62,341 nucleotides of DNA from a virus. Its lineage: Duplodnaviria > Caudoviricetes. Both the position numbers and the translations under genes were made by a program. Below, piece by piece: positions 1-62,341 of the stretch. The notes under the pieces are model-generated. The model did not search any database, was not told the origin of the DNA, and saw only the letters and a list, made by a program, of their open reading frames with translations. Each line of letters opens with the position of its first letter. The first letter of the stretch is position 1. The DNA lies in IMG/VR virus record IMGVR_UViG_3300042485_001404, positions 1-62,341 of that record. One strand, given 5' to 3'.

Positions 1-436
1 GACGTGGCTTTGATTAGTTATGTTATGTTTTAGAAATCAGCCAGAGAGATAACTGTAAACTAAGGTGAATCATTTTAAATGGAAACACAACAGAGAATGC
101 CCAAGTACAAGCTAATATGAATGTAGTATTTAACCTTTTAGGTGATGATACACAAGAAGAAGCTTCTTATGAAGCTGAAGTAGCTGTGGCAGCTTAGCCA
201 AAGATAAGCAGGTTAATACTCCCTTTTTCTATAGCTTAGGGTAAAAAACTATAGTGGTGGATGTCATACTGTTTACAGTTGACCCTATTTCTTGCACTGT
301 TACAGCAGAATTAAAAGATACAGTAACACCTTCTACATTTAGAATTTTAATAGAAGTAAAAGATTAAAATTCAAAAGCTGTATAAATTTCTAAGATTGAA
401 GTAATTAAGACCTGGGTTCGACTCCCAGCACCTCCA
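1..436 (+). ncRNA. ssrA: tmRNA (5' end cut by the window edge, about 6 nt missing)
   Basis: 3' end GACCTGGGTTCGACTCCCAG-CACCTCC-A forms a T-arm, an acceptor strand with U70 and discriminator A. Helix 2 pairings are visible: TTAGTTAT near the 5' end with GTAATTAA (401-408), TTTTAGAAAT with ATTTCTAAGA, CAGC with GCTG. An internal tag frame ends ...VAVAA-TAG at 197. Confidence 0.93.
81..197 (+). other. tmRNA tag reading frame, GNTTENAQVQANMNVVFNLLGDDTQEEASYEAEVAVAA*
   Basis: Open frame after the TAAAT|GGA resume context, ending in the AA-stop typical of ssrA degrons. The resume codon is inferred. Confidence 0.75.
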
Positions 437-709
437 CTACAAACATTGTCAACATGGTTTCTCATATCTATTGTATCCAAAAAACAATAAAGCTCTTGAG
501 CTTGAATATTGTAAGTGAGCTAGTGGCAGACAGATTGTAGTACAGAAGTTTGGGTCAGAGTAATAGAAAGTGTTGGCTTCGCCTGATCTTTAATAAAACC
601 TCTCTGACTTTTAAATAACAAAGGTATTAACAAAACTAAACAGAACTTTAACTATGGAATAGGTTATTACCTTTACTATGAAGTAGTTAAAAAACTAAAT
701 CACATTATT

Positions 710-1348
710 ATGAACACAATTGCAAGCACACAGGAACAAAAAGTAAGAAAAGAAATCTCTAAAGCTCCTTTAGAAATTTCAAGAGTACATGCAACTAAAT
801 GGCAAAAAGAGGGGACTCTTACTGCAGAAATTAAACAGACTGTGACTACAAAGTCATTTTACCCATCAAAGTCTGTAAGTAACAATCTAAAAGATAATCC
901 TTTTAGTAGTGAAGAATTTGGGTTTACTGATACTGTATATTCTTCTGAAGAAAGAAGAGTTGCTTGGGTTGATGTACCTTTAGATTCAACTGTAGAATCT
1001 ATGCAAGCTAGATTAGCTTTACTTCCAGAAGCTACTATTTACAAAATATTAGCAAATAAACCAATTGTATCTGATAGTCAAGAGTATGCTATTTTAGCAG
1101 GATTAACAGATAGAGATACTATTGCTAATAGCCAAGTAGTGCGTTATGGAGAAGGAAGTGAAAAAGCAGGTCAAATGATTCTTAATAATGGTAAACCTCA
1201 GTACAAAGCAACTTTCTTTAAAAGACAAGTTAAAGAGGATGAAGATTTAAGAACTGCTGACCCAAGTGATTTTTATGCTACTGAAGCTATGAAAGTAGAA
1301 TTAGCAGGAATTACAACAACAATTTCTATACAACAAGAAGTTCTTTAA
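710..1348 (+). CDS. hypothetical phage protein
   Basis: 212-aa ORF with A-rich leader, followed by a terminator. Confidence 0.8.
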   Translation: MNTIASTQEQKVRKEISKAPLEISRVHATKWQKEGTLTAEIKQTVTTKSFYPSKSVSNNLKDNPFSSEEFGFTDTVYSSEERRVAWVDVPLDSTVESMQARLALLPEATIYKILANKPIVSDSQEYAILAGLTDRDTIANSQVVRYGEGSEKAGQMILNNGKPQYKATFFKRQVKEDEDLRTADPSDFYATEAMKVELAGITTTISIQQEVL

Positions 1349-1358
1349 TTTATTAACC

Positions 1359-1401
1359 AAAAGAAAGAGTGAGGATTTTTCCTTGCTTTTTCTTTTTTTT
1401 T
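1359..1401 (+). terminator. intrinsic terminator
   Basis: Hairpin AAGAAAGAGTGAGGA / TCCTTGCTTTTTCTT followed by a T tract. Confidence 0.75.
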
Positions 1402-1409
1402 ATTAGTGT

Positions 1410-2687
1410 ATGCCAATGAGTAATTTAACAAATCACCAAAAAGAAAAGTTTAATGAGGTTGTATCCTACATAAACAACAGAGAGAAAAGAATCCTATTAA
1501 AAGGGTCCGCAGGAGTAGGTAAAACTTGGTTAGTACACAGTATAGTAAAGCATTTAGCCAACATTACATTACCCAAAAAAGTATTGTGTTCAGCTCCAAC
1601 ACACAAGGCATTGTCTGTAATCCGTACTAAAGTAAATGTAGATGATATTAAATTTACTACCATTCACAGTACATTACAATATAAGAGTATCACTGATAAG
1701 AAAACAGGAGAGAGAGTATTTATTTCTAGTCCTAATCCAAATTGGCTACCTCTTAACAATATTGATTATTGGATTATTGATGAAGCTTCTATGGTAGATT
1801 CTGATATGGTAAAATACATTGAAGATTATGCTACAAAGCAAAAAACTACAGTCATTTTTGTAGGAGATTCAAAACAGATTAACCCTGTTGGAGAAGATGA
1901 TAGTCCTATATTTCATCAAGACTATGCAGAAGTAGAATTGACTGAAATCATTAGACAAGGTAAAGGAAACCCTATCATTACTCTTAGTAGAAATGTATCT
2001 ACTATTTGGGATAAGACTTTCAATCTACAAAGTGAAACTGAAGGTAAAGAATTAGGTTATTTGTACACTGAAAATTTAGCTAAAATTATTGAAGAATTAG
2101 CTAGAGTCAATGGTACAGATGAATTTAAGTACTTAGCTTGGACTAATAAAGAAGTAGATAAAGTCAACTATTTAGTAAGAAGAAGAATCTATGGAGATTA
2201 CCCAAGTCAAATTGAATTAGATGAAACTATTGTATTTGATGGACCTTATGGTGATTATAACACCAATGAAGTTGTAAAAGTAGAAGAATTGGTAAAAGAA
2301 ACTATAACTCTGCCTTTAACTATAAAAGACCAAGTCAAAGAAAAGGTAACAGAAGAAGTAAAGTTTGTAGTGTATAGAATTAATAGAAATATTTTAGTCT
2401 TAGCTGATGAGTCAATGCCAACATTTAAAAGGTATGCAGCAGTTATGAACAAAAATTGTAAAGAAAAGCTATTATCTTTTGAAAAAAGGAATGCTTTTAT
2501 AGATATTTTTGCCAAGATTAAATACAACCACGCACTTACAGTTCATAAGAGCCAAGGGTCTACTTATAAAACAGTAGCACTAAATGTCAAAGACATCAGT
2601 TTCAATCCAAATGAAAAAGAAAAACAAAGGTTATTCTACACAGGAATAACAAGAGCAAGTGATTTATTAATTTTATATAATGTTTAG
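1410..2687 (+). CDS. SF1 helicase, Dda/RecD-like
   Basis: GSAGVGKT Walker A, SAPTHKA, IIDEASM, GDSKQI, HKSQGSTY, YTGITRA motifs. Confidence 0.92.
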   Translation: MPMSNLTNHQKEKFNEVVSYINNREKRILLKGSAGVGKTWLVHSIVKHLANITLPKKVLCSAPTHKALSVIRTKVNVDDIKFTTIHSTLQYKSITDKKTGERVFISSPNPNWLPLNNIDYWIIDEASMVDSDMVKYIEDYATKQKTTVIFVGDSKQINPVGEDDSPIFHQDYAEVELTEIIRQGKGNPIITLSRNVSTIWDKTFNLQSETEGKELGYLYTENLAKIIEELARVNGTDEFKYLAWTNKEVDKVNYLVRRRIYGDYPSQIELDETIVFDGPYGDYNTNEVVKVEELVKETITLPLTIKDQVKEKVTEEVKFVVYRINRNILVLADESMPTFKRYAAVMNKNCKEKLLSFEKRNAFIDIFAKIKYNHALTVHKSQGSTYKTVALNVKDISFNPNEKEKQRLFYTGITRASDLLILYNV

Positions 2688-2689
2688 TT

Positions 2690-2989
2690 ATGGGTACTAA
2701 AAAAGTGTTAACCCCTTTTATAGGGTATTTTGAGAAAATGTCTTCAGTAGAAGCAATTGTTATTGATGGTGTAACCAATAAAACAAGAGCAATTGTCACT
2801 GTAGTAACTATTGATGGACAAAGAGCTTTCTTTGAAGTTAGAGATGCTGTCATTGCAAGAATTATCAAACTAGGCATAAGACCTGGAGATGAAGTTGAAA
2901 TTGGTTTTGTCTTTATTGGTTCTGAAAAGAATAATAGAACTTACAACAATCTGTATATAAATAGAATAGACTATGCAAGCACTAAGTAA
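2690..2989 (+). CDS. small OB-fold protein, DUF3127-like putative ssDNA-binding protein
   Basis: GDEVEIGF-x-GSE-x-YNNL-x-RI pattern resembles DUF3127. Confidence 0.55.
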   Translation: MGTKKVLTPFIGYFEKMSSVEAIVIDGVTNKTRAIVTVVTIDGQRAFFEVRDAVIARIIKLGIRPGDEVEIGFVFIGSEKNNRTYNNLYINRIDYASTK

Positions 2990-3443
2990 AGAACAGCTTA
3001 AAAGATTAGAGGAAGATGCTAATCTTCAGTTCATTGTGTTGTTGACTATTATTATTCAAAAGATAGAATTTCTTGAAGAAAGAGGTTATATCTATGGTAA
3101 CATAAAGTCTTTCATTAAGAATAGTAAAACTAAATATGAAAGTTTCATAAACAAAGTATTTTCTTTTCAAGATGAAGTAGAAGGTAATGATGCTACTCAA
3201 GCTACCAACAAATTACTTGTAATGCAAGAAAGAGTAGAGTTAGCCTTAGAGAATCAATACATACTTACTGTAGATGAGAGAAGAAGAAAAGCTAGAAAGA
3301 TTCTAAAGAGAATGTTCTTAGAACAATACAAAGTAATGGGATTACATAAATCTATGACACCACAACTTCTTAATCAAATGAGAAGAAATACTGTTAAAGA
3401 AACTCTAGAAGAAATGAAATACCAAAACTTATTTAACTTTTAA
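2973..3443 (+). CDS. hypothetical protein
   Basis: 156-aa ORF packed between its neighbours. Confidence 0.7.
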   Translation: MQALSKEQLKRLEEDANLQFIVLLTIIIQKIEFLEERGYIYGNIKSFIKNSKTKYESFINKVFSFQDEVEGNDATQATNKLLVMQERVELALENQYILTVDERRRKARKILKRMFLEQYKVMGLHKSMTPQLLNQMRRNTVKETLEEMKYQNLFNF

Positions 3444-3445
3444 AG

Positions 3446-5332
3446 ATGAGATATACCATATTTGATATTGAAACTGATGGGCTTTTAGACCAATTAACTA
3501 AAATGCACTGTTTATGTGCTGCTATCTATGAAGACAATGTTCTTATAGAAGAGGTTACCATCACTTCTTTTGAAGAATTGGTACCATTTTTAGAAAGACA
3601 AAAGATTCTTGTAGGTCACAATGTTGTTAGATATGATTTTCCTGCTATTAAAAAGCTAACAGGCTATAGACATAAAGGTGTTATAATAGACACTTTGGCT
3701 CTTTCTTGGTATCTATACCCAGAAAGAAAAGAACATGGCTTAGAATCTTGGGGAGACACTGTAGGCATAGCTAAACCTGAAATTAAAGATTGGGAAAACC
3801 TTTCTTTAGCAGACTATGTACACAGATGTTCTACAGATGTTGTAATAAATTCTATTGTATTTGGAAACTTTATCAATTATCTTAAAGATATATATGCTGG
3901 AGAATCTATAGAAAGGATTATGCATTATCTGACTTGGAAACTAGATTGTGCAGCAGAACAAGAAGAATATCCTTTGTCTATTGACAGAGAATATTGTAAA
4001 AGAACTCTATCTACTTTAAATAACTTTGTAGAAGAAAGGAAGTTAGCTTTGAAATTAGCTATGCCAAGACAAATTAAATATCTTGAAAAAGGTAAGCCAA
4101 GTAAAATGCTTACTGTTAAAGGAGAACTTACTAAAGCAGGTATAGCATGGTTAGAATTATTAGCTGACAATGATTTAGAAGCTGATTTTGAAGGTAGTAT
4201 TTCTATAATCAAATCTTCTGAAGAACCTAATCCTACTTCTATATCTCAACTTAAAGAGTGGTTATTTAGTTTAGGATGGCAACCCACTATATTTAAGCAT
4301 GTTCCTAATAAGGCAGGAGAAGTTAGAGCCATACCTCAACTACAAGATAATGATAAGAGATTGTGTGCTAATATTACAGTACTATCTGAAACATATCCTG
4401 TACTTGAAAACCTTAAAGGTTTGTTTATGCTTCAACATAGAGTAGGTGTATTGGAAGGATTCTTAGAGTGTTCTAATGAAGAAGGTAAGATGGCAGCATC
4501 TATTGCAGGATTTACTAATACTCTTAGATTTAAACATAAGAAACCAATTGCCAATCTTCCTTCAGTGGACAAGCCTTATGGCAAGGAGATTAGAGGTGCT
4601 ATTATTGCTCCTGATGATGCTCATTTATTTTGTGGTTCTGATATGTCTTCTCTTGAAGATAGTACCAAGCAACACTATATGTATTTCTATGACCCTGAGT
4701 ATGTGACTCAAATGAGAGTGCCAGGATTTGATCCTCATCTTGATATTGCAGTTCTTTCAGGTATGCTTACAGCAGAGCAAGTTGAAGACCATAAGCTTTA
4801 TGATAATTCAGGAGGTAAAGAAGGAACTTCTTATAAGAAAATTAGATCTAAAGCTAAGGTAATTAACTTTTCAGGTATTTATGGAGCAGGACCACCTAAG
4901 ATTGCATTAACTACAGGTATGTCTTTAGCAGAAGCCACAGCACTACACAAAACCTATTGGGAAAGAAACAAGGCTGTAAAACAGATAGCCAAAGACTGTG
5001 TAGTAAAATCTATAGGTAAACAAATGTGGTTGTATAATCCAGTAAGTAGATTTTGGTATTCTTTGAGAACAGACAAAGATAGGTTCTCAACACTTAATCA
5101 AGGTACAGGAGTATATTGCTTTGACACCCATGTTAGAAATGTAAGAATACAAGGCATCAAAATAAGTCTACAATACCATGATGAAATTGGTTTTGTATTT
5201 CTTAAACCACAAGAACAAGAAGTAAAAGATAAACTTAACACAGCTATAGTAATTACTAATGATATATTGAAACTCAATGTACCATTAGGAATAAGTATAG
5301 ATATAGGAAAAAATTATGCAGAATCTCATTAG
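3446..5332 (+). CDS. polA: family A DNA polymerase with 3'-5' exonuclease
   Basis: DIETDG (ExoI), GHNVVRYD (ExoII), GSDMSSLE (motif A), RSKAKVINFSGIYG (motif B, Phe at the E. coli 762-equivalent position), YHDEI (motif C). Confidence 0.95.
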   Translation: MRYTIFDIETDGLLDQLTKMHCLCAAIYEDNVLIEEVTITSFEELVPFLERQKILVGHNVVRYDFPAIKKLTGYRHKGVIIDTLALSWYLYPERKEHGLESWGDTVGIAKPEIKDWENLSLADYVHRCSTDVVINSIVFGNFINYLKDIYAGESIERIMHYLTWKLDCAAEQEEYPLSIDREYCKRTLSTLNNFVEERKLALKLAMPRQIKYLEKGKPSKMLTVKGELTKAGIAWLELLADNDLEADFEGSISIIKSSEEPNPTSISQLKEWLFSLGWQPTIFKHVPNKAGEVRAIPQLQDNDKRLCANITVLSETYPVLENLKGLFMLQHRVGVLEGFLECSNEEGKMAASIAGFTNTLRFKHKKPIANLPSVDKPYGKEIRGAIIAPDDAHLFCGSDMSSLEDSTKQHYMYFYDPEYVTQMRVPGFDPHLDIAVLSGMLTAEQVEDHKLYDNSGGKEGTSYKKIRSKAKVINFSGIYGAGPPKIALTTGMSLAEATALHKTYWERNKAVKQIAKDCVVKSIGKQMWLYNPVSRFWYSLRTDKDRFSTLNQGTGVYCFDTHVRNVRIQGIKISLQYHDEIGFVFLKPQEQEVKDKLNTAIVITNDILKLNVPLGISIDIGKNYAESH

Positions 5333-5570
5333 TTACAAAGACATATTTTCTTTTGATATTCAAACTCCTATTGCTGTTTTTGAAGAAAAGCCTAGAAAAG
5401 AATTAGCAAAAGAATGTTATGATTTAGGAGTTATCCCTATTGTCTATATAAAAGACAAAACTCACCCATTATTTGTTAGATTAAACAATGAGTTTAAAAA
5501 TAGAGGAATAAAACAAGATTTAAAATTAATTATTCTTTCAATAGAATATACTAAAGAGTTTTTATCATGA
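5316..5570 (+). CDS. hypothetical protein
   Basis: 84-aa ORF overlapping both neighbours. Confidence 0.6.
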   Translation: MQNLISYKDIFSFDIQTPIAVFEEKPRKELAKECYDLGVIPIVYIKDKTHPLFVRLNNEFKNRGIKQDLKLIILSIEYTKEFLS

Positions 5571-6835
5571 GAAAGTATTTTAAAGAGTTAGAGGCACTTT
5601 TCAAAAGCCAAGATTCAATCTTAACCTATATTGATAAAATAGAGGCTATAAGAGAAGGTATTACAAAACCTGAAGAAGTTACTCAATTTGTAAATTTGAT
5701 TAGGGAGAAGGTCCAAGCTGAAGCTATACAAGCAGTTATTGCTAATGATGGTGGAATGATAGCTATGGCAACAGGTTCAGGTAAGTCAAGAGTAGCAGTA
5801 GAGTTAGCTAAATACTACTTTGACCCTAAAAATGATTATCATGCAGCTCTTTTAGTACCTACTGAAAAGCTAAGAGATGAGAATTGGAAAGAAGAATTTG
5901 AAAAGTGGGAAGCAAGAAATATATGGAAACATACTGAAAGACTTTGTTATGCTTCTGCATCTAAGATTAAAGGTATGGAAGTTCCTATAGCTATTCTTGA
6001 TGAAGGTCACAACATTACTGAATTAGGTGTTTCTTTCTTTATGAACAATAATGTTCAGAGAGTAGTATTACTTACTGCAACTCCTCCTACTGATATAGTT
6101 AAAAAGCAAATTTTATCTGACTTAGATATTAAACTTGTCTATGAACTTACTTTAGACCAAGCTGTAAGATTAGGCTTTGTAGCACCATATAAGATAACTG
6201 TAATTACAGTGCCTTTGGACAATGTTACAAAAAATATTACTGGTGGGACTAAAGCTAATCCTTTTATGACTACTGAATCTGCTACTTACTCCTATTGGAA
6301 TAAAAGAGTTCAGTCTTGTATGGGAGACCAAAGTGTAGTAGGAAGATCTAAAATGAAATTTGCAATTTTAGGTAGAATGCAATTCATCTATAAGATACCT
6401 TCTAAAACTGCAGTAATAAAGTTCTTACTTGACAAAGTAATACCTAAAACAGACAGAACTATTATCTTTTGTGGTAATATAGAACAAGCTGAAGAAGTTT
6501 GTCCTACATTCTACCATTCTAAATCAGGTAGTGCTTCTTATGATGCATTTAAAGCAGAGCAAATCAATAGATTATCCTGTGTTAAAGCAATCAATGAGGG
6601 ACATAACTTCCCTGGTGTAGATTCAGGAGTAATAGGACAGTTAAATTCTAAAGAGAAAGATTTGGTACAAAGAATTGGTAGATTGATTAGGTTTAGACCT
6701 GGCCATGAAGCTCATTTGTATATTGTAATCTCTGAATCAACTCAAGATGAGAAATGGCTAGAAACAGCTATTGAGAACTTAGATCAATCTAAGATAGAAC
6801 ATGTAAGATTTACTAATTTTAAAACAAGATTTTAA
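5567..6835 (+). CDS. SF2 (DExH) helicase
   Basis: ATGSGKS, LDEGH, LTATP and QRIGRLIR motifs. Confidence 0.9.
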   Translation: MRKYFKELEALFKSQDSILTYIDKIEAIREGITKPEEVTQFVNLIREKVQAEAIQAVIANDGGMIAMATGSGKSRVAVELAKYYFDPKNDYHAALLVPTEKLRDENWKEEFEKWEARNIWKHTERLCYASASKIKGMEVPIAILDEGHNITELGVSFFMNNNVQRVVLLTATPPTDIVKKQILSDLDIKLVYELTLDQAVRLGFVAPYKITVITVPLDNVTKNITGGTKANPFMTTESATYSYWNKRVQSCMGDQSVVGRSKMKFAILGRMQFIYKIPSKTAVIKFLLDKVIPKTDRTIIFCGNIEQAEEVCPTFYHSKSGSASYDAFKAEQINRLSCVKAINEGHNFPGVDSGVIGQLNSKEKDLVQRIGRLIRFRPGHEAHLYIVISESTQDEKWLETAIENLDQSKIEHVRFTNFKTRF

Positions 6836-6836
6836 T

Positions 6837-7379
6837 ATGAACATAAATCCACAAATTAGAGCTGTATTAGAGCAATTTAATATACCTGTAAATGATGCAA
6901 TAGCTTATCTTTTGTCAATACATTTTAATTGTAGACCTTCTTATACTCCACCACTATTAGTTCAAAGAATTAATGTTACAAACATTCTTGGTATTGATTC
7001 TAATAGAGAAGTGGTTTGGCATATTCCTTTATTTGAAGGAGATAGTCAGACTAAATGGGATTGGGTTAAAGAATGGAATGCAGGATTTGGACTTATCAAT
7101 AAAAAGAGAAAGGCTCCAGACAAAGATTGTATTACAAGAATGAAAGCTTTCTTTGCAGATAATCCTGATGTAAGAAAAGAAGAGATATATGGAGCAACTA
7201 AGATGTATATAAATACATTGACAAATGCAGAGTATTTAACTTCTTCTCATTACTTTATATCTAAGGGTGTAGGTAGAGACAGAACATCAGCACTTGAAGG
7301 TTGGGTAGAAAAGTATAGAGAGGCAATAGCCAATACTTCTATCAATGACAGTGTTGATATAACTTCAAGGATGCAATAA
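6837..7379 (+). CDS. hypothetical replication-module protein
   Basis: 180-aa ORF coupled to the DnaB-like gene (TAATG junction). Confidence 0.7.
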   Translation: MNINPQIRAVLEQFNIPVNDAIAYLLSIHFNCRPSYTPPLLVQRINVTNILGIDSNREVVWHIPLFEGDSQTKWDWVKEWNAGFGLINKKRKAPDKDCITRMKAFFADNPDVRKEEIYGATKMYINTLTNAEYLTSSHYFISKGVGRDRTSALEGWVEKYREAIANTSINDSVDITSRMQ

Positions 7380-8641
7380 TGAATTTTAGAGCAGCATTTG
7401 AAGCAGGTCAGAAAGGTAGTAATAAGGGTCTTCCTATGGGGGAAGGCTTAAAGACTATTTCACAGGCTATTAATGGAATCCAAAGAGGAAGAATTTACAC
7501 TGTTGGAGCTGCCCCAAAGGGAGGGAAGTCAACTTTTGTAGATGTAGGTTTTTGTATAGAACCTGCCATTTATGTATTGGACCATAATGCCAAAATTAAT
7601 GCTTCAATTGAAGCAATTGCCACTAAACTTGAAGAAACAACTGACCCTGAAACTAGAGACTCTCTTAATGTAGAGTATGAAAGGTTTAAGAGTCAGCTAA
7701 TTGATCTTGAGTTTATCTACAACTCTTATGAGATTGACAGAGTAAGTAAAGAATTTGATTTTGTTGCCCATTTTCTTAATTCAGATTATGGTGTTTACTT
7801 GATAACTTTACCTCCTGGAAAGACTTATAAAGAGAAAAATGTTGTATCTTTATCCTCCGCTTTTTTGAAGGGGGAATTAGAATATGACACTGCAACTCCT
7901 GATTCTCCTAAAGAAATTATTAAAGTTGCTGAAGATTTACTGAATATGATAAAAGTAATCTACAGAAACAGAATAATCCCTCTCTTTGGAGAATACAATG
8001 AAAAAGGAGAAAAAGTTTCTAAAGGTATTATTAAGTTCTTGGAAAACAAGGACAATCCTACTGGAGTCAGAAACTATCTTTTAGATTATGCTAGAGAAAA
8101 TGGTGAGTTTATGTACAAGACTACTGTTAAAGATGGAGTAACCTTTCAAAGAATGATAGGTTATAAACCAAGAAATCCTAACAAGTATGTCATAGTCATT
8201 ACTGACCACTTAAGAAAGCTATTACCTGAAAGAGGGTTTAAGATGAAAGAAACTGTAGATAAATTCTCAGAGTATGCTGTAGAGTTTAGAAACACTTGCA
8301 ATTTCACATTTGTTCATATTATCCACCTTAATAGAGCAGTTAGTGACATTGGAAGAAGGCAGTATGATGATGATAGATTGTTTCCACAATCTGATGATAT
8401 CAAAGAGACAGGTAACTTGAGTGAGGATAGTAACTATATCTTCACAATGTTTAATCCAAATGATGATAAGTTCAATCTTACTAAGCACTTTGGAACTCCT
8501 ATTAGGAGACCTGATAAATCTCTTTTGTATCCATTTATGAGAACTGTGCATTTAGTTGAATCTAGGCATTGTGTTTGTCCTCAACACTTTAGAGTCAACA
8601 TGTATGGGGATATTAAGAAATTTGAACCATTAACTATTTAA
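7379..8641 (+). CDS. DnaB-like replicative helicase
   Basis: GAAPKGGKST Walker A, ITDHL, HLNR, IKETGNLSED motifs of the RecA/DnaB family. Confidence 0.85.
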   Translation: MNFRAAFEAGQKGSNKGLPMGEGLKTISQAINGIQRGRIYTVGAAPKGGKSTFVDVGFCIEPAIYVLDHNAKINASIEAIATKLEETTDPETRDSLNVEYERFKSQLIDLEFIYNSYEIDRVSKEFDFVAHFLNSDYGVYLITLPPGKTYKEKNVVSLSSAFLKGELEYDTATPDSPKEIIKVAEDLLNMIKVIYRNRIIPLFGEYNEKGEKVSKGIIKFLENKDNPTGVRNYLLDYARENGEFMYKTTVKDGVTFQRMIGYKPRNPNKYVIVITDHLRKLLPERGFKMKETVDKFSEYAVEFRNTCNFTFVHIIHLNRAVSDIGRRQYDDDRLFPQSDDIKETGNLSEDSNYIFTMFNPNDDKFNLTKHFGTPIRRPDKSLLYPFMRTVHLVESRHCVCPQHFRVNMYGDIKKFEPLTI

Positions 8642-8650
8642 AGAAAAAGT

Positions 8651-9361
8651 ATGCCAAAAATTTTGGTTTTAGCCCCATCAGGCTTTGGAAAGTCCACAAG
8701 TATTGGACAAATTCCTGAATTAGGAATTAAAGGTTTAGTACCAGAAGAAACTTATTTAATCTCAGTAACTTCTAAGCCTCTTCCTTTTAGAGGAAGTGGA
8801 GCAGCATACCCAATAACTAAAATGCCTGATTTAAAGACAGGAAGAAGAGTTATTACTGATAATGCAAAAGACATTGAAGCAATTCTTTTAAACTTAGTAG
8901 ACAGTCCATTCAAGAACATTGTATGGGATGATTCAAACTATGTAATGCAGAATTGGTATATGGCTAATGCTTTAGCTAAAGGTTGGGATGCCCCTAAACA
9001 AATTGGTTTCTTTATGGGTAAAATATTTGATGCTATTGAGAAATTAGATGCATCAGGTAAAAACATCTTTATCTTAGCTCATGGAGAAAGTATTCCAGGT
9101 GCTGATGGTAGAATCTATATGAAGTACAAAGCTACAGGTAAGATGGTAGATGAGTATTTGACTGTAGAGGGTAAAGTAGATGTTACTCTTATTGGTATTA
9201 GTAGATATGATGCTACTGATAAGAAAGCTGTAAAAGAGTTCTTAACTAATGAGAATGAACAATTCTCTTCAGCTAAGTCTCCAGTAGGAATGTTTGATAA
9301 GCAATTTATACCTAATGACTTAGGTTATGTTGCAGACAAGATTGCAGAATATTATAATTAA
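8651..9361 (+). CDS. AAA_24 / Sak4-like ATPase
   Basis: APSGFGKST, VWDD, ILAH, GKMVD, SAKSPVGMF, IPNDL motifs. Confidence 0.82.
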   Translation: MPKILVLAPSGFGKSTSIGQIPELGIKGLVPEETYLISVTSKPLPFRGSGAAYPITKMPDLKTGRRVITDNAKDIEAILLNLVDSPFKNIVWDDSNYVMQNWYMANALAKGWDAPKQIGFFMGKIFDAIEKLDASGKNIFILAHGESIPGADGRIYMKYKATGKMVDEYLTVEGKVDVTLIGISRYDATDKKAVKEFLTNENEQFSSAKSPVGMFDKQFIPNDLGYVADKIAEYYN

Positions 9362-9378
9362 TCCTTAAATTTAAAGAT

Positions 9379-9774
9379 ATGTCACAGACAGAAAATGTTG
9401 CTGTAGCAACACCAACACAAGAAGTGTTAAAAATAACAATTAGTGCTGTATTGGATTTACTAGCTCAAGGTAAAAACAGAAAAGAAATTGCAGAATACTA
9501 TGGTAGAACTCAAACAGAAATGCAAAAAATTGTTTGGAGTCACCCAAAGTTGAAAGGTAGAAAAATCAAGAAACAATACACAGGTATTGAACTTGAAGAT
9601 GATACTGAAGAATTTGTAGCTGAAACTGAAGAAGTAGAAGTAGAAATAGAAGTAGAAGAAATGGAACAAGTACCTTCTGCTGAATATGTTCATACTCCTG
9701 CTCCAGAATTAGCAAATGCTTTTCCTACAGAAGAAACTAATGTAGAAACTCCAGCAACTTCAGACTGGAATTAA
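9379..9774 (+). CDS. hypothetical protein, HTH-like N-terminus and acidic tail
   Basis: LLAQGKNRKEIAEYYG segment; Glu-rich C-terminal half. Confidence 0.7.
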   Translation: MSQTENVAVATPTQEVLKITISAVLDLLAQGKNRKEIAEYYGRTQTEMQKIVWSHPKLKGRKIKKQYTGIELEDDTEEFVAETEEVEVEIEVEEMEQVPSAEYVHTPAPELANAFPTEETNVETPATSDWN

Positions 9775-9799
9775 TTAATTAATCTTTAAAACTTAAAAT

Positions 9800-10576
9800 A
9801 TGTCACAAGTACTTGGATACGGATTTGTATCAGATTCAGATGAATCATTAAAAACTAAAAGTGGAGCTAAATTTGGTGGAAACTTTGGAGTAGCAACATT
9901 AGCAAAATTTGCTTATAGCCCTAATGTAGCTAAAGAAGGTCAAGAGCCAAGAGAAGCTATTGAGGTAACTGTAAAAGTTGGAGACAAAGAATACAAAGAC
10001 TGGGTTAATCCTGTAAACAGAGTTGTTGATAAAAACAATACTGAGATTGCAGATAAATCTTCTGTTGAGTATATCAATGGTTTCAATGCTTTGATGTCTC
10101 AACAAAATGCTACAGTAACTCATTACTTGAAAGCAGTAGGGGTAACTGAAGAAGCTTTGAGAGCTGCTTTTATAAACCCAGTTGTATCTTTTGCTGACTA
10201 TGCAGCTAGAATTTGTTCTTTATTACCAATTGGTTTTGATAAAAAACCTCTAGATTTGTTCTTGGAATTTCAATGGAACTTTGGTAAGAAAGCTGATGGT
10301 TCTATCAATGATAAAACTTACCCTACTTTGCCTAAGAACATGAAAGGTGGTTACTTCATTGTTCCTGCTCAACCAGGAGTGTGGATTGAAGAAAGAGCTG
10401 AAAATCAAGCACTTTGTTACAAAAATTCTAATGGACAAAAACATCCATTTGAAAGAGATGCCAACTTTATGACAGGTAACAAAGGTACTCAACAAGTTCT
10501 AGGTCAAACTGCAGCATCAACTGCAATGGGAGCTCCAGCACCTTCAGTAGCTGGTAACCCAGGAGGAAGCTGGTAA
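9800..10576 (+). CDS. putative ssDNA-binding/annealing protein
   Basis: Lies between the Sak4-like ATPase and primase; low-complexity tail ending in Trp. Function inferred from context. Confidence 0.55.
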   Translation: MSQVLGYGFVSDSDESLKTKSGAKFGGNFGVATLAKFAYSPNVAKEGQEPREAIEVTVKVGDKEYKDWVNPVNRVVDKNNTEIADKSSVEYINGFNALMSQQNATVTHYLKAVGVTEEALRAAFINPVVSFADYAARICSLLPIGFDKKPLDLFLEFQWNFGKKADGSINDKTYPTLPKNMKGGYFIVPAQPGVWIEERAENQALCYKNSNGQKHPFERDANFMTGNKGTQQVLGQTAASTAMGAPAPSVAGNPGGSW

Positions 10577-10601
10577 TTAATTAAAATCTAATCTCTTCTA
10601 T

Positions 10602-11630
10602 ATGAGCAATTATCAATACCATTCAGATAACTTAAATAGAAGAGGTTTTATTAGTAAAGAAAGCATCTTAAGTCAAGTGACACAGGAAGAAATCTTTCAG
10701 TTAGTGTTCAAGTTTGCTCCTGAAGAATTTGACTATGTTGTTTCTCCTTTAAGAAGGGATAAAACTCCAGGCTGTTGGTTTAGTTACCATACTACTGGAG
10801 TTCTTTATTTCATTGATTTTGCTAGTAAAAGAACTCATAGTGATTGCTTTAATATAGTACAAGACTATTTCCAATTTCCCAATTTCTATCTGACTTTAGA
10901 ATACATTTACAACACCCTTATTCAAGGGAATGTTGCTCTGAAGCCCATAATACATTCAGAAGAAACTAAGAAATTAGCTAAAGAAAAAGTCAAACTCCTA
11001 ATTGAGGCAAGATCCTTTAGTTCTGCAGATGCACAGTTTTGGTCCCAATATGAGATTAGGAAACAGCACCTGATTGAAGACAGGGTATTTCCAGTTCAGA
11101 AGCTCTTTGCTTTAAACACTAAATCAGGTAGTCATATCATTGACTGTAAGGACATTGCTTACAGTTACAATGATTTTCCTGAAGCTAGAAAGAAAATCTA
11201 TTTTCCTATGAGAGAAGGCAAAAGAAGGTTCCTAACAAATTGTACTAAGAATGATGTAGGTGGCATCAATTCTTTAGTGCCTTATGGGAAAGAACTAATC
11301 ATTGCTAAATCTTATAAAGACTATAGAGTACTGAAGAATAATGGCAAGAATGTGGTATGGTTTCAGAATGAGGGTATGATACCCAATGACTCAATTCTAA
11401 ATGTTTTAATTCAACATTTTGTTTCTGTCATTGTATGGTTTGATAATGATGAACCAGGTATAACAGCCTCTGAAAGAGTCAAGAACTACATTAATACTTT
11501 TATTCCAGGTAAGGCTAAGAATCTTTGGCTTCCTGAGAGAGGTTTAGAGCTGGGTATAAAAGACCCTTCTGATTGCATAGCAAAAGATAAAATTTTATTT
11601 CACAATTTTCTAAAAGATTTTACACAATGA
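10602..11630 (+). CDS. DNA primase
   Basis: N-terminal SPLRRDKTPGC zinc-finger-like region; TOPRIM motifs KSYKD, WFDNDEPG, KDPSD. Confidence 0.88.
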   Translation: MSNYQYHSDNLNRRGFISKESILSQVTQEEIFQLVFKFAPEEFDYVVSPLRRDKTPGCWFSYHTTGVLYFIDFASKRTHSDCFNIVQDYFQFPNFYLTLEYIYNTLIQGNVALKPIIHSEETKKLAKEKVKLLIEARSFSSADAQFWSQYEIRKQHLIEDRVFPVQKLFALNTKSGSHIIDCKDIAYSYNDFPEARKKIYFPMREGKRRFLTNCTKNDVGGINSLVPYGKELIIAKSYKDYRVLKNNGKNVVWFQNEGMIPNDSILNVLIQHFVSVIVWFDNDEPGITASERVKNYINTFIPGKAKNLWLPERGLELGIKDPSDCIAKDKILFHNFLKDFTQ

Positions 11631-12166
11631 ATTTTAAGATTATTCACTCATCTTGGAACCCACTATTATCTGAGTTCAACACAGATGCTTTCTTAACTTT
11701 TAAAAATGAGATTCTAGTAAAAGAAAAATATTACCCTGAAGCTGATGAAGTATTCAGGGTTTTTTCTATGCCCTTGTCAGACATAAGGTTAGTCACTATC
11801 TTAAACAATTTTAGGATAATGAACATTGAAAAGCCTGTGGAACAAGGAGTTTTCTTTCTGCCTGTAACCTTAACAGAGGGAACAGATACAGATCACACAG
11901 AATACTGGGAACCTTTTATTAAGAAAGTCATTTATTTTATTGCAAGGAATCATCCTTGTATTTGGGTTCTCCCAACAACCAAATCACAAAGTTATGCAGC
12001 TAATCTACCTGTTAAAACTATTTTTAATGTGATGAAATATGATGATGAAACAATTCATCAAATTCCTATTAATGTAGATTACAATTATGTGTTTAAAGGA
12101 ATTAATATTAACTATAAGCACATAAATATCTTGCTAAAAAAGCTAGGTAAAAAAGAAATCAATTAG
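11627..12166 (+). CDS. uracil-DNA glycosylase (UNG)-like protein lacking catalytic motifs
   Basis: HSSWNPLL...YYPEADEVFRVFSMPLSDIRLV, QGVFFL..TLT and H...WEPFIKKVI match the UNG scaffold; GQDPY and HPSP are absent. Confidence 0.65.
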   Translation: MNFKIIHSSWNPLLSEFNTDAFLTFKNEILVKEKYYPEADEVFRVFSMPLSDIRLVTILNNFRIMNIEKPVEQGVFFLPVTLTEGTDTDHTEYWEPFIKKVIYFIARNHPCIWVLPTTKSQSYAANLPVKTIFNVMKYDDETIHQIPINVDYNYVFKGININYKHINILLKKLGKKEIN

Positions 12167-12189
12167 TAAACATTTAAAAAAACATTGTT

Positions 12190-12819
12190 ATGAGTACTCA
12201 ACAAGAAAGAGAAATTACTATTTATGCCACTAGAGGTGGTCAAATGAAAAAAATCAACACTGCAGCAACTACTTGGGGTGAATTACAATCTTTAGTAAGA
12301 GCTGAAGGATTTGATTTAAGTTCATTATTAGCAGCAGAAAACATCAACAAGTCTGACTTAGTTAATGATTTAGCTGTGTTACCTACAACTGCTTTTAGAT
12401 TGTTTCTAAGACCAAAACAAACTAAATCTGGTGCAACTCCTGATAGAAAAGAATGTTTTTCTATCATCAAAGCTCACATTATTACATTTCCTGAAGATAA
12501 ACACTTGTTTAATATTGATGGTAAAAATGTAACTCAATTAGCTACACCTGTTGTACAAGAATTAGTAGCTAGATTTTGTACAAGAAGTACAACTTCTCAA
12601 CAAGTTGTAGCTACTCTTGATTCTATTGACAATTCTGATTTATCAGATATTGAAAAAGTTCAAGAAGCTATTGAATTACTTTCTACTTTAAATGAGTATA
12701 GTGCTCATTATGAAGCTTTTGAAGCTTTAGAAGAATTGTTAGAAGAAGTAAAACTTTTTTCTAATGTTTCCTCAGAAGAAGAAGAGTTAGCTAAAGAAGC
12801 TAGAAAGTTAGGTTATTAG
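12190..12819 (+). CDS. ubiquitin-like (beta-grasp) domain, aa 1-81 ending TKSG, fused to a C-terminal helical/acidic region
   Basis: Strand-strand-helix pattern (ITIY, KKINT, TWGELQSLV), LAVLP-x-FRLFLRP-x-TKSG tail; directly upstream of E2, JAB and E1 genes. Confidence 0.75.
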   Translation: MSTQQEREITIYATRGGQMKKINTAATTWGELQSLVRAEGFDLSSLLAAENINKSDLVNDLAVLPTTAFRLFLRPKQTKSGATPDRKECFSIIKAHIITFPEDKHLFNIDGKNVTQLATPVVQELVARFCTRSTTSQQVVATLDSIDNSDLSDIEKVQEAIELLSTLNEYSAHYEAFEALEELLEEVKLFSNVSSEEEELAKEARKLGY

Positions 12820-12827
12820 TATTAATC

Positions 12828-12861
12828 AAGGGCTTATGTAATGTAAGCCCTTTATTTTTTT
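12828..12861 (+). terminator. intrinsic terminator between Ubl and E2-like genes
   Basis: Hairpin AAGGGCTTAT / GTAAGCCCTT followed by TATTTTTTT. Confidence 0.8.
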
Positions 12862-12864
12862 ATT

Positions 12865-14070
12865 ATGAGAAATATAAAAGATAATAATGAGTATGGTTCT
12901 GAAATAAAAAAAATACTCAATAATGCAACTTTAATGGGTCTCCATAAAAACAAGAAGTTTTTAGCTACTTTATTTGACAAGTTTCACATTACAATGCCAG
13001 GACATGCATCTAGTAATAAAGAGAAAGTTAAAGCTGATTTTTTTACCATATTAGATTTATTTGAAGCAAAGTATAAAGACCAAGCTGATTTAGGTTTTCA
13101 TTATGATGAAGACAAAAATATAATGATACCTTACTTTAAAGTTATTTATCCAAAGTTTACTATCACTAATAGTCAAGGAAGATCTCATGTAATAAAAGAC
13201 CTAATTGTATGTCATACTTTTAAATTTGGAAATGGTTGTGTTTATCCTTCTAATTTATGGGGCACAAGATTGTCTAAAACTCATTTAGAAGTTCTATCTG
13301 GATATAATCAAAGTCATTTACCAAGACAGTCAGATTGGGCAAATACTTCTTTTTATTGTCAGCGTTTTTGTATAGGTTCTGACACAGATGTAAGCAGAAT
13401 GTTAGCAGAGTTTGAGGTAGAAATGGATTTAGACAGATATGAGTTATTCTTATTTTGTGTAGACAGTATGGTTACTTGGGAATCTTTAGAGGGTGTACCT
13501 TATATTAAAATGGAAGTAATTACTAATGCAGGATCTGATAGAGTTACAGGTGTTTCTGATGTTCTTATAGATAAAGTAGTTAAAACTATTATAGAAGAAA
13601 AACTTCCTTTAGATGTAGATTTCTATTTAGATGAAGGTATTTATAAAATACTTCCTAATGAAAGAGCAGGAGAATTTGTCAAGAAAATAGTAATAAGAAA
13701 GGTTCAGTTTGAAGAATCAAGAAGAATCCTTGTTAGTAGAGTTCCTAATACTTATGATAACTACTTGATGATGAAAACAGACTCATCTTTAGCAAGAAGT
13801 ACATCTAAGATTAACTCTCCAGATTACATCATTTTTAGGGGTAAAAAAGTCTACCCTAGAATAATTAAAGAAGATAGTAGAACTCAGGTTGCTGCTACAA
13901 TTGAAGACTATATTGTTTATCCTAAATTTTTAAAAAATGTCATTAGAAAACTTGAATACAGAATCTATGAAAAAGCAGTTGTCAAGAATGCAACTAAGCT
14001 CTTTAATACCCGTAGTGATGCCTCTAGAAGTGTTGCATCAGATACAGTATCTGTGCAGATTAATTTCTAA
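12865..14070 (+). CDS. prokaryotic E2-like conjugating enzyme (putative)
   Basis: SHLP (H151) ... FCIG (C169) resembles the HPH...CLG active-site pattern of prokaryotic E2 families; operon context supports it. Confidence 0.62.
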   Translation: MRNIKDNNEYGSEIKKILNNATLMGLHKNKKFLATLFDKFHITMPGHASSNKEKVKADFFTILDLFEAKYKDQADLGFHYDEDKNIMIPYFKVIYPKFTITNSQGRSHVIKDLIVCHTFKFGNGCVYPSNLWGTRLSKTHLEVLSGYNQSHLPRQSDWANTSFYCQRFCIGSDTDVSRMLAEFEVEMDLDRYELFLFCVDSMVTWESLEGVPYIKMEVITNAGSDRVTGVSDVLIDKVVKTIIEEKLPLDVDFYLDEGIYKILPNERAGEFVKKIVIRKVQFEESRRILVSRVPNTYDNYLMMKTDSSLARSTSKINSPDYIIFRGKKVYPRIIKEDSRTQVAATIEDYIVYPKFLKNVIRKLEYRIYEKAVVKNATKLFNTRSDASRSVASDTVSVQINF

Positions 14071-15139
14071 AGTAGAATGGTCAGGTGCTTTATTTTATAC
14101 TACAGAAGGTAGTATTGAAGACCCTTCAACATTTAAAATTACTTTAAAAACAATCCTTCCTTTAGATATGGGTTCTCAAGCCTATACTGAATACAATCTA
14201 GATGATAGATTTATGGATTTTATTGAAGAAGATTTTGAAGAGAGATGTACTTGGAAATTAGGGCATATCCATAGTCATAACAGTATGGCAGTATTTTTCT
14301 CAGGTACTGATATGGCAGAATTAAATGACAATGCTCCAGCACACAACTTTTACTTATCCTTAATTGTAAACAATGCCATGGATTTTATGGCCAAAGTTGC
14401 CTTTATAGGAGAAGCTAAAAGAGATATTAAACAGGTTCCTTATACAGCTAAAAATGTACAAGGCCAAGATTATATCATTGAGAAACAAGACTTTGAAGTT
14501 AACCTTCAAAAGTTGTTTATATATGACTGTGAAATTGATGCTCCTCTGATTAAAGCAGAAGTAGATGCACAATTTGCAGAGCAAGTTGCTAAAATCATGG
14601 AACCTAAACCTGTAAAAACTTTTGCTAAGTTCTCTCCTGATACCCAGACTCAATTTGGAAAAGGATGGGCTAGAAAAGAAGAAAAGAAAGATAAGTTTTG
14701 GGATACACCTGTTAAAAAGCCTTTTGAAGATTGGGACTTCCCTTATTTAGGCAAAGAAGAATATAATTTAGCAGAGTATGATTTAAGAGCTCAATCTATT
14801 TACAATTTTGCTAAGGCATTATTTGGTAAGGTTAGTTGTTTAACTCCAATAGAATTTGAAGAAGCAGAGTTAGAAGATGTCATAGATGAGTTGATTGAAT
14901 ATAGATTTTCTTATGCAGAAATAGCAAAACATATTATAGACAATTATGCTAAAACTTTTGCTATTCATTTTCCTAAAGCTTCTGCTACTGATTTTGTTCA
15001 GTACACAAATGAGTTAGTGGACTTACTAGAAGATTTGATTATGTTCTATCCACAACTTAAATTGACTATCAAAACAATTACATCAATGATTGATAAATTT
15101 ATTTCACATGAGACAAAGGGACACAACACAACAAAGTAG
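13937..15139 (+). CDS. JAB/MPN+ (JAMM) metalloprotease; true start may be 13967
   Basis: E47 (EWSG) and H112-S-H114-x7-S122-x2-D125 (HSHNSMAVFFSGTD), an intact JAMM motif. Confidence 0.9.
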   Translation: MSLENLNTESMKKQLSRMQLSSLIPVVMPLEVLHQIQYLCRLISKVEWSGALFYTTEGSIEDPSTFKITLKTILPLDMGSQAYTEYNLDDRFMDFIEEDFEERCTWKLGHIHSHNSMAVFFSGTDMAELNDNAPAHNFYLSLIVNNAMDFMAKVAFIGEAKRDIKQVPYTAKNVQGQDYIIEKQDFEVNLQKLFIYDCEIDAPLIKAEVDAQFAEQVAKIMEPKPVKTFAKFSPDTQTQFGKGWARKEEKKDKFWDTPVKKPFEDWDFPYLGKEEYNLAEYDLRAQSIYNFAKALFGKVSCLTPIEFEEAELEDVIDELIEYRFSYAEIAKHIIDNYAKTFAIHFPKASATDFVQYTNELVDLLEDLIMFYPQLKLTIKTITSMIDKFISHETKGHNTTK

Positions 15140-15806
15140 ATTTAAAGATGCTCCTTGGTTTCCTAGACACAATGAATTGTGTTTAGTAGGTGGAGCTGGT
15201 GGTATTGGTTCTTGGTTAACCTTTTTCTTAACTAAGATAGGTTTCAAAGTTAATTTGTATGATTTTGATGCTGTAGAAGACCACAACTTAGGTGGACAGT
15301 TATTTCAACAAGCAGATCTTGGGAAACCTAAAGTATTGGCTATGCAAAGTATAATTCGTAACTTTTGTAATGGTAATATCTCTACTTTTAATGAAGCAAT
15401 TACTAGAAATACACCTCATCATTATTACAGTTTTTCTGCTTTTGACAATATGGAAGCTAGAAGAACTTTATTTATGAATTGGAAAGATTCTTGGGGTTCT
15501 GCTGAAAACTTGGATACTCCTATATTCATAGATGGTAGATTAGAGATTGAGCAGTTACAAATATTTTGTGTGACACCTAGAAATGCAGATAAGTATGAAG
15601 CAGAGCACTTATTCCATGACTCAGCAGTTGAAGAAGCTCCATGTACAATGAAGCAAACTTCTCATACTGCAGCTATGATAGGCTCTCTTATGTCAGCTTT
15701 CTTTACTAATCATATTACTAATGTTTATTTAGGTGAGACCCTCAGAGAAGTCCCATTCTATTATGAGTTTGTAGTTCCTATGAACTTCACACAATCTGAA
15801 TTATGA
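15090..15806 (+). CDS. ThiF/E1-like activating enzyme; true start may be 15108
   Basis: GAGGIGSW, DFDAVEDHNL, GKPKV, AFDNMEAR, DGR motifs and candidate catalytic Cys in EAPCT. Confidence 0.92.
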   Translation: MINLFHMRQRDTTQQSRFKDAPWFPRHNELCLVGGAGGIGSWLTFFLTKIGFKVNLYDFDAVEDHNLGGQLFQQADLGKPKVLAMQSIIRNFCNGNISTFNEAITRNTPHHYYSFSAFDNMEARRTLFMNWKDSWGSAENLDTPIFIDGRLEIEQLQIFCVTPRNADKYEAEHLFHDSAVEEAPCTMKQTSHTAAMIGSLMSAFFTNHITNVYLGETLREVPFYYEFVVPMNFTQSEL

Positions 15807-16993
15807 TTACTAGAAGTACCATAGGGTCTATGAAAACTTCCCAGTTTGAAATGACTGCTGTTATTGCTAATGATTACATTCCTTTATTTGCTTTTCAACA
15901 AGCTATAATTCATGATGAAGTTATTGGTTACTACAATAAACCTTCAAGAGAAGATTGTCTTGTTAAAGCTAACACTATTAAAAACATCAGAGATGCTTTT
16001 GAAATGGCTCATAACCCAAGGAAAATCAATATCAATGGCAGGAATTTTATTATAGCTAAAGGAGTTTTTCTTTCAGAGTCAGGGGAAACCCTAATGATTT
16101 GCTCTATGAAGAAAGAACACTTTTTAAATCCAAGTGTAGATAACTTCTCTGATTATTATTCACTTGGTAAATCCACATTCTCCTACTCAAATTATGTTTT
16201 ATTTTACTCCACTTCTTTTTTCACTGACCCTAGTCTAAGTGCCTTAAATAGGAGACTTCAAAAAGAGATGTTACAATTTTGCTATGAAAAAGGAATAGAA
16301 GTCAGAATGCTGCCTTCATCAGAAATTGAAAAGAATACCTTTGCAAAATTATTTGAAGTCAAAAAGACAAAGTCTTTGACACAATTAGAAGCCTACATGG
16401 CACAAGTACTACCAAACTTTTTACACAATGGAGGAGAGGACACCTTTATTGAGCAAGATTTTGAACCAGTAGTATATGAACATGAAGAAGAACTTTCTGT
16501 AGAACAAGAAGCTTTATTGTATGATTCTGAAGCTCAACCTGAAGAAGAATTTGATGATGATGAAATTTGGGATGATGATTTAGAAGCAAATAATGAATTA
16601 GCTGCTGAATTAGCTGAATTAGCTGCTGAAGCTGCTCAATTTGATCAACCTTTAGACCCACCTACTGTAAATACAGAAGATTGGGAAGGAGGTTGGGAAG
16701 AAGCTGAACAAGCTGTTGAAGAATTAGAAAGACAAGTAGAAAGACAATCAGATGAGGAAGTTACCCATATAACTCAACCTTATTCTGAAAACCCTATTTT
16801 ATACAGATTTATGTCATATCCAGTTACACAAGGAGAATGTTATGTCCCTGTTAGAAATGAGGATAACTTTGAGTCTGAAATTGTTAGACAACAACGTAGA
16901 GAACAAATAGAGCAAGATTTTGCTTTATTTAGTCTCCACAATACTGTTACAACTTCTAATCCTTCAATAGAGCTTATTGATGATACAGAATAG
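15803..16993 (+). CDS. hypothetical protein with long acidic C-terminal half
   Basis: 396-aa ORF with ATGA overlap to the E1 gene. Confidence 0.75.
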   Translation: MITRSTIGSMKTSQFEMTAVIANDYIPLFAFQQAIIHDEVIGYYNKPSREDCLVKANTIKNIRDAFEMAHNPRKININGRNFIIAKGVFLSESGETLMICSMKKEHFLNPSVDNFSDYYSLGKSTFSYSNYVLFYSTSFFTDPSLSALNRRLQKEMLQFCYEKGIEVRMLPSSEIEKNTFAKLFEVKKTKSLTQLEAYMAQVLPNFLHNGGEDTFIEQDFEPVVYEHEEELSVEQEALLYDSEAQPEEEFDDDEIWDDDLEANNELAAELAELAAEAAQFDQPLDPPTVNTEDWEGGWEEAEQAVEELERQVERQSDEEVTHITQPYSENPILYRFMSYPVTQGECYVPVRNEDNFESEIVRQQRREQIEQDFALFSLHNTVTTSNPSIELIDDTE

Positions 16994-17036
16994 TTCCAAA
17001 AGGTGTTAAGTGATTTATTAACTCTTAAAATCTTAT

Positions 17037-17549
17037 ATGGGAATTGGAGCAACAAACAAAAGAAAGGGAAGTACTGCAGAGAGATTTTATGCCAAGTTCT
17101 TTAGAGAATTAGGTTTTACTTTCTGTGAAACTTCCCGTTTTGTAAGCAAAAAGCATGACAATGCAAAGATAGACTTGATGTACATTCCTTTTAATTTACA
17201 AATTAAAGCAGGTATTCAAAAAAATATGAATCCTGGTAAGGAATTGTTTATGATGGCTACTTCAATTGCTAGCATGTTTCCTTTAGAAGATGATGTTCAT
17301 AAAAGGCCTTGTTTATTAGTTCACTACAAACAAGGTAAGCCTGGAGTTAAAAGAACTCCAGAGATGGAAATGGTGTATATGTCTATGATACAGTTTGATT
17401 TATTTAGAAGTAAAAGCCCTCAGTTAGAGTACTCTATGCTGAAGGACTTCAAGTTTGACTTGAATTCTGAATTTAAAACTGTTGTAGGCATGACACTAGA
17501 CCATTTTAAAAATGAAGTAATCTTAAAACAATATGTAACATGTCAATAA
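17037..17549 (+). CDS. Holliday junction resolvase-like PD-(D/E)XK nuclease
   Basis: KRKGSTAER...ELGF...IDL...QIK pattern. Confidence 0.7.
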   Translation: MGIGATNKRKGSTAERFYAKFFRELGFTFCETSRFVSKKHDNAKIDLMYIPFNLQIKAGIQKNMNPGKELFMMATSIASMFPLEDDVHKRPCLLVHYKQGKPGVKRTPEMEMVYMSMIQFDLFRSKSPQLEYSMLKDFKFDLNSEFKTVVGMTLDHFKNEVILKQYVTCQ

Positions 17550-18691
17550 TTGTAGCTACAAAACAACAAGTACAAGAGTACTATGAGACTGATGCCTTAG
17601 GTCAGTCTAAATTAAAATTATTATTAGGAGATTTGGGTTCTTTTCACAAAGAATTTGATTCTTCAGCAGAGCATTTCTTAATAGGTTCTGCAGTAGATTG
17701 TATTTTAACTAATTCAAAACAAGCTTTTGAAGAAGACTATTACATATCAGAGATAGAAAAACTACCTTCTGATGCTATAGTAGAGATTCTAAAGTTAGTT
17801 CACAATGAGTTATTAGAAGACTATGCAGAACATCTAGAAGTAATTATAGGTCAAGAGAATCCTTTACCTGTAACCCCTTTCTATCAATTTGTAGGAGAGT
17901 TGAAAAATTGGGCAGCATACATTCTAGATGCTTGTGAGAAAACAGGTTGGCAACCAAGATGGGGTGATGATGCTAAATTAAAGAATGTAATAGAACCTGG
18001 TTCTGAGTATTTCTTAGATTTATGCAAGGCTTTTGGAAAAACTGTAATAAGTAAAACTCAAGCTAACACTATCCTATCTATTGTTGACTCCTTGGAGACT
18101 AGTCCAAGAACCTCAATTTTCTTTAACAGAGAACTTTATGGACAATTACCTGAAAGTCTAACAGTTTACTATCAATTTCCTATTTACTTTGAGTATAGAG
18201 GAGTTAGTTGTAAAGCCTTGTTAGACATGGTTTTTGTAGGTAGAGATGAGGAAGGTAATCTATTAAGTGTTACAGGAGTAGATTTAAAAACTATGAATGG
18301 TAACACTTTCTATTTCCCTAGTAGTGTAAGGGCAAGAAGATATGATATCCAAGCTGCTTGGTACACTCTTGCTTTACAAACACATTTTGCAATTCCAGAA
18401 GATTCTAGTATTATGAAACCTTTCCAATTTGTTGTGGAGTCTACTTCATATCAAGGAAAACCTTTGAATTTTGTTGTTGATGCTTCCTTATTAAAAATGG
18501 GAAGATTTGGTAGAAAAGCTGTTATGTCTAATGAAGATTTTATGTCAACTACACTTCAATATGAAATCAAAGGCTTTGAAAAACTCTTAGATCTCTATAT
18601 TTATCATTCTGAGAATGGTTTTAGAGAAGAAAGAGAAATTCAAGAAGCAGGGGTTGAACCACTAGTAATCAACTGGGATGGTGTTATCTAA
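17540..18691 (+). CDS. RecE/ExoVIII-like PD-(D/E)XK exonuclease
   Basis: GSAVD, CKALLD, VDLKT, YDIQAAWY motifs. Confidence 0.8.
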   Translation: MSIIVATKQQVQEYYETDALGQSKLKLLLGDLGSFHKEFDSSAEHFLIGSAVDCILTNSKQAFEEDYYISEIEKLPSDAIVEILKLVHNELLEDYAEHLEVIIGQENPLPVTPFYQFVGELKNWAAYILDACEKTGWQPRWGDDAKLKNVIEPGSEYFLDLCKAFGKTVISKTQANTILSIVDSLETSPRTSIFFNRELYGQLPESLTVYYQFPIYFEYRGVSCKALLDMVFVGRDEEGNLLSVTGVDLKTMNGNTFYFPSSVRARRYDIQAAWYTLALQTHFAIPEDSSIMKPFQFVVESTSYQGKPLNFVVDASLLKMGRFGRKAVMSNEDFMSTTLQYEIKGFEKLLDLYIYHSENGFREEREIQEAGVEPLVINWDGVI

Positions 18692-19304
18692 AGTAGCTGA
18701 ATCAAAAATGGAAATAGAGATTGGGAAATTATACATTAACAGAACTGTTAAGTATTTAGTTCCTGGTCTTGGTTTCTATGGACCTACCTTAAAGACTAAA
18801 CTAAACTTAGTCTTTAAGTTGGCCTTTGGTGTACATGATGCTCTTTTAGAAGGGTCTCATTTAGAAGGACAAAAGAATATCTTTATTCTTGTAGACAAAT
18901 TGGTAAGACCTGAATTATTCCAAAACTTTATGGATTGGGTAAAACATCAGGAATACTATGTGACAGACTATACCTATGATTCAATCATGGAAGCTCACAG
19001 TAGAAAACACATGATAGTACTAGCTTATCCTCCTTCAATGGGAGATACTTATGATAAGTTTTTACGAGGAAAGTACAGCAAAATGTACACTAAAAAGGAA
19101 GTTACTGATTATTTTCTAGAGGAATCTAAGACAGAAGCAAGACAAGTTTTTTATAAGACAGTTCATGCTAAGGATAGATTTATTTCTTTAATTAAGAAAA
19201 CCTTTGGTACTCAACTAGAACCACAAGACTTTTTGAAAGGCTTTTGGGAGTTTGATCTCCCACCTAGTAAAGAAGAAGAATTTTTTAACACATTTAAAAT
19301 TTAA
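18678..19304 (+). CDS. hypothetical phage protein
   Basis: 208-aa ORF; contains F-x-x-GKYSKMY. Confidence 0.72.
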   Translation: MVLSKVAESKMEIEIGKLYINRTVKYLVPGLGFYGPTLKTKLNLVFKLAFGVHDALLEGSHLEGQKNIFILVDKLVRPELFQNFMDWVKHQEYYVTDYTYDSIMEAHSRKHMIVLAYPPSMGDTYDKFLRGKYSKMYTKKEVTDYFLEESKTEARQVFYKTVHAKDRFISLIKKTFGTQLEPQDFLKGFWEFDLPPSKEEEFFNTFKI

Positions 19305-19306
19305 TT

Positions 19307-19483
19307 ATGAACACTATTGAACAAATTGAAGCACAAGTTGCACAATTAAAATTAGAAGGAGAGAAATTCTTCACAAAAGGAAACAAGTCTGCAGGAACTA
19401 GACTAAGAAAACTTGCAATGGACATTACAAAGAATTGTAAAGCCCTAAGAATTGAAGTACTTGAGGAAAAAAGTAAAGCTTAA
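19307..19483 (+). CDS. histone H1-like (Hc1-family) small DNA-binding protein, 58 aa, not in the ORF track
   Basis: MNTIEQIEAQVAQLKLEGEKFFTKGNKSAGTRLRKLAMDITKNCKALRIEVLEEKSKA; the KGNKSAGTRxRK signature. Confidence 0.85.
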   Translation: MNTIEQIEAQVAQLKLEGEKFFTKGNKSAGTRLRKLAMDITKNCKALRIEVLEEKSKA

Positions 19484-19494
19484 TTTCAAAAATC

Positions 19495-19533
19495 AGAGGG
19501 GGACATCAATGTCCCTCTCTTAATTTTATTTTT
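19495..19533 (+). terminator. intrinsic terminator
   Basis: Hairpin AGAGGGGGACAT / ATGTCCCTCTCT followed by a T-rich run. Confidence 0.7.
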
Positions 19534-19761
19534 ATGTCATACAACATAATCCTTACAGCTTATCAGCCTGGATTTACTCCTGAGTTTAAAAATTGGATTA
19601 AAAAGAACATTTCACCTACTATGGTTAATGCAAACCTTGAGGATGAAGAAGCAAGTTACTTTTTAGACACAATTATGGAAGAAAGCCTTCTAATGTCTCC
19701 TGAAGACTATGCATTATTAACTGAGTTACAACTTCAAAACATAGAATATGTCGAATTTTAG
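19534..19761 (+). CDS. hypothetical protein
   Basis: 75-aa ORF. Confidence 0.65.
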   Translation: MSYNIILTAYQPGFTPEFKNWIKKNISPTMVNANLEDEEASYFLDTIMEESLLMSPEDYALLTELQLQNIEYVEF

Positions 19762-20101
19762 AATTTCAGAAGCAGATTTTGATCACATTGTTAATGACAG
19801 GTGTATCTTAATCAAAAGAGTCCTTGTAGAAAAGGCAAAAGAATACAGAAGAAACAATGACCCTTTACACAATTTTAGAATAGCTGCTAAGGTGCAAAAT
19901 ACAACTGAAGAGAAAGCTCTTTGGGGATTTGCTGCTAAACACTATGTATCCTTTTTAGATATCATCAATGATATAGAACAAGGAAATATACCTACAACAG
20001 AAATTGTAGAAGAAAAAATAGGAGACCTTATCAATTATCTCATTTTATGTGAGGCCAGTATTAAAGAAAAAATAATCAATAAATCAAATAATCATGCTTA
20101 A
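19748..20101 (+). CDS. DUF1599/Nmad1-like all-helical nucleotide pyrophosphohydrolase-type protein
   Basis: LVEKAKEY...DPLHNF...EEKIGDLINYLIL pattern. Confidence 0.6.
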   Translation: MSNFRISEADFDHIVNDRCILIKRVLVEKAKEYRRNNDPLHNFRIAAKVQNTTEEKALWGFAAKHYVSFLDIINDIEQGNIPTTEIVEEKIGDLINYLILCEASIKEKIINKSNNHA

Positions 20102-20726
20102 AAGACTAGAAAAACATTGCAGCACATCAAAAGATGGAAGAATAGCTTTGTCAAATACCCTTGTGGAAACTGCTATTAAATTACATAATTGCCCAATTAG
20201 AGTTACTTGTGCAGATTATCCTGGAGAAGAGTCTATCTACTCTATTAGTGATTTAACTAGCCCTGTACCTACTAGTGGACCTTACCCTGACCAATTTAGA
20301 CCTGGAAGTACTTATAGTCTATTACATTTTCAATGGAAAGGTACTCCTATGGAATCTGATGTGGAGATTTCTGAAGAAGATACTGAACCTAATGCTACTG
20401 TGTTTGAAAATAAAGAAGAGAATCTTGTAGAAGCTCTTGATGAAATTAAACCTCGTAAAGGATACTACATTATGGAAATTCCTGTGGTAGTAACTACTTA
20501 CCAAAGAATTGAAGTAAGTTTAACAGAGTATATTGGAAGAAAAGTTACAACAATTAGACAAGAAAGAGGTTTAACTCAACTTCAATTAGCTAACCTAACA
20601 GGAAAACTGTCTCAAACTGCAATAAGCACTGTTGAAAGTGGTGTTGGAAACCCTCAACTTATGTCTTTACAACTTATAGCAGATGCTTTTGGGATGGATT
20701 TAATGGAATTAATGCCTACTGTATAA
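20094..20726 (+). CDS. protein with C-terminal XRE-family HTH
   Basis: IRQERGLTQLQLA...SQTAISTVESG...L..IADAF. Confidence 0.82.
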   Translation: MLKRLEKHCSTSKDGRIALSNTLVETAIKLHNCPIRVTCADYPGEESIYSISDLTSPVPTSGPYPDQFRPGSTYSLLHFQWKGTPMESDVEISEEDTEPNATVFENKEENLVEALDEIKPRKGYYIMEIPVVVTTYQRIEVSLTEYIGRKVTTIRQERGLTQLQLANLTGKLSQTAISTVESGVGNPQLMSLQLIADAFGMDLMELMPTV

Positions 20727-20746
20727 TTATTTAAAGCCTCAATATT

Positions 20747-20992
20747 ATGAATCAAAAAATCAAAATAGGAAACCTCACTGTAGATGTTTTTTTTAATGAG
20801 TATGATAAAGTCCTAAAGACTAGGAAACAAGTTTATGGACATGAACTTACTTCTAAAGATAGAGCTGCTATTAATCATGGTTTAGATGATACTGATTTTG
20901 GAGAGTTTTATAGATATGAAGATTCTGAAAAAGAAATCACAGGCATGTTCAATGTTGTGATGGCAGAAGAAGAAGATGAAGATGATGAGTGA
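20747..20992 (+). CDS. hypothetical protein
   Basis: 81-aa ORF with acidic end. Confidence 0.65.
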   Translation: MNQKIKIGNLTVDVFFNEYDKVLKTRKQVYGHELTSKDRAAINHGLDDTDFGEFYRYEDSEKEITGMFNVVMAEEEDEDDE

Positions 20993-21188
20993 ATTATCTA
21001 AGCTATCAAAAATGAGGAATTGGTCTAAATACAGGCTAATGGGAGTTAATTTTCCTAGAGAAGGATTAACTTTGCAGGAACAAAGTGAAATTTGTGAAAT
21101 TCAAAGTAAGATTTTAAATATCCTAAAGAAATGGGATGAAAGAAGTTTAGAACTTAATATAGTACCTAGAAAAAAAGCAACAATATGA
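20976..21188 (+). CDS. hypothetical protein
   Basis: 70-aa ORF, coupled to neighbours. Confidence 0.6.
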   Translation: MKMMSELSKLSKMRNWSKYRLMGVNFPREGLTLQEQSEICEIQSKILNILKKWDERSLELNIVPRKKATI

Positions 21189-21409
21189 CACAAGTAAATT
21201 TAGAAAGAACTCCTTATGCTAAACATTTGTATTACAATGGTGTTTACACTTACAAAGACACTCCTTATGATTTTATTCTATCAGAAGAAGTTTCAGAAAA
21301 TGATATTAATTCTCGTATCATTATTGAATTTGATGCAGATGTAATACCTTTTGATAGAGACAAAGCTAGAAAAGAGATCTTAGGTCTTTATAATCCTGAA
21401 AAACTATGA
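21185..21409 (+). CDS. hypothetical protein
   Basis: 74-aa ORF with ATGA overlaps at both ends. Confidence 0.65.
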   Translation: MTQVNLERTPYAKHLYYNGVYTYKDTPYDFILSEEVSENDINSRIIIEFDADVIPFDRDKARKEILGLYNPEKL

Positions 21410-22485
21410 AGACAAAAATTAGTGCTACAATAGTAGCCCACTCTGTAAATGAGCAAGGAGATGAGTTAATCTCAGTCCTTGCTACATTTCCTAGAATTAT
21501 CTTAGCTGAGGTAAATACTCACAGGATGCTTTCTAAGAACACATCTTCTTCAAGAGCTATTCCATTTGCTAAAATGGTAGAAACTATTCAGAATGACCCA
21601 TTTATTCCTATTGCTTGGCAAAAAGCACACTCAGGTATGCAAGGTACTGAGTATCTAAATGCTTTTGACTCTGAGTGTGCTAAAGAAGATTGGTTAACTG
21701 CTATGGAATATGCAGTAGAAGTAGCAAGTAATTCTAATAAAATAGGTGTTACTAAACAGCTTTGTAACAGATTGTTAGAACCTTTTATGTGGACTACTAT
21801 GTTAATTACAGGACCTAAATCAGGTTGGGACAATTTCTTTAACTTGAGGTGTCCTGAATACAGAGACAGATCTATTAAAGGAGGAGGCTCTTTATATATT
21901 CATAGGAGTAAGAAAGAGTTTTTAAAGTATGATTATGGACAACATGCTAAAGATTTTACAGATTTAGAGTGGTTTAAAATTAATGAAGGCCAAGCTGAAA
22001 TTCATATTATGGACTTAGCTGAGAAGATTTATGATGCTTATAATGAAAGTACTCCTAGAGTATTAAAAGCTGGAGAATGGCATATTCCTTTTGAAAATAA
22101 GATGACAGAGCCTTTCTTTAAAACTACTACAGATGAGAATGGTACTCTATCTTGGATTCCTTTACCAGGATTTGATGCTGGTGCAAAAGAATGGCTTGAA
22201 AATCAAAAAGTTAAAGTCTCTGTGTCCATGGCAGCAAGAACTTCTTATACTGTAGTAGGAGAAGAAAAAGCTATTGACTATGAAGCTATGATTAAGTTAC
22301 ATGATAGATTACTTGCTCAAAATCCTCCTCACAGTTCTCCTTTAGAACATTGTGCAAAAGCTATGACTCAAGAAGAATATTGGTCTTCTTTTGGAACTAC
22401 TTCTCAAAACACTAAAGGTAATGGGTGGTGTAACAACTTGAAAGGATTTATTCCTTATAGGTATTTAGTAGACAATGGAAATTAA
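21406..22485 (+). CDS. thyX: flavin-dependent thymidylate synthase (ThyX-like), permuted motif order
   Basis: EVNTHRMLSKNTSSSRAIP, KQLCNRLLEP, WDNFFNLR, QAEI, AARTSY and HSSPLEH motifs. Confidence 0.8.
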   Translation: MKTKISATIVAHSVNEQGDELISVLATFPRIILAEVNTHRMLSKNTSSSRAIPFAKMVETIQNDPFIPIAWQKAHSGMQGTEYLNAFDSECAKEDWLTAMEYAVEVASNSNKIGVTKQLCNRLLEPFMWTTMLITGPKSGWDNFFNLRCPEYRDRSIKGGGSLYIHRSKKEFLKYDYGQHAKDFTDLEWFKINEGQAEIHIMDLAEKIYDAYNESTPRVLKAGEWHIPFENKMTEPFFKTTTDENGTLSWIPLPGFDAGAKEWLENQKVKVSVSMAARTSYTVVGEEKAIDYEAMIKLHDRLLAQNPPHSSPLEHCAKAMTQEEYWSSFGTTSQNTKGNGWCNNLKGFIPYRYLVDNGN

Positions 22486-23320
22486 GAAACAGAAAACCAA
22501 AACCTTAGTTACCAGAGATAATAGTAGGAGCAGTGATGCCATTGCTCCTAACTTTATTTATGGTTGTCTAGGAGGTTGTATGAAGTCTTATTGTTATGTT
22601 GGTAGGTATAATCATGATAAAGTCTATATCAATGAAAATACAGAGCAAATTTTAGCCTCTATCTATGCTTGGGTTGATTCTAAACCTTGGCCTAAAGAGT
22701 CCAATCAAGTAGATGATACTTACTATTGTGTTGACATAGGGTGTAGTACTGATGTAGCTTTACACAGTAAACACTATAATTGGCAACAGGTATTTGATTT
22801 TTTCAATACCCAATACAAAGTAAAATCAACTTTTGCTACTAAATATCCTACTAAGTTTAAGCTAGATGAGTACAACTTAACTCCAGGTAAACACAGGATA
22901 AGGGTAAGTCTTATGCCTCAAAAGATCTCAAGTATCCTAGAACCCAATACTGACAGCATAGCTGATAGAATTGCTATGATACCTGTACTCCAAAAGAAAA
23001 TGGAAGTGCATATTAATTTTAGTCCAATAGTCTACTACCCTGGTTGGTTAGAAGACTATGAAGATTTGTTTAAGCAACTTCAAGGATTAGAGTTTAAATC
23101 AGAGTGTATATTTGTGACTTACAATAAGATACAAGCTGAAAGAAATAATCCTGATGTGAATTATTACTTGTGGCAGCCTGATTTGCAAGAAGCTAAAAAC
23201 TCTGAATATGCTGCTGACAATATTAGATACAAGTACCAATTTAAGTATGTACTTGTAGATGATTTTAAAGAAGCTTATTCTAAATATTTTCCTTTAGAGA
23301 GTATCAGATATATCTTTTAG
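22475..23320 (+). CDS. spore photoproduct lyase-like radical SAM protein
   Basis: GCLGGCMKSYCY cluster motif, DIGCSTD, FATK, RVSLMP, RI..., FSPIV, RYKY. Confidence 0.8.
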   Translation: MEIKKQKTKTLVTRDNSRSSDAIAPNFIYGCLGGCMKSYCYVGRYNHDKVYINENTEQILASIYAWVDSKPWPKESNQVDDTYYCVDIGCSTDVALHSKHYNWQQVFDFFNTQYKVKSTFATKYPTKFKLDEYNLTPGKHRIRVSLMPQKISSILEPNTDSIADRIAMIPVLQKKMEVHINFSPIVYYPGWLEDYEDLFKQLQGLEFKSECIFVTYNKIQAERNNPDVNYYLWQPDLQEAKNSEYAADNIRYKYQFKYVLVDDFKEAYSKYFPLESIRYIF

Positions 23321-23337
23321 TATTAAAGATTAATCTG

Positions 23338-23345
23338 TATATTTG
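23338..23345 (+). promoter_or_regulatory. Bacteroidota sigma-A type -7 element
   Basis: TATATTTG matches TAnnTTTG, in the intergenic gap upstream of the GroES-like gene. Confidence 0.6.
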
Positions 23346-23366
23346 TAAATAATTAAATTTAAACAT

Positions 23367-23675
23367 ATGAAAATCATTGGTAAAAGAGTACTTGTTGAAC
23401 AAACAAGTGTAAAAAAAGAAGACCTTATCATTCAATTAGATAAGAACAAAGGTTCAAACTTAATAGTAACCTTTAAAGTAGTTCAAATGGGGACAGAGTG
23501 CCCTACTGGACTTGGAGAAGTTGTGGTAGGAGATATTCCTATTTTTGCTGAGCATGTTAGTTTTAGTGGTCATAAAATGATAGATGTAGTAAAAGATGCT
23601 AAAGGAGAAGTTCTTAAAGCTGTTGCTCACACTGTTGTTTACTATGATGATATCATTGCTACAGAAAATGACTAG
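23367..23675 (+). CDS. GroES/Cpn10-like co-chaperonin
   Basis: MKIIGKRVLV...VVQMG...VVVGD...DIIA pattern, 102 aa. Confidence 0.75.
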   Translation: MKIIGKRVLVEQTSVKKEDLIIQLDKNKGSNLIVTFKVVQMGTECPTGLGEVVVGDIPIFAEHVSFSGHKMIDVVKDAKGEVLKAVAHTVVYYDDIIATEND

Positions 23676-23874
23676 TAAGATTATAATTATGGACTTTGCA
23701 ACTTGTGAAGTCCATATTTTTCCTTATAACTATGAACTATGGGGACTAGATGGGCAGAGTTTTGTAGTTGAACATCATTCAGAACATGGTCAAAGTTTTA
23801 AACTAGGGGAATGTGAGTGGATGGTAGTTGATACAAAGGAAACAGAGAACAGATTACCAATTTATTTACACTAA
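23668..23874 (+). CDS. hypothetical protein (start reassigned from 23596)
   Basis: MTSKIIIMDF start overlaps the GroES stop by 8 nt. Confidence 0.6.
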   Translation: MTSKIIIMDFATCEVHIFPYNYELWGLDGQSFVVEHHSEHGQSFKLGECEWMVVDTKETENRLPIYLH

Positions 23875-23876
23875 AC

Positions 23877-24932
23877 ATGGAAAGAACAATTTATAAAAAA
23901 GACAGTCAAGGAAATATTAGATATTTGTCTATTTCTACAAACTTGAATATGATAATTCAAGAGTCAGGAATTGTTGGAACAAATAGTCCTGTAATTAATA
24001 GGAGTGCTTGTGAGGCAAAGAATATTGGAAAAGCTAATTATACTACTCCAGCATCACAAGCTGTCTTAGAAGCTCTTTCTAAGGTTAAAGAAAAGATGAG
24101 ATTAGGTTACTTTGATTCAATAGAAGAAGCTCAAGAAAAAGGAGGTAAGGATTTCTTACTACCTATGTTAGCCAAAGACTATAAAAAAGAATTGAAGAAA
24201 GTAACTTATCCTTGTTATGTTCAACCTAAGTTAGATGGTATGAGGTCTTTAGCTACTGAAAAACAATTTATGTCAAGAACAGGAAAGGCTATTGATACTC
24301 TTGGACATATAAACTTATCTGACTTTGAGGATGTGATTTTAGATGGAGAGCTTTATGCACATGGAGTTACATTCCAAGAAAACATGAGACTTATCAAAAA
24401 GTACAGAAGATACCAGACAGAGGAAGTTAAATACCATGTTTATGACATAGTTATGGATGCTCCTTTTAGTGAAAGACACAGACTTCTTACTGCTTTAATT
24501 GATCCTGAAGTACACACTACTTTAGAAATAGTTTCTACTTACATAGTAAACAATGAAGAGGAAATGAAAGCTAAACACATTCAATTTATTGCATTAGGTT
24601 ATGAAGGTACTATGGTAAGACACTCTGATGAGAGTTATGCTGTAAACAAGAGAAGTTCTCAATTACTTAAATACAAAGACTTTATAGATGAGGTATTTAC
24701 AGTAGTTGATATTGTACCTTCTGAAAGTAGACCTGAACAAGGTGTTGTAGTATGTACTTCTTCTAAAGGAACATTTAGTTGTGGTATGAAATTCAGTCAC
24801 TTTGATAGAAAAGTAATGCTATTAGAAAAAGAAAAATACATTGGCCAACCTGCTGAAGTAAGATTCTTTGAATATACTGATGGTGGAATACCTAGGTTTC
24901 CTGTATGTGTAGGTTTTAGACTTGATAAATAA
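23877..24932 (+). CDS. ATP-dependent DNA ligase
   Basis: PMLA, QPKLDGMR, LDGELY, YHVYD, GYEGTMVR, LLKYK, RFP motifs. Confidence 0.93.
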   Translation: MERTIYKKDSQGNIRYLSISTNLNMIIQESGIVGTNSPVINRSACEAKNIGKANYTTPASQAVLEALSKVKEKMRLGYFDSIEEAQEKGGKDFLLPMLAKDYKKELKKVTYPCYVQPKLDGMRSLATEKQFMSRTGKAIDTLGHINLSDFEDVILDGELYAHGVTFQENMRLIKKYRRYQTEEVKYHVYDIVMDAPFSERHRLLTALIDPEVHTTLEIVSTYIVNNEEEMKAKHIQFIALGYEGTMVRHSDESYAVNKRSSQLLKYKDFIDEVFTVVDIVPSESRPEQGVVVCTSSKGTFSCGMKFSHFDRKVMLLEKEKYIGQPAEVRFFEYTDGGIPRFPVCVGFRLDK

Positions 24933-24947
24933 TTTAATAAAAACAAA

Positions 24948-25529
24948 ATGAGTAAAATTAAAGACATCCTTGAATATCAAGGACTAGCAACTAGAACCTA
25001 TGTAGATTTAGGAGATATGGAAAGTAACCAAAGGCACATGAACCTTGGGGTTATTACTGAAGTAGGAGAAACTCTTGATATTTTTAAGAAATTCTTGGCT
25101 TACAAAAAACCTATGGACATAGTCAATTTAGGTGAAGAACTTGCTGACATGGCTTGGTATATTGTAAATCAATGCACTCTTCAAGATTTAATCTTAGATG
25201 ATCATTTTGAGGAAGTGTTGATGGAAACTGAAGAACTTATTAGGATTAAAATGTTTAGTGTTGAAGGACTTTCTCTTGAACTTAAAGCAGAAGCTATTTT
25301 GACATTGATTCTAGGTACTTACTGTACTCCTAGTAATCATATCTTTAATGCTCCTATCATTCAGTTAGCTATGTTACATCACATTGCATCCTGGTTTGAT
25401 TTAGATTTCTTCCAATGTCTTACTAACAACATTGATAAATTGAAGGTAAGATACCCAGAAAAGTTTACAGAGGAAGCAGCTCAGAACAGAGACTTAGAAG
25501 CTGAGAGAGTTGAATTAGAAAAAGAGTAA
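24948..25529 (+). CDS. MazG-like NTP pyrophosphohydrolase
   Basis: TEVGETLD, EELADMAWY, NIDKLKVRYP motifs. Confidence 0.85.
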   Translation: MSKIKDILEYQGLATRTYVDLGDMESNQRHMNLGVITEVGETLDIFKKFLAYKKPMDIVNLGEELADMAWYIVNQCTLQDLILDDHFEEVLMETEELIRIKMFSVEGLSLELKAEAILTLILGTYCTPSNHIFNAPIIQLAMLHHIASWFDLDFFQCLTNNIDKLKVRYPEKFTEEAAQNRDLEAERVELEKE

Positions 25530-25553
25530 TAAGTGCCCTCACATGAGGGACAT

Positions 25554-25624
25554 AGTCAGGTGGTGTAATGGACAGCACAGCAAACTTCGTTTGTAAGGTA
25601 CAGGTTCAAATCCTGTCCTGACTA
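25554..25624 (+). tRNA. tRNA-like RNA with shortened anticodon arm; isotype undetermined
   Basis: Acceptor AGTCAGG/CCTGACT, D-arm GTGT-AATGGACA-GCAC, T-arm ACAGG-TTCAAAT-CCTGT. The anticodon arm GCAAA-CTTCG-TTTGT is 15 nt rather than 17. Confidence 0.75.
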
Positions 25625-25648
25625 CTAATAATTAAAAAATAAAAGGTT

Positions 25649-26482
25649 ATGAAAAACATACACGTTATAGCAACAGATAAACCAAGTAGGTTATATTTAT
25701 CTAATTATGGTAAAGAACTTAATTTAAGTGCTTATCCATTAAGAAACTACACTACTGGACAACACATCTACATCACTTCTAATGAAGAAATTAAAAGAGG
25801 AGATTGTATTTTATTACCTAATAGTGAAATAATAATTTTACCTACAGGGTTATCTCAAGTACCTTTAAGTAACTTTATTAGAGGATATAGTTTATCTGAT
25901 TGTAAAAAAATCATATTAACAACAGATCAAGATTTAATCAAAGATGGTGTACAAGCTATTGATGATGAGTTTTTAGAATGGTTTGTTAAGAATCCAAGTT
26001 GTGAGAGTGTTAAGGTTGTTCCATATTTAAAAAGTATCATTAACCCTATCACAAATGAAGAGTATCCGACAGTTCAATATAGACATTTTGATTTAAGTAA
26101 AATGATTTGTGAGTATAAGTATAAAATAATAATTCCAAAAGAAGAACAAAAGCAACATCTTATTAATATGATGAAATCAGATGAAGAATTGGGATTATAT
26201 AAAGAACCTAAACAAGAAACACTTGAAGAAGCTGCTGAAAGATTAACACAAGATTACAACAGCAATATTTCTAATAAACTAATAGCCAAAACATTTATAA
26301 CAGTTGGTGCTAAATGGCAACAAGAACAAGACAAGAATTTGTATAGTGAAGAAGAAGTATTAGAACTTTTAAAAGAAGTCAGAAAAGGTAGTATGATTAC
26401 TTCTTCAATTAACAATAGAACATATTGGGAGTTTGACATTAAATCAGAAAAGAAATGGTTTGAACAATTTAAAAAGAAATAA
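25649..26482 (+). CDS. hypothetical phage protein
   Basis: 277-aa ORF with KIILTTDQDLIKDGVQAIDDEFLEWFVKNPSCE and ETLEEAAE...GAKWQQE modules. Confidence 0.75.
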   Translation: MKNIHVIATDKPSRLYLSNYGKELNLSAYPLRNYTTGQHIYITSNEEIKRGDCILLPNSEIIILPTGLSQVPLSNFIRGYSLSDCKKIILTTDQDLIKDGVQAIDDEFLEWFVKNPSCESVKVVPYLKSIINPITNEEYPTVQYRHFDLSKMICEYKYKIIIPKEEQKQHLINMMKSDEELGLYKEPKQETLEEAAERLTQDYNSNISNKLIAKTFITVGAKWQQEQDKNLYSEEEVLELLKEVRKGSMITSSINNRTYWEFDIKSEKKWFEQFKKK

Positions 26483-26485
26483 GTT

Positions 26486-26581
26486 ATGAAGTATATTTTG
26501 ATTTGGATAGGGTACGAGTTTATTAGACCTAAGTTGATTTGGTTGTGGGATTATCTAATTAAAAAAGCAGGAGGAAATTAA
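26486..26581 (+). CDS. 31-aa hydrophobic peptide, not in the ORF track
   Basis: MKYILIWIGYEFIRPKLIWLWDYLIKKAGGN fills the gap between the previous stop and the terminator. Confidence 0.5.
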   Translation: MKYILIWIGYEFIRPKLIWLWDYLIKKAGGN

Positions 26582-26621
26582 ATAAAGTGAGGCCTCAACA
26601 GCCTCACTTTATTTTTTTTTT
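26581..26621. terminator. bidirectional terminator at the convergence of the two modules
   Basis: 13-bp perfect inverted repeat AATAAAGTGAGGC / GCCTCACTTTATT with a long T tract. Confidence 0.88.
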
Positions 26622-26789
26622 CTATTTACCCTTAACTTTCTTCAAGTTAGGGTTAGCCTTCTTTGCTGCAGGGGATGCATTTCTAGAAGCTGAAGCAAGT
26701 ATTGCTCCTGCTGACTTCATTGATACTCCTTGCTTAGAAGCTATACTAGATTGTACAGCTTTGAATCCTGGGTGTTTTTTAGTTGCCAT
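26622..26789 (-). CDS. 55-aa very basic protein, not in the ORF track
   Basis: MATKKHPGFKAVQSSIASKQGVSMKSAGAILASASRNASPAAKKANPNLKKVKGK; starts just after the 1804-aa gene stop and ends at the terminator. Confidence 0.8.
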   Translation of the reverse strand: MATKKHPGFKAVQSSIASKQGVSMKSAGAILASASRNASPAAKKANPNLKKVKGK

Positions 26790-26791
26790 AG

Positions 26792-29700
26792 TTATTCTTC
26801 ATTTATATTCATTTCTTCTTGATCTTCTGAGTATAAATCTCTATCAGGAAATTTATAGTCTTTCTTTTTTCTAAGAGCTCTTTTTACTTTTCTATCTGTT
26901 CTAACTTGTTCTTCTATTGAAAGATCATTATACTCTTTTCCAAACAGTTCTTTGGCAATTTCAGTTTCAGTATTAAGTTTAATCTCTTCTCTTGCCTCTT
27001 CTTGTTCTTTTTTGTCTTTTTTATAATCAGATTCAAACATTGTATCAATTTTATCATTTTTTTGATACTCTTCATTTCCAACTATTTCAAATCCTCCCAT
27101 CCACTCTTCTTTTCCAATATTTCTAAACATTTGAGGTAACAGAGCTTTTCTTAAGTTTACACTAGTTTTTGTATCTCCATGATATATACTACCAACTTTA
27201 CTATATCTTTCCCCAGAGTCTCCAAAATAAGATTGTCCTGCTAATTTACCTAGTCCTTCTAAAGGACCCATAACTGTAGAGTCATCTCCTAAATACATAT
27301 TTAAAGTTGAAAGAAGGTTATGACCTAAATTCATCTCATCATATTCTCTTTGATTAATATTTTTAATAGTATGAAATAAAAAAGCTTTTTCTTTTCTTCT
27401 TTCTTGCTGAGCAATGTATCTTTTTTCTTGTTCACTACCTTGTTTACCTTTAGCTTCAGTTTCTTCATCATCATCATCTCCTAAGAAAAGTTGAGCCAAA
27501 ACAGCAATCAATAAAGTAGTATTACTTTTTTGAAACATCCTGGTCAAGTTTCTTAAGTTAGTGGCAGCTCTTTCATCTAGTTTTCCATTAAAAGTGCTGT
27601 CAATATTAATTAAAGTTTGTGGTCCTGGAATAGTTCCAGAATAACTTCCTCCTATTAATCTAAACATATTCCAAACTTTATTAACAGGTATTTCTAAAGT
27701 GCCTAAAGTAGATGCTTTAAGTATGTAGCCTAAAGTTTCTTTTAAAGCTAACTGAGAAGGAACATTTTGTTGTCCCATTCTTACAGCTATAGACTTTCTA
27801 TTTTTAAAATAAAGAGCTCCAGCTATAGCTCCTGTAAGAGCTAATCCTAAACCACCTGTGGCAGCTACAGTAGCTACTCCATAAGATAATAAAGGTGTCA
27901 TTAAAATTCCTGTAGCAACATTTCCTACTAACATTGTAGAAGCCATTCCTCTTGTTCTTTTATCTAATAAAGAACCAGAAATAAAACCATCCTTAGTTTT
28001 TCCAAAAGCCACACTTTTTTGATCTACTGCCCATCTACTATGGTAATACTCTCCAGCCCAAGTTTTAAATAATAAGAGAGTTTGACCTCCTACACTACCT
28101 TTAGCTTTTATTACCCCTGATACACTATAATCTCCATTTAAACTTTGTATAGCTCTACTTACTTGTGTTTTCCAAAGACCCATTTTAAAAGAGTCAAAGT
28201 TTTCATAGTCTTTTACATTGTCAGGAGTTCTAAACTCACTCTTAAGTTTTAATTGTCCTGTAATAGAATCTACTTCATGTGCAGGAAAACCTGTTCCATC
28301 AAATAAAGGAACAACTTCATTTGTAGTAGGATTAACTATAGTTAAATCAGCAGCCATGGCCAGCATAACTGGAATTTGATTGTACCACTCAATTAACTCT
28401 GTTCCATATAAAGGGTTTTGAACCCATCTTTTTAAATTGTAGATTTTAGGAGATTCTGTAACACCTGTTTTCTTTGCTTTTTGCATTTCATTTGTACCAT
28501 CTTGAACTAAGTCTAATTGATGAACAAAAGCTTCCATTGTTTTCCATTGTTTTGCATAAGCAGGATTTACCCTTCTTGTAGCATGCATATCAACAAAAGC
28601 AAAAGCTGGATAAGCGTTACCTTCTTTCCAAAATTCTCCATCTCTGTGAAAAAAGTTAGACCTAGCATTAAGGTAGTTATAAACCATACCTAAACTTGCA
28701 TATCCTAACCCTACCCCAATAGCTAAACCTTTGTTAAGAAGATTACTAACTATTGTAGTAGCCATATAATCTTTACCCATAAGAGTAACTCTCTGTTCTA
28801 TAGAAAGTTTTTCTTTTTCTAACTCTAGTTGTTGTGGAGTATTAGTTGCATTATTACTAGCAAGATTATCTAAAGTTTCTTTAATAAAATCCCATCTTTT
28901 CTTCATAACTCTGTACTGAATTTTTTCTTCAGGACTAAAGTTTTTATGATGAAAGTTAAGAAGATATTTAAACATGTCATCTGGTTCAATTAGTTCTCCA
29001 TTGGCATATTTGTTTTCATAGGTTTTCTTATCTCTTAACTTAGAGATATTTCCAGAATGTTTAGGTTCTGATTCATTTAAGACTGCATTTTCATAAAAGT
29101 AATCATTTCTTTTTTGAGCATTAGTCCTAACTTGACCAGATTTTCTTGTTGAAGTATCTTCCTCTAAATTAGACTTACCTTCTCTATTTTTTACTAAATT
29201 GTTTACTCCCCTAAGGATATCTATATTGTCTTTAGCAACTGTTCTAGCTTTGTGAAGTACACTTTGTTCTAATAAAGCTTTAATTAACATAGGTAAATCT
29301 GTAGTTTGTTGCTCCATTACAGATATTCTATTAAATATCTTTAATGCCCCAACTCTTACTCCCCCTGTTTTATCAAGAGTTATTTGATCTAAAAAGTCTT
29401 GTTCATTATTAATACCTAAGGCTTCATAAATCTCAGATTTTAAATTTAGAGGAATGGCATTCCAATTTAAGACAGTTTCATTTTTAAGATTTGCTCTCAA
29501 AATATTTGAGAGTTGCATCTTCATTACATCAAAGTCTTTTTCAACTATATTTTGAAAAGAATTAATACTTACAGGTAACTGTACTTCTTGTTCTTTTCCT
29601 TTAATTTTTTGTTTTACACTAAAATTATCTTTAACATGTTGAACAGTATTTAAAACATTTTCTTTACTTGGAATAGCTTTTACACTATTATAAAATCCTT

Positions 29701-32206
29701 TATCTAAAGCTGTTTCTAACAGTCCTTTAGACATGTGAAGAATAGTTTTACTATTTAACTTTAAATTAGAGTCTATAAGACTATCATTTATTTGATATAA
29801 AGAGTCTTCAAAAACCTGCCAAAAATCTCTTAAATCTTGGTTTTTTTCAATAACTTCAAAGTCTTTATCATAGTACCCTGTAGTCATATTTTGATAGTTA
29901 TTTCTTTTTGGAATGTAAGTATTGAATTCTAGATAAGAATATTTAACATTACTTGCAGTACCTAAAGTGTACTCTATCATACCTTGTTTACCAGTGTTAT
30001 GAGACTCTAAAAATTCAGCTGGATTATATCTTTTAAGACTTACATCTATGTTATCTTTTGAATATTGAGATAAATCTACATAAGAAAACTTATTTTCTTT
30101 TTTTAAAGCTGCAGAAACCAATTCTGCTTCTTTACTCAAAAAATTTTGTAATTGACTGACTTGTTCTTTTACAAGTTTATTGTATTCAGATGCTCCAATA
30201 TTATCAATCAAATACTGCTTATAAATAGCATTATTAGCAGGATTTGTCTTAAACATAACTTTTAACCTAGGATCTGTAACTAAAGCAGCTACATCATCTA
30301 GTAACCTAAAATCCACAAAATCAACATTGGCATTTAACTTATAGTATTTTTCTCTAAGTAAAGTTTCAACTTTTGTCCAATCTTTTGCATATCTAGCCTG
30401 AAAGATGTTTGTGCTTGCTTCAAAGTTAAAATTATTAATAAAACTATCCCATTTTTGACTAAACTTACTTACTAAAGTTGGAATAGGATTTCCTTTGTCA
30501 TCTTTTCTATAAAAAAGAGCTTGATAGTTATAAAAAGAAAATTTTGTTGTTCCTTCTATCCCAACTCCTACAGAAGTAACTAGACCCATTTTTAGAAGTT
30601 CTGCTTCTACTTTAGGTAGTAATTTATTAACCTTTTGTATAAGTCTTTGTACTCTTGGTTTTTCTATTTCTACTTGTATATCATACTCTAATCTCATTAA
30701 TTCTGCAATAAGATCAGATTCACTTATAAGATTCTTACCTTGAGTTAAAAAGTTAGCTTCTAAAGAAGTAATATCTTGTAAATTAGAAGTTAAAATATCT
30801 TTAATTTCTTCTAAACTTTTACCTGGATACAGTTCTTTAATATTGTTTTCATATTTACTTAGTATCTCAATAAAGTGATCATTTCTGGCCTTATTTATTT
30901 TAGCTATAAGACCTGTATTTAAGTGAGAAACCTCTTTTATTAAATTACTTACTTCAGGAGTAAATTCTTTACCTTCTTCTGTTTTAAATAATTGAGAATT
31001 AGGGTTAATAAAATTTAAGTTTACTTCAATAAAATCTGAAATATCTTCAGCTAAGAAAAAGTTTTCTATACTAGGAGTATTAATTAAGTCTCTAATTAAA
31101 TTAATATCTCTATACAAAAGACTTTCAACAGTTTTAAAATAGTCTGTTGAAGTTCTTAAATCTTCTAAATCTTTTTCTAAATTAGTTTTTATACTTTTTA
31201 AATAAGTTATTCTAGAAGAAAGTCTATCAGAAGTTCCTTCTATTCTTTCCTTAGCTTTAAGTTTGTCTATTTGTTTTTGGATTTTTGCTACTTGCTCTTT
31301 TCTTTTAACTTTGTAATAATCATAAGTAGGATCAATGTAAATTGAATTACTAGGATTATTAATATTTAAAGCTAAATCCTCTTCTTCATCCCACTCTTCT
31401 TCAAAATTAGCAATAGTGTTTAAATAGTTTTCCCACTGAGTTCTATCAGAATAAATTTCCCCTGTTTCAGGGTTAAAAAATCCTTGAAACTGGCTATGAG
31501 GCAAAGTTTTAAGGTAAGCAAGTTCTTCTCTAGCATCTTGTTTAGTTTGTACTTCACTTTTGTAAATACCTTTACTTTCTAAGAACCTTTCATACATGTA
31601 TTGTTGAAATTGTTCTAAGGGGATATCTTGCATACCCTCTGCAAAAGTCTGTAACAAATCATTACTGTAACCTACTTTAATAATATTTTTATAAGGACTA
31701 TCTACTTGAGATACAACTTGTAAAAAATTTGATGTATAAGAGGGATGTGCTATTTTTGACATCCTTTTTGCTAAAGATAAGGTATTATTATTTACAGCAG
31801 TTGTAGTATCTCTTTTATGTGTAGGTTCCACAACAACTCTTTGTACAAGACCAGCTTTTCCTTTCTCAACTTTATAACTAATAGCAGAGTAACCTATAGC
31901 ATCATCCACTTTTTGACTAATTGCATAAGCAGCTAATGTCAAATCTTCTCTTGAATGATAAGAGTTTCTAAAAGATGTAAACTCTTCTAGGGAAAAATTA
32001 GAGTCCTCCTTTATATTTTGACTTAAAGGAAGGGCATAATCCTCTTCTTCTATTTCTGGTTTAATCTCTTGTAAAGTAGGATACTTATCTAATCCATTAG
32101 CTTCTTGCCACAAAGAAATCTTTGCAGCAAGAATTATTGGATTAATATTAGATTGGTCAGCTAATGCTTTAAACTCTTTAGTACTAGTACTTACACAATT
32201 TGTCAT
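26792..32206 (-). CDS. giant internal virion/ejection protein
   Basis: 1804 aa, adjacent to the vRNAP gene, hydrophobic Gly/Ala-rich segments near the C-terminus, a single Cys. Confidence 0.75.
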   Translation of the reverse strand: MTNCVSTSTKEFKALADQSNINPIILAAKISLWQEANGLDKYPTLQEIKPEIEEEDYALPLSQNIKEDSNFSLEEFTSFRNSYHSREDLTLAAYAISQKVDDAIGYSAISYKVEKGKAGLVQRVVVEPTHKRDTTTAVNNNTLSLAKRMSKIAHPSYTSNFLQVVSQVDSPYKNIIKVGYSNDLLQTFAEGMQDIPLEQFQQYMYERFLESKGIYKSEVQTKQDAREELAYLKTLPHSQFQGFFNPETGEIYSDRTQWENYLNTIANFEEEWDEEEDLALNINNPSNSIYIDPTYDYYKVKRKEQVAKIQKQIDKLKAKERIEGTSDRLSSRITYLKSIKTNLEKDLEDLRTSTDYFKTVESLLYRDINLIRDLINTPSIENFFLAEDISDFIEVNLNFINPNSQLFKTEEGKEFTPEVSNLIKEVSHLNTGLIAKINKARNDHFIEILSKYENNIKELYPGKSLEEIKDILTSNLQDITSLEANFLTQGKNLISESDLIAELMRLEYDIQVEIEKPRVQRLIQKVNKLLPKVEAELLKMGLVTSVGVGIEGTTKFSFYNYQALFYRKDDKGNPIPTLVSKFSQKWDSFINNFNFEASTNIFQARYAKDWTKVETLLREKYYKLNANVDFVDFRLLDDVAALVTDPRLKVMFKTNPANNAIYKQYLIDNIGASEYNKLVKEQVSQLQNFLSKEAELVSAALKKENKFSYVDLSQYSKDNIDVSLKRYNPAEFLESHNTGKQGMIEYTLGTASNVKYSYLEFNTYIPKRNNYQNMTTGYYDKDFEVIEKNQDLRDFWQVFEDSLYQINDSLIDSNLKLNSKTILHMSKGLLETALDKGFYNSVKAIPSKENVLNTVQHVKDNFSVKQKIKGKEQEVQLPVSINSFQNIVEKDFDVMKMQLSNILRANLKNETVLNWNAIPLNLKSEIYEALGINNEQDFLDQITLDKTGGVRVGALKIFNRISVMEQQTTDLPMLIKALLEQSVLHKARTVAKDNIDILRGVNNLVKNREGKSNLEEDTSTRKSGQVRTNAQKRNDYFYENAVLNESEPKHSGNISKLRDKKTYENKYANGELIEPDDMFKYLLNFHHKNFSPEEKIQYRVMKKRWDFIKETLDNLASNNATNTPQQLELEKEKLSIEQRVTLMGKDYMATTIVSNLLNKGLAIGVGLGYASLGMVYNYLNARSNFFHRDGEFWKEGNAYPAFAFVDMHATRRVNPAYAKQWKTMEAFVHQLDLVQDGTNEMQKAKKTGVTESPKIYNLKRWVQNPLYGTELIEWYNQIPVMLAMAADLTIVNPTTNEVVPLFDGTGFPAHEVDSITGQLKLKSEFRTPDNVKDYENFDSFKMGLWKTQVSRAIQSLNGDYSVSGVIKAKGSVGGQTLLLFKTWAGEYYHSRWAVDQKSVAFGKTKDGFISGSLLDKRTRGMASTMLVGNVATGILMTPLLSYGVATVAATGGLGLALTGAIAGALYFKNRKSIAVRMGQQNVPSQLALKETLGYILKASTLGTLEIPVNKVWNMFRLIGGSYSGTIPGPQTLINIDSTFNGKLDERAATNLRNLTRMFQKSNTTLLIAVLAQLFLGDDDDEETEAKGKQGSEQEKRYIAQQERRKEKAFLFHTIKNINQREYDEMNLGHNLLSTLNMYLGDDSTVMGPLEGLGKLAGQSYFGDSGERYSKVGSIYHGDTKTSVNLRKALLPQMFRNIGKEEWMGGFEIVGNEEYQKNDKIDTMFESDYKKDKKEQEEAREEIKLNTETEIAKELFGKEYNDLSIEEQVRTDRKVKRALRKKKDYKFPDRDLYSEDQEEMNINEE

Positions 32207-32207
32207 A

Positions 32208-35200
32208 TTAATTACAGTCTTTAATTTTTTGTTGTTCTGCAGGTGTTAAAGATTTCCATTCCATCTGAGATATACCTAAAGGTAAAGCATTATCTTCTTT
32301 TTCTAATCTTAATTTATTAGCTTTAGCTGTAATTGCTTGTCTATCTCTATTTGATTGTACCCATTTCATAATTTTACCAGTAGTAACTGAAAGAATTTGA
32401 TTATTTGGAAGCATTACAAATTTAACAGTTTCTCCTTTTATTACATGTTCTACTAATATAGCTCTTTTTTCTTTAATTGCTAAATTAGCTAAAATTTTAT
32501 TTCTGTCTACACTATCAGTTTTAAATACTTCAACTCCTTTAGAATTAAAAATTTGTTCTCCCCAAACTGCTGTTTCTACTCTATAAGTTTGAGTAGCTTT
32601 TCCTGTTGGTGTATAAGTTATAGTTCTTTCTTTAGGAATTTCTTCTTTTAAACTAAAAGAAATTCCAGGCAAAGATGTAATTACTCCACTAGTATCAAAA
32701 ACAGGGAAATCAGTAGATTCAGGTATAAAATCAGGCTCAGGAGCAAGTTGATCAAGTTGATTAAATACTAGTGAATCTGGCATAATTGGGTCTTCATTTA
32801 CTTGAGGTAAAGATAAAGAATTTTTAGTTCTAATATTATACTCTTCTTGAATAAAGTTCATAGAGGCCTTTAATGCTCCCATAGCTAAAGAATTTTCTTT
32901 AATAGCTGGGAAAGTTGCAGAAAATAACTCAACAAGTATATCTTGTAATTTTTCTAAGAATGTTTTACCTGATTTAAGGTATGGCATTTCAGATAATTTC
33001 TTTTGGATAGATGCATCTGTTAAAGACATTGCAACAAACTCTTTAATATTTAAAGCAGTGTAATACAAATCTCTTTCTTCATAAGCCTCTCTCTCCATAA
33101 GGGCAGCTTTTCTTTCTTCTTTTGATAAATTTGTGTTATTAATTATAGCTTGTAACTCTCTGAATTTTTTTAATTTACTTTCATCTAAAGAAGAAGTAAA
33201 CAAGTTAAATACAGTATCTAAAGTTTGTACATGAGAAGGGATAGACCCTTCTCTTAATGCTGTATAGTTTTCATTATAGTATTTACCTAGTTCTTTAATA
33301 GAAACATGGTGTATAAACTCATGCATAAAAATCTCACTAGCTAATTCAGGTCCTTTATTTTCTCCAAATAAAGAAGCATTAAGTTTGATATACAATTTTT
33401 CAGCTCCTGTTGCACCTAATCCTGCCATTTTAGTTTCATCTATAATGTGAAGGTCTCCTGTATCTTTAGCCATGTTTTTCATCCAAGAAGCTAATTGAGT
33501 CAAGTGAGCATATTTATCAGAAAGTTTTAATTCTGAAATATTTTTCACAACATCTTTTATAGTCATACTTGGTGTAATAATTAAGTTTCCAGCAGTGTGT
33601 GCTTTTTGAACTAAATTAGGAGTCAAAGGAGCTAAAGGAGTTTGTTTAATTCCTACAGCAGATTCTACTTTATATTGATATTGTGAGATACCTTTTCCAG
33701 AAAGAACTTCTACTTCTTGGTAAGCATTTTCTCCAACATGCATATAAAGTCTTACATTTCCTGCTTTTCCTTTTACTTGAGTAAATTTAGGGGCAACAGG
33801 GTACTCTTCCTTACTTAAAGTAAAAGTAGTTCCATTATTTGCAAGATTTTTTCTGTCTTTAAAATTAATTTTCTTTGCTTTTTGAGGGAAATGTTGAAAA
33901 AATTGTTTTGTAAAAGTTGAAACTCCTCCTACACTTTCTTCCTTAATTCCTAAAAAGCCTTCAAATAAATCTAGATTTGTATTTCTTTTAGGATTGTAAG
34001 CTTTTAGATTAGTTGCAATAGATAAGAAATTATCTTTTTTACCTAGTCTTCCTGCTGCTTCTAACAATTCAATAGGTACAAACTTAACAAATTGAGTAGC
34101 CTCTTGAATTCCTCCTTCAAGAAAAGAATAAGCAACCAAATCCATAGCAAGTTGTGTTGTAGAATAAGGTTTGCCATTTTTAGATGGCAATGGAAAGTTA
34201 GCTTCAATTAACTCAGGTAAAGAGTTATATAAAGACTCCTCATCTAAATTATCTGTTGCAGAGTTGTTATACTTGATAACAGAAACTTTTTCTTTACTCT
34301 TTCCTACTTCAAAAATAAATCTTTGTAACAAAGGATTATTTTTAATAGTTTTTAAACCTTTTCTATAGTCCTTATCTTGAGATTTTAAAGTTGTCATTAA
34401 GTACTTAGCCATAGATGTATTACTAGAGTCATCTACAAAAAGTTCTTGTCTTTTAGCATCTATTCCTCCTTCAAAAATACCTAAGTTAGGGTTAGAGTAG
34501 AAGTATTTTTTGATTTCTTCAATAATCATTTCAGCTTCTTCTATTCTTGTAGACTCATTTTCAGACAATCCAATTTCATTAAAAATAGTTTTAATAGCCT
34601 TTTCTTTGTAAGGAAAGAAATCTTTAAACAAATTGTTTCCAATATATAGTCCATTAATAACTATTTGACCTTGAGGAGTACTAGGTTTAATCCAAACTGT
34701 TTTTAATATTGGTCCTTTTTTAGTTTCAGAAGTGTAACTAAAAGGAAAGAAACCTGTACTACTATCAGTACAATCAGTACAAATCTCTCCTAGCAATTTA
34801 ATTGCTTCAGGAACCATCTTATTAGAAGATAAGGCAGCTAAAGATTCATATCTTGACATACCTTCTATAATAGATTTACCCAAGGTATTTGTATTAACAA
34901 CTTTTTGAATACTTGCTACTACTCCTCCCTCTTTTTGTAACTCTATAAAAGTCATGAAAGCATCTAACTGAATCTTTTTATCTTTACCATTCTCTTTAAT
35001 ACCTTTTACTAGATTATTTCCTGTAAGGTCTTTACTTCCTTCCCAAAAAATTGGTGTACCATCTAGTTCCATAAACTCATATTCAAAAGTTTCTGGATGT
35101 ACTTCATATTTAATTGTATTATCACTTAACTCTGCAATAATTTGATTGATCATATCTTCTTTAGAAATGTATTTTCCTAAAAGGCCTTTAACATTCTTAC

Positions 35201-38200
35201 TTTGAGATACATAATCTTTAATAACAGGTTGGGAAAGAAGTAGATAAGGAATACTATTTCCATTTTCATCTTTATCAAAGTTTCTTAAAGTAGCCACTGC
35301 TTCTGCATTAATAGTGTCTTCATCTACTCCAACTCTACCTAAGATTTGTTCTTTCTCATTATCTGTTGCAGTGTTTTCTTTCTCAGCCCATACTTCTGAA
35401 GAGTCCCTTTGATAATTATTCTCTAGCCATTTTTTTGCTATTATAGGATCCATAGGACTTAAAGTTTGTTTAGCTCCTAAATTAGAAGAAGTAAAGTGCC
35501 CAATAGTCATCTCCTTTCTGCCCTCTGTTTTTGGGTTTATAATAGTCATACCATCTTCTCCAAAAGACTGTTGAATAAGTCCATTAAAAGTTGTATAGTT
35601 AGCATAAATTCCAATAGCAGTTTTACCAATAGAACCTAAACTCATCTTAGCTTTTTGGTAACTGTATCCAAGAATAGTTGAGTTCTTTATATCTTGTTGG
35701 TAAGCTTCTTCTGCATCTGCTGGAGAATTGTCAGGATTCTTTTCTAAGAAAGAGTTTATAAAAGAAACCTTAGTCCCTTCTTCAGACAATTTTTCCATAG
35801 TTTTAGCCTGGTCTTGAGCAAAAGACATAGAAAGTACCTTATTGATTTTCTTTTGGATTTCCATGTCAGGGCTATTATAAACCGCTAAATGAACTCTAAT
35901 AAAATCATTTTCAGCTAATTTCTTTTCTAATTGAATTTCCTTAGCTTCCTTTTTCTCTCTTATAGAAGTGGTAGGGTCTAAAAGAATTTCAATATCTTCT
36001 TGAGAAACACTGTCTTCTAAAATAGCAGCAAATCTCTCCAATAAAGAATTTTTCATATCAAATATACTTGGTTTAGCATATTTGTTTTCTTTACCTTCAA
36101 TCTCTATATTTCTACCTTTAAGTTCAAGTATAGTGTTTTCAAGATTTATTTCTTCAATCTTTTTCTCAAATACATCTAACTCTTGTGCTAAATGTTCTTG
36201 AGATAGTACTTCTATTGCTCCTGTTTCTTTGTTTACAACATGGTTTAATTGATACCCAGATTCTTTATCAATATCATAATCAAGACCTTTTTGTTTAGTA
36301 AAGTTTTTAGGTACAAGCATTAAGTCCCCTGACTCAGGAGGCAAAATACCCACAATTTCAATACTAGAACCAGAAACGTGAGAAGAAGTAGGAGTTCTAA
36401 AAGAGAAAAGATTAAGTAATTCTTTGTCTAATAACTCTTCTTTTAAACCTAAAGAACCATTCTCATTTCTTTTTAAATACTTAGCTTTAGATACATCTTT
36501 TGTTTTTTCATTGTACCCTTCAAAAAGATTTATCAGTTTACCTTTAGAATCTTTAAATTTAGAAGGAGCTAATACTTGAGCTTTTTGAAAAACAACTTCT
36601 CCACCTTCTGTAACAGTGTGAACACCTTGTAATTCTTTTCCATTCCAACCATCAAAAAAGATTGTTCTATTTTCATTTAACTCTGATAAGTCTTCTTTAA
36701 ATTGAAAGCCATGTTCAGAACCTGCTACATATCCACTACCAGGCATTTTATGTTTCATTATTCTATTAGTAATAATAGAATTTAATAAAGATTCATACCT
36801 GTTACTATCTGGAGATAACCAAAGAGGAGTTTTAAACTCAAAATAAGTTGCCCCTGTTGCAGCAGAAATAAGACTATCCATTTTTAATCCACGGATACTC
36901 TTAATGCTATAACCTCTGTCTATTGCTTCTTTTTCTAGAACCTCTTGCAAAGAAGTTACAAACATTTTTTCATCAATTATTTTACCTTGAGGATCTAATC
37001 CTAAGTCTCTAAATAATTCTCTTTTCTTAGCATCAACAATTTTAGCAAAAGAACTATTGTAGATTTCATACAACTCTTCTCCTGTTTTTTCTAATCCTTT
37101 AAAGTTAAAAGTAGTTCCTTGTTTTACTCCATCTCCAAACAAAAGTTTAAAGATTTGAGTACCCATAGCCACTTCATCTCTCTTCTTTTTATCAGATTTA
37201 AAAGGTACATCTTGCTGAATTCTAAAGTTATTTCTATCTAAAACTAATACAGAAACACCTATATTTTTAGAATCAAATTCTTTAGTTTGAGAGTTTAATC
37301 CTGTATATAATTTTTCTAAGTCATTAACATCTAAAGGATTAATAGCATTTTCATCTACAACACTACCTACTTTATTAGCAGTCTGATAAGAGGCTCTGGT
37401 AAATCTTCCTGTAACACCTTCTAATTTTTCAAGAGCATTTCTAAGGTTATCTAATTTAGTTCCTTTAGTTAATTGAGGGATTAAAGGAAAAGCAGAAGAT
37501 TTTACATAAATTATTCTGTTTACATCTAATTCTGTGTTAACATAGTTTCCAGTGTGTACAGGTTTAATAGGTTGCATTACTAAAGATAGTTGCTCCTTAG
37601 TTAAATCTTTATTTTCAAATAAAGAGTTTAAAATAGCTTTTTCATCTTCGGGAGTAATTCTTCCTAACCTTTGAAGGATATTTATGTGTTCTGTCACAGT
37701 TGTATATTCCTGAGCATCAGTTGACTCAATATCAAAATAAGCTTCAAGACTTCTATAGTTATCACTTAAAGTTTCTCTGATACCTTTTAATTCCTTTTCT
37801 AATACTGCTTGCATTTGATAGTATCTATCAACTTGTTCAGAAGATTTATTTACAAGAGATACTTTTTGAAGTCTATCTAAATTTCTTGAAATGTTTGAGT
37901 ATTTATTCAATAGTGGAGCAGCTTTATCTGCATCTTCTCTACTATAGTACATTTCAATTAAAAACTCAGCGTTTTCTGCAATATCTACAGAATCTTTTAG
38001 TATTACTTGGTTATATTTTTCTCCTACAGAATTAGCTATCTTTTTACCTGGGGCAATTAACAAAGCTAACCTTTTACCTAAATTGATACCAATTTGTTTG
38101 TTGATAGAAATGTATTCTTTAGGGTCTGTAATCTCTTTTTTGAAGAGTTTATCTTGAGAGTACACAGCAATATCTCCAGCAAAAACTTTAAAAATTTCTG

Positions 38201-41200
38201 CATTAAAAAGCATAGAGTTCATAACATAATCCCAAACAGCAGTTTCATAGTATTTCTCTGGATCTTTTCCTTCAAAATACTCTGTACCAAACATTTTAGA
38301 AACCATTTTACCATCTACTTCTTCTTTGGCTTCTCCCCATTGAGATACCTTATAATCTACTTCTTTTTTAATAACACCTTGAATAGCATTTTTAAAAATA
38401 TCCCCATATTGTTCTAAAATAACATCTAGTTCTCCTACCTCAGCATTATTCATAATGATGTCTTTTAAAAGAACTCCATCAGTGTTAGTAAGAGTATTCA
38501 TTACAGGGAATAAGTGGAACATACCTACTGCTTTATCATACCCCTTAATGTTAGTGGCTTTGACATTTTTATAGTAATTATGCATTCTCTTTATTTCTGG
38601 CAAAACTAAATAGTTAAATAGAACATCTTTAGTATCTTCAGAAATATTTTTTATCTTACCTTCTGTATCTAATTCAAAAGCATCATCAGCATCTTTCATA
38701 AAGTCAAATACGGGAGCTGTTAAAAACAACCCTGTACTTTTATCAGACATAGTTGGAAACAACATATTAGCCATTCTTATGCTAAATCCATTGATTTTTT
38801 CATGTTCTGGTAACTTAGCTACCCTTCTATCAGAAAATCCTGTTGTAGTAACTAAATCATAACTTAACTCTCCTAAAGAAGTAATATCATTTTTACCAAA
38901 AACTTTTGCTCCTTTTTCTTTTAATGCAGTAATAGAAGTATGGTGGATTTTAAAAGACTCTTGCATTTCAGGGACTCTAGTCAATAAATCTAAAATTAAA
39001 GAATCTTGACTATAAGAAATATTTTGTAATTCTTTTATTTTATCTTGAGTGCCTCTAGCATCTTTTAATAATTCTGCTACTTTATCTGTAATGAATTTAG
39101 GAGGGACTTGAGTAGAAATATTTTTACCAGTGTCTCTAAAAGAAAGAGAAACTAACTGAGGATTATACTTAGCTTCTACAGAAGCTATTGCATTACTAAG
39201 CCCACTTAAGTTACTTAAAATATTGTATTTACCATCAGCAGCATATTCTGCAGGAGTTTTAATTGCATCTTTTAAAAAAGTAGCAAGTTCTTTATACAAA
39301 CCTCCTTTACCTTGTGTGTAAAGTTTATTAAAAGTTTGAAATTTACCTTGGTAGTATAATTTACCTTGATAAATGTCTTCCCAAGTTTTATCATTTAATT
39401 CTAAACCAAGTTTACTTAACCAATCTCTTAAAACCTTTTCAGGCACTTGATTTACATCAGCAGGAAAAGATTCAAACTCTTGAAGTAAGGCAGTAGCATA
39501 TCCTTCATTAATAGATCCATCATAGTTATATAAATCAGAAGCAACTGAATTTTCTTTCCAGATATTTTTTAAGACTCTGGTAATCTCATTTGCATTAGTA
39601 TCATACATTTGAAGTGAAAAACCTTTCTCAAGTTCTTCAAACATAGCAAATTTAGAACTAAGGGTATGTGCAACCACATTATAAGTAAACTCATTTTGAA
39701 TTTGAGAATCTCCCTCCAATAGTCTTTTTACAACTTCTACCATAGCAGGAGAATTGCTTTCAGATAATTTTGCAACTAGATTATCAAAGTTTGAATCAGG
39801 GTCAATACCAAAAGAAATGTTTTTAAGTACTTGATTGTAAACATCATTCAAACTCATAAACCTTCTAAATCCTAAATAACCTTTTACAACTTCTCCTTTA
39901 GAGTCATATTGAGGAATACCACTTAAAAGCATTCTTAGTCTTTCTGAAGCTTTTGTTTTTAAAGATTCTTCTATTGAATCTTTACTGTAGTTTTTCTCAC
40001 TTAAAGTTTGATCATCTTCATCAGAGTAATCTTTAGAAGTAAGATCTATTTTAGTTTGAAGGTTTACTTCTGCTATTGCTTTGTCATAAATTCTTTCAAA
40101 ATTTTCAATAACATTTTGTACATTTTCTATAGTTACAGAAAGAGCTTTTGAAATTGTTTTTACTTTATTACTAGGTTCTTTTTCTTTACTGGCTTTTTCT
40201 TGTAAAGCAGACAGAGTTTTTAAAGTGCCATTTAATTTTTTTGTAATTAACTCTTTAATTTCTCTTTTGATTTTTTCTTTAGTTTCTTCTGAAACCTTAC
40301 CTCTAAAGTTTAATCTAGTAATTATTTCATGTGCAATTTCTTCTTTAAGAGGTCTCTCTTCAGCTACAATTAACCCTGGAGTAACTTGAAATAAGTTACT
40401 TATTTTAGACATATCCCCAATATGCATATCCTCTAACTCAAAGTCTTCTAGGTTAATACCTAAAGAGTTAAGGTAGTCTTCTGCTGCTTTAACATCAAAG
40501 ACTTCTTCAGGTGCCTCAAGTTGCTCTGCAATAACTTGTTGTGCAGCTTCTTGGATACTTTCTTGTACAGAATTCTTAACAAGAGGTCCTTCAACAGGTA
40601 CATAATCTAAAGAAATTATAGGTTGAATTCCTAATGCAAAAGTAGGTTTAGTTCCTGTACTATCCATATCAAAAGTTTTGATATTTGTATAGACAGTTTC
40701 TGCTAAGTACTCTTGATAAGTGGCTACCTTACCCTCTGAATTTTTATAATCAGTTACACCAGTTCTAGAAACTATTGCAACAGGTGTTTTAGCCTTTAAA
40801 CCTCTTTTTGAAGTATTCTGTTCAACTAATTCTAATAATTGCTCAAAGGTGTTATTTTGTTCAAATAAGATATTCATATAAGCTAACTTATCTGTAACAT
40901 CTTTTGCAGTATAGTTAGCTCTTTTTGAGTTCCAATCAGCTAAAGCTCCTTTTTTAATTTTTATAAAATGTTGAATGTAGTTAGCTAAATCAGTGGTGTC
41001 TTTTAAATTTAATTTCATACTATTCCTTAAATCTTTTCGGATATCCTCAGCTTGTTTAGGAGTTAATCCAAATTCTTTAGGTACAGTTTGGCCATTAAGA
41101 ATCTTATGAGCAGCTATTGCCCACTGTATAGAATCCATTTGAGTCTCTGTAAAAAATCTATTTACTTTTACTGCTCTATAGGTTTCAAATTTTTTGCCTG

Positions 41201-44200
41201 TAGTAGGATTAATTTGAGTTCCCACTCTATGTACTGCCCAAGTATGCCCTGAAGTATTTGCATTTAAAGCATCTGCCCCATCTTTACTATTTAACAATAC
41301 TTTTTCTCCTGTCTCAAATCCTTTATCTAATCCTTCTAACACTCCTTCTACCCCTATTTGAACAGCCATAACTGCTTGAGGGTTAGATTGTTTAATAGTA
41401 ATTAACTCTTCATTTTCATCTAATGTGTGATAAATAGCATTTTCAGGAATTGTAGCAGTAACTTCAGTAAGACCTGCTTCAATATTTTTTCTTAAGGTAT
41501 TTGTTGCATCTTTTCCAGCTTGAATATGAGCTGCCCATTCAGCATCCATCTCTTCAACTTTCATGTTTTCTACATGAGGATGAGATACATTATTAGGATT
41601 GTACCAATCAGTTTCATGTACATAACCTACAGGAGTACCTTTGTGTACAAATAAATATGGTTTCTTGTTTGTAAAAAGCTCTTGAAAATTAGGTTTACTC
41701 TTATTAGCATTAACCCAATCAGCAAAAGAAATTAAAGCTGTTTGTCCTCTGTCATCTAAGATTGGCATACCTCTTTCATCTAAACCTACTGGAACAGGTA
41801 CATCTTTCCATTGACTTTCTTCTACAGCTTGTATTTGTAAAGTTATTGTTGGTCCATTATCAGGGTGCAATAAAGGTCTGAAATCTAATTTTAAAGGGTG
41901 TCCTTTTATAACATTAAGAAAATCTCCTACAGTTCTTTTTACAACTACTCCATTTTCTAAAGTAACATTTTCATGTGCCATAGCACTAAAACCTACTTTA
42001 GGTTTAACTGAATTAATTTTACCTTCCTTAACATCCTCTACTCCTGGAGTCACTAGTTCATTAGAAGCATTTTCTTCATAAAAAGTAGGCTCTTCTTTCT
42101 TTTGTAATTCAGTGTTTACTTTTTCAGAAGACTCTATTGTAGCATCAAGACCAATAGAAGAAGTTGCTCCTAAAGGACTTGTAAATATGTTTGGAATAGT
42201 GTCTCCAAATCTATCAAAAAAGTTTTGCTCTAATTCTGCTCTTTGAGTAAGATTACCAAACTTATTTGCTAAGTTTAATATTTCATTGTCTTCAGTTTTA
42301 AAACCTGCTAATTTCCACCCATTAATGAAGTGAGCCATTCTTTTTACTGCATCTTCTTTTCTATCAGTACTTCTAAAGAATTGTTCAAAGGCCATAGTAA
42401 GACTCACATCTTGACCTGTAATCATAGCAATAGGAGAAGCTAAATTTGTAACAAAGTCTATCAAAAGTTTTTGATCTTCTATACTATAATTCATTTGAGG
42501 TCCTAACATAAAGTCCTCAAAATCATCTTGGCTAACTATAAAAGCATCTCCTGTAGATTCAGGGGTGGATTTCTGAGAATCCTCTAATTTTTTGTACTTT
42601 TCAATTATAGCATCTTTTATTTTTGGTAAAACTTCAGCTGAAATTCCCCCTTTAATACCAAACTCAGTCATGCTACTAGCAATAAACTGATTAACTTCTT
42701 TTGAATTATCAGTATCTGTACCTATAAGTGAAATAGCTTGTTCAATTAAAGATAAATCTTGTTGTTTTTGATTTCCTTGAGCACTAGTTTTTCTTAATAG
42801 AGGAGAAATTAACTTGTCATACTTATCATAAAGTTCAGCTAATTCTGTTTTATACCTAAGTTCAGTTTGTTTATTAGCAAAATCAAATGCTGTAGAAGAG
42901 TCAAAAGCTTGCTTATTATTTTCTAATTCCTCAAACTTTCTTTTTTCTATTGCAGTCTTTTCAACTTGTTCTTCAGCTCTTAATCTTGCTACTTCCTCTT
43001 GATTATTTTGAGTTTGAGTAGGAACAATATTTTTAGAAGTAATAAAAGAAAATGCCACTGGAACTTCTTGGTCAGGAAAAACAGCCTCTGGCATATTCAT
43101 ATCAAAAATAGGAGAAGTCTGAACTATATCATCAAAGTTTTGTTGAGCTACCCCATCAGTTAAAGGCAAACTATTAAAATCAGAAGTAGGCATATTAGTT
43201 ATAGGAGGAGTTACTAAGTTAGATTTAGCCTCTTCTGCATTTGCAATTACCTCTGTGGTTTTCTTACCTGCTAGAAATTTTTTAATTTCTTCTGTACTTT
43301 CTTGAGCTCTTATAGCAGCATTTTTTAGTCTGCTAAAAGTTGCTTGACTTATCTTACCCTCTAAAAAACTACCTATCCATTTATCTTTCATTGCATCATA
43401 TAACTCAGCAACTAATTCTTTACTTTGAATTAATTCCCCCTCAGAGTCATAAACTGCACTTTGCAATTTTAAAGGATTTTCTTTATCTGTAAATAGTTTT
43501 TTTGCTTCATTAGAAATTTCTTCTAACATAGCTTGACCATTCTTAACCTCTGGAGAAGGATGCAATACCTCTGTTTTTGCTATAGTTGCATCAGAAATAT
43601 GTTCTTCTAAAGACTCTACTAATCTTAAACCATTAAGTTGTCCTTTTACTTTTTCATCTTCAAAAGTATAAAGTTGGTCAATAAAATCATCATACTTAGC
43701 CTGTTCTGCAGGATCAGAAAACTCCTGAGATAAAAGAGTTTCTGGAGTGTATTGTATTCCAGTCAAACCTCTAGACCTGATAAAAGCATCTATACTTTCT
43801 TTAACAGGACCAGAATTTTTCAATAAGTTTTCTCTAGCTTCTTGTAACTCCTGTTTTCCAGAAAGAATTTCATAAGTAAGAGTTACAGCTTTATCTGCAT
43901 TCTTATTGCCTTCATACTTCTTTTTTACATCTTTTAATTGAGTAACAACATCATACAATTTAGTCAATTGTACTTTTTTCTCAGCAGATAAGTTTTTATT
44001 AGAAAGAGTTCTCTTTAATCCATCTTCTAGTTCATCTTCAGTTTGAGTTTGAAAAGATTTAAAAAGTATATCTTTAAACATACTTTTTTCTATTAACTCT
44101 GCTTCTTTTACTTTTCCTTTGCTTCTTAATACTTGTGCCTCATAGTTTTTATCTGCAGCCCCTAACATAGGTAGAGAAGCCACATCAATTGCAGTGTTTA

Positions 44201-46751
44201 TATCTTCATCATTAGAAGCATAACGTAAAGTATCAATAGTCTTTCTTACATTTTTTCTATTATCAATAAAGTTTTTTGTAGTAGAAAAACCTGTCTTATC
44301 TCTAGAAATTATAGACATAGGATCTAATACTCCTAAAGAACTTTTTGTTTTTACAGATTCTAATTGAGTTCTATACTCATTTAAAGCTTTTTTACCATCT
44401 GCATCTTCAGGGTTGTTCTTAACAAAGTCTTCTAACTCTGCAACCCTTTTATTCATTTTTTGTAATCTTTTAGTGTAAAGATTATTATAAGCTAATTTAG
44501 TATGCATTTGAACATTACCACCTACTCCAAACATACCATTCATAAGTAAAGTTTGAGCAGCAATATCCTGAGAACCTTCAGCACTAAAAGTTTGTTCTAC
44601 ATCAGCAGAGTCCCAATCAAAAAGAGAGTGCCCAATAGCAGCAGTGTATTCTTCTAACTGTTCTTCAAAAACAGACCCAACTACTTTAGTGTCACTAATA
44701 TTTACTTTACTTACTAAATTTTGCCAGTTTTTATAGGCTCTTCCTACACCTGTATTGTAAATTCTACTAGTGGCTCTAAAAGCTGCATCATCTATTTTTG
44801 TAATAATTCCTTTGGCTCTAGGTAGCATTTTTACTCCTGCACCTATTCCTTGTAATAATTTGCCTGTGTAAAGTTCAGAAAGAGATTCAATAGCAGTATC
44901 TCCAATACCTTTTAAGTTAGCTTTAAGGTCTGACTCTGTTTCATACATTTTCAATTCATCTTGTAAAGAAACTATTCCCTCTACTTCTTCTTCTCCTAGT
45001 CTAGCTTTTACAGATTGTAATGCAAGTTGATCTTCTTCAGAAAGATTACCTTGAGATTCCAACATTTTTTTAATTCCAGTAAGTCTAATAGCTTCTTTAC
45101 TATTACCTACCTTTTTTAAATTATAAAGTTCTTCTCTAGTATTAAAGTCCAAGACTTTTCCTTCTGCATCTGTTGTAAGTTCTGAACCTTTATTTTTTCT
45201 TGCATTAATAGATTTAGGATCAATGTAAGTAACAGCAGCTTGTTCACCTAACCAAGAAGCTGTTTTTACTGCTCCTCCTGCTACTCTAGCTAATTTAGCA
45301 TTCTCAGTAAGTTTTATTATTTTCTTAGCTGCATTGGCTCCCATAGCAGCTCTAGTAGTTCCAGCAACTGCTCCTATAAATTGTGCAGCTCTGTTTCCTA
45401 TCCACATATCTCTAACAAAACCTACAGAACCCATAGTACCTTTTACAGTTTTGTATCCAAAACTTTGTTTATCAGCAAGGGCATTTTCTAATTCTTGGGC
45501 TCTTGAGAAAACTTTTAAAGCTTGTTGTTCTACAGGAGATAACTTATCATACCCTACTTCTGCTTCTTTTTTTACAAGGTTGTCATATCTCCAAAATTCA
45601 TTAAGACTTCTTTGAGCATCTTCCATTAAACCATTTCTACCAATAGTAATTTTACTTAACTCAGTGAAGAAAATAGAAGCACCTCCTTTATCTTGTAAAT
45701 AGTTTTCTCCTTCTTCAATAGCTCTTCCTAAAGCCATTAAGGAGTATATTTTATGATCTTCTATTTCAGAACCTGAAAAAGATTGTTCTGTTTGATAGAT
45801 TTTTTTTGACTCTGCTTCTAATACTTTAAAATCTTCTACAGTTTTTTCTATAAAAGGTTTTTCAATAGTTTTAATTTGATTTTTTAAATTAAGGTACTCT
45901 TCTTTTTCTTTTTTATTCATTCCCTTTTCAGGAGGAGATATAGTTTGAGAAGCATTATAAAAGAAAGAGTTCACAGATTTAGTGACTCCTCCTCCTAACC
46001 AACCTACTACTTTTCCAACAACACCTGTACCATACTTATCTTCAATTTTTTGATCATACTCTGAAAAAGCTGTATTTATGTTTTTACCATAAATACTTTG
46101 TTTTCCTTCTAAGTCTTCAATTCTTTTGATTTTAGCTAAGTATCCCTCAGTTTGTTTAATAGCTGCAGTATTCTTTAAATTTTCTTCTTTTAAAGCTTGT
46201 AAATTCAACATTAAAGGAGCTTTGACCTTTTGTTGTTCTGCTTTTAAAGTGGCAAGTTTTTGTTTTGCAGCAGGAGTTAAATCTCCTTTTAGACTGGCAT
46301 CTATATTTGATACTCCTAAAGCTGAAGTTGAAGTTGGTATTAAGGGATTAACTATTTTAACATAGTTTTTAGAATCATTCAAAAGAGCATTAATTTCTTT
46401 TGAATTAGGGTCTTTTACATCTATATCCTCTAATGCCTTTTTAATATTTGCTTGTTCTGTTTGCAGTTTAGCAACTTCTTTTGCTTTTGTATCTACAAAC
46501 TCTTGTTGTTGTTTTTTTATATTGGCAGAAATTTCTTTATTATAGTTATCCTCAAGAATAACTTCTTGATTAGTTTTTATCATCTGTTCAGAGATATTTG
46601 CTCCTAGACCAGATTGAAAAGCTGAAGATGCTAACTCTTCTTGAGAGATACCTGTTGAACCTGTAAGAGCAGCTTGACTATCATAAGTACTTTTACTTTT
46701 TAAGGAATCAAACACACTTTTAACAGAACTAATACTTCTTTTCTTTGCCAT
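32208..46751 (-). CDS. giant virion-packaged RNA polymerase of crAss-like type with C-terminal zincin-like domain
   Basis: Catalytic loop GLDYDIDK (36267-36281), R-x-P in FRTPTSS, KRLALLIAPG, TDAQ; HEFIH (33309-33323) with downstream EFVA. Confidence 0.88.
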   Translation of the reverse strand: MAKKRSISSVKSVFDSLKSKSTYDSQAALTGSTGISQEELASSAFQSGLGANISEQMIKTNQEVILEDNYNKEISANIKKQQQEFVDTKAKEVAKLQTEQANIKKALEDIDVKDPNSKEINALLNDSKNYVKIVNPLIPTSTSALGVSNIDASLKGDLTPAAKQKLATLKAEQQKVKAPLMLNLQALKEENLKNTAAIKQTEGYLAKIKRIEDLEGKQSIYGKNINTAFSEYDQKIEDKYGTGVVGKVVGWLGGGVTKSVNSFFYNASQTISPPEKGMNKKEKEEYLNLKNQIKTIEKPFIEKTVEDFKVLEAESKKIYQTEQSFSGSEIEDHKIYSLMALGRAIEEGENYLQDKGGASIFFTELSKITIGRNGLMEDAQRSLNEFWRYDNLVKKEAEVGYDKLSPVEQQALKVFSRAQELENALADKQSFGYKTVKGTMGSVGFVRDMWIGNRAAQFIGAVAGTTRAAMGANAAKKIIKLTENAKLARVAGGAVKTASWLGEQAAVTYIDPKSINARKNKGSELTTDAEGKVLDFNTREELYNLKKVGNSKEAIRLTGIKKMLESQGNLSEEDQLALQSVKARLGEEEVEGIVSLQDELKMYETESDLKANLKGIGDTAIESLSELYTGKLLQGIGAGVKMLPRAKGIITKIDDAAFRATSRIYNTGVGRAYKNWQNLVSKVNISDTKVVGSVFEEQLEEYTAAIGHSLFDWDSADVEQTFSAEGSQDIAAQTLLMNGMFGVGGNVQMHTKLAYNNLYTKRLQKMNKRVAELEDFVKNNPEDADGKKALNEYRTQLESVKTKSSLGVLDPMSIISRDKTGFSTTKNFIDNRKNVRKTIDTLRYASNDEDINTAIDVASLPMLGAADKNYEAQVLRSKGKVKEAELIEKSMFKDILFKSFQTQTEDELEDGLKRTLSNKNLSAEKKVQLTKLYDVVTQLKDVKKKYEGNKNADKAVTLTYEILSGKQELQEARENLLKNSGPVKESIDAFIRSRGLTGIQYTPETLLSQEFSDPAEQAKYDDFIDQLYTFEDEKVKGQLNGLRLVESLEEHISDATIAKTEVLHPSPEVKNGQAMLEEISNEAKKLFTDKENPLKLQSAVYDSEGELIQSKELVAELYDAMKDKWIGSFLEGKISQATFSRLKNAAIRAQESTEEIKKFLAGKKTTEVIANAEEAKSNLVTPPITNMPTSDFNSLPLTDGVAQQNFDDIVQTSPIFDMNMPEAVFPDQEVPVAFSFITSKNIVPTQTQNNQEEVARLRAEEQVEKTAIEKRKFEELENNKQAFDSSTAFDFANKQTELRYKTELAELYDKYDKLISPLLRKTSAQGNQKQQDLSLIEQAISLIGTDTDNSKEVNQFIASSMTEFGIKGGISAEVLPKIKDAIIEKYKKLEDSQKSTPESTGDAFIVSQDDFEDFMLGPQMNYSIEDQKLLIDFVTNLASPIAMITGQDVSLTMAFEQFFRSTDRKEDAVKRMAHFINGWKLAGFKTEDNEILNLANKFGNLTQRAELEQNFFDRFGDTIPNIFTSPLGATSSIGLDATIESSEKVNTELQKKEEPTFYEENASNELVTPGVEDVKEGKINSVKPKVGFSAMAHENVTLENGVVVKRTVGDFLNVIKGHPLKLDFRPLLHPDNGPTITLQIQAVEESQWKDVPVPVGLDERGMPILDDRGQTALISFADWVNANKSKPNFQELFTNKKPYLFVHKGTPVGYVHETDWYNPNNVSHPHVENMKVEEMDAEWAAHIQAGKDATNTLRKNIEAGLTEVTATIPENAIYHTLDENEELITIKQSNPQAVMAVQIGVEGVLEGLDKGFETGEKVLLNSKDGADALNANTSGHTWAVHRVGTQINPTTGKKFETYRAVKVNRFFTETQMDSIQWAIAAHKILNGQTVPKEFGLTPKQAEDIRKDLRNSMKLNLKDTTDLANYIQHFIKIKKGALADWNSKRANYTAKDVTDKLAYMNILFEQNNTFEQLLELVEQNTSKRGLKAKTPVAIVSRTGVTDYKNSEGKVATYQEYLAETVYTNIKTFDMDSTGTKPTFALGIQPIISLDYVPVEGPLVKNSVQESIQEAAQQVIAEQLEAPEEVFDVKAAEDYLNSLGINLEDFELEDMHIGDMSKISNLFQVTPGLIVAEERPLKEEIAHEIITRLNFRGKVSEETKEKIKREIKELITKKLNGTLKTLSALQEKASKEKEPSNKVKTISKALSVTIENVQNVIENFERIYDKAIAEVNLQTKIDLTSKDYSDEDDQTLSEKNYSKDSIEESLKTKASERLRMLLSGIPQYDSKGEVVKGYLGFRRFMSLNDVYNQVLKNISFGIDPDSNFDNLVAKLSESNSPAMVEVVKRLLEGDSQIQNEFTYNVVAHTLSSKFAMFEELEKGFSLQMYDTNANEITRVLKNIWKENSVASDLYNYDGSINEGYATALLQEFESFPADVNQVPEKVLRDWLSKLGLELNDKTWEDIYQGKLYYQGKFQTFNKLYTQGKGGLYKELATFLKDAIKTPAEYAADGKYNILSNLSGLSNAIASVEAKYNPQLVSLSFRDTGKNISTQVPPKFITDKVAELLKDARGTQDKIKELQNISYSQDSLILDLLTRVPEMQESFKIHHTSITALKEKGAKVFGKNDITSLGELSYDLVTTTGFSDRRVAKLPEHEKINGFSIRMANMLFPTMSDKSTGLFLTAPVFDFMKDADDAFELDTEGKIKNISEDTKDVLFNYLVLPEIKRMHNYYKNVKATNIKGYDKAVGMFHLFPVMNTLTNTDGVLLKDIIMNNAEVGELDVILEQYGDIFKNAIQGVIKKEVDYKVSQWGEAKEEVDGKMVSKMFGTEYFEGKDPEKYYETAVWDYVMNSMLFNAEIFKVFAGDIAVYSQDKLFKKEITDPKEYISINKQIGINLGKRLALLIAPGKKIANSVGEKYNQVILKDSVDIAENAEFLIEMYYSREDADKAAPLLNKYSNISRNLDRLQKVSLVNKSSEQVDRYYQMQAVLEKELKGIRETLSDNYRSLEAYFDIESTDAQEYTTVTEHINILQRLGRITPEDEKAILNSLFENKDLTKEQLSLVMQPIKPVHTGNYVNTELDVNRIIYVKSSAFPLIPQLTKGTKLDNLRNALEKLEGVTGRFTRASYQTANKVGSVVDENAINPLDVNDLEKLYTGLNSQTKEFDSKNIGVSVLVLDRNNFRIQQDVPFKSDKKKRDEVAMGTQIFKLLFGDGVKQGTTFNFKGLEKTGEELYEIYNSSFAKIVDAKKRELFRDLGLDPQGKIIDEKMFVTSLQEVLEKEAIDRGYSIKSIRGLKMDSLISAATGATYFEFKTPLWLSPDSNRYESLLNSIITNRIMKHKMPGSGYVAGSEHGFQFKEDLSELNENRTIFFDGWNGKELQGVHTVTEGGEVVFQKAQVLAPSKFKDSKGKLINLFEGYNEKTKDVSKAKYLKRNENGSLGLKEELLDKELLNLFSFRTPTSSHVSGSSIEIVGILPPESGDLMLVPKNFTKQKGLDYDIDKESGYQLNHVVNKETGAIEVLSQEHLAQELDVFEKKIEEINLENTILELKGRNIEIEGKENKYAKPSIFDMKNSLLERFAAILEDSVSQEDIEILLDPTTSIREKKEAKEIQLEKKLAENDFIRVHLAVYNSPDMEIQKKINKVLSMSFAQDQAKTMEKLSEEGTKVSFINSFLEKNPDNSPADAEEAYQQDIKNSTILGYSYQKAKMSLGSIGKTAIGIYANYTTFNGLIQQSFGEDGMTIINPKTEGRKEMTIGHFTSSNLGAKQTLSPMDPIIAKKWLENNYQRDSSEVWAEKENTATDNEKEQILGRVGVDEDTINAEAVATLRNFDKDENGNSIPYLLLSQPVIKDYVSQSKNVKGLLGKYISKEDMINQIIAELSDNTIKYEVHPETFEYEFMELDGTPIFWEGSKDLTGNNLVKGIKENGKDKKIQLDAFMTFIELQKEGGVVASIQKVVNTNTLGKSIIEGMSRYESLAALSSNKMVPEAIKLLGEICTDCTDSSTGFFPFSYTSETKKGPILKTVWIKPSTPQGQIVINGLYIGNNLFKDFFPYKEKAIKTIFNEIGLSENESTRIEEAEMIIEEIKKYFYSNPNLGIFEGGIDAKRQELFVDDSSNTSMAKYLMTTLKSQDKDYRKGLKTIKNNPLLQRFIFEVGKSKEKVSVIKYNNSATDNLDEESLYNSLPELIEANFPLPSKNGKPYSTTQLAMDLVAYSFLEGGIQEATQFVKFVPIELLEAAGRLGKKDNFLSIATNLKAYNPKRNTNLDLFEGFLGIKEESVGGVSTFTKQFFQHFPQKAKKINFKDRKNLANNGTTFTLSKEEYPVAPKFTQVKGKAGNVRLYMHVGENAYQEVEVLSGKGISQYQYKVESAVGIKQTPLAPLTPNLVQKAHTAGNLIITPSMTIKDVVKNISELKLSDKYAHLTQLASWMKNMAKDTGDLHIIDETKMAGLGATGAEKLYIKLNASLFGENKGPELASEIFMHEFIHHVSIKELGKYYNENYTALREGSIPSHVQTLDTVFNLFTSSLDESKLKKFRELQAIINNTNLSKEERKAALMEREAYEERDLYYTALNIKEFVAMSLTDASIQKKLSEMPYLKSGKTFLEKLQDILVELFSATFPAIKENSLAMGALKASMNFIQEEYNIRTKNSLSLPQVNEDPIMPDSLVFNQLDQLAPEPDFIPESTDFPVFDTSGVITSLPGISFSLKEEIPKERTITYTPTGKATQTYRVETAVWGEQIFNSKGVEVFKTDSVDRNKILANLAIKEKRAILVEHVIKGETVKFVMLPNNQILSVTTGKIMKWVQSNRDRQAITAKANKLRLEKEDNALPLGISQMEWKSLTPAEQQKIKDCN

Positions 46752-46773
46752 AATAAATAAAATTTTATAAATA

Positions 46774-46781
46774 CAAAAATA
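46774..46781 (-). promoter_or_regulatory. Bacteroidota sigma-A type -7 element
   Basis: TATTTTTG on the - strand, about 20 nt upstream of the vRNAP start. Confidence 0.5.
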
Positions 46782-46798
46782 GTAAAAAAAATTGTTCT

Positions 46799-49033
46799 TT
46801 AGTTATTTTTATACAGAATAGCTTTGTCTATTTGAAGAATTACTGCAGGATCTGTAACAGGATTTCCTTTTTTAGTTGGAGTATCAATATAATATTTACC
46901 ATCTTCTACTCTATAAGTAGTTCCTTTTGGTCCTTTTACTTCTGCTTTGTAGTCTCCCCCATACTTAAGTTTAGTAGTTTCTATATCTCTTTGTTCATAA
47001 GTTCTGTCCCAAGCACTTTTTAAAGAAGGAGTATAAACTTCTTCTCCAGATATTTGCACATCAATACCTTGATTACCAATTTTAAAAGAAGATTGGATAT
47101 AGTTTTGTTTCTTGTTATTCAAAGTTCTAGAAGGAGCTGTGTTTTCTTTGTCTACTTCTATTTTAACTAATTTTCCTCCTTCCATAGTTTGAAAAGCCAT
47201 AACAGTACCACCAGTTTCAGGAGATAATACTTCTGCAGATTGAATATGTCCTTGGTTTGCATAGTGGTTTAAATTTACTTCTCCTCCTGGAGTACCAAAA
47301 GTCATTAAAACATTTTTTGGATCTACAGCCACAGTTTTACCTCCTATAGTGAAAAGATATTTTCCTTCTGCTGATAGTCCTCCTAACTTTTTAGCATAGT
47401 GTGTTTTATTTCCTACAGTAATTGTTACTGCTTTTTCAGGATCTAAAGCTGCTTGATACATACCATTTTGAGAGTCTAAATACCTTACTTTAGCTCCTTT
47501 ATATTTTATACTTGGAATACCTTGTAAAGTAGTAAAGTTACCTGTTCCTCCTGTTATATAACTAGCTACAGTATTTCTTACTTCTTTTTGAGTTTCATTA
47601 TTTAAGTTTAATCCATTAAAAGTAGCATTTCCTTTTCCTGATACAATTGCATTTTTCTTAGACATTTCTTTGTCATACATTGTTTTTTCAGCAGCAGACC
47701 AAGTATTTGCATCAGGACTTAATTTTGTTTTATGAGTTTTATTAAAAGCCTCAACAGAAGCTTTTTGTAAATTAAGTTCCATGTTTATAGAATTGTACTG
47801 ATTCATATATTTATCAACTGTTTTAGGGTCTGTAAACATAGCTTCAAGAGCTTTTCTATTTCCTGATATAACTGCTTTATATTCTGCAGAATCTGGTTTT
47901 AATCCATTATTTATGGCCAAGGAACCTAACTCTGTTTTTAAAGTTTCTAATTTAGTGTTGTTAACTTTCCAAGTAACTCCTGCAGATGTAGAAGAATGAT
48001 TTTTTAAACCAATGGCAGATTCAGTTTGAATAATAACTTCTTCTACTTTTGCTCTTTCTTCTTTAGCTATTTCTTGTTTATAACTATCATTTTTCATACT
48101 TTGAGAAGTACTAGAAGATTTTTGTTCAAAAACTTCTGCTGCTGCTTGTGCTTTTCTTCCCCAATAATTACTTGGATTAGTTTGAAGAGTTTTGTATGTT
48201 TTGCCATCTTTTCCTTTTACTCCTACATACCCATAAGCTTCTCCTGGTTTATTTATTCCTTCATAACCTGCTAAATCTTCTCCTTCTGTCCCTAACTGAG
48301 CATACCTATTTGCAGCATATAAAGTAGGAGTGTCTGCTCCTACTTGGTCTATGTAAGTTTTTATAATGTCTTCTTGAGTCAATCTTTTTCCAGATTGTTT
48401 ATCTGTGTAAATATACATTCCTGAAGGAGTGTCCCATTCTTTAGACCATTCTTCAGGTTTCATGTGAGTTAAAAACTTTTCATCAAAATCAACTTTATAG
48501 TATTGGTCTTGAATATCTAAAGTATTCTCAGGTTTTTTAGACTCTTTGTTCCATTTTAAACCTCCTTCAGCTTTATATTTTTCTCTGATTTTAGCTTCTT
48601 CAATAGTTGCAATAGCAGGATCTAATTTACCTGCTTTAACTAAATCTGCTATTCTTTCTTTTTCAGTTAAAAAAAGTTTTTTATTTGCTTCTCTAGTTCC
48701 TATCTCTCCAGTACTACTCCAATCTTGAGTTATGTCTCTACTTATTTTTGTAATCTCAGGAGCATATTTTTGATAATTCATAGGGTCATTCTGAATTCCA
48801 GAAATAGTCTGATCAATTCTTTGTTGATACTCTTGTATTTTAGCTCTTGTTCCTGGGCTATCTTCTTCTAAAACATCTGCCTTTAACTTATCTGAATAAG
48901 CTGTTAAAGTACTAATATTATCATCTACAGCTTTATCTTTTTTGTCAATAATACTTGCCATCAACTCATAAGGAGCTTGAAACATTTTATTGTCAAGAAA
49001 TTCTGCTGGTGTACCTCTATAAAACTGTCCCAT
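46799..49033 (-). CDS. putative internal virion/ejection protein
   Basis: 744 aa, no Cys seen, directly upstream of vRNAP. Confidence 0.7.
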   Translation of the reverse strand: MGQFYRGTPAEFLDNKMFQAPYELMASIIDKKDKAVDDNISTLTAYSDKLKADVLEEDSPGTRAKIQEYQQRIDQTISGIQNDPMNYQKYAPEITKISRDITQDWSSTGEIGTREANKKLFLTEKERIADLVKAGKLDPAIATIEEAKIREKYKAEGGLKWNKESKKPENTLDIQDQYYKVDFDEKFLTHMKPEEWSKEWDTPSGMYIYTDKQSGKRLTQEDIIKTYIDQVGADTPTLYAANRYAQLGTEGEDLAGYEGINKPGEAYGYVGVKGKDGKTYKTLQTNPSNYWGRKAQAAAEVFEQKSSSTSQSMKNDSYKQEIAKEERAKVEEVIIQTESAIGLKNHSSTSAGVTWKVNNTKLETLKTELGSLAINNGLKPDSAEYKAVISGNRKALEAMFTDPKTVDKYMNQYNSINMELNLQKASVEAFNKTHKTKLSPDANTWSAAEKTMYDKEMSKKNAIVSGKGNATFNGLNLNNETQKEVRNTVASYITGGTGNFTTLQGIPSIKYKGAKVRYLDSQNGMYQAALDPEKAVTITVGNKTHYAKKLGGLSAEGKYLFTIGGKTVAVDPKNVLMTFGTPGGEVNLNHYANQGHIQSAEVLSPETGGTVMAFQTMEGGKLVKIEVDKENTAPSRTLNNKKQNYIQSSFKIGNQGIDVQISGEEVYTPSLKSAWDRTYEQRDIETTKLKYGGDYKAEVKGPKGTTYRVEDGKYYIDTPTKKGNPVTDPAVILQIDKAILYKNN

Positions 49034-49035
49034 AA

Positions 49036-51819
49036 TTAGTTACCTTTACCTGGATTAATTGTCTTCATTAATTCTTGAAATTGTTCTCTAGTCATAGAAA
49101 TTGTTCCTCCTTTTCCATCAGGAATTTCTAAGTTATTTCCTTTACTTTGAGTAGAGTTATTTTTATTACTTATACCACTTGCATTTGCAGAAAACCATTT
49201 ACCATAATCTTTCATAAGGTTTCCTTTTATTTTATTTTCTTTCATGGCATTTAAGTCCTTACCAATATTTTGTATGCCTAAGGCTTGATCTCTAAGACCT
49301 ACACCTTTGGCACTGTAGTAAGCATCTTTAGCAGCTTCATTAGCCATAGCAGCTTGATGTTCTCCTGTACCTCTTAATTGGTCAGCACTCAAAGCTGTAC
49401 TAGCTTTACTTTTGAAAATATCTGAAACTTGTCCTGCAGCTCCTGCACTAATAGATGCAATTTGCTCATTTAAAGCTGTATCATAAAGCCAATCCATTGT
49501 TTTTGCTACATTACCACTCCTAGTAGCATTTCTACCTGCTCTCTTTCCTCCTTGTGTAGTAGCTGTGGCTTTAACTATTGCTTGTGCTTTAGCTGCTTCA
49601 ATAGAATTCATAGCATTATCTAATTGCTTTTGAGACTCTTTACCGGCATTAGCAAATACATTTCTATGTGTTACATCAGTACTCCTTTGTTCAGCAGCAT
49701 TTTTAAGACCTGATGTAGCCCCTAAGTAATTACCAAATAATCCAGTTAAGTCTCCTAAACCTGGAATCATTCCTTCTTCATCAAGTTTTTTAACTTTTTG
49801 TCCTATTTTATTCCCCATTTTATTAAGCCCTCTACTAAGCATAGTGCCAGGAAGGTTAACTTTTTTTGTAGTTCCTTCAACAGTTTCTTGAACTTGTGCT
49901 AGTTCTGTAGTATCAATAGGGTTTTCAACTGCCCCTTCTGTTTGAACTAAAGTTTCTTCTTGTGCTAAAGGTTCTGCAGATTCTCCAAAATAAACTTTTC
50001 TAAAATCTTTTTGAAAATCTGGGTCACCTAAAGCAAGTTCCATATCGCTTTGGTTTTTAGTGATACCATCTCCACCTCTTACCCAAGAAGGAAAACCAGT
50101 TTGGTCTTTATCTTTTAAAAATTTTCTTGCTTTTCTTCTATCTCTTCTGCCCCAAGTACCATCTGGATTACTTCCAATAACAGTTTGAATTTGTTGCATA
50201 GTTATAGGATCTATTTCATTAGGATCTATTCCATCTTCACTAGTCCCTAAATCATATTCAGTTACTCCATCAGCTCCTGTACCCATACCATATCTCATAG
50301 ACTCTCCTACAGGATTTTCTTGTACACCTGCCATACTTGTACCAAAAGCTGCTACTACAGTATCAGCCATCTGTTGCATGTTGTTTACTTGCTCTTGAAA
50401 TTGTAAGTCAGCTATTTCTTCTTTTTGAATAGCTGCCATTTTTCTTTGCATAGCATTTTTAACAGCAGAATCAAGTAAAGGTTGTGAAGCAGTTTTCTCA
50501 AGATTAGCAATTTGTCTTTCTCTGTTAGCCTTTCTTTCAGCAAGAGTTTCCTTACCTACTGTAAGTCTATCAGAATAAACTTTAGTTCCTTCAGGGATAT
50601 CTTGATTTACTTCCATAGGAATACCACCTTGTTCATGACTAGGTCCTTGAAATTCTCCTGTCTCTCCTTGTGGAGTTTCATACATTTCTCCCCCTTCAAC
50701 TTCTACATCAGCATTTACATTATTCATACCATTAGCAACAGACTTAAATCTATCTCCAATGGGACTTTGAAACTCAGGGTTTGTGGTATCCTTAACATCC
50801 CCTGAAACAGTAAAATTTCCTGTATCACCTCCTGATTTTGCTTTCCCCATTCCAAGGGCAGTTTGAGCAAGACCTCCTACTAAGGCAACAATAGGCACCA
50901 CAGAGTTTTCAGCAACTTGTTGATCTGCTTTAGCTAACATAATATTATAGTCACTTAGTACTTCATTAGGACTAGGGATATAATTGTTAGGACCAACCCC
51001 TTTAGCATTAGATCCAGCAGCATATTTTTTTCTAGGGTTCATTCCTTTTTTCATAATTCCATCTTGGTTAGTGCCAAAAGCTAATTTTTGTTGCTCCCAC
51101 ATTTTTAATTCAGCAGAATTAGAAACAGGAACATACTGTACATTAGCAAGTTGCCCAGGTTTTTCTACTCCACCTCTTTTAGGGTCAGTATTATAGTATT
51201 GAATAATTTTCTTTTTGTCTATTAGAGAAGGTGTTTCTAATTCTTTTTTAATAACCTTACTTACTTCTTCTACTACAGGAGTTGCTGCTTTACCTACACT
51301 AGTTACATCAGCCCCAACATTTCCAAGATCTAATAAATCTAAAGCTAAGTTTTTTACATCTGCTTTACTTATTTGTTTACTAGATGTTCTTTGGTTTTTT
51401 AATTTAAAAGGAGAAGGTATATTTAAAGGATTAGTAGCTTTGTTTACTTTTTCTGCTACTTTTTCTACTCCTTTAAAAATTTTCTTAGCTCCAGTAACTG
51501 TTCTAGAAGCCTTGCTAGCTTTAGCTAAATTAAATAAAACTTTAGCTTTACCTACCATAGGTAAGGCACCTAAAACATTTAAAGCTAAATTTCCAACAGA
51601 ACCCTTACCTTCATATAAATCTTTACCTGCATAATAAACATCAGGATAAGAAGTAATACCTATAGGGTCAATCATCTTTGCTGCTTGAACTACTACATTA
51701 TCATTTATACTTCTTACCTTATCCCAATCAACATCATAACTAGCAGGAGATTTTTCTCCTTTAGTAAAATTAAGTCTTTTAGATTTTTGATTAGGATTAG
51801 GTTTCTTAGGTTGTAACAT
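49036..51819 (-). CDS. putative internal virion/ejection protein
   Basis: 927 aa; VEVEGGE...GPSHEQGGIP...VYSDRL block typical of crAss-like cargo proteins; Ala/Gln-rich C-terminus. Confidence 0.72.
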   Translation of the reverse strand: MLQPKKPNPNQKSKRLNFTKGEKSPASYDVDWDKVRSINDNVVVQAAKMIDPIGITSYPDVYYAGKDLYEGKGSVGNLALNVLGALPMVGKAKVLFNLAKASKASRTVTGAKKIFKGVEKVAEKVNKATNPLNIPSPFKLKNQRTSSKQISKADVKNLALDLLDLGNVGADVTSVGKAATPVVEEVSKVIKKELETPSLIDKKKIIQYYNTDPKRGGVEKPGQLANVQYVPVSNSAELKMWEQQKLAFGTNQDGIMKKGMNPRKKYAAGSNAKGVGPNNYIPSPNEVLSDYNIMLAKADQQVAENSVVPIVALVGGLAQTALGMGKAKSGGDTGNFTVSGDVKDTTNPEFQSPIGDRFKSVANGMNNVNADVEVEGGEMYETPQGETGEFQGPSHEQGGIPMEVNQDIPEGTKVYSDRLTVGKETLAERKANRERQIANLEKTASQPLLDSAVKNAMQRKMAAIQKEEIADLQFQEQVNNMQQMADTVVAAFGTSMAGVQENPVGESMRYGMGTGADGVTEYDLGTSEDGIDPNEIDPITMQQIQTVIGSNPDGTWGRRDRRKARKFLKDKDQTGFPSWVRGGDGITKNQSDMELALGDPDFQKDFRKVYFGESAEPLAQEETLVQTEGAVENPIDTTELAQVQETVEGTTKKVNLPGTMLSRGLNKMGNKIGQKVKKLDEEGMIPGLGDLTGLFGNYLGATSGLKNAAEQRSTDVTHRNVFANAGKESQKQLDNAMNSIEAAKAQAIVKATATTQGGKRAGRNATRSGNVAKTMDWLYDTALNEQIASISAGAAGQVSDIFKSKASTALSADQLRGTGEHQAAMANEAAKDAYYSAKGVGLRDQALGIQNIGKDLNAMKENKIKGNLMKDYGKWFSANASGISNKNNSTQSKGNNLEIPDGKGGTISMTREQFQELMKTINPGKGN

Positions 51820-51847
51820 CTTTCTTTAGTTTATTAAAGATTATTAT

Positions 51848-54800
51848 TTATCTTTCAGATTGACTTTTCTGTAGTGCTGAGAAATTAAAGATTAATCTTG
51901 TATCAGCAAAGTTATCAAATATTAACCTTACCACCAAGAACTTATCTCTGAAACTTTCTAACTGAGTCCAGTCTTTATTAGAATTGATAGAAGCAGGATT
52001 AACTATTTTATCCATGTAATAATTAGTTTGAAGAGAAGGTAGATCTTTTAAGAACATAGGAACAGTGTAATCTACTCTTATATCTCTTAAAGAGTTCATA
52101 GTCCAATCTCTTTCATTTCTATCTATGATAGCTACTCCTGGAACATTATTAGTTTGTTGTAACAAGTAGTTTATATCACTATCTTGTTTAGGTGCCAAAG
52201 TAACAATTCCACTTGTTTGTTGAGTGTTATAAAATAACCCTTTATTAAAAGTCACATATCTTTGATCTAAATATTCTTCACTAACTGTATCAAATTTCTT
52301 AGCTTCAGTTTGAAACATTAGTCCAGACCATACTTTAGTTGCTAAAGCTCCTGGGTTATCTACATACTCTACAATAAAAGGATACCTAACACCATAGAAA
52401 GTTTGATAATGATTAGGTCTATTATGCTTCCACAACTTAGTAGAACCTTGTGACCAAGAGTAAAACTTCTCTTGAACATGTAAATAGAAACTAGGCATAT
52501 AAGGATGCCATCCTACCCACTCTTGTCTTTTTAAAGAGTAAGACATAGTCCAACTATTATTTAAAGTCTGAGGTACAAAAACTTCTCCATCTTCATATTC
52601 AATGACAGTTACAGGAACAGTTGTAGGTCTTTCTACTTCTACATAAGTGTAGACTGGAGGAGGAGGTGTACCTACTTGAGTAGGTGTAACTGGAACTTCA
52701 TTTACAGTAAAATTACCAGTAGTTAAGTCTAACTTATAAGTACCCATAAAATATCCATCAGACATACTATTTGTAATAGTGTCTTTTCTAGGCATTGGAA
52801 TATTTACAGGAGGAAAATCATAAATACCTAATAAAGTTCCACCTGTATTAACAAAGTCAAAACCTACTAAAGCCATAGTACCTCCTTGATAAACAAAAGA
52901 TTTTAAGTTAACATCTCCTCCTTCTACAGATACACACAAAGGTTCTCCTGAATCATAATCTTTAAGTTTACAATCTGAAGCAATAGTTCCAAACCACCAA
53001 GAGGCTGCTTGAAAAATAATATTGTTATTAGCTGGAAAATCTTCTTTTAATTTTTTAGTATTAAATAAAACAGATTCAAGACCAAATCCAGCGTTATCTC
53101 CTGACCAATGAATGTAATCTGTAAAATCAGGTTCATCAGCAGCTCCATATCCATACACTAAAGAGTTAACAGGACTAGTTAGTTTTGTTCTTGTATCTAA
53201 ATCATTATAACCAGTTGGCATAATATATTGAAAGACAAGATAATCTGCAGAACTAAATACTGTAGCAGTTTGTTTTTCATACCTTTTTTGAGTAGTTGGT
53301 TGTGCAATAGTTTTTTCAAATTTTAGTCTACAGTTTTCTACTCCCATATAAGCCCAACCATTAGCATTTCTAGCTGCTATAGTTTCAGACAAGTCTGTAA
53401 AAATAGTTGTCTGTCCTCCTTTAGTACAAATTTCATAATCTTGCTCAGGAAGATTTGTAATTTTAAGATCTTTCTTAGTAATAAGAAGTCTTTCTTTATT
53501 TGTATCATAAGTAGATAGAAACCCTACTCCTATATTATTAGAAGGGTTATTGGTGTAAGGATATTTAATTTTATTGGCACTGTAATATTGTTGTTCAATA
53601 ATAAGGTCCATGTGAGTTTTGAAATAATTACTATTTCCATTATCACTGATAGGTTGTAATTGTTGTCCATCAAATAGATACCATTTCTTTTCTTTTGCAG
53701 AAGGAAATAAAATTCCAAACTTAGTCTTAGTTCTTCCCCATTTATGTCTATTACCTGCAGAAGAGTTATTGTCATCTACTATCTTTCTAGGAGGAATAGA
53801 GAAGTACTCTCCTGTACCTATGAAAGAAATTATATCTGAAGTAACTCTTTCTTGGAAAGTCTGAGGACAATGCCAAAGACCTTCTTCAGTATGAACATAA
53901 AGATTATTTTGTATTCTAAATAAATCAGTAATCCTACCTGTTTCTGCTTCAAGATCTTTGTAGTTATTAGGTAGAAACATTCTAAAATTATCTGTTACTT
54001 CTTCTTGAAAAGCTTGTTCTGACCAATGAAATCTATGTGGAAAAGTCTCCACACAATCTGAACAACAATCATATTCTAATCCTAAATGATTAAAAGTTTT
54101 TTGTTTATTTCTTCTTGTGTAATCTGGATTTATAGAGTAGATCTCTGCTGATGCTAATCCTACATAAGCTCTTCCACCTTTTCTTGCTGCATCTAAATAA
54201 GTTAACTTCTTAACCATGTGAAAATCTAAAGCAGTAGTAGGAGGAATTTCATTAGAACCCACTGAGTTAATATCAAAATATTCTCTGTTCCATTCTGAGG
54301 CAGTAGTTCCAGATTCAATTAATCCTGGGGCATTTAAGAAATCAGGAGTGTTGTCTGTGGCTCCATGTCTTAATCCTATATTTATAGAAGACTCAAACCA
54401 AAGATTAGCACAATCTCCTAGCCACTGTATTTCATCATCTTGAGGGTTTTTTCTAAATCCTCTAGGTTTTGCTGTAATGAGATCAATATCATCTTGCATG
54501 TAACTATCTGTAATAGTTTCTCTTAATCCTTCTTTATATAAAAGACCATAAGCTTTGTTCCAAGCATCTTGTTGTAACCCAGAAATTGTTAAGGTAGTTG
54601 CAACTCCTACAAGACCTGCTGCTAAACTTATCAAACCAATTGAAGCTGCTGTTCCTACTCCCCAAGTAAATATAGCAACTACTACAGCTGCTACTACAAG
54701 AACTGCAGCAAGTAAATACTTAAAAAAAGAAGTTTTACCTGCTCTTTTTTTCATCCTAGTGTCAAAGTAAACACTATTGACATATCTCATAGCACTAATA

Positions 54801-57592
54801 TAACTATCTCCATTAAAGACAGTAGCAGTACCAATGTTTGTTATAGAGTCAAAAGTTTCAGGATTTTTACTTTCCTTATAATAAGGAGTTAATCTAAAAT
54901 TAGAGTAAGGTTCAAGAATATCTCTATATAAATAAACATAAGGTAAACTACTTACAGTATTGAAAGTATAGTTTTGTTTTAAATGTACTATGCCTACCCT
55001 ATTATCACAAGCTAAGTTAAATACATCTACCCCTTTATCAGCACTATCATTAGTTAACTTGTCTTCTAAAGCAGTTAGATAATACAGTTCTTTAATGTTA
55101 TTTTCATTTAAAGTAAAAGTATTTTGTGCTACAAAATCTGTTGTAGTATCTCTAGTTTTTATTTGAATAGTAAAACCATCATCATCACTTTCTCCATCCT
55201 TATGTTTTCCTCTTACATAACCTGACCCATCAGATACATCTCTAATTTTAGTTCTACTCTTAATAGAAGTAAGTTTATCAAATTTACCTTGTTGTACAAT
55301 TTTAGAAAAACTTGAGTATTTTCTATTATTAAATTTGTACTCAGGATAAATCAATCCTACAATATCTTTTTTAATTTTTGTAGCTTGTTCTCCAGGAGTA
55401 GCATATTGTGGAAACAAAAGTCCTTGAGCTACAAAGTTTTTTTCTTTAGTAGTTGAGGTAAGTACAGCACTATCTATAATAGTTCTATCAGACTCTTTTC
55501 TTTCATTTCTTACAATATAGTAACCAATTATTTTTTGACCATTAGTATCTACTAAAGAAGGTTTTACAATGTTAGAAAATTTAAGTCCAAAAATATCAGT
55601 AGTATATAAAGGAGAAGAAGTATCTTGAATCCCTGTTGCTATTACTATTTTATAGGTCATTTTTGATACAGTGGATGTACCAGTGTAATAATACATACCT
55701 GTTGTACTATCTAGTGTAGGCCCTGTCATAACAACTGTATAGTTAGGAGTAGGGAATTCAAAACTTTCTACAATATCTGTGATAGTAATAGCAGTTGCAT
55801 ATAAACTACTAGAACTAGAATTATAATTTATATCTCTTACTCTATTATCTGTTGAACTTACTACAAATTCTTGAGGATCTATAGTATTATTTAAAACACC
55901 TGGAACTGTGTCTTCTGTATAATTTACATTATAAGTGTAAGGACCCTTAGTTACAGGGTCTCCAAAATTTGCAGGTAAAGGTGTACAAGTAACTCCTTCA
56001 GGACACTCAGTAGGGCAATCTGCATCTTCCTTTGAAACTGTAACAAGAAGAGTCCTTACAAAATTAGCAGCTTCAGTTGGAGAAACTTTTTCTATAAAAG
56101 GAATATCATGATCTGTTCTTAAAGGAAATCTGTGATGTCTTACAGGAGTATCCTCTAAAGACATTCCTTCAGAATCTAATCCCCAATAAGAATTTGAACC
56201 ACAACTAGGATTATCAATGTACATAGTATCTGTACAAGCATTGTCAGAAGTACTCATAGGATAAGTTGCCCCTCCTGCTGAATAAACTGTATCAGGATCT
56301 GCTGTTGGATTTTTTCCAGGAATATGAAATACAGGGGAAAGAGAATTATCTTCAAAAATATAAACAACCCCCAAAGAATAAATTTCTCCTGGCATATATC
56401 CTACACCATTAAAATGAGCTGCAGGATCTTTGGCATTACTAATTTCTGTATCAGAAACTATTACTTTCTTAGTAATTAAATCTGCATTAATTCTACTTGC
56501 ATATTTTTGTAACTTGCAATAGTTTATTTGTTTACCTTCAATATCTCCAAGAATTAACCTATTTTCAATCTGTTCTATACTTTGAGCTTTTTCAATAATA
56601 TTATTGAACATAGTAACTTCTGCTTGAGTACCAGTACTCTCATAGTTAGTTCCTGTGTAATAAAAAGTAGTATTCCTTGTAGAAATTTCAGCAGTATATT
56701 TTGTATCACTAATTAATCCTCCTCCTGCATTAGCCTCAGTAATTGCTAGTCTATAAAAAGGATAAGTAGTATCTAAAGATGTAGGTTCAAAAACTATCTT
56801 TATAGCTTTATTACTAATCTCATAATTCAAATAAGAATCATTCTTTTCCATAGTAGCTCCTCTCTTTTCTCTATATGAAGAGGTAGAAGCTGTGTTATAG
56901 ATCATAATAGTTTCTGTACTTGTAACAAATTCTGTAGGATTAAAATCCTCATCAAGATATTGTACAGAAAAATTATAAGAACCTGGAGGTAAAACTCCAG
57001 CACCATCTATAACTTGTAAATCTTTTACAACAGGTATTTTCTTGTAGGTTTTAAAAAGATTAAATTTAGAAATGTCCCAATCACCTGTCAAAGTGTTTTG
57101 ATACTCTTCTCCTCTATCTAAAACAAATTTTCTAGGTTTTGGGTCAACCCAATAGATAGTTCTTTCACATCCTCTTCTTAATCTAAAAGTTGCATCAATT
57201 TGTTGAGTAACTTTAAAACCAAGTTTTTCTGTTTGGTCATAATCATCAACTACAACAGTTAAATTACATTCTTTATCTAAGATAGCTATAATAGAATTAC
57301 CACTAGGGTGAGCTAAAAATATAACATTGTTTTCTTCTCCTACATAAACTTTTCCAACAGGCACATAAGGAGTTCCTCCTAAAGTAGGAGGATGAGGAAA
57401 TACAGGAATAGAATAACATTCTTCATTAGACTCTTCATTTGCAATAAAGCCATAATCTCCTTCTTTAGTTTCATTAACTCCTGTAAATACAAATCTAGTT
57501 GTGTTTTCAGGTTGATTTACTAGAGAAGAATCTGTGTTTAAGCCTCCAGGGACATTTACATTATTCCCTTCTTGTTGTTTTTCTTGTGCCAT
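51848..57592 (-). CDS. large tail stabilization / muzzle-like protein
   Basis: 1914 aa, beta-rich; starts GGLNTDSSL; located between ring-protein and ejection-protein genes as in crAss-like phages. Confidence 0.72.
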   Translation of the reverse strand: MAQEKQQEGNNVNVPGGLNTDSSLVNQPENTTRFVFTGVNETKEGDYGFIANEESNEECYSIPVFPHPPTLGGTPYVPVGKVYVGEENNVIFLAHPSGNSIIAILDKECNLTVVVDDYDQTEKLGFKVTQQIDATFRLRRGCERTIYWVDPKPRKFVLDRGEEYQNTLTGDWDISKFNLFKTYKKIPVVKDLQVIDGAGVLPPGSYNFSVQYLDEDFNPTEFVTSTETIMIYNTASTSSYREKRGATMEKNDSYLNYEISNKAIKIVFEPTSLDTTYPFYRLAITEANAGGGLISDTKYTAEISTRNTTFYYTGTNYESTGTQAEVTMFNNIIEKAQSIEQIENRLILGDIEGKQINYCKLQKYASRINADLITKKVIVSDTEISNAKDPAAHFNGVGYMPGEIYSLGVVYIFEDNSLSPVFHIPGKNPTADPDTVYSAGGATYPMSTSDNACTDTMYIDNPSCGSNSYWGLDSEGMSLEDTPVRHHRFPLRTDHDIPFIEKVSPTEAANFVRTLLVTVSKEDADCPTECPEGVTCTPLPANFGDPVTKGPYTYNVNYTEDTVPGVLNNTIDPQEFVVSSTDNRVRDINYNSSSSSLYATAITITDIVESFEFPTPNYTVVMTGPTLDSTTGMYYYTGTSTVSKMTYKIVIATGIQDTSSPLYTTDIFGLKFSNIVKPSLVDTNGQKIIGYYIVRNERKESDRTIIDSAVLTSTTKEKNFVAQGLLFPQYATPGEQATKIKKDIVGLIYPEYKFNNRKYSSFSKIVQQGKFDKLTSIKSRTKIRDVSDGSGYVRGKHKDGESDDDGFTIQIKTRDTTTDFVAQNTFTLNENNIKELYYLTALEDKLTNDSADKGVDVFNLACDNRVGIVHLKQNYTFNTVSSLPYVYLYRDILEPYSNFRLTPYYKESKNPETFDSITNIGTATVFNGDSYISAMRYVNSVYFDTRMKKRAGKTSFFKYLLAAVLVVAAVVVAIFTWGVGTAASIGLISLAAGLVGVATTLTISGLQQDAWNKAYGLLYKEGLRETITDSYMQDDIDLITAKPRGFRKNPQDDEIQWLGDCANLWFESSINIGLRHGATDNTPDFLNAPGLIESGTTASEWNREYFDINSVGSNEIPPTTALDFHMVKKLTYLDAARKGGRAYVGLASAEIYSINPDYTRRNKQKTFNHLGLEYDCCSDCVETFPHRFHWSEQAFQEEVTDNFRMFLPNNYKDLEAETGRITDLFRIQNNLYVHTEEGLWHCPQTFQERVTSDIISFIGTGEYFSIPPRKIVDDNNSSAGNRHKWGRTKTKFGILFPSAKEKKWYLFDGQQLQPISDNGNSNYFKTHMDLIIEQQYYSANKIKYPYTNNPSNNIGVGFLSTYDTNKERLLITKKDLKITNLPEQDYEICTKGGQTTIFTDLSETIAARNANGWAYMGVENCRLKFEKTIAQPTTQKRYEKQTATVFSSADYLVFQYIMPTGYNDLDTRTKLTSPVNSLVYGYGAADEPDFTDYIHWSGDNAGFGLESVLFNTKKLKEDFPANNNIIFQAASWWFGTIASDCKLKDYDSGEPLCVSVEGGDVNLKSFVYQGGTMALVGFDFVNTGGTLLGIYDFPPVNIPMPRKDTITNSMSDGYFMGTYKLDLTTGNFTVNEVPVTPTQVGTPPPPVYTYVEVERPTTVPVTVIEYEDGEVFVPQTLNNSWTMSYSLKRQEWVGWHPYMPSFYLHVQEKFYSWSQGSTKLWKHNRPNHYQTFYGVRYPFIVEYVDNPGALATKVWSGLMFQTEAKKFDTVSEEYLDQRYVTFNKGLFYNTQQTSGIVTLAPKQDSDINYLLQQTNNVPGVAIIDRNERDWTMNSLRDIRVDYTVPMFLKDLPSLQTNYYMDKIVNPASINSNKDWTQLESFRDKFLVVRLIFDNFADTRLIFNFSALQKSQSER

Positions 57593-57594
57593 AA

Positions 57595-58611
57595 TTATCT
57601 CATGTATGCTGAGTTACCAGATGTGTATCTATATTTATTTGTAAAGTTAGGGTCATTAAATATCCTATCTTCTGCTTGACCAAGTTTACCAAAGAAACCA
57701 TAGTATCTTTTTCTTCTTGGCAATAAGTAATTACTTCCTTCCATAAGGTCTTCATACTCATCAGTTCCCCAAGGCATCTTAGCTTTGTTTTTAAACTGTT
57801 TGACATACTTCAACCATCTTTGTTCAGCTACTTGAGCTATTTGCATAGCCCCTTCTCTGTGATTCCAAGCTTCTCTTTCTTTGGTTTTCCAACCTAAGTA
57901 ATAAGTAATAGCAGCCTTAGCAGATTCATCATCAGGAACCATAGGATAACCAGTTTCTTTATCAACTCTTTGTCTTAAGTAAGCTAAAGCAACATGACCT
58001 TCTTTAAAAGAGAATCTAAGTTGATCTCCTACAATAGTATATTCATCTGCAGAACTTGCTGTGTTCTCACTATACAATCCTGCATCCTCTTCAGTTTCAC
58101 AAACAAGAGTATTAAAGAAAGTATGGTTAGCTAATCTAACAGGTGTAAATTTTGTTCTGTAAGCCTTAGAATGAACCCAACCTAAGTATTCATATTGCAA
58201 ATCAAAATAAGGTCTGTAATAACCTATTTCTTGATCTCCAATTAACTCTCCTTGACAATCTACAGCAACTAGATCTTCAGTCCAACCTCCACAACAAGAG
58301 TCAGGGGATGTAGCAGGAACTAAGTTTTCAGCAATGACTTGTGGAGTACATGACTCAACTGTAGTTGGAGACCAGGCATTATTTTTAGCAACTTGAATAA
58401 CATAATGTAAACCATTAGGCAAAGCAGCCTGAAAGTTTTTAACTTCAAGAAAAGCAATTCCCTCTTCAGAAGCAGAGGCCATTTGCATAAAACCTAGTGC
58501 TTCTCCTATCCATTCAATAGCTTCATCTTCATTAAGTTCTACACCTCTGAAGTCTCTTAGATACTTTGATAGGATAGTATCTACTGTAACATATTGAAAT
58601 CTATCTTGCAT
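57595..58611 (-). CDS. tail ring / tubular protein (putative)
   Basis: 338 aa; G-x-V-x-LAY...GYPMVPD pattern; synteny. Confidence 0.62.
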   Translation of the reverse strand: MQDRFQYVTVDTILSKYLRDFRGVELNEDEAIEWIGEALGFMQMASASEEGIAFLEVKNFQAALPNGLHYVIQVAKNNAWSPTTVESCTPQVIAENLVPATSPDSCCGGWTEDLVAVDCQGELIGDQEIGYYRPYFDLQYEYLGWVHSKAYRTKFTPVRLANHTFFNTLVCETEEDAGLYSENTASSADEYTIVGDQLRFSFKEGHVALAYLRQRVDKETGYPMVPDDESAKAAITYYLGWKTKEREAWNHREGAMQIAQVAEQRWLKYVKQFKNKAKMPWGTDEYEDLMEGSNYLLPRRKRYYGFFGKLGQAEDRIFNDPNFTNKYRYTSGNSAYMR

Positions 58612-58613
58612 GG

Positions 58614-59087
58614 TTATTCAGTTTTAATAATATATTCTTTACCTTGTTTTATCTGGTTGTGTATCAATCTTTTATTACCCCTGGTAAGTATAAAGTTATA
58701 ATAGAGTTTGTTCTCTATTGGCACCCTATTCTTAGACCAATGTAACTTATAGACTACACCATTTGTTTCCTCATTAAGACAGTAAACTACTTTCTTAGTT
58801 GCCTTTGCATCAGGGTTTCTTTCCCAAAGTTTCTTAGTCTCACCCCAATTAGGAGGAAGCATTGGTACACCATCTTTATTAAACACTAACTTTTTCTTTA
58901 CTCCTTGAATAAAAAGAGTCCCCAGTTTTGCTGGAAGAGTTACCTCTTCTCCACTAATAACTTTCTCAATTAAAAATTCCATATAACCATTAGCTATTGG
59001 AACAAAAGTATTTAGTTCTACAGGTTTCTCCACCTCTTTGGAATACCTCTTGTAAGAACTTCTTATGTTTAAGTTTGTCTTCTGCAT
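58614..59087 (-). CDS. IHF/HU-like DNA-binding protein
   Basis: GEEVTLPAKLGTLFI resembles the HU/IHF core; basic; crAss-like synteny. Confidence 0.65.
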   Translation of the reverse strand: MQKTNLNIRSSYKRYSKEVEKPVELNTFVPIANGYMEFLIEKVISGEEVTLPAKLGTLFIQGVKKKLVFNKDGVPMLPPNWGETKKLWERNPDAKATKKVVYCLNEETNGVVYKLHWSKNRVPIENKLYYNFILTRGNKRLIHNQIKQGKEYIIKTE

Positions 59088-59794
59088 TATCTATTACTTC
59101 CTTCAGGTCTTTGAATATCTCTTGAATTACTAACTCTATCCTCTTTCTTTTGACCAAAGATAACAATAATTTCCTGAACACAAATGTCAATTAAAGGTTC
59201 AATCAAATCTCCATCAATATCAAAAGTGTGGTTTGGAGTAGCTACACAATCAGTACACTCAGGACATTCTTCACATACAGAAGGAAAATGATGAGCTTCT
59301 AAAGGATCCTCAGCAAGTAGTTTAATTTTTACTACACCTGGGTTATGGTTTAAAGGAAAGTACAAGTATCCATTTTCAAATAAATACTTAGGTTTTGTTC
59401 CTGTATATTTATTCCCTTTCAAATACATTACACCTTGCCTTGTAGTTTCCTCTATTTTCATTCTAGTGTCTATAGTCATTACAAATTCAATGTAGTGTCT
59501 ATTAGAGTCTGTCATTACTCTAGGAATCTTATGTTTAGTTCTGTAAACATCACAACCTAAATCTCCAAGACAATCACATTCATGACTAGGGACTTTTATT
59601 AATTCTACACAAGGTAAAATAGTATAGTTCCAATCACTAAGTCTTTGTTTCTTTTTTAATTGTTGAGACAAGAGTTGCATTCTAACAGTCAATGCTTTAT
59701 TATAAACATGTCTGTCAGATAACCTAGATTCATCACTGGAAACCCCTCTAGAGTAGAGAGATTGAATTCTTTCTGTTATTTCAGCTATTAACAT
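59087..59794 (-). CDS. tail ring protein (putative)
   Basis: 235 aa, Cys-rich loops, structural-module position. Confidence 0.58.
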   Translation of the reverse strand: MLIAEITERIQSLYSRGVSSDESRLSDRHVYNKALTVRMQLLSQQLKKKQRLSDWNYTILPCVELIKVPSHECDCLGDLGCDVYRTKHKIPRVMTDSNRHYIEFVMTIDTRMKIEETTRQGVMYLKGNKYTGTKPKYLFENGYLYFPLNHNPGVVKIKLLAEDPLEAHHFPSVCEECPECTDCVATPNHTFDIDGDLIEPLIDICVQEIIVIFGQKKEDRVSNSRDIQRPEGSNR

Positions 59795-60500
59795 CTTGGA
59801 TAGTTAAATTTGATTTTAAAATACTTGTAACATCATCTGTATTAATACAGGTAAACTTTCCATCTAATCCTAACCATATAATTACCCTCTTAGAAACTCT
59901 TACTCCTATTTGCTCTAAGAGTAATTGATAGTAAGATAACTGAACTACATAGTGATTCAAAGGGCAGTCTAACAAAGCCTCAAATGGGGCCAACATAGTT
60001 TTACCTTTGAAATTCTTAAACAAATCCTTATTGGTTTTGTAGTCAGCAATTATATAGGTTTGGTTTTTAGTGTCAAATAAGATGATGTCTGCTGTACCTG
60101 CAAAGAAATGTTCAAAGTGATACATTCTAAGTTCTGCAGCTACTGGGATAATGTGCTCTGGTAAACTTTCCCAGAAAGCAACAATAGCTTCTTCTTGAGG
60201 ACAAGAAGGTTTTAAACTCCTGTCAAATTGATAAAGTTCTCCAAAGTTGTGAACTCTGTGTCCTCTGTCTCTAGACTCTTGATTAATGTCAGCCCATTGT
60301 TTTAGGACTTCCTCTGTAGTTATACCTAACTTTTTAGCTGAGAAAGGTGCAACTGCTTGAGCATCAAAGTGCTCATAAAATTTTGAAATTAACCCTGAAA
60401 CTGAGGTTTTAATTGGTTTACCTTCAACAAAGTACTTGTGCTTTTTCTCTTCAAAAGTCAAGTTACTAAAAGGTTGAGTTAATTTACTACTTAAATCCAT
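59781..60500 (-). CDS. PD-(D/E)XK (Cas4-like) nuclease; start reassigned to MDLSSK
   Basis: RGHRVH, AELRM, AGTADI, IADYKT, QLSYY motifs. Confidence 0.8.
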   Translation of the reverse strand: MDLSSKLTQPFSNLTFEEKKHKYFVEGKPIKTSVSGLISKFYEHFDAQAVAPFSAKKLGITTEEVLKQWADINQESRDRGHRVHNFGELYQFDRSLKPSCPQEEAIVAFWESLPEHIIPVAAELRMYHFEHFFAGTADIILFDTKNQTYIIADYKTNKDLFKNFKGKTMLAPFEALLDCPLNHYVVQLSYYQLLLEQIGVRVSKRVIIWLGLDGKFTCINTDDVTSILKSNLTIQDVNS

Positions 60501-60504
60501 ACTA

Positions 60505-60512
60505 CAAAGATA
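60505..60512 (-). promoter_or_regulatory. Bacteroidota sigma-A type -7 element
   Basis: TATCTTTG ends 4 nt before the ATG at 60500. Confidence 0.55.
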
Positions 60513-60514
60513 AC

Positions 60515-60544
60515 AAAAAACCACAACTTTATAAGTTATGGTTT
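60515..60544 (-). terminator. intrinsic terminator after the holin cluster
   Basis: Minus strand AAACCATAACTT-ATA-AAGTTGTGGTTT followed by further T. Confidence 0.65.
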
Positions 60545-60569
60545 ATATTTCTTAAGGCGGGGTATAGAA

Positions 60570-60728
60570 TTACTTACTTAGTTTTGCAGCAAATAATTTT
60601 ACTATAAGACTAACAGGTAAGAATCTAACAATAGTTCTAAGAACTATACCTGCATTAGTTGTAGCTTTACTTTCTGTGTACTTTTTTGCTACTTCAGTTA
60701 AAGCATCATAAATTAATTCTTTTTCCAT
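60570..60728 (-). CDS. 52-aa protein downstream of holin, not in the ORF track
   Basis: MEKELIYDALTEVAKKYTESKATTNAGIVLRTIVRFLPVSLIVKLFAAKLSK; starts just after the holin stop. Confidence 0.65.
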   Translation of the reverse strand: MEKELIYDALTEVAKKYTESKATTNAGIVLRTIVRFLPVSLIVKLFAAKLSK

Positions 60729-60730
60729 GA

Positions 60731-61156
60731 TTATTCTTTTATTTCGTTAATATTCTTTTTGATTTCTTTTATCTTTTTAATTAGATCTCTTATAAGTGTA
60801 ATAAAAGGTTTGTTACCTATTTTAATACTTTTTTCATCTAAAGATTTAATTTCAATAAACACCCAAGCTACTGTCATTAATTTTGAAAGTAAAAAATCTA
60901 CTCCTTGTAATTTACCTCCAAAGATAAACATATCAATTAAGTATGCAAGAATTATACTGAAACAATAGAAGAAAGATTTCACACTTAAGTTGAAAAGTTT
61001 GTCTGATTGAAAACTTTTCCAACCTCCTAATTTTACAGAAACATAAATTCCTGCTGCAGTATCTAGTAAGATAAACCCTATCATAATAATTATCAATCCT
61101 GTTACAGGAGATAAGAAAGTCAGAATAGAAAGTAGTGTAGCTGTTATTGTCTTCAT
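60731..61156 (-). CDS. holin (putative)
   Basis: Three hydrophobic segments, D-x-x-x-G, E-x-x-S-x-x-E motif, highly basic C-terminus. Confidence 0.78.
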   Translation of the reverse strand: MKTITATLLSILTFLSPVTGLIIIMIGFILLDTAAGIYVSVKLGGWKSFQSDKLFNLSVKSFFYCFSIILAYLIDMFIFGGKLQGVDFLLSKLMTVAWVFIEIKSLDEKSIKIGNKPFITLIRDLIKKIKEIKKNINEIKE

Positions 61157-61262
61157 ATTAAGAAGTAAAAAAAGGTTAAATATTTGTGTAAAGATACAAT
61201 TTATTTTAACCTCTCTTCTATGGGATTACTCTTACAAAATAAATAAAGCTATTACACCTATA

Positions 61263-62282
61263 TTAAAAAGGTTTATTATAATAAAACCTAAAATAATTTT
61301 CTATTCTTTGTTGAAAAGATTTATCTACATAAGCAGGTATCATTAATGCTGCTGCAATGTGTGTACCACTAGTCCCAAATACAGCCCCTTTATTACCTAT
61401 AAAAATGTTTCTATCTAACATTCTATAAGAACCATCTCCAAAGTGATCAGAGTTTGTAAAGTTATTTGTAGTGATTGTCTTTTGTTGCTCTACACCATTT
61501 ACAAAAATATCAATAGGAGAAGTAGGACCTACCCTATTATCCCTAGGCATATCATATCTTTTGTAGTTACTGAATTGATTATCTAAAGGTAATGGTCCAC
61601 CATCTATTCTTAATTGACACTTCACTGTTAATATACTCCAATCAGTTAGCAACCCTACTCCTGCAGTTCCTGTTATACTTGTTGTTGAACCTCCTGTGCC
61701 ACCTTTATAATCAAAAGTAATTGAGTTATTACTATTCAATTCTAAAAGAATATCACCAGCACTTGGAAGTGTAGTACTATCTCTGCCATCTAAAATACTT
61801 ACTGTACTTGTTGGTGCATTAGCTCTGCGTATAACAAACATGTACGTGAAACCCGTACCACTAGCATAAACATTTGTAGGAGAATTGATAGTGCAATACA
61901 TCTTAGCTAATGTACTACTTTCTAAATACCTATTTGCAGTATCTCCAAAATCCATATATCGTCTACCCCCTAATCCATCACGCACTAAAGCTGGTCTATA
62001 TGTTGTACCTGCAGTTTGTGTAAATATTTCATCTATATTTGCAAGTATTTGATTAGGTACAGTTTCTGCTAAATTATAACATATTTGAACTGTCCCTACA
62101 TTAGTAGACACTTTATCTGCATTGATATAGAATACAGGATTTCTTTTAGGATCTCCAATAGTGGAAGGATTTAGCATGTTTAACCTTTTGGACATTGTAT
62201 GACCAAACCTTCCACCATGTAATCCAGAGGACAGTCCTACAGTGTTTCCTTGTACTAAACCATTTTCATATCCTCTTTCCAT
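61263..62282 (-). CDS. virion surface protein with ConA/LamG-like beta-sandwich (putative)
   Basis: Thr/Gly/Asn-rich; FTYMFV, WSILT, IFVNGV, IFIG, IENYF pattern. Confidence 0.55.
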   Translation of the reverse strand: MERGYENGLVQGNTVGLSSGLHGGRFGHTMSKRLNMLNPSTIGDPKRNPVFYINADKVSTNVGTVQICYNLAETVPNQILANIDEIFTQTAGTTYRPALVRDGLGGRRYMDFGDTANRYLESSTLAKMYCTINSPTNVYASGTGFTYMFVIRRANAPTSTVSILDGRDSTTLPSAGDILLELNSNNSITFDYKGGTGGSTTSITGTAGVGLLTDWSILTVKCQLRIDGGPLPLDNQFSNYKRYDMPRDNRVGPTSPIDIFVNGVEQQKTITTNNFTNSDHFGDGSYRMLDRNIFIGNKGAVFGTSGTHIAAALMIPAYVDKSFQQRIENYFRFYYNKPF

Positions 62283-62341
62283 AATTAAGCGTAAGTTTCT
62301 CCTATTACAGTAAAATTAGAAACTTTAGCAGCAGTCATAGT

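What the first reader, a model, noticed from the sequence alone, without database searches (positions are those of the whole stretch)
12190..15806. Complete phage-encoded ubiquitin-like conjugation operon (Ubl fusion, E2, JAB, E1) in a lytic replication module
Seen: four consecutive genes. They encode a beta-grasp-like domain ending TKSG, a protein with an H...FCIG motif (C169), an intact JAMM protease (E47, HSH-x7-S-x2-D) and a ThiF/E1 with nucleotide-binding motifs and a candidate Cys. The last three overlap one another. Known: E1+E2+JAB+Ubl sets define bacterial ubiquitination-like systems (PRTRC cassettes, Bil anti-phage defence, CBASS Cap2/Cap3), mostly characterised on the host side. Inference: this phage runs its own protein-conjugation pathway during the replication phase, modifying host defence proteins or its replisome, or countering host Ubl defences. 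No sulfur-transfer or cofactor genes are nearby, and an E2 argues against a ThiS/MoaD role. The E2 call is the weakest link.
Basis: partly seen in the sequence, partly recalled or inferred. Interest (0 to 1): 0.93.

Follow-up and report, generated by a model that had tools for sequence, protein, structure and literature searches.

The report
Phage ubiquitin-like protein activation gene block
A crAss-like phage carries, inside its DNA-replication genes, a conserved set of four genes for a ubiquitin-like protein, a trimming protease, an activating enzyme and an unclassified cysteine-histidine protein, which suggests that these phages tag proteins much as cells do with ubiquitin.

Summary
The four ORFs and their motifs are real. 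Three calls hold. (1) 12190-12819 begins with a beta-grasp ubiquitin-like domain (AF2 pLDDT 87.5; best Foldseek PDB hits are Ubl, UBX, ISG15, SUMO, NEDD8). It ends in K79-S80-G81, with K79 and G81 invariant in 60 of 60 sequences. Three relatives encode only this domain plus one residue. (2) 13937-15139 is a JAB/JAMM peptidase: E47, H112, H114, S122 and D125 are invariant in 69 of 69. (3) 15090-15806 is a minimal ThiF/E1 domain (Pfam 7e-15) with invariant C185. The E2 call is not established. The 401-aa protein has invariant H151 and C169 and a helix, four strands, loop and helices in the UBC order. No HMM library, PDB profile search, hhalign or Foldseek search links it significantly to E2s. 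The block is syntenic in 74 of 74 usable IMG/VR loci and in FpV4 and crAss001. GenBank labels there are 'thiamine biosynthesis protein', 'metalloprotease' and 'hypothetical'. Most likely it is a phage-encoded Ubl processing, activation and transfer system. Conjugation, targets and the E2 role remain inferred.

The parts
12190..12819 (+). Ubl-fusion precursor (209 aa). Residues 1-81 form a beta-grasp ubiquitin-like domain ending K79-S80-G81 (G81 codon 12430-12432). A variable linker follows, then a helical C-terminal extension ending in an invariant Gly-Tyr.
   Evidence: AF2 model: pLDDT 87.5; strands 7-13, 18-24, 46-50, 69-75; helix 29-38. The best-ranked Foldseek PDB hits are mostly Ubl, UBX, ISG15, SUMO and NEDD8 domains at prob 1.00, TM by target 0.5-0.7 and rmsd 2.4-3.8 A for most, E 5e-3 to 3e-2; none reaches E<=0.001. 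K79 and G81 are invariant in 60 of 60 sequences at 20-71% identity. Stand-alone forms that end one residue after KSG occur in L065, L086 and L095, each with a TAA stop.
12865..14070 (+). 401-aa Cys/His protein of no known family, the candidate E2-like acceptor or transferase. Invariant H151 (13315-13317) and C169 (13369-13371), plus G171, E206 and S207.
   Evidence: The family is large: 2574 representative clusters at E<=1e-3. S150, H151, C169, G171, E206, S207 and P212 are invariant in 117 sequences down to 20% identity. AF2 model: pLDDT 83.8; helix 49-73, four strands 74-135, a loop holding H151 and C169, helices 175-203, then a C-terminal alpha/beta domain. No significant match in Pfam, NCBIfam, PADLOC, PDB sequences or Foldseek PDB. 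BFVD matches only uncharacterised crAss-like orthologues.
13937..15139 (+). JAB/JAMM metallopeptidase (400 aa). The JAB domain spans about residues 25-160: E47 (14075-14077), H112, H114, S122, D125 (14270-14311). A long helical C-terminal extension of unknown role follows.
   Evidence: The JAMM residues are invariant in 69 of 69 orthologues. 27 of 62 orthologues match Pfam Prok-JAB at E<=0.01, best 1.9e-5. The window protein itself scores Prok-JAB E=0.045 and PADLOC JAB E=0.023. The crAss001 orthologue gp77 is annotated 'metalloprotease domain containing protein'.
15090..15806 (+). Minimal E1-like (ThiF) adenylation domain (238 aa; the start may be the ATG at 15108). G35-x-G37-G38, D58, D60, N66, Q70, K81, D119, R124, D148, R150 and C185 (15642-15644) are invariant. 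The canonical Arg of the N-L-x-R-Q motif is an invariant Gly (G69).
   Evidence: Pfam ThiF 7e-15, 55.3 bits against a cut-off of 28.1. The family profile matches MccB at 2.8e-11, UBA5 at 7.5e-11, SAE2, ThiF, MoeB and Cap2 in the PDB. Conservation is 66 of 66 and 62 of 62.
15803..16993 (+). Downstream 396-aa protein of unknown function with a long acidic C-terminal half. Its start overlaps the E1 stop. It may be a fifth member of the block.
   Evidence: It was found directly after E1 in 53 of the 71 loci in which HMMs detected all four genes. It overlaps E1 or lies within 20 nt in 52 of those. No family beyond PHROG 15446, function unknown. The Atlas gave nothing.

Best explanation
This is a phage-encoded ubiquitin-like protein (Ubl) processing, activation and transfer system built into the replication module of a crAss-like (Fipvunavirus/Steigviridae-type) phage. 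Proposed steps follow, and all are inferred unless marked otherwise. (1) The 209-aa precursor is cut by the JAB metallopeptidase right after the invariant K79-S80-G81. This frees an 81-residue beta-grasp Ubl with a C-terminal Gly and releases a variable C-terminal extension. (2) The minimal, probably homodimeric, ThiF-type E1 adenylates G81 and takes the Ubl onto its invariant C185. By my recollection of ThiF and MoeB, C185 sits where their crossover-loop Cys lies. (3) The Ubl passes to the invariant C169 of the 401-aa protein, which acts as a functional analogue of an E2, or as a fused E2/E3, and attaches it to protein targets during the replication phase. JAB may also reverse the modification. 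What is shown: the folds and motifs of Ubl, JAB and E1, the invariance of the key residues, and the strict gene linkage. What is inferred: cleavage, thioesters, the role of the 401-aa protein, conjugation itself and the targets.
For: The Ubl fold and ubiquitin-type matches are. K79 and G81 are invariant in 60 of 60 sequences while the sequence after G81 varies in length and content. Three phages encode only the Ubl plus one residue, with TAA stops. That is the pattern of precursors that must be trimmed to expose Gly. The JAMM site is intact and invariant in 69 of 69, and 27 of 62 orthologues match Prok-JAB. The E1 domain is above the Pfam cut-off and has an invariant Cys, 66 of 66. The 401-aa protein has invariant His/Cys across 117 divergent sequences. 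Its helix, four strands, loop with His...Cys and helices follow the UBC order. Its best-ranked PDB hits, none significant, include two UBC-superfamily folds as I recall them: CENP-O/Mcm21 RWD at E 0.012 and TSG101 UEV at E 0.13. All four genes stand in the same order in 74 of 74 IMG/VR loci with at least 3.3 kb upstream: 71 by HMM and 3 by inspection, near-duplicates included. The same holds in FpV4, crAss001 and Bajarodcaudo virus and in 3 of the 4 prokaryote-MAG loci; the fourth, L101, has only 129 bases upstream of the E1 match. E2-like and JAB overlap in 67 of 71 loci, and JAB and E1 overlap in 56 of 71. There is precedent in bacteria. In Bil, the JAB DUB pre-processes the Ubl to expose Gly (PMC10557695, abstract). 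In Bub type I, a Ubl fusion is cut after a conserved Gly by a JAB-E1 protein whose E1 is a minimal homodimer (PMC11601596, Results part 1).
Against: No test ties the 401-aa protein to E2/UBC. Pfam, NCBIfam and PADLOC give nothing for it or for 117 and 62 relatives. A PDB profile search gives nothing. hhalign against five Cap2-like Prok-E2_B domains gives probability 0.6%. Foldseek PDB has 0 hits at E<=0.001, and NTF2-like folds rank beside the UBC-like ones. Its strands are about 16 residues long, longer than I recall for UBC folds. The His-Cys spacing is 18 and the motif is S-H-L rather than H-P-N. The E1 lacks the canonical Arg of N-L-x-R-Q, an invariant Gly here, so its chemistry could differ. 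The E1 profile matches MccB and TcdA as well as Ubl-activating E1s, so the sequence does not fix the substrate class. JAB, E1 and Ubl triads also serve sulfur-carrier pathways; CysO/Mec+ and QbsE/QbsD are recalled examples, and Iyer 2006 (PMC1779556, passages) lists such operons. No expression, cleavage or conjugate data exist.
Confidence: 0.5

Rival explanations
1. A sulfur-carrier pathway. JAB trims the precursor, the E1 adenylates G81, and a host sulfur donor converts it to a thiocarboxylate. The 401-aa Cys/His protein then uses that sulfur to thiolate a nucleotide, tRNA, DNA base or cofactor needed during replication.
For: The E1's best NCBIfam matches are ThiF and MoeB models (3.2e-13 for PRK08644), and GenBank curators called it 'thiamine biosynthesis protein'. 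Ubl, JAB and E1 operons for sulfur transfer are known (PMC1779556, passages; CysO/Mec+ and QbsE/QbsD are recalled). The block sits among nucleotide-metabolism genes. The partner protein is not demonstrably an E2.
Against: All ThiF and MoeB equivalog scores are far below cut-off (49.8 against 159 bits and lower). No rhodanese, cysteine desulfurase, ThiG/MoaE-like or PP-loop protein appeared in the ORFs I scanned around the block. The Ubl model matches ubiquitin, UBX, ISG15 and SUMO domains, with no ThiS or MoaD among the listed hits. The tail is K-S-G, not the G-G that I recall as usual for ThiS and MoaD. The C-terminal extensions are long, which sulfur carriers rarely have.
Confidence: 0.17
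2. Ubl, JAB and E1 work as a three-part unit without an E2. The E1 transfers the activated Ubl directly to an amine or to a specific partner, or makes a C-terminally modified Ubl as MccB and PaaA do with peptides. The 401-aa protein would then be the target, an adaptor or a replication factor whose invariant His, Cys and Glu bind a metal or catalyse another reaction.
For: The E1 profile's best PDB matches are MccB at 2.8e-11 and PaaA at 3.5e-9, alongside UBA5. No E2 homology is detectable. Most relatives have H-S-H at 149-151 together with C169 and E206, which could be a metal site. The C-terminal half of the 401-aa protein is a separate alpha/beta domain.
Against: H149 is Gln in the window's whole clade, so a His-x-His metal site is not universal. 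The 401-aa gene is always wedged between Ubl and JAB and usually overlaps JAB, as expected for a stoichiometric partner in the same pathway. An invariant lone Cys next to an invariant His is typical of acyl-transfer sites.
Confidence: 0.2
3. A counter-defence device. The phage JAB strips host Ubl or CD-NTase conjugates made by Bil-type or CBASS type II systems, and the phage Ubl and E1 act as decoys or competitors for host machinery.
For: The E1 weakly resembles Cap2, BilD and 6A-MBL Cap2-like models (PADLOC E1-E2 8.4e-7, BilD 6.3e-3; NF058523 2.8e-6). Host Ubl systems are antiphage (abstracts of PMC10557695 and PMC11601596).
Against: These matches cover only the generic Rossmann part of the E1 (residues about 27-110). 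The block keeps a fixed place in the replication module across phages of Flavobacterium, Bacteroides and unknown hosts, unlike typically patchy anti-defence genes. A decoy would not need an intact adenylation site, an invariant Cys and a processing protease.
Confidence: 0.08

Closest known systems
Bil (BilABCD) bacterial ubiquitination system
   Same: It has four parts: Ubl, a Cys protein, a JAB peptidase and an E1. The JAB pre-processes the Ubl to expose its C-terminal Gly (PMC10557695, abstract).
   Different: [quoted passage not shown] The phage E1 is a single 238-aa adenylation domain with its Cys in the core. BilB is a recognisable E2, whereas the phage 401-aa protein matches no E2 model. 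Bil is a host defence, whereas this block is in a lytic-type phage replication module.
Bub type I (6E.1/DUF6527) operons
   Same: The Ubl is made as a fusion and cut just after a conserved Gly by a JAB peptidase. The E1 is a minimal homodimeric ThiF/UBA5-like domain (PMC11601596, Results part 1).
   Different: In Bub the fusion partner is the E2, JAB is fused to the E1, the catalytic residues are Ser and Tyr (oxyester), and a DUF6527 serine protease is present. Here the fusion partner is a helical extension that some phages lack, JAB and E1 are separate genes, and both candidate carriers keep an invariant Cys.
CBASS type II Cap2/Cap3
   Same: An E1-like adenylation domain plus a JAB peptidase. 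The E1 profile matches Cap2 chains (3.8e-5).
   Different: Cap2 is an E2-E1 fusion that conjugates the CD-NTase C-terminus, with no separate Ubl. hhalign of the phage protein against five Cap2-like E2 domains gives probability 0.6%.
Phage tail-assembly Ubl/JAB pair (lambda TAPI/TAPK)
   Same: It is phage-encoded: a Ubl with a conserved C-terminal Gly followed by a further domain, next to a JAB peptidase predicted to cut at that Gly (PMC1779556, passages).
   Different: It has no E1 and no Cys/His partner, and it lies in the tail module with JAB fused to NlpC/P60. The present block lies in the replication module and includes an E1.
ThiS/ThiF, MoaD/MoeB and JAB-containing sulfur-carrier pathways
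   Same: A beta-grasp carrier ending in Gly, a ThiF-family adenylating enzyme with a Cys that I recall as equivalent to ThiF C184 and MoeB C187, and in some pathways a JAB that trims the carrier.
   Different: Scores are far below every ThiF and MoeB equivalog cut-off. No Zn-binding CxxC pairs or rhodanese domain are visible in the 238-aa protein (read from the sequence; motif recalled). No sulfur-transfer or cofactor genes lie nearby. The Ubl model resembles ubiquitin-type domains.
PRTRC (ParB-related, ThiF-related cassette)
   Same: It is carried on mobile elements and holds a ThiF-family protein with associated small proteins. TIGR03736 matches weakly (1.2e-7).
   Different: The score is 31.4 bits against a cut-off of 144.75. 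None of the other proteins matches any NCBIfam model at E<=0.1, PRTRC models included. No ParB was seen among the neighbours scanned.

Membership tests
Ubiquitin-like beta-grasp modifier or carrier (Ubl) | Beta-grasp fold (beta-beta-alpha-beta-beta-beta) | tested here: met
   AF2 with 60 sequences, pLDDT 87.5, elements E7-13, E18-24, H29-38, E46-50, E69-75. Foldseek PDB matches to Ubl, UBX, ISG15, SUMO and NEDD8 domains at prob 1.00 and TM by target 0.5-0.7, though E is only 5e-3 to 3e-2.
Ubiquitin-like beta-grasp modifier or carrier (Ubl) | Flexible tail after the last strand that ends in a conserved Gly | tested here: met
   G81 and K79 are invariant in 60 of 60. In the three loci that the HMM missed, the ORF in the slot carries IKSG, VKSG or MKGG.
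Ubiquitin-like beta-grasp modifier or carrier (Ubl) | The Gly is C-terminal, or is exposed by processing of a precursor | tested here: inconclusive
   Three relatives stop one residue after KSG, with TAA. Elsewhere a variable extension follows. Cleavage itself cannot be tested here.
Ubiquitin-like beta-grasp modifier or carrier (Ubl) | Covalent attachment to targets through the C-terminal Gly | not testable with these tools
   This needs biochemistry or mass spectrometry.
JAB/JAMM/MPN+ metallopeptidase | E...H-x-H-x7-S-x2-D zinc site | tested here: met
   E47, H112, H114, S122 and D125 are present and invariant in 69 of 69.
JAB/JAMM/MPN+ metallopeptidase | Match to a JAB family model | tested here: inconclusive
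   The window protein scores Prok-JAB E=0.045, 14.1 bits against a cut-off of 25, and PADLOC JAB 0.023. 27 of 62 orthologues match at E<=0.01, best 1.9e-5. The PDB profile search finds only CSN5 at E=0.45.
E1-like (ThiF/MoeB/UBA) adenylation domain | Match to the ThiF family model above cut-off | tested here: met
   PF00899 7e-15, 55.3 bits against 28.1. The profile matches UBA5, MccB, SAE2, ThiF and MoeB.
E1-like (ThiF/MoeB/UBA) adenylation domain | Gly-rich nucleotide loop and the Asp of the D-N motif (motifs recalled) | tested here: met
   G35-x-G37-G38, D58, D60, K81 and D119 are invariant.
E1-like (ThiF/MoeB/UBA) adenylation domain | Arg of the N-L-x-R-Q motif (motif recalled) | tested here: not met
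   The position is G69, invariant in 66 of 66. The invariant R17 near the N-terminus may act as the arginine finger, which is an inference.
E1-like (ThiF/MoeB/UBA) adenylation domain | Cys in or near the crossover loop for an acyl intermediate | tested here: inconclusive
   C185 is invariant in 66 of 66. Its equivalence to ThiF C184 and MoeB C187 rests on my recollection of those sequences, not on an alignment made here.
E2/UBC fold conjugating enzyme | Match to a UBC or prokaryotic E2 sequence model | tested here: not met
   No E2 family appears in Pfam for the protein or for 117 relatives. None appears in PADLOC or NCBIfam for 62 relatives. The PDB profile search is empty. hhalign against five Prok-E2_B domains gives probability 0.6%. 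Only the Prok-E2_B family was compared by hhalign.
E2/UBC fold conjugating enzyme | UBC fold by structure comparison | tested here: inconclusive
   Model pLDDT is 83.8, and the element order is helix, four strands, loop, helices. Foldseek PDB gives 0 hits at E<=0.001. CENP-O (RWD) at E 0.012 and TSG101 UEV at E 0.13 with TM 0.38 are mixed with NTF2-like folds. The whole 401-aa model was searched, not the domain alone.
E2/UBC fold conjugating enzyme | Invariant catalytic Cys with an upstream His (H-P-N type, recalled) | tested here: inconclusive
   C169 and H151 are invariant, but the motif is S-H-L and the spacing is 18, against about 10 as I recall for UBC.
Bil system | [quoted passage not shown] | tested here: not met
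   The E1 is 238 aa with a single ThiF domain. The PADLOC BilD match is only E=0.0063 over residues 51-127.
Bub type I | Ubl-E2 fusion, JAB-E1 fusion and a DUF6527 protease (PMC11601596) | tested here: not met
   Here the genes are separate. The fusion partner of the Ubl is not the Cys/His protein. No DUF6527 match appears in the Pfam scans.
PRTRC cassette | PRTRC ThiF equivalog score and a ParB homologue | tested here: not met
   TIGR03736 scores 31.4 bits against a cut-off of 144.75. No PRTRC model matches the other proteins. ParB was not specifically searched for.
ThiS/ThiF or MoaD/MoeB sulfur-carrier pathway | Equivalog-level match and linked sulfur-transfer or cofactor genes | tested here: not met
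   The best ThiF model scores 49.8 bits against 159. The scanned neighbours are replication and repair genes. A host-supplied sulfur donor cannot be excluded.

The most novel reading that the evidence does not exclude
A large lineage of lytic-type Bacteroidota phages, including cultured crAss001 and the Flavobacterium FpV phages, runs its own ubiquitin-like conjugation cascade during genome replication. The cascade uses a previously unrecognised family of Cys/His Ubl-transferases (more than 2500 sequence clusters) that is either an extremely diverged E2 or an independent invention of one. If so, viruses of bacteria, and not only their hosts, use ubiquitin-like tagging, and a new class of conjugating enzyme exists.
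Probability: 0.35. Interest if true: 0.9.

Novelty: new variant of a known kind. Interest (0 to 1): 0.74.

Why it matters
Ubiquitin-like conjugation in bacteria has so far been characterised as host antiphage immunity (Bil, CBASS Cap2/Cap3, Bub). The phage-encoded Ubl/JAB pair I found described is the tail-assembly TAPI/TAPK pair, which lacks an E1 (PMC1779556). Here a Ubl, JAB and E1 set plus an invariant Cys/His protein is a fixed part of the replication module of a widespread phage group. That group includes isolates that can be grown (crAss001, DAC15, crAssBcn, FpV4). In GenBank these genes carry the labels 'thiamine biosynthesis protein', 'metalloprotease domain' and 'hypothetical'. If the system conjugates, it opens a testable question: what do phages tag during replication? 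It would also add a new enzyme family to Ubl biology. If it proves to be a sulfur carrier, it would point to an unknown thio-modification made by these phages. My searches of open-access papers and bioRxiv found no paper linking crAss-like phages with ThiF, JAB or ubiquitin-like systems. Subscription papers and all supplements could not be searched. The founding crAss-like family paper of 2018 could not be fetched under the id I tried, and its gene tables may already name the E1 or JAB.

Tried and rejected
E2 homology was tested in several ways, all negative or not significant:
- Pfam, NCBIfam and PADLOC on the window protein.
- Pfam on 117 relatives. PADLOC and NCBIfam on 62 relatives.
- hmmsearch of the family profile against PDB sequences: one hit at E=1, a BED domain.
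- Foldseek PDB with the whole model: 0 hits at E<=0.001.
- Foldseek BFVD: only uncharacterised crAss-like orthologues.
- ESM Atlas on residues 40-215: no hit by features, and the Atlas's own model is poor at pLDDT 0.38.
- hhalign of the 40-215 region of A3 against five Cap2-like Prok-E2_B N-termini taken from Bacteroidota genomes: probability 0.6%.

The other prokaryotic E2 families and eukaryotic UBC were not compared by hhalign. I had no tool-derived sequences for them.

Complex prediction of E1 (A6) with the 401-aa protein (A7) returned 'no answer' with scores 0.02 and 0.00. The controls were not run.

The Atlas search on the downstream protein gave nothing. A search for short stand-alone Ubl proteins in the protein database gave one 81-aa fragment from a 1.1-kb contig, which is uninformative.

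I considered a cysteine-protease reading of the His...Cys pair (permuted papain-like, 2A/3C-like). The only hints are a single YiiX-family hit at E=0.075 in 1 of 62 relatives and Foldseek rows for picornavirus proteases at E 0.3-0.7. I rejected it as unsupported, though it is not excluded. I also considered that the short Ubl ORFs reflect stop-codon recoding. I rejected this because all three end in TAA and several more stops follow.

Megablast of the block against phages found no near relative.

Full report
WHAT THE WINDOW IS. The window is a virus record. Its + strand from about 0.7 to 26.5 kb is a replication module. It encodes a Dda-like helicase, a DNA polymerase, further helicases, a Sak4-like annealing protein, a primase (10602-11630), a UDG-like gene (11627-12166), a RusA-like resolvase, a PD-(D/E)XK exonuclease, thymidylate synthase and DNA ligase. 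The closest named relatives are the roughly 90-kb Flavobacterium psychrophilum phages of genus Fipvunavirus, such as FpV4, with 59.6% identity in the E1. More distant relatives are crAss001-type Bacteroides phages of the Steigviridae, at about 33%.

THE OBSERVATION. The four ORFs exist at the stated coordinates, and the last three overlap. The quoted motifs are all present. Every one of them proves to be conserved far beyond the close relatives.

THE UBL. The 209-aa protein has at least 608 relatives in the protein database. An alignment of 60 sequences from the window and IMG/VR loci, at 20-71% identity, has only two invariant columns: K79 and G81. They close a conserved segment of about 80 residues. 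What follows G81 varies in sequence and length. Three phages (L065, L086, L095) have a TAA stop one residue after K-S-G, with further stops behind it. There the gene encodes only the 78-82-residue domain. In the three loci where my HMM missed the gene, the ORF in the same slot carries IKSG, VKSG or MKGG.

AlphaFold2 on the 60-sequence alignment gives pLDDT 87.5 and a beta-beta-alpha-beta-beta-beta grasp for residues 7-75, followed by a free tail. Foldseek against the PDB returns ubiquitin-like domains almost exclusively for this part: an Arabidopsis Ubl, TBCE-Ubl, UBX domains, ISG15, SUMO, NEDD8, Hub1 and Caldiarchaeum ubiquitin. These have probability 1.00, TM by target 0.5-0.7 and rmsd 2.4-3.8 A for most. 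The E-values are only 5e-3 to 3e-2, as expected for an 80-residue domain, and none reaches 1e-3. No ThiS or MoaD chain is among the listed hits. So the first gene encodes a Ubl precursor whose Gly is the conserved end of the functional unit.

THE JAB. The window protein barely touches Pfam Prok-JAB (E=0.045). However, E47, H112, H114, S122 and D125, the full JAMM zinc site, are invariant in 69 of 69 orthologues. In addition, 27 of 62 orthologues match Prok-JAB at E<=0.01. The C-terminal 240 residues are helical and unassigned; they match only designed helical repeat proteins.

THE E1. Pfam ThiF matches at 7e-15, above the cut-off. The family profile matches MccB, UBA5, PaaA, SAE2, UBA6, ThiF, NAE1-UBA3, TcdA, MoeB and Cap2. 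That is the whole E1-like superfamily, with no clear subfamily. Invariant residues include the Gly-rich loop, D58, D60, N66, Q70, K81, D119, R124, D148, R150 and C185. Two points stand out. First, the Arg that I recall as canonical in the N-L-x-R-Q motif is an invariant Gly, G69. Second, the protein is only 238 aa, with no second adenylation domain, no Cys domain, no UFD and no CxxC pairs. In crAss001-type phages it carries an N-terminal extension of about 150 aa.

THE 'E2'. This protein belongs to a very large family: 2574 representative clusters at E<=1e-3. Across 117 members down to 20% identity, only S150, H151, C169, G171, E206, S207 and P212 are invariant. That pattern points to a catalytic or ligand site. 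The AF2 model (pLDDT 83.8) has a long helix (49-73), four long antiparallel strands (74-135), a short helix, a loop carrying H151 and then C169, and two helices (175-203). A second alpha/beta domain follows. The order of elements matches that of the UBC fold.

I could not confirm homology, however. Nothing appears in Pfam, NCBIfam or PADLOC, for the protein or for its relatives. Nothing appears in PDB sequences. hhalign gives probability 0.6% against five Cap2-like Prok-E2_B domains. Foldseek gives no hit at E<=0.001. Its best rows include two folds I recall as UBC-superfamily, the CENP-O/Mcm21 RWD at E 0.012 and the TSG101 UEV at E 0.13, but also many NTF2-like proteins. I therefore treat it as a Cys/His protein of unknown family that stands where an E2 would stand.

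LINKAGE. A pattern scan of IMG/VR with an E1 alignment found 355 relatives, of which 79 loci were fetched. Of the 74 loci with at least 3.3 kb upstream of the E1, 71 show Ubl, Cys/His protein, JAB and E1 in that order by HMM. The other three show the same on inspection. These loci include near-duplicates: 61 distinct E1 and E2-like pairs. The Cys/His and JAB genes overlap in 67 of 71 loci, and the JAB and E1 genes in 56 of 71. A further conserved gene follows the E1 in 53 of 71.

The same order holds in FpV4, crAss001 (gp79-gp76) and Bajarodcaudo virus 1. In 185,579 species-level prokaryote genomes, the E1 patterns found only four loci, all in MAGs. Three carry the whole block, and the fourth is a 3.7-kb contig cut too close to the E1. 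In the named phage collection, 79 of 50,697 records hold the E1 and 74 hold the JAB. The five records that differ by organism name are four Xanthomonas phages and one Erwinia phage. The annotations there are 'thiamine biosynthesis protein', 'metalloprotease domain containing protein', 'E1 enzyme family protein' and 'hypothetical protein'.

MECHANISM. The anatomy fits a precursor, protease, E1 and acceptor pathway. JAB cuts after G81. The E1 adenylates the Gly and may carry it on C185. The Cys/His protein takes it on C169 and passes it on. Bacterial precedents exist for each of the first steps. The Bil DUB pre-processes its Ubl (PMC10557695, abstract). The Bub JAB-E1 cuts a Ubl fusion after a conserved Gly and is a minimal homodimeric E1 (PMC11601596, Results part 1). 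None of these steps is shown here.

The main rivals are a sulfur-carrier pathway and a three-part system in which the 401-aa protein is not an E2 analogue. I give the conjugation-type reading about 0.5. I am much more confident, about 0.85, that the Ubl, JAB and E1 form one functional unit acting on the Ubl's C-terminal Gly.

NOVELTY AND LIMITS. The parts belong to known kinds. The setting is new as far as my searches reach: a strictly conserved piece of a phage replication module. So are the architecture (a Ubl fused to a dispensable extension, with separate minimal E1 and JAB) and the unclassified Cys/His partner.

Noticed in passing
L016:5821-7600 (same contig as L033): The E1 gene is interrupted right after its GGAGGIG nucleotide-binding motif by a group I intron (Rfam RF00028, 89 bits, E 4.6e-23, L016:6715-6995). 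The intron carries a 268-aa ORF with two LAGLIDADG-like motifs (5982-6788). The E1 reading frame resumes near 7001.
   Followed up: partly
GenBank KT876726.1 (FpV21), MK764449.1 and FPSV phages, JAB gene: The JAB match is split into two pieces spread over about 2.3 kb, with four annotated hypothetical CDS. This suggests an insertion inside the JAB gene of these Flavobacterium phages.
   Followed up: no
L099 (contig DASYBV010000020.1, 373,651 bases, Puia sp. MAG): The whole four-gene block lies inside a 373-kb contig binned to a Bacteroidota genome. It could be an integrated or plasmid-like crAss-like element, or an assembly chimera.
   Followed up: no
window 12445-12819 (residues 86-209 of the Ubl precursor): The extension after the Ubl has a conserved helical segment (DRKECF...IDGKNVTQL), a variable low-complexity linker and an invariant C-terminal Gly-Tyr. 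Three phages lack the extension entirely, and its role is unknown.
   Followed up: partly
window 15090-15110: The longest E1 ORF starts at a TTG inside the JAB gene. An ATG at 15108 (residue 7) agrees better with where relatives start to align.
   Followed up: partly
window 11627-12166: The 179-aa gene between the primase and the Ubl is a shortened relative of the gene annotated uracil-DNA glycosylase in FpV4 (249 aa there). In crAss001-type phages the homologue lies downstream of the block.
   Followed up: no
L055:4174-5982, L080:2716-4803, L091:3193-4908: Some relatives have much longer versions: a JAB of 602 aa and Cys/His proteins of 695 and 571 aa. These suggest inserted or fused extra domains.
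   Followed up: no
window 26792-32206 (- strand) and about 26.5 kb: An 1804-aa ORF (PHROG 14721, function unknown) opens the minus-strand half of the window. GC skew changes sign at the same place.
   Followed up: no
Xanthomonas phages Ep026 and PhiXhv-15 (about 228 kb) and one Erwinia phage: These large phages hold an E1 relative (29% identity) but are not among the records with a JAB match. They may have a lone ThiF-like gene in a different setting.
   Followed up: no
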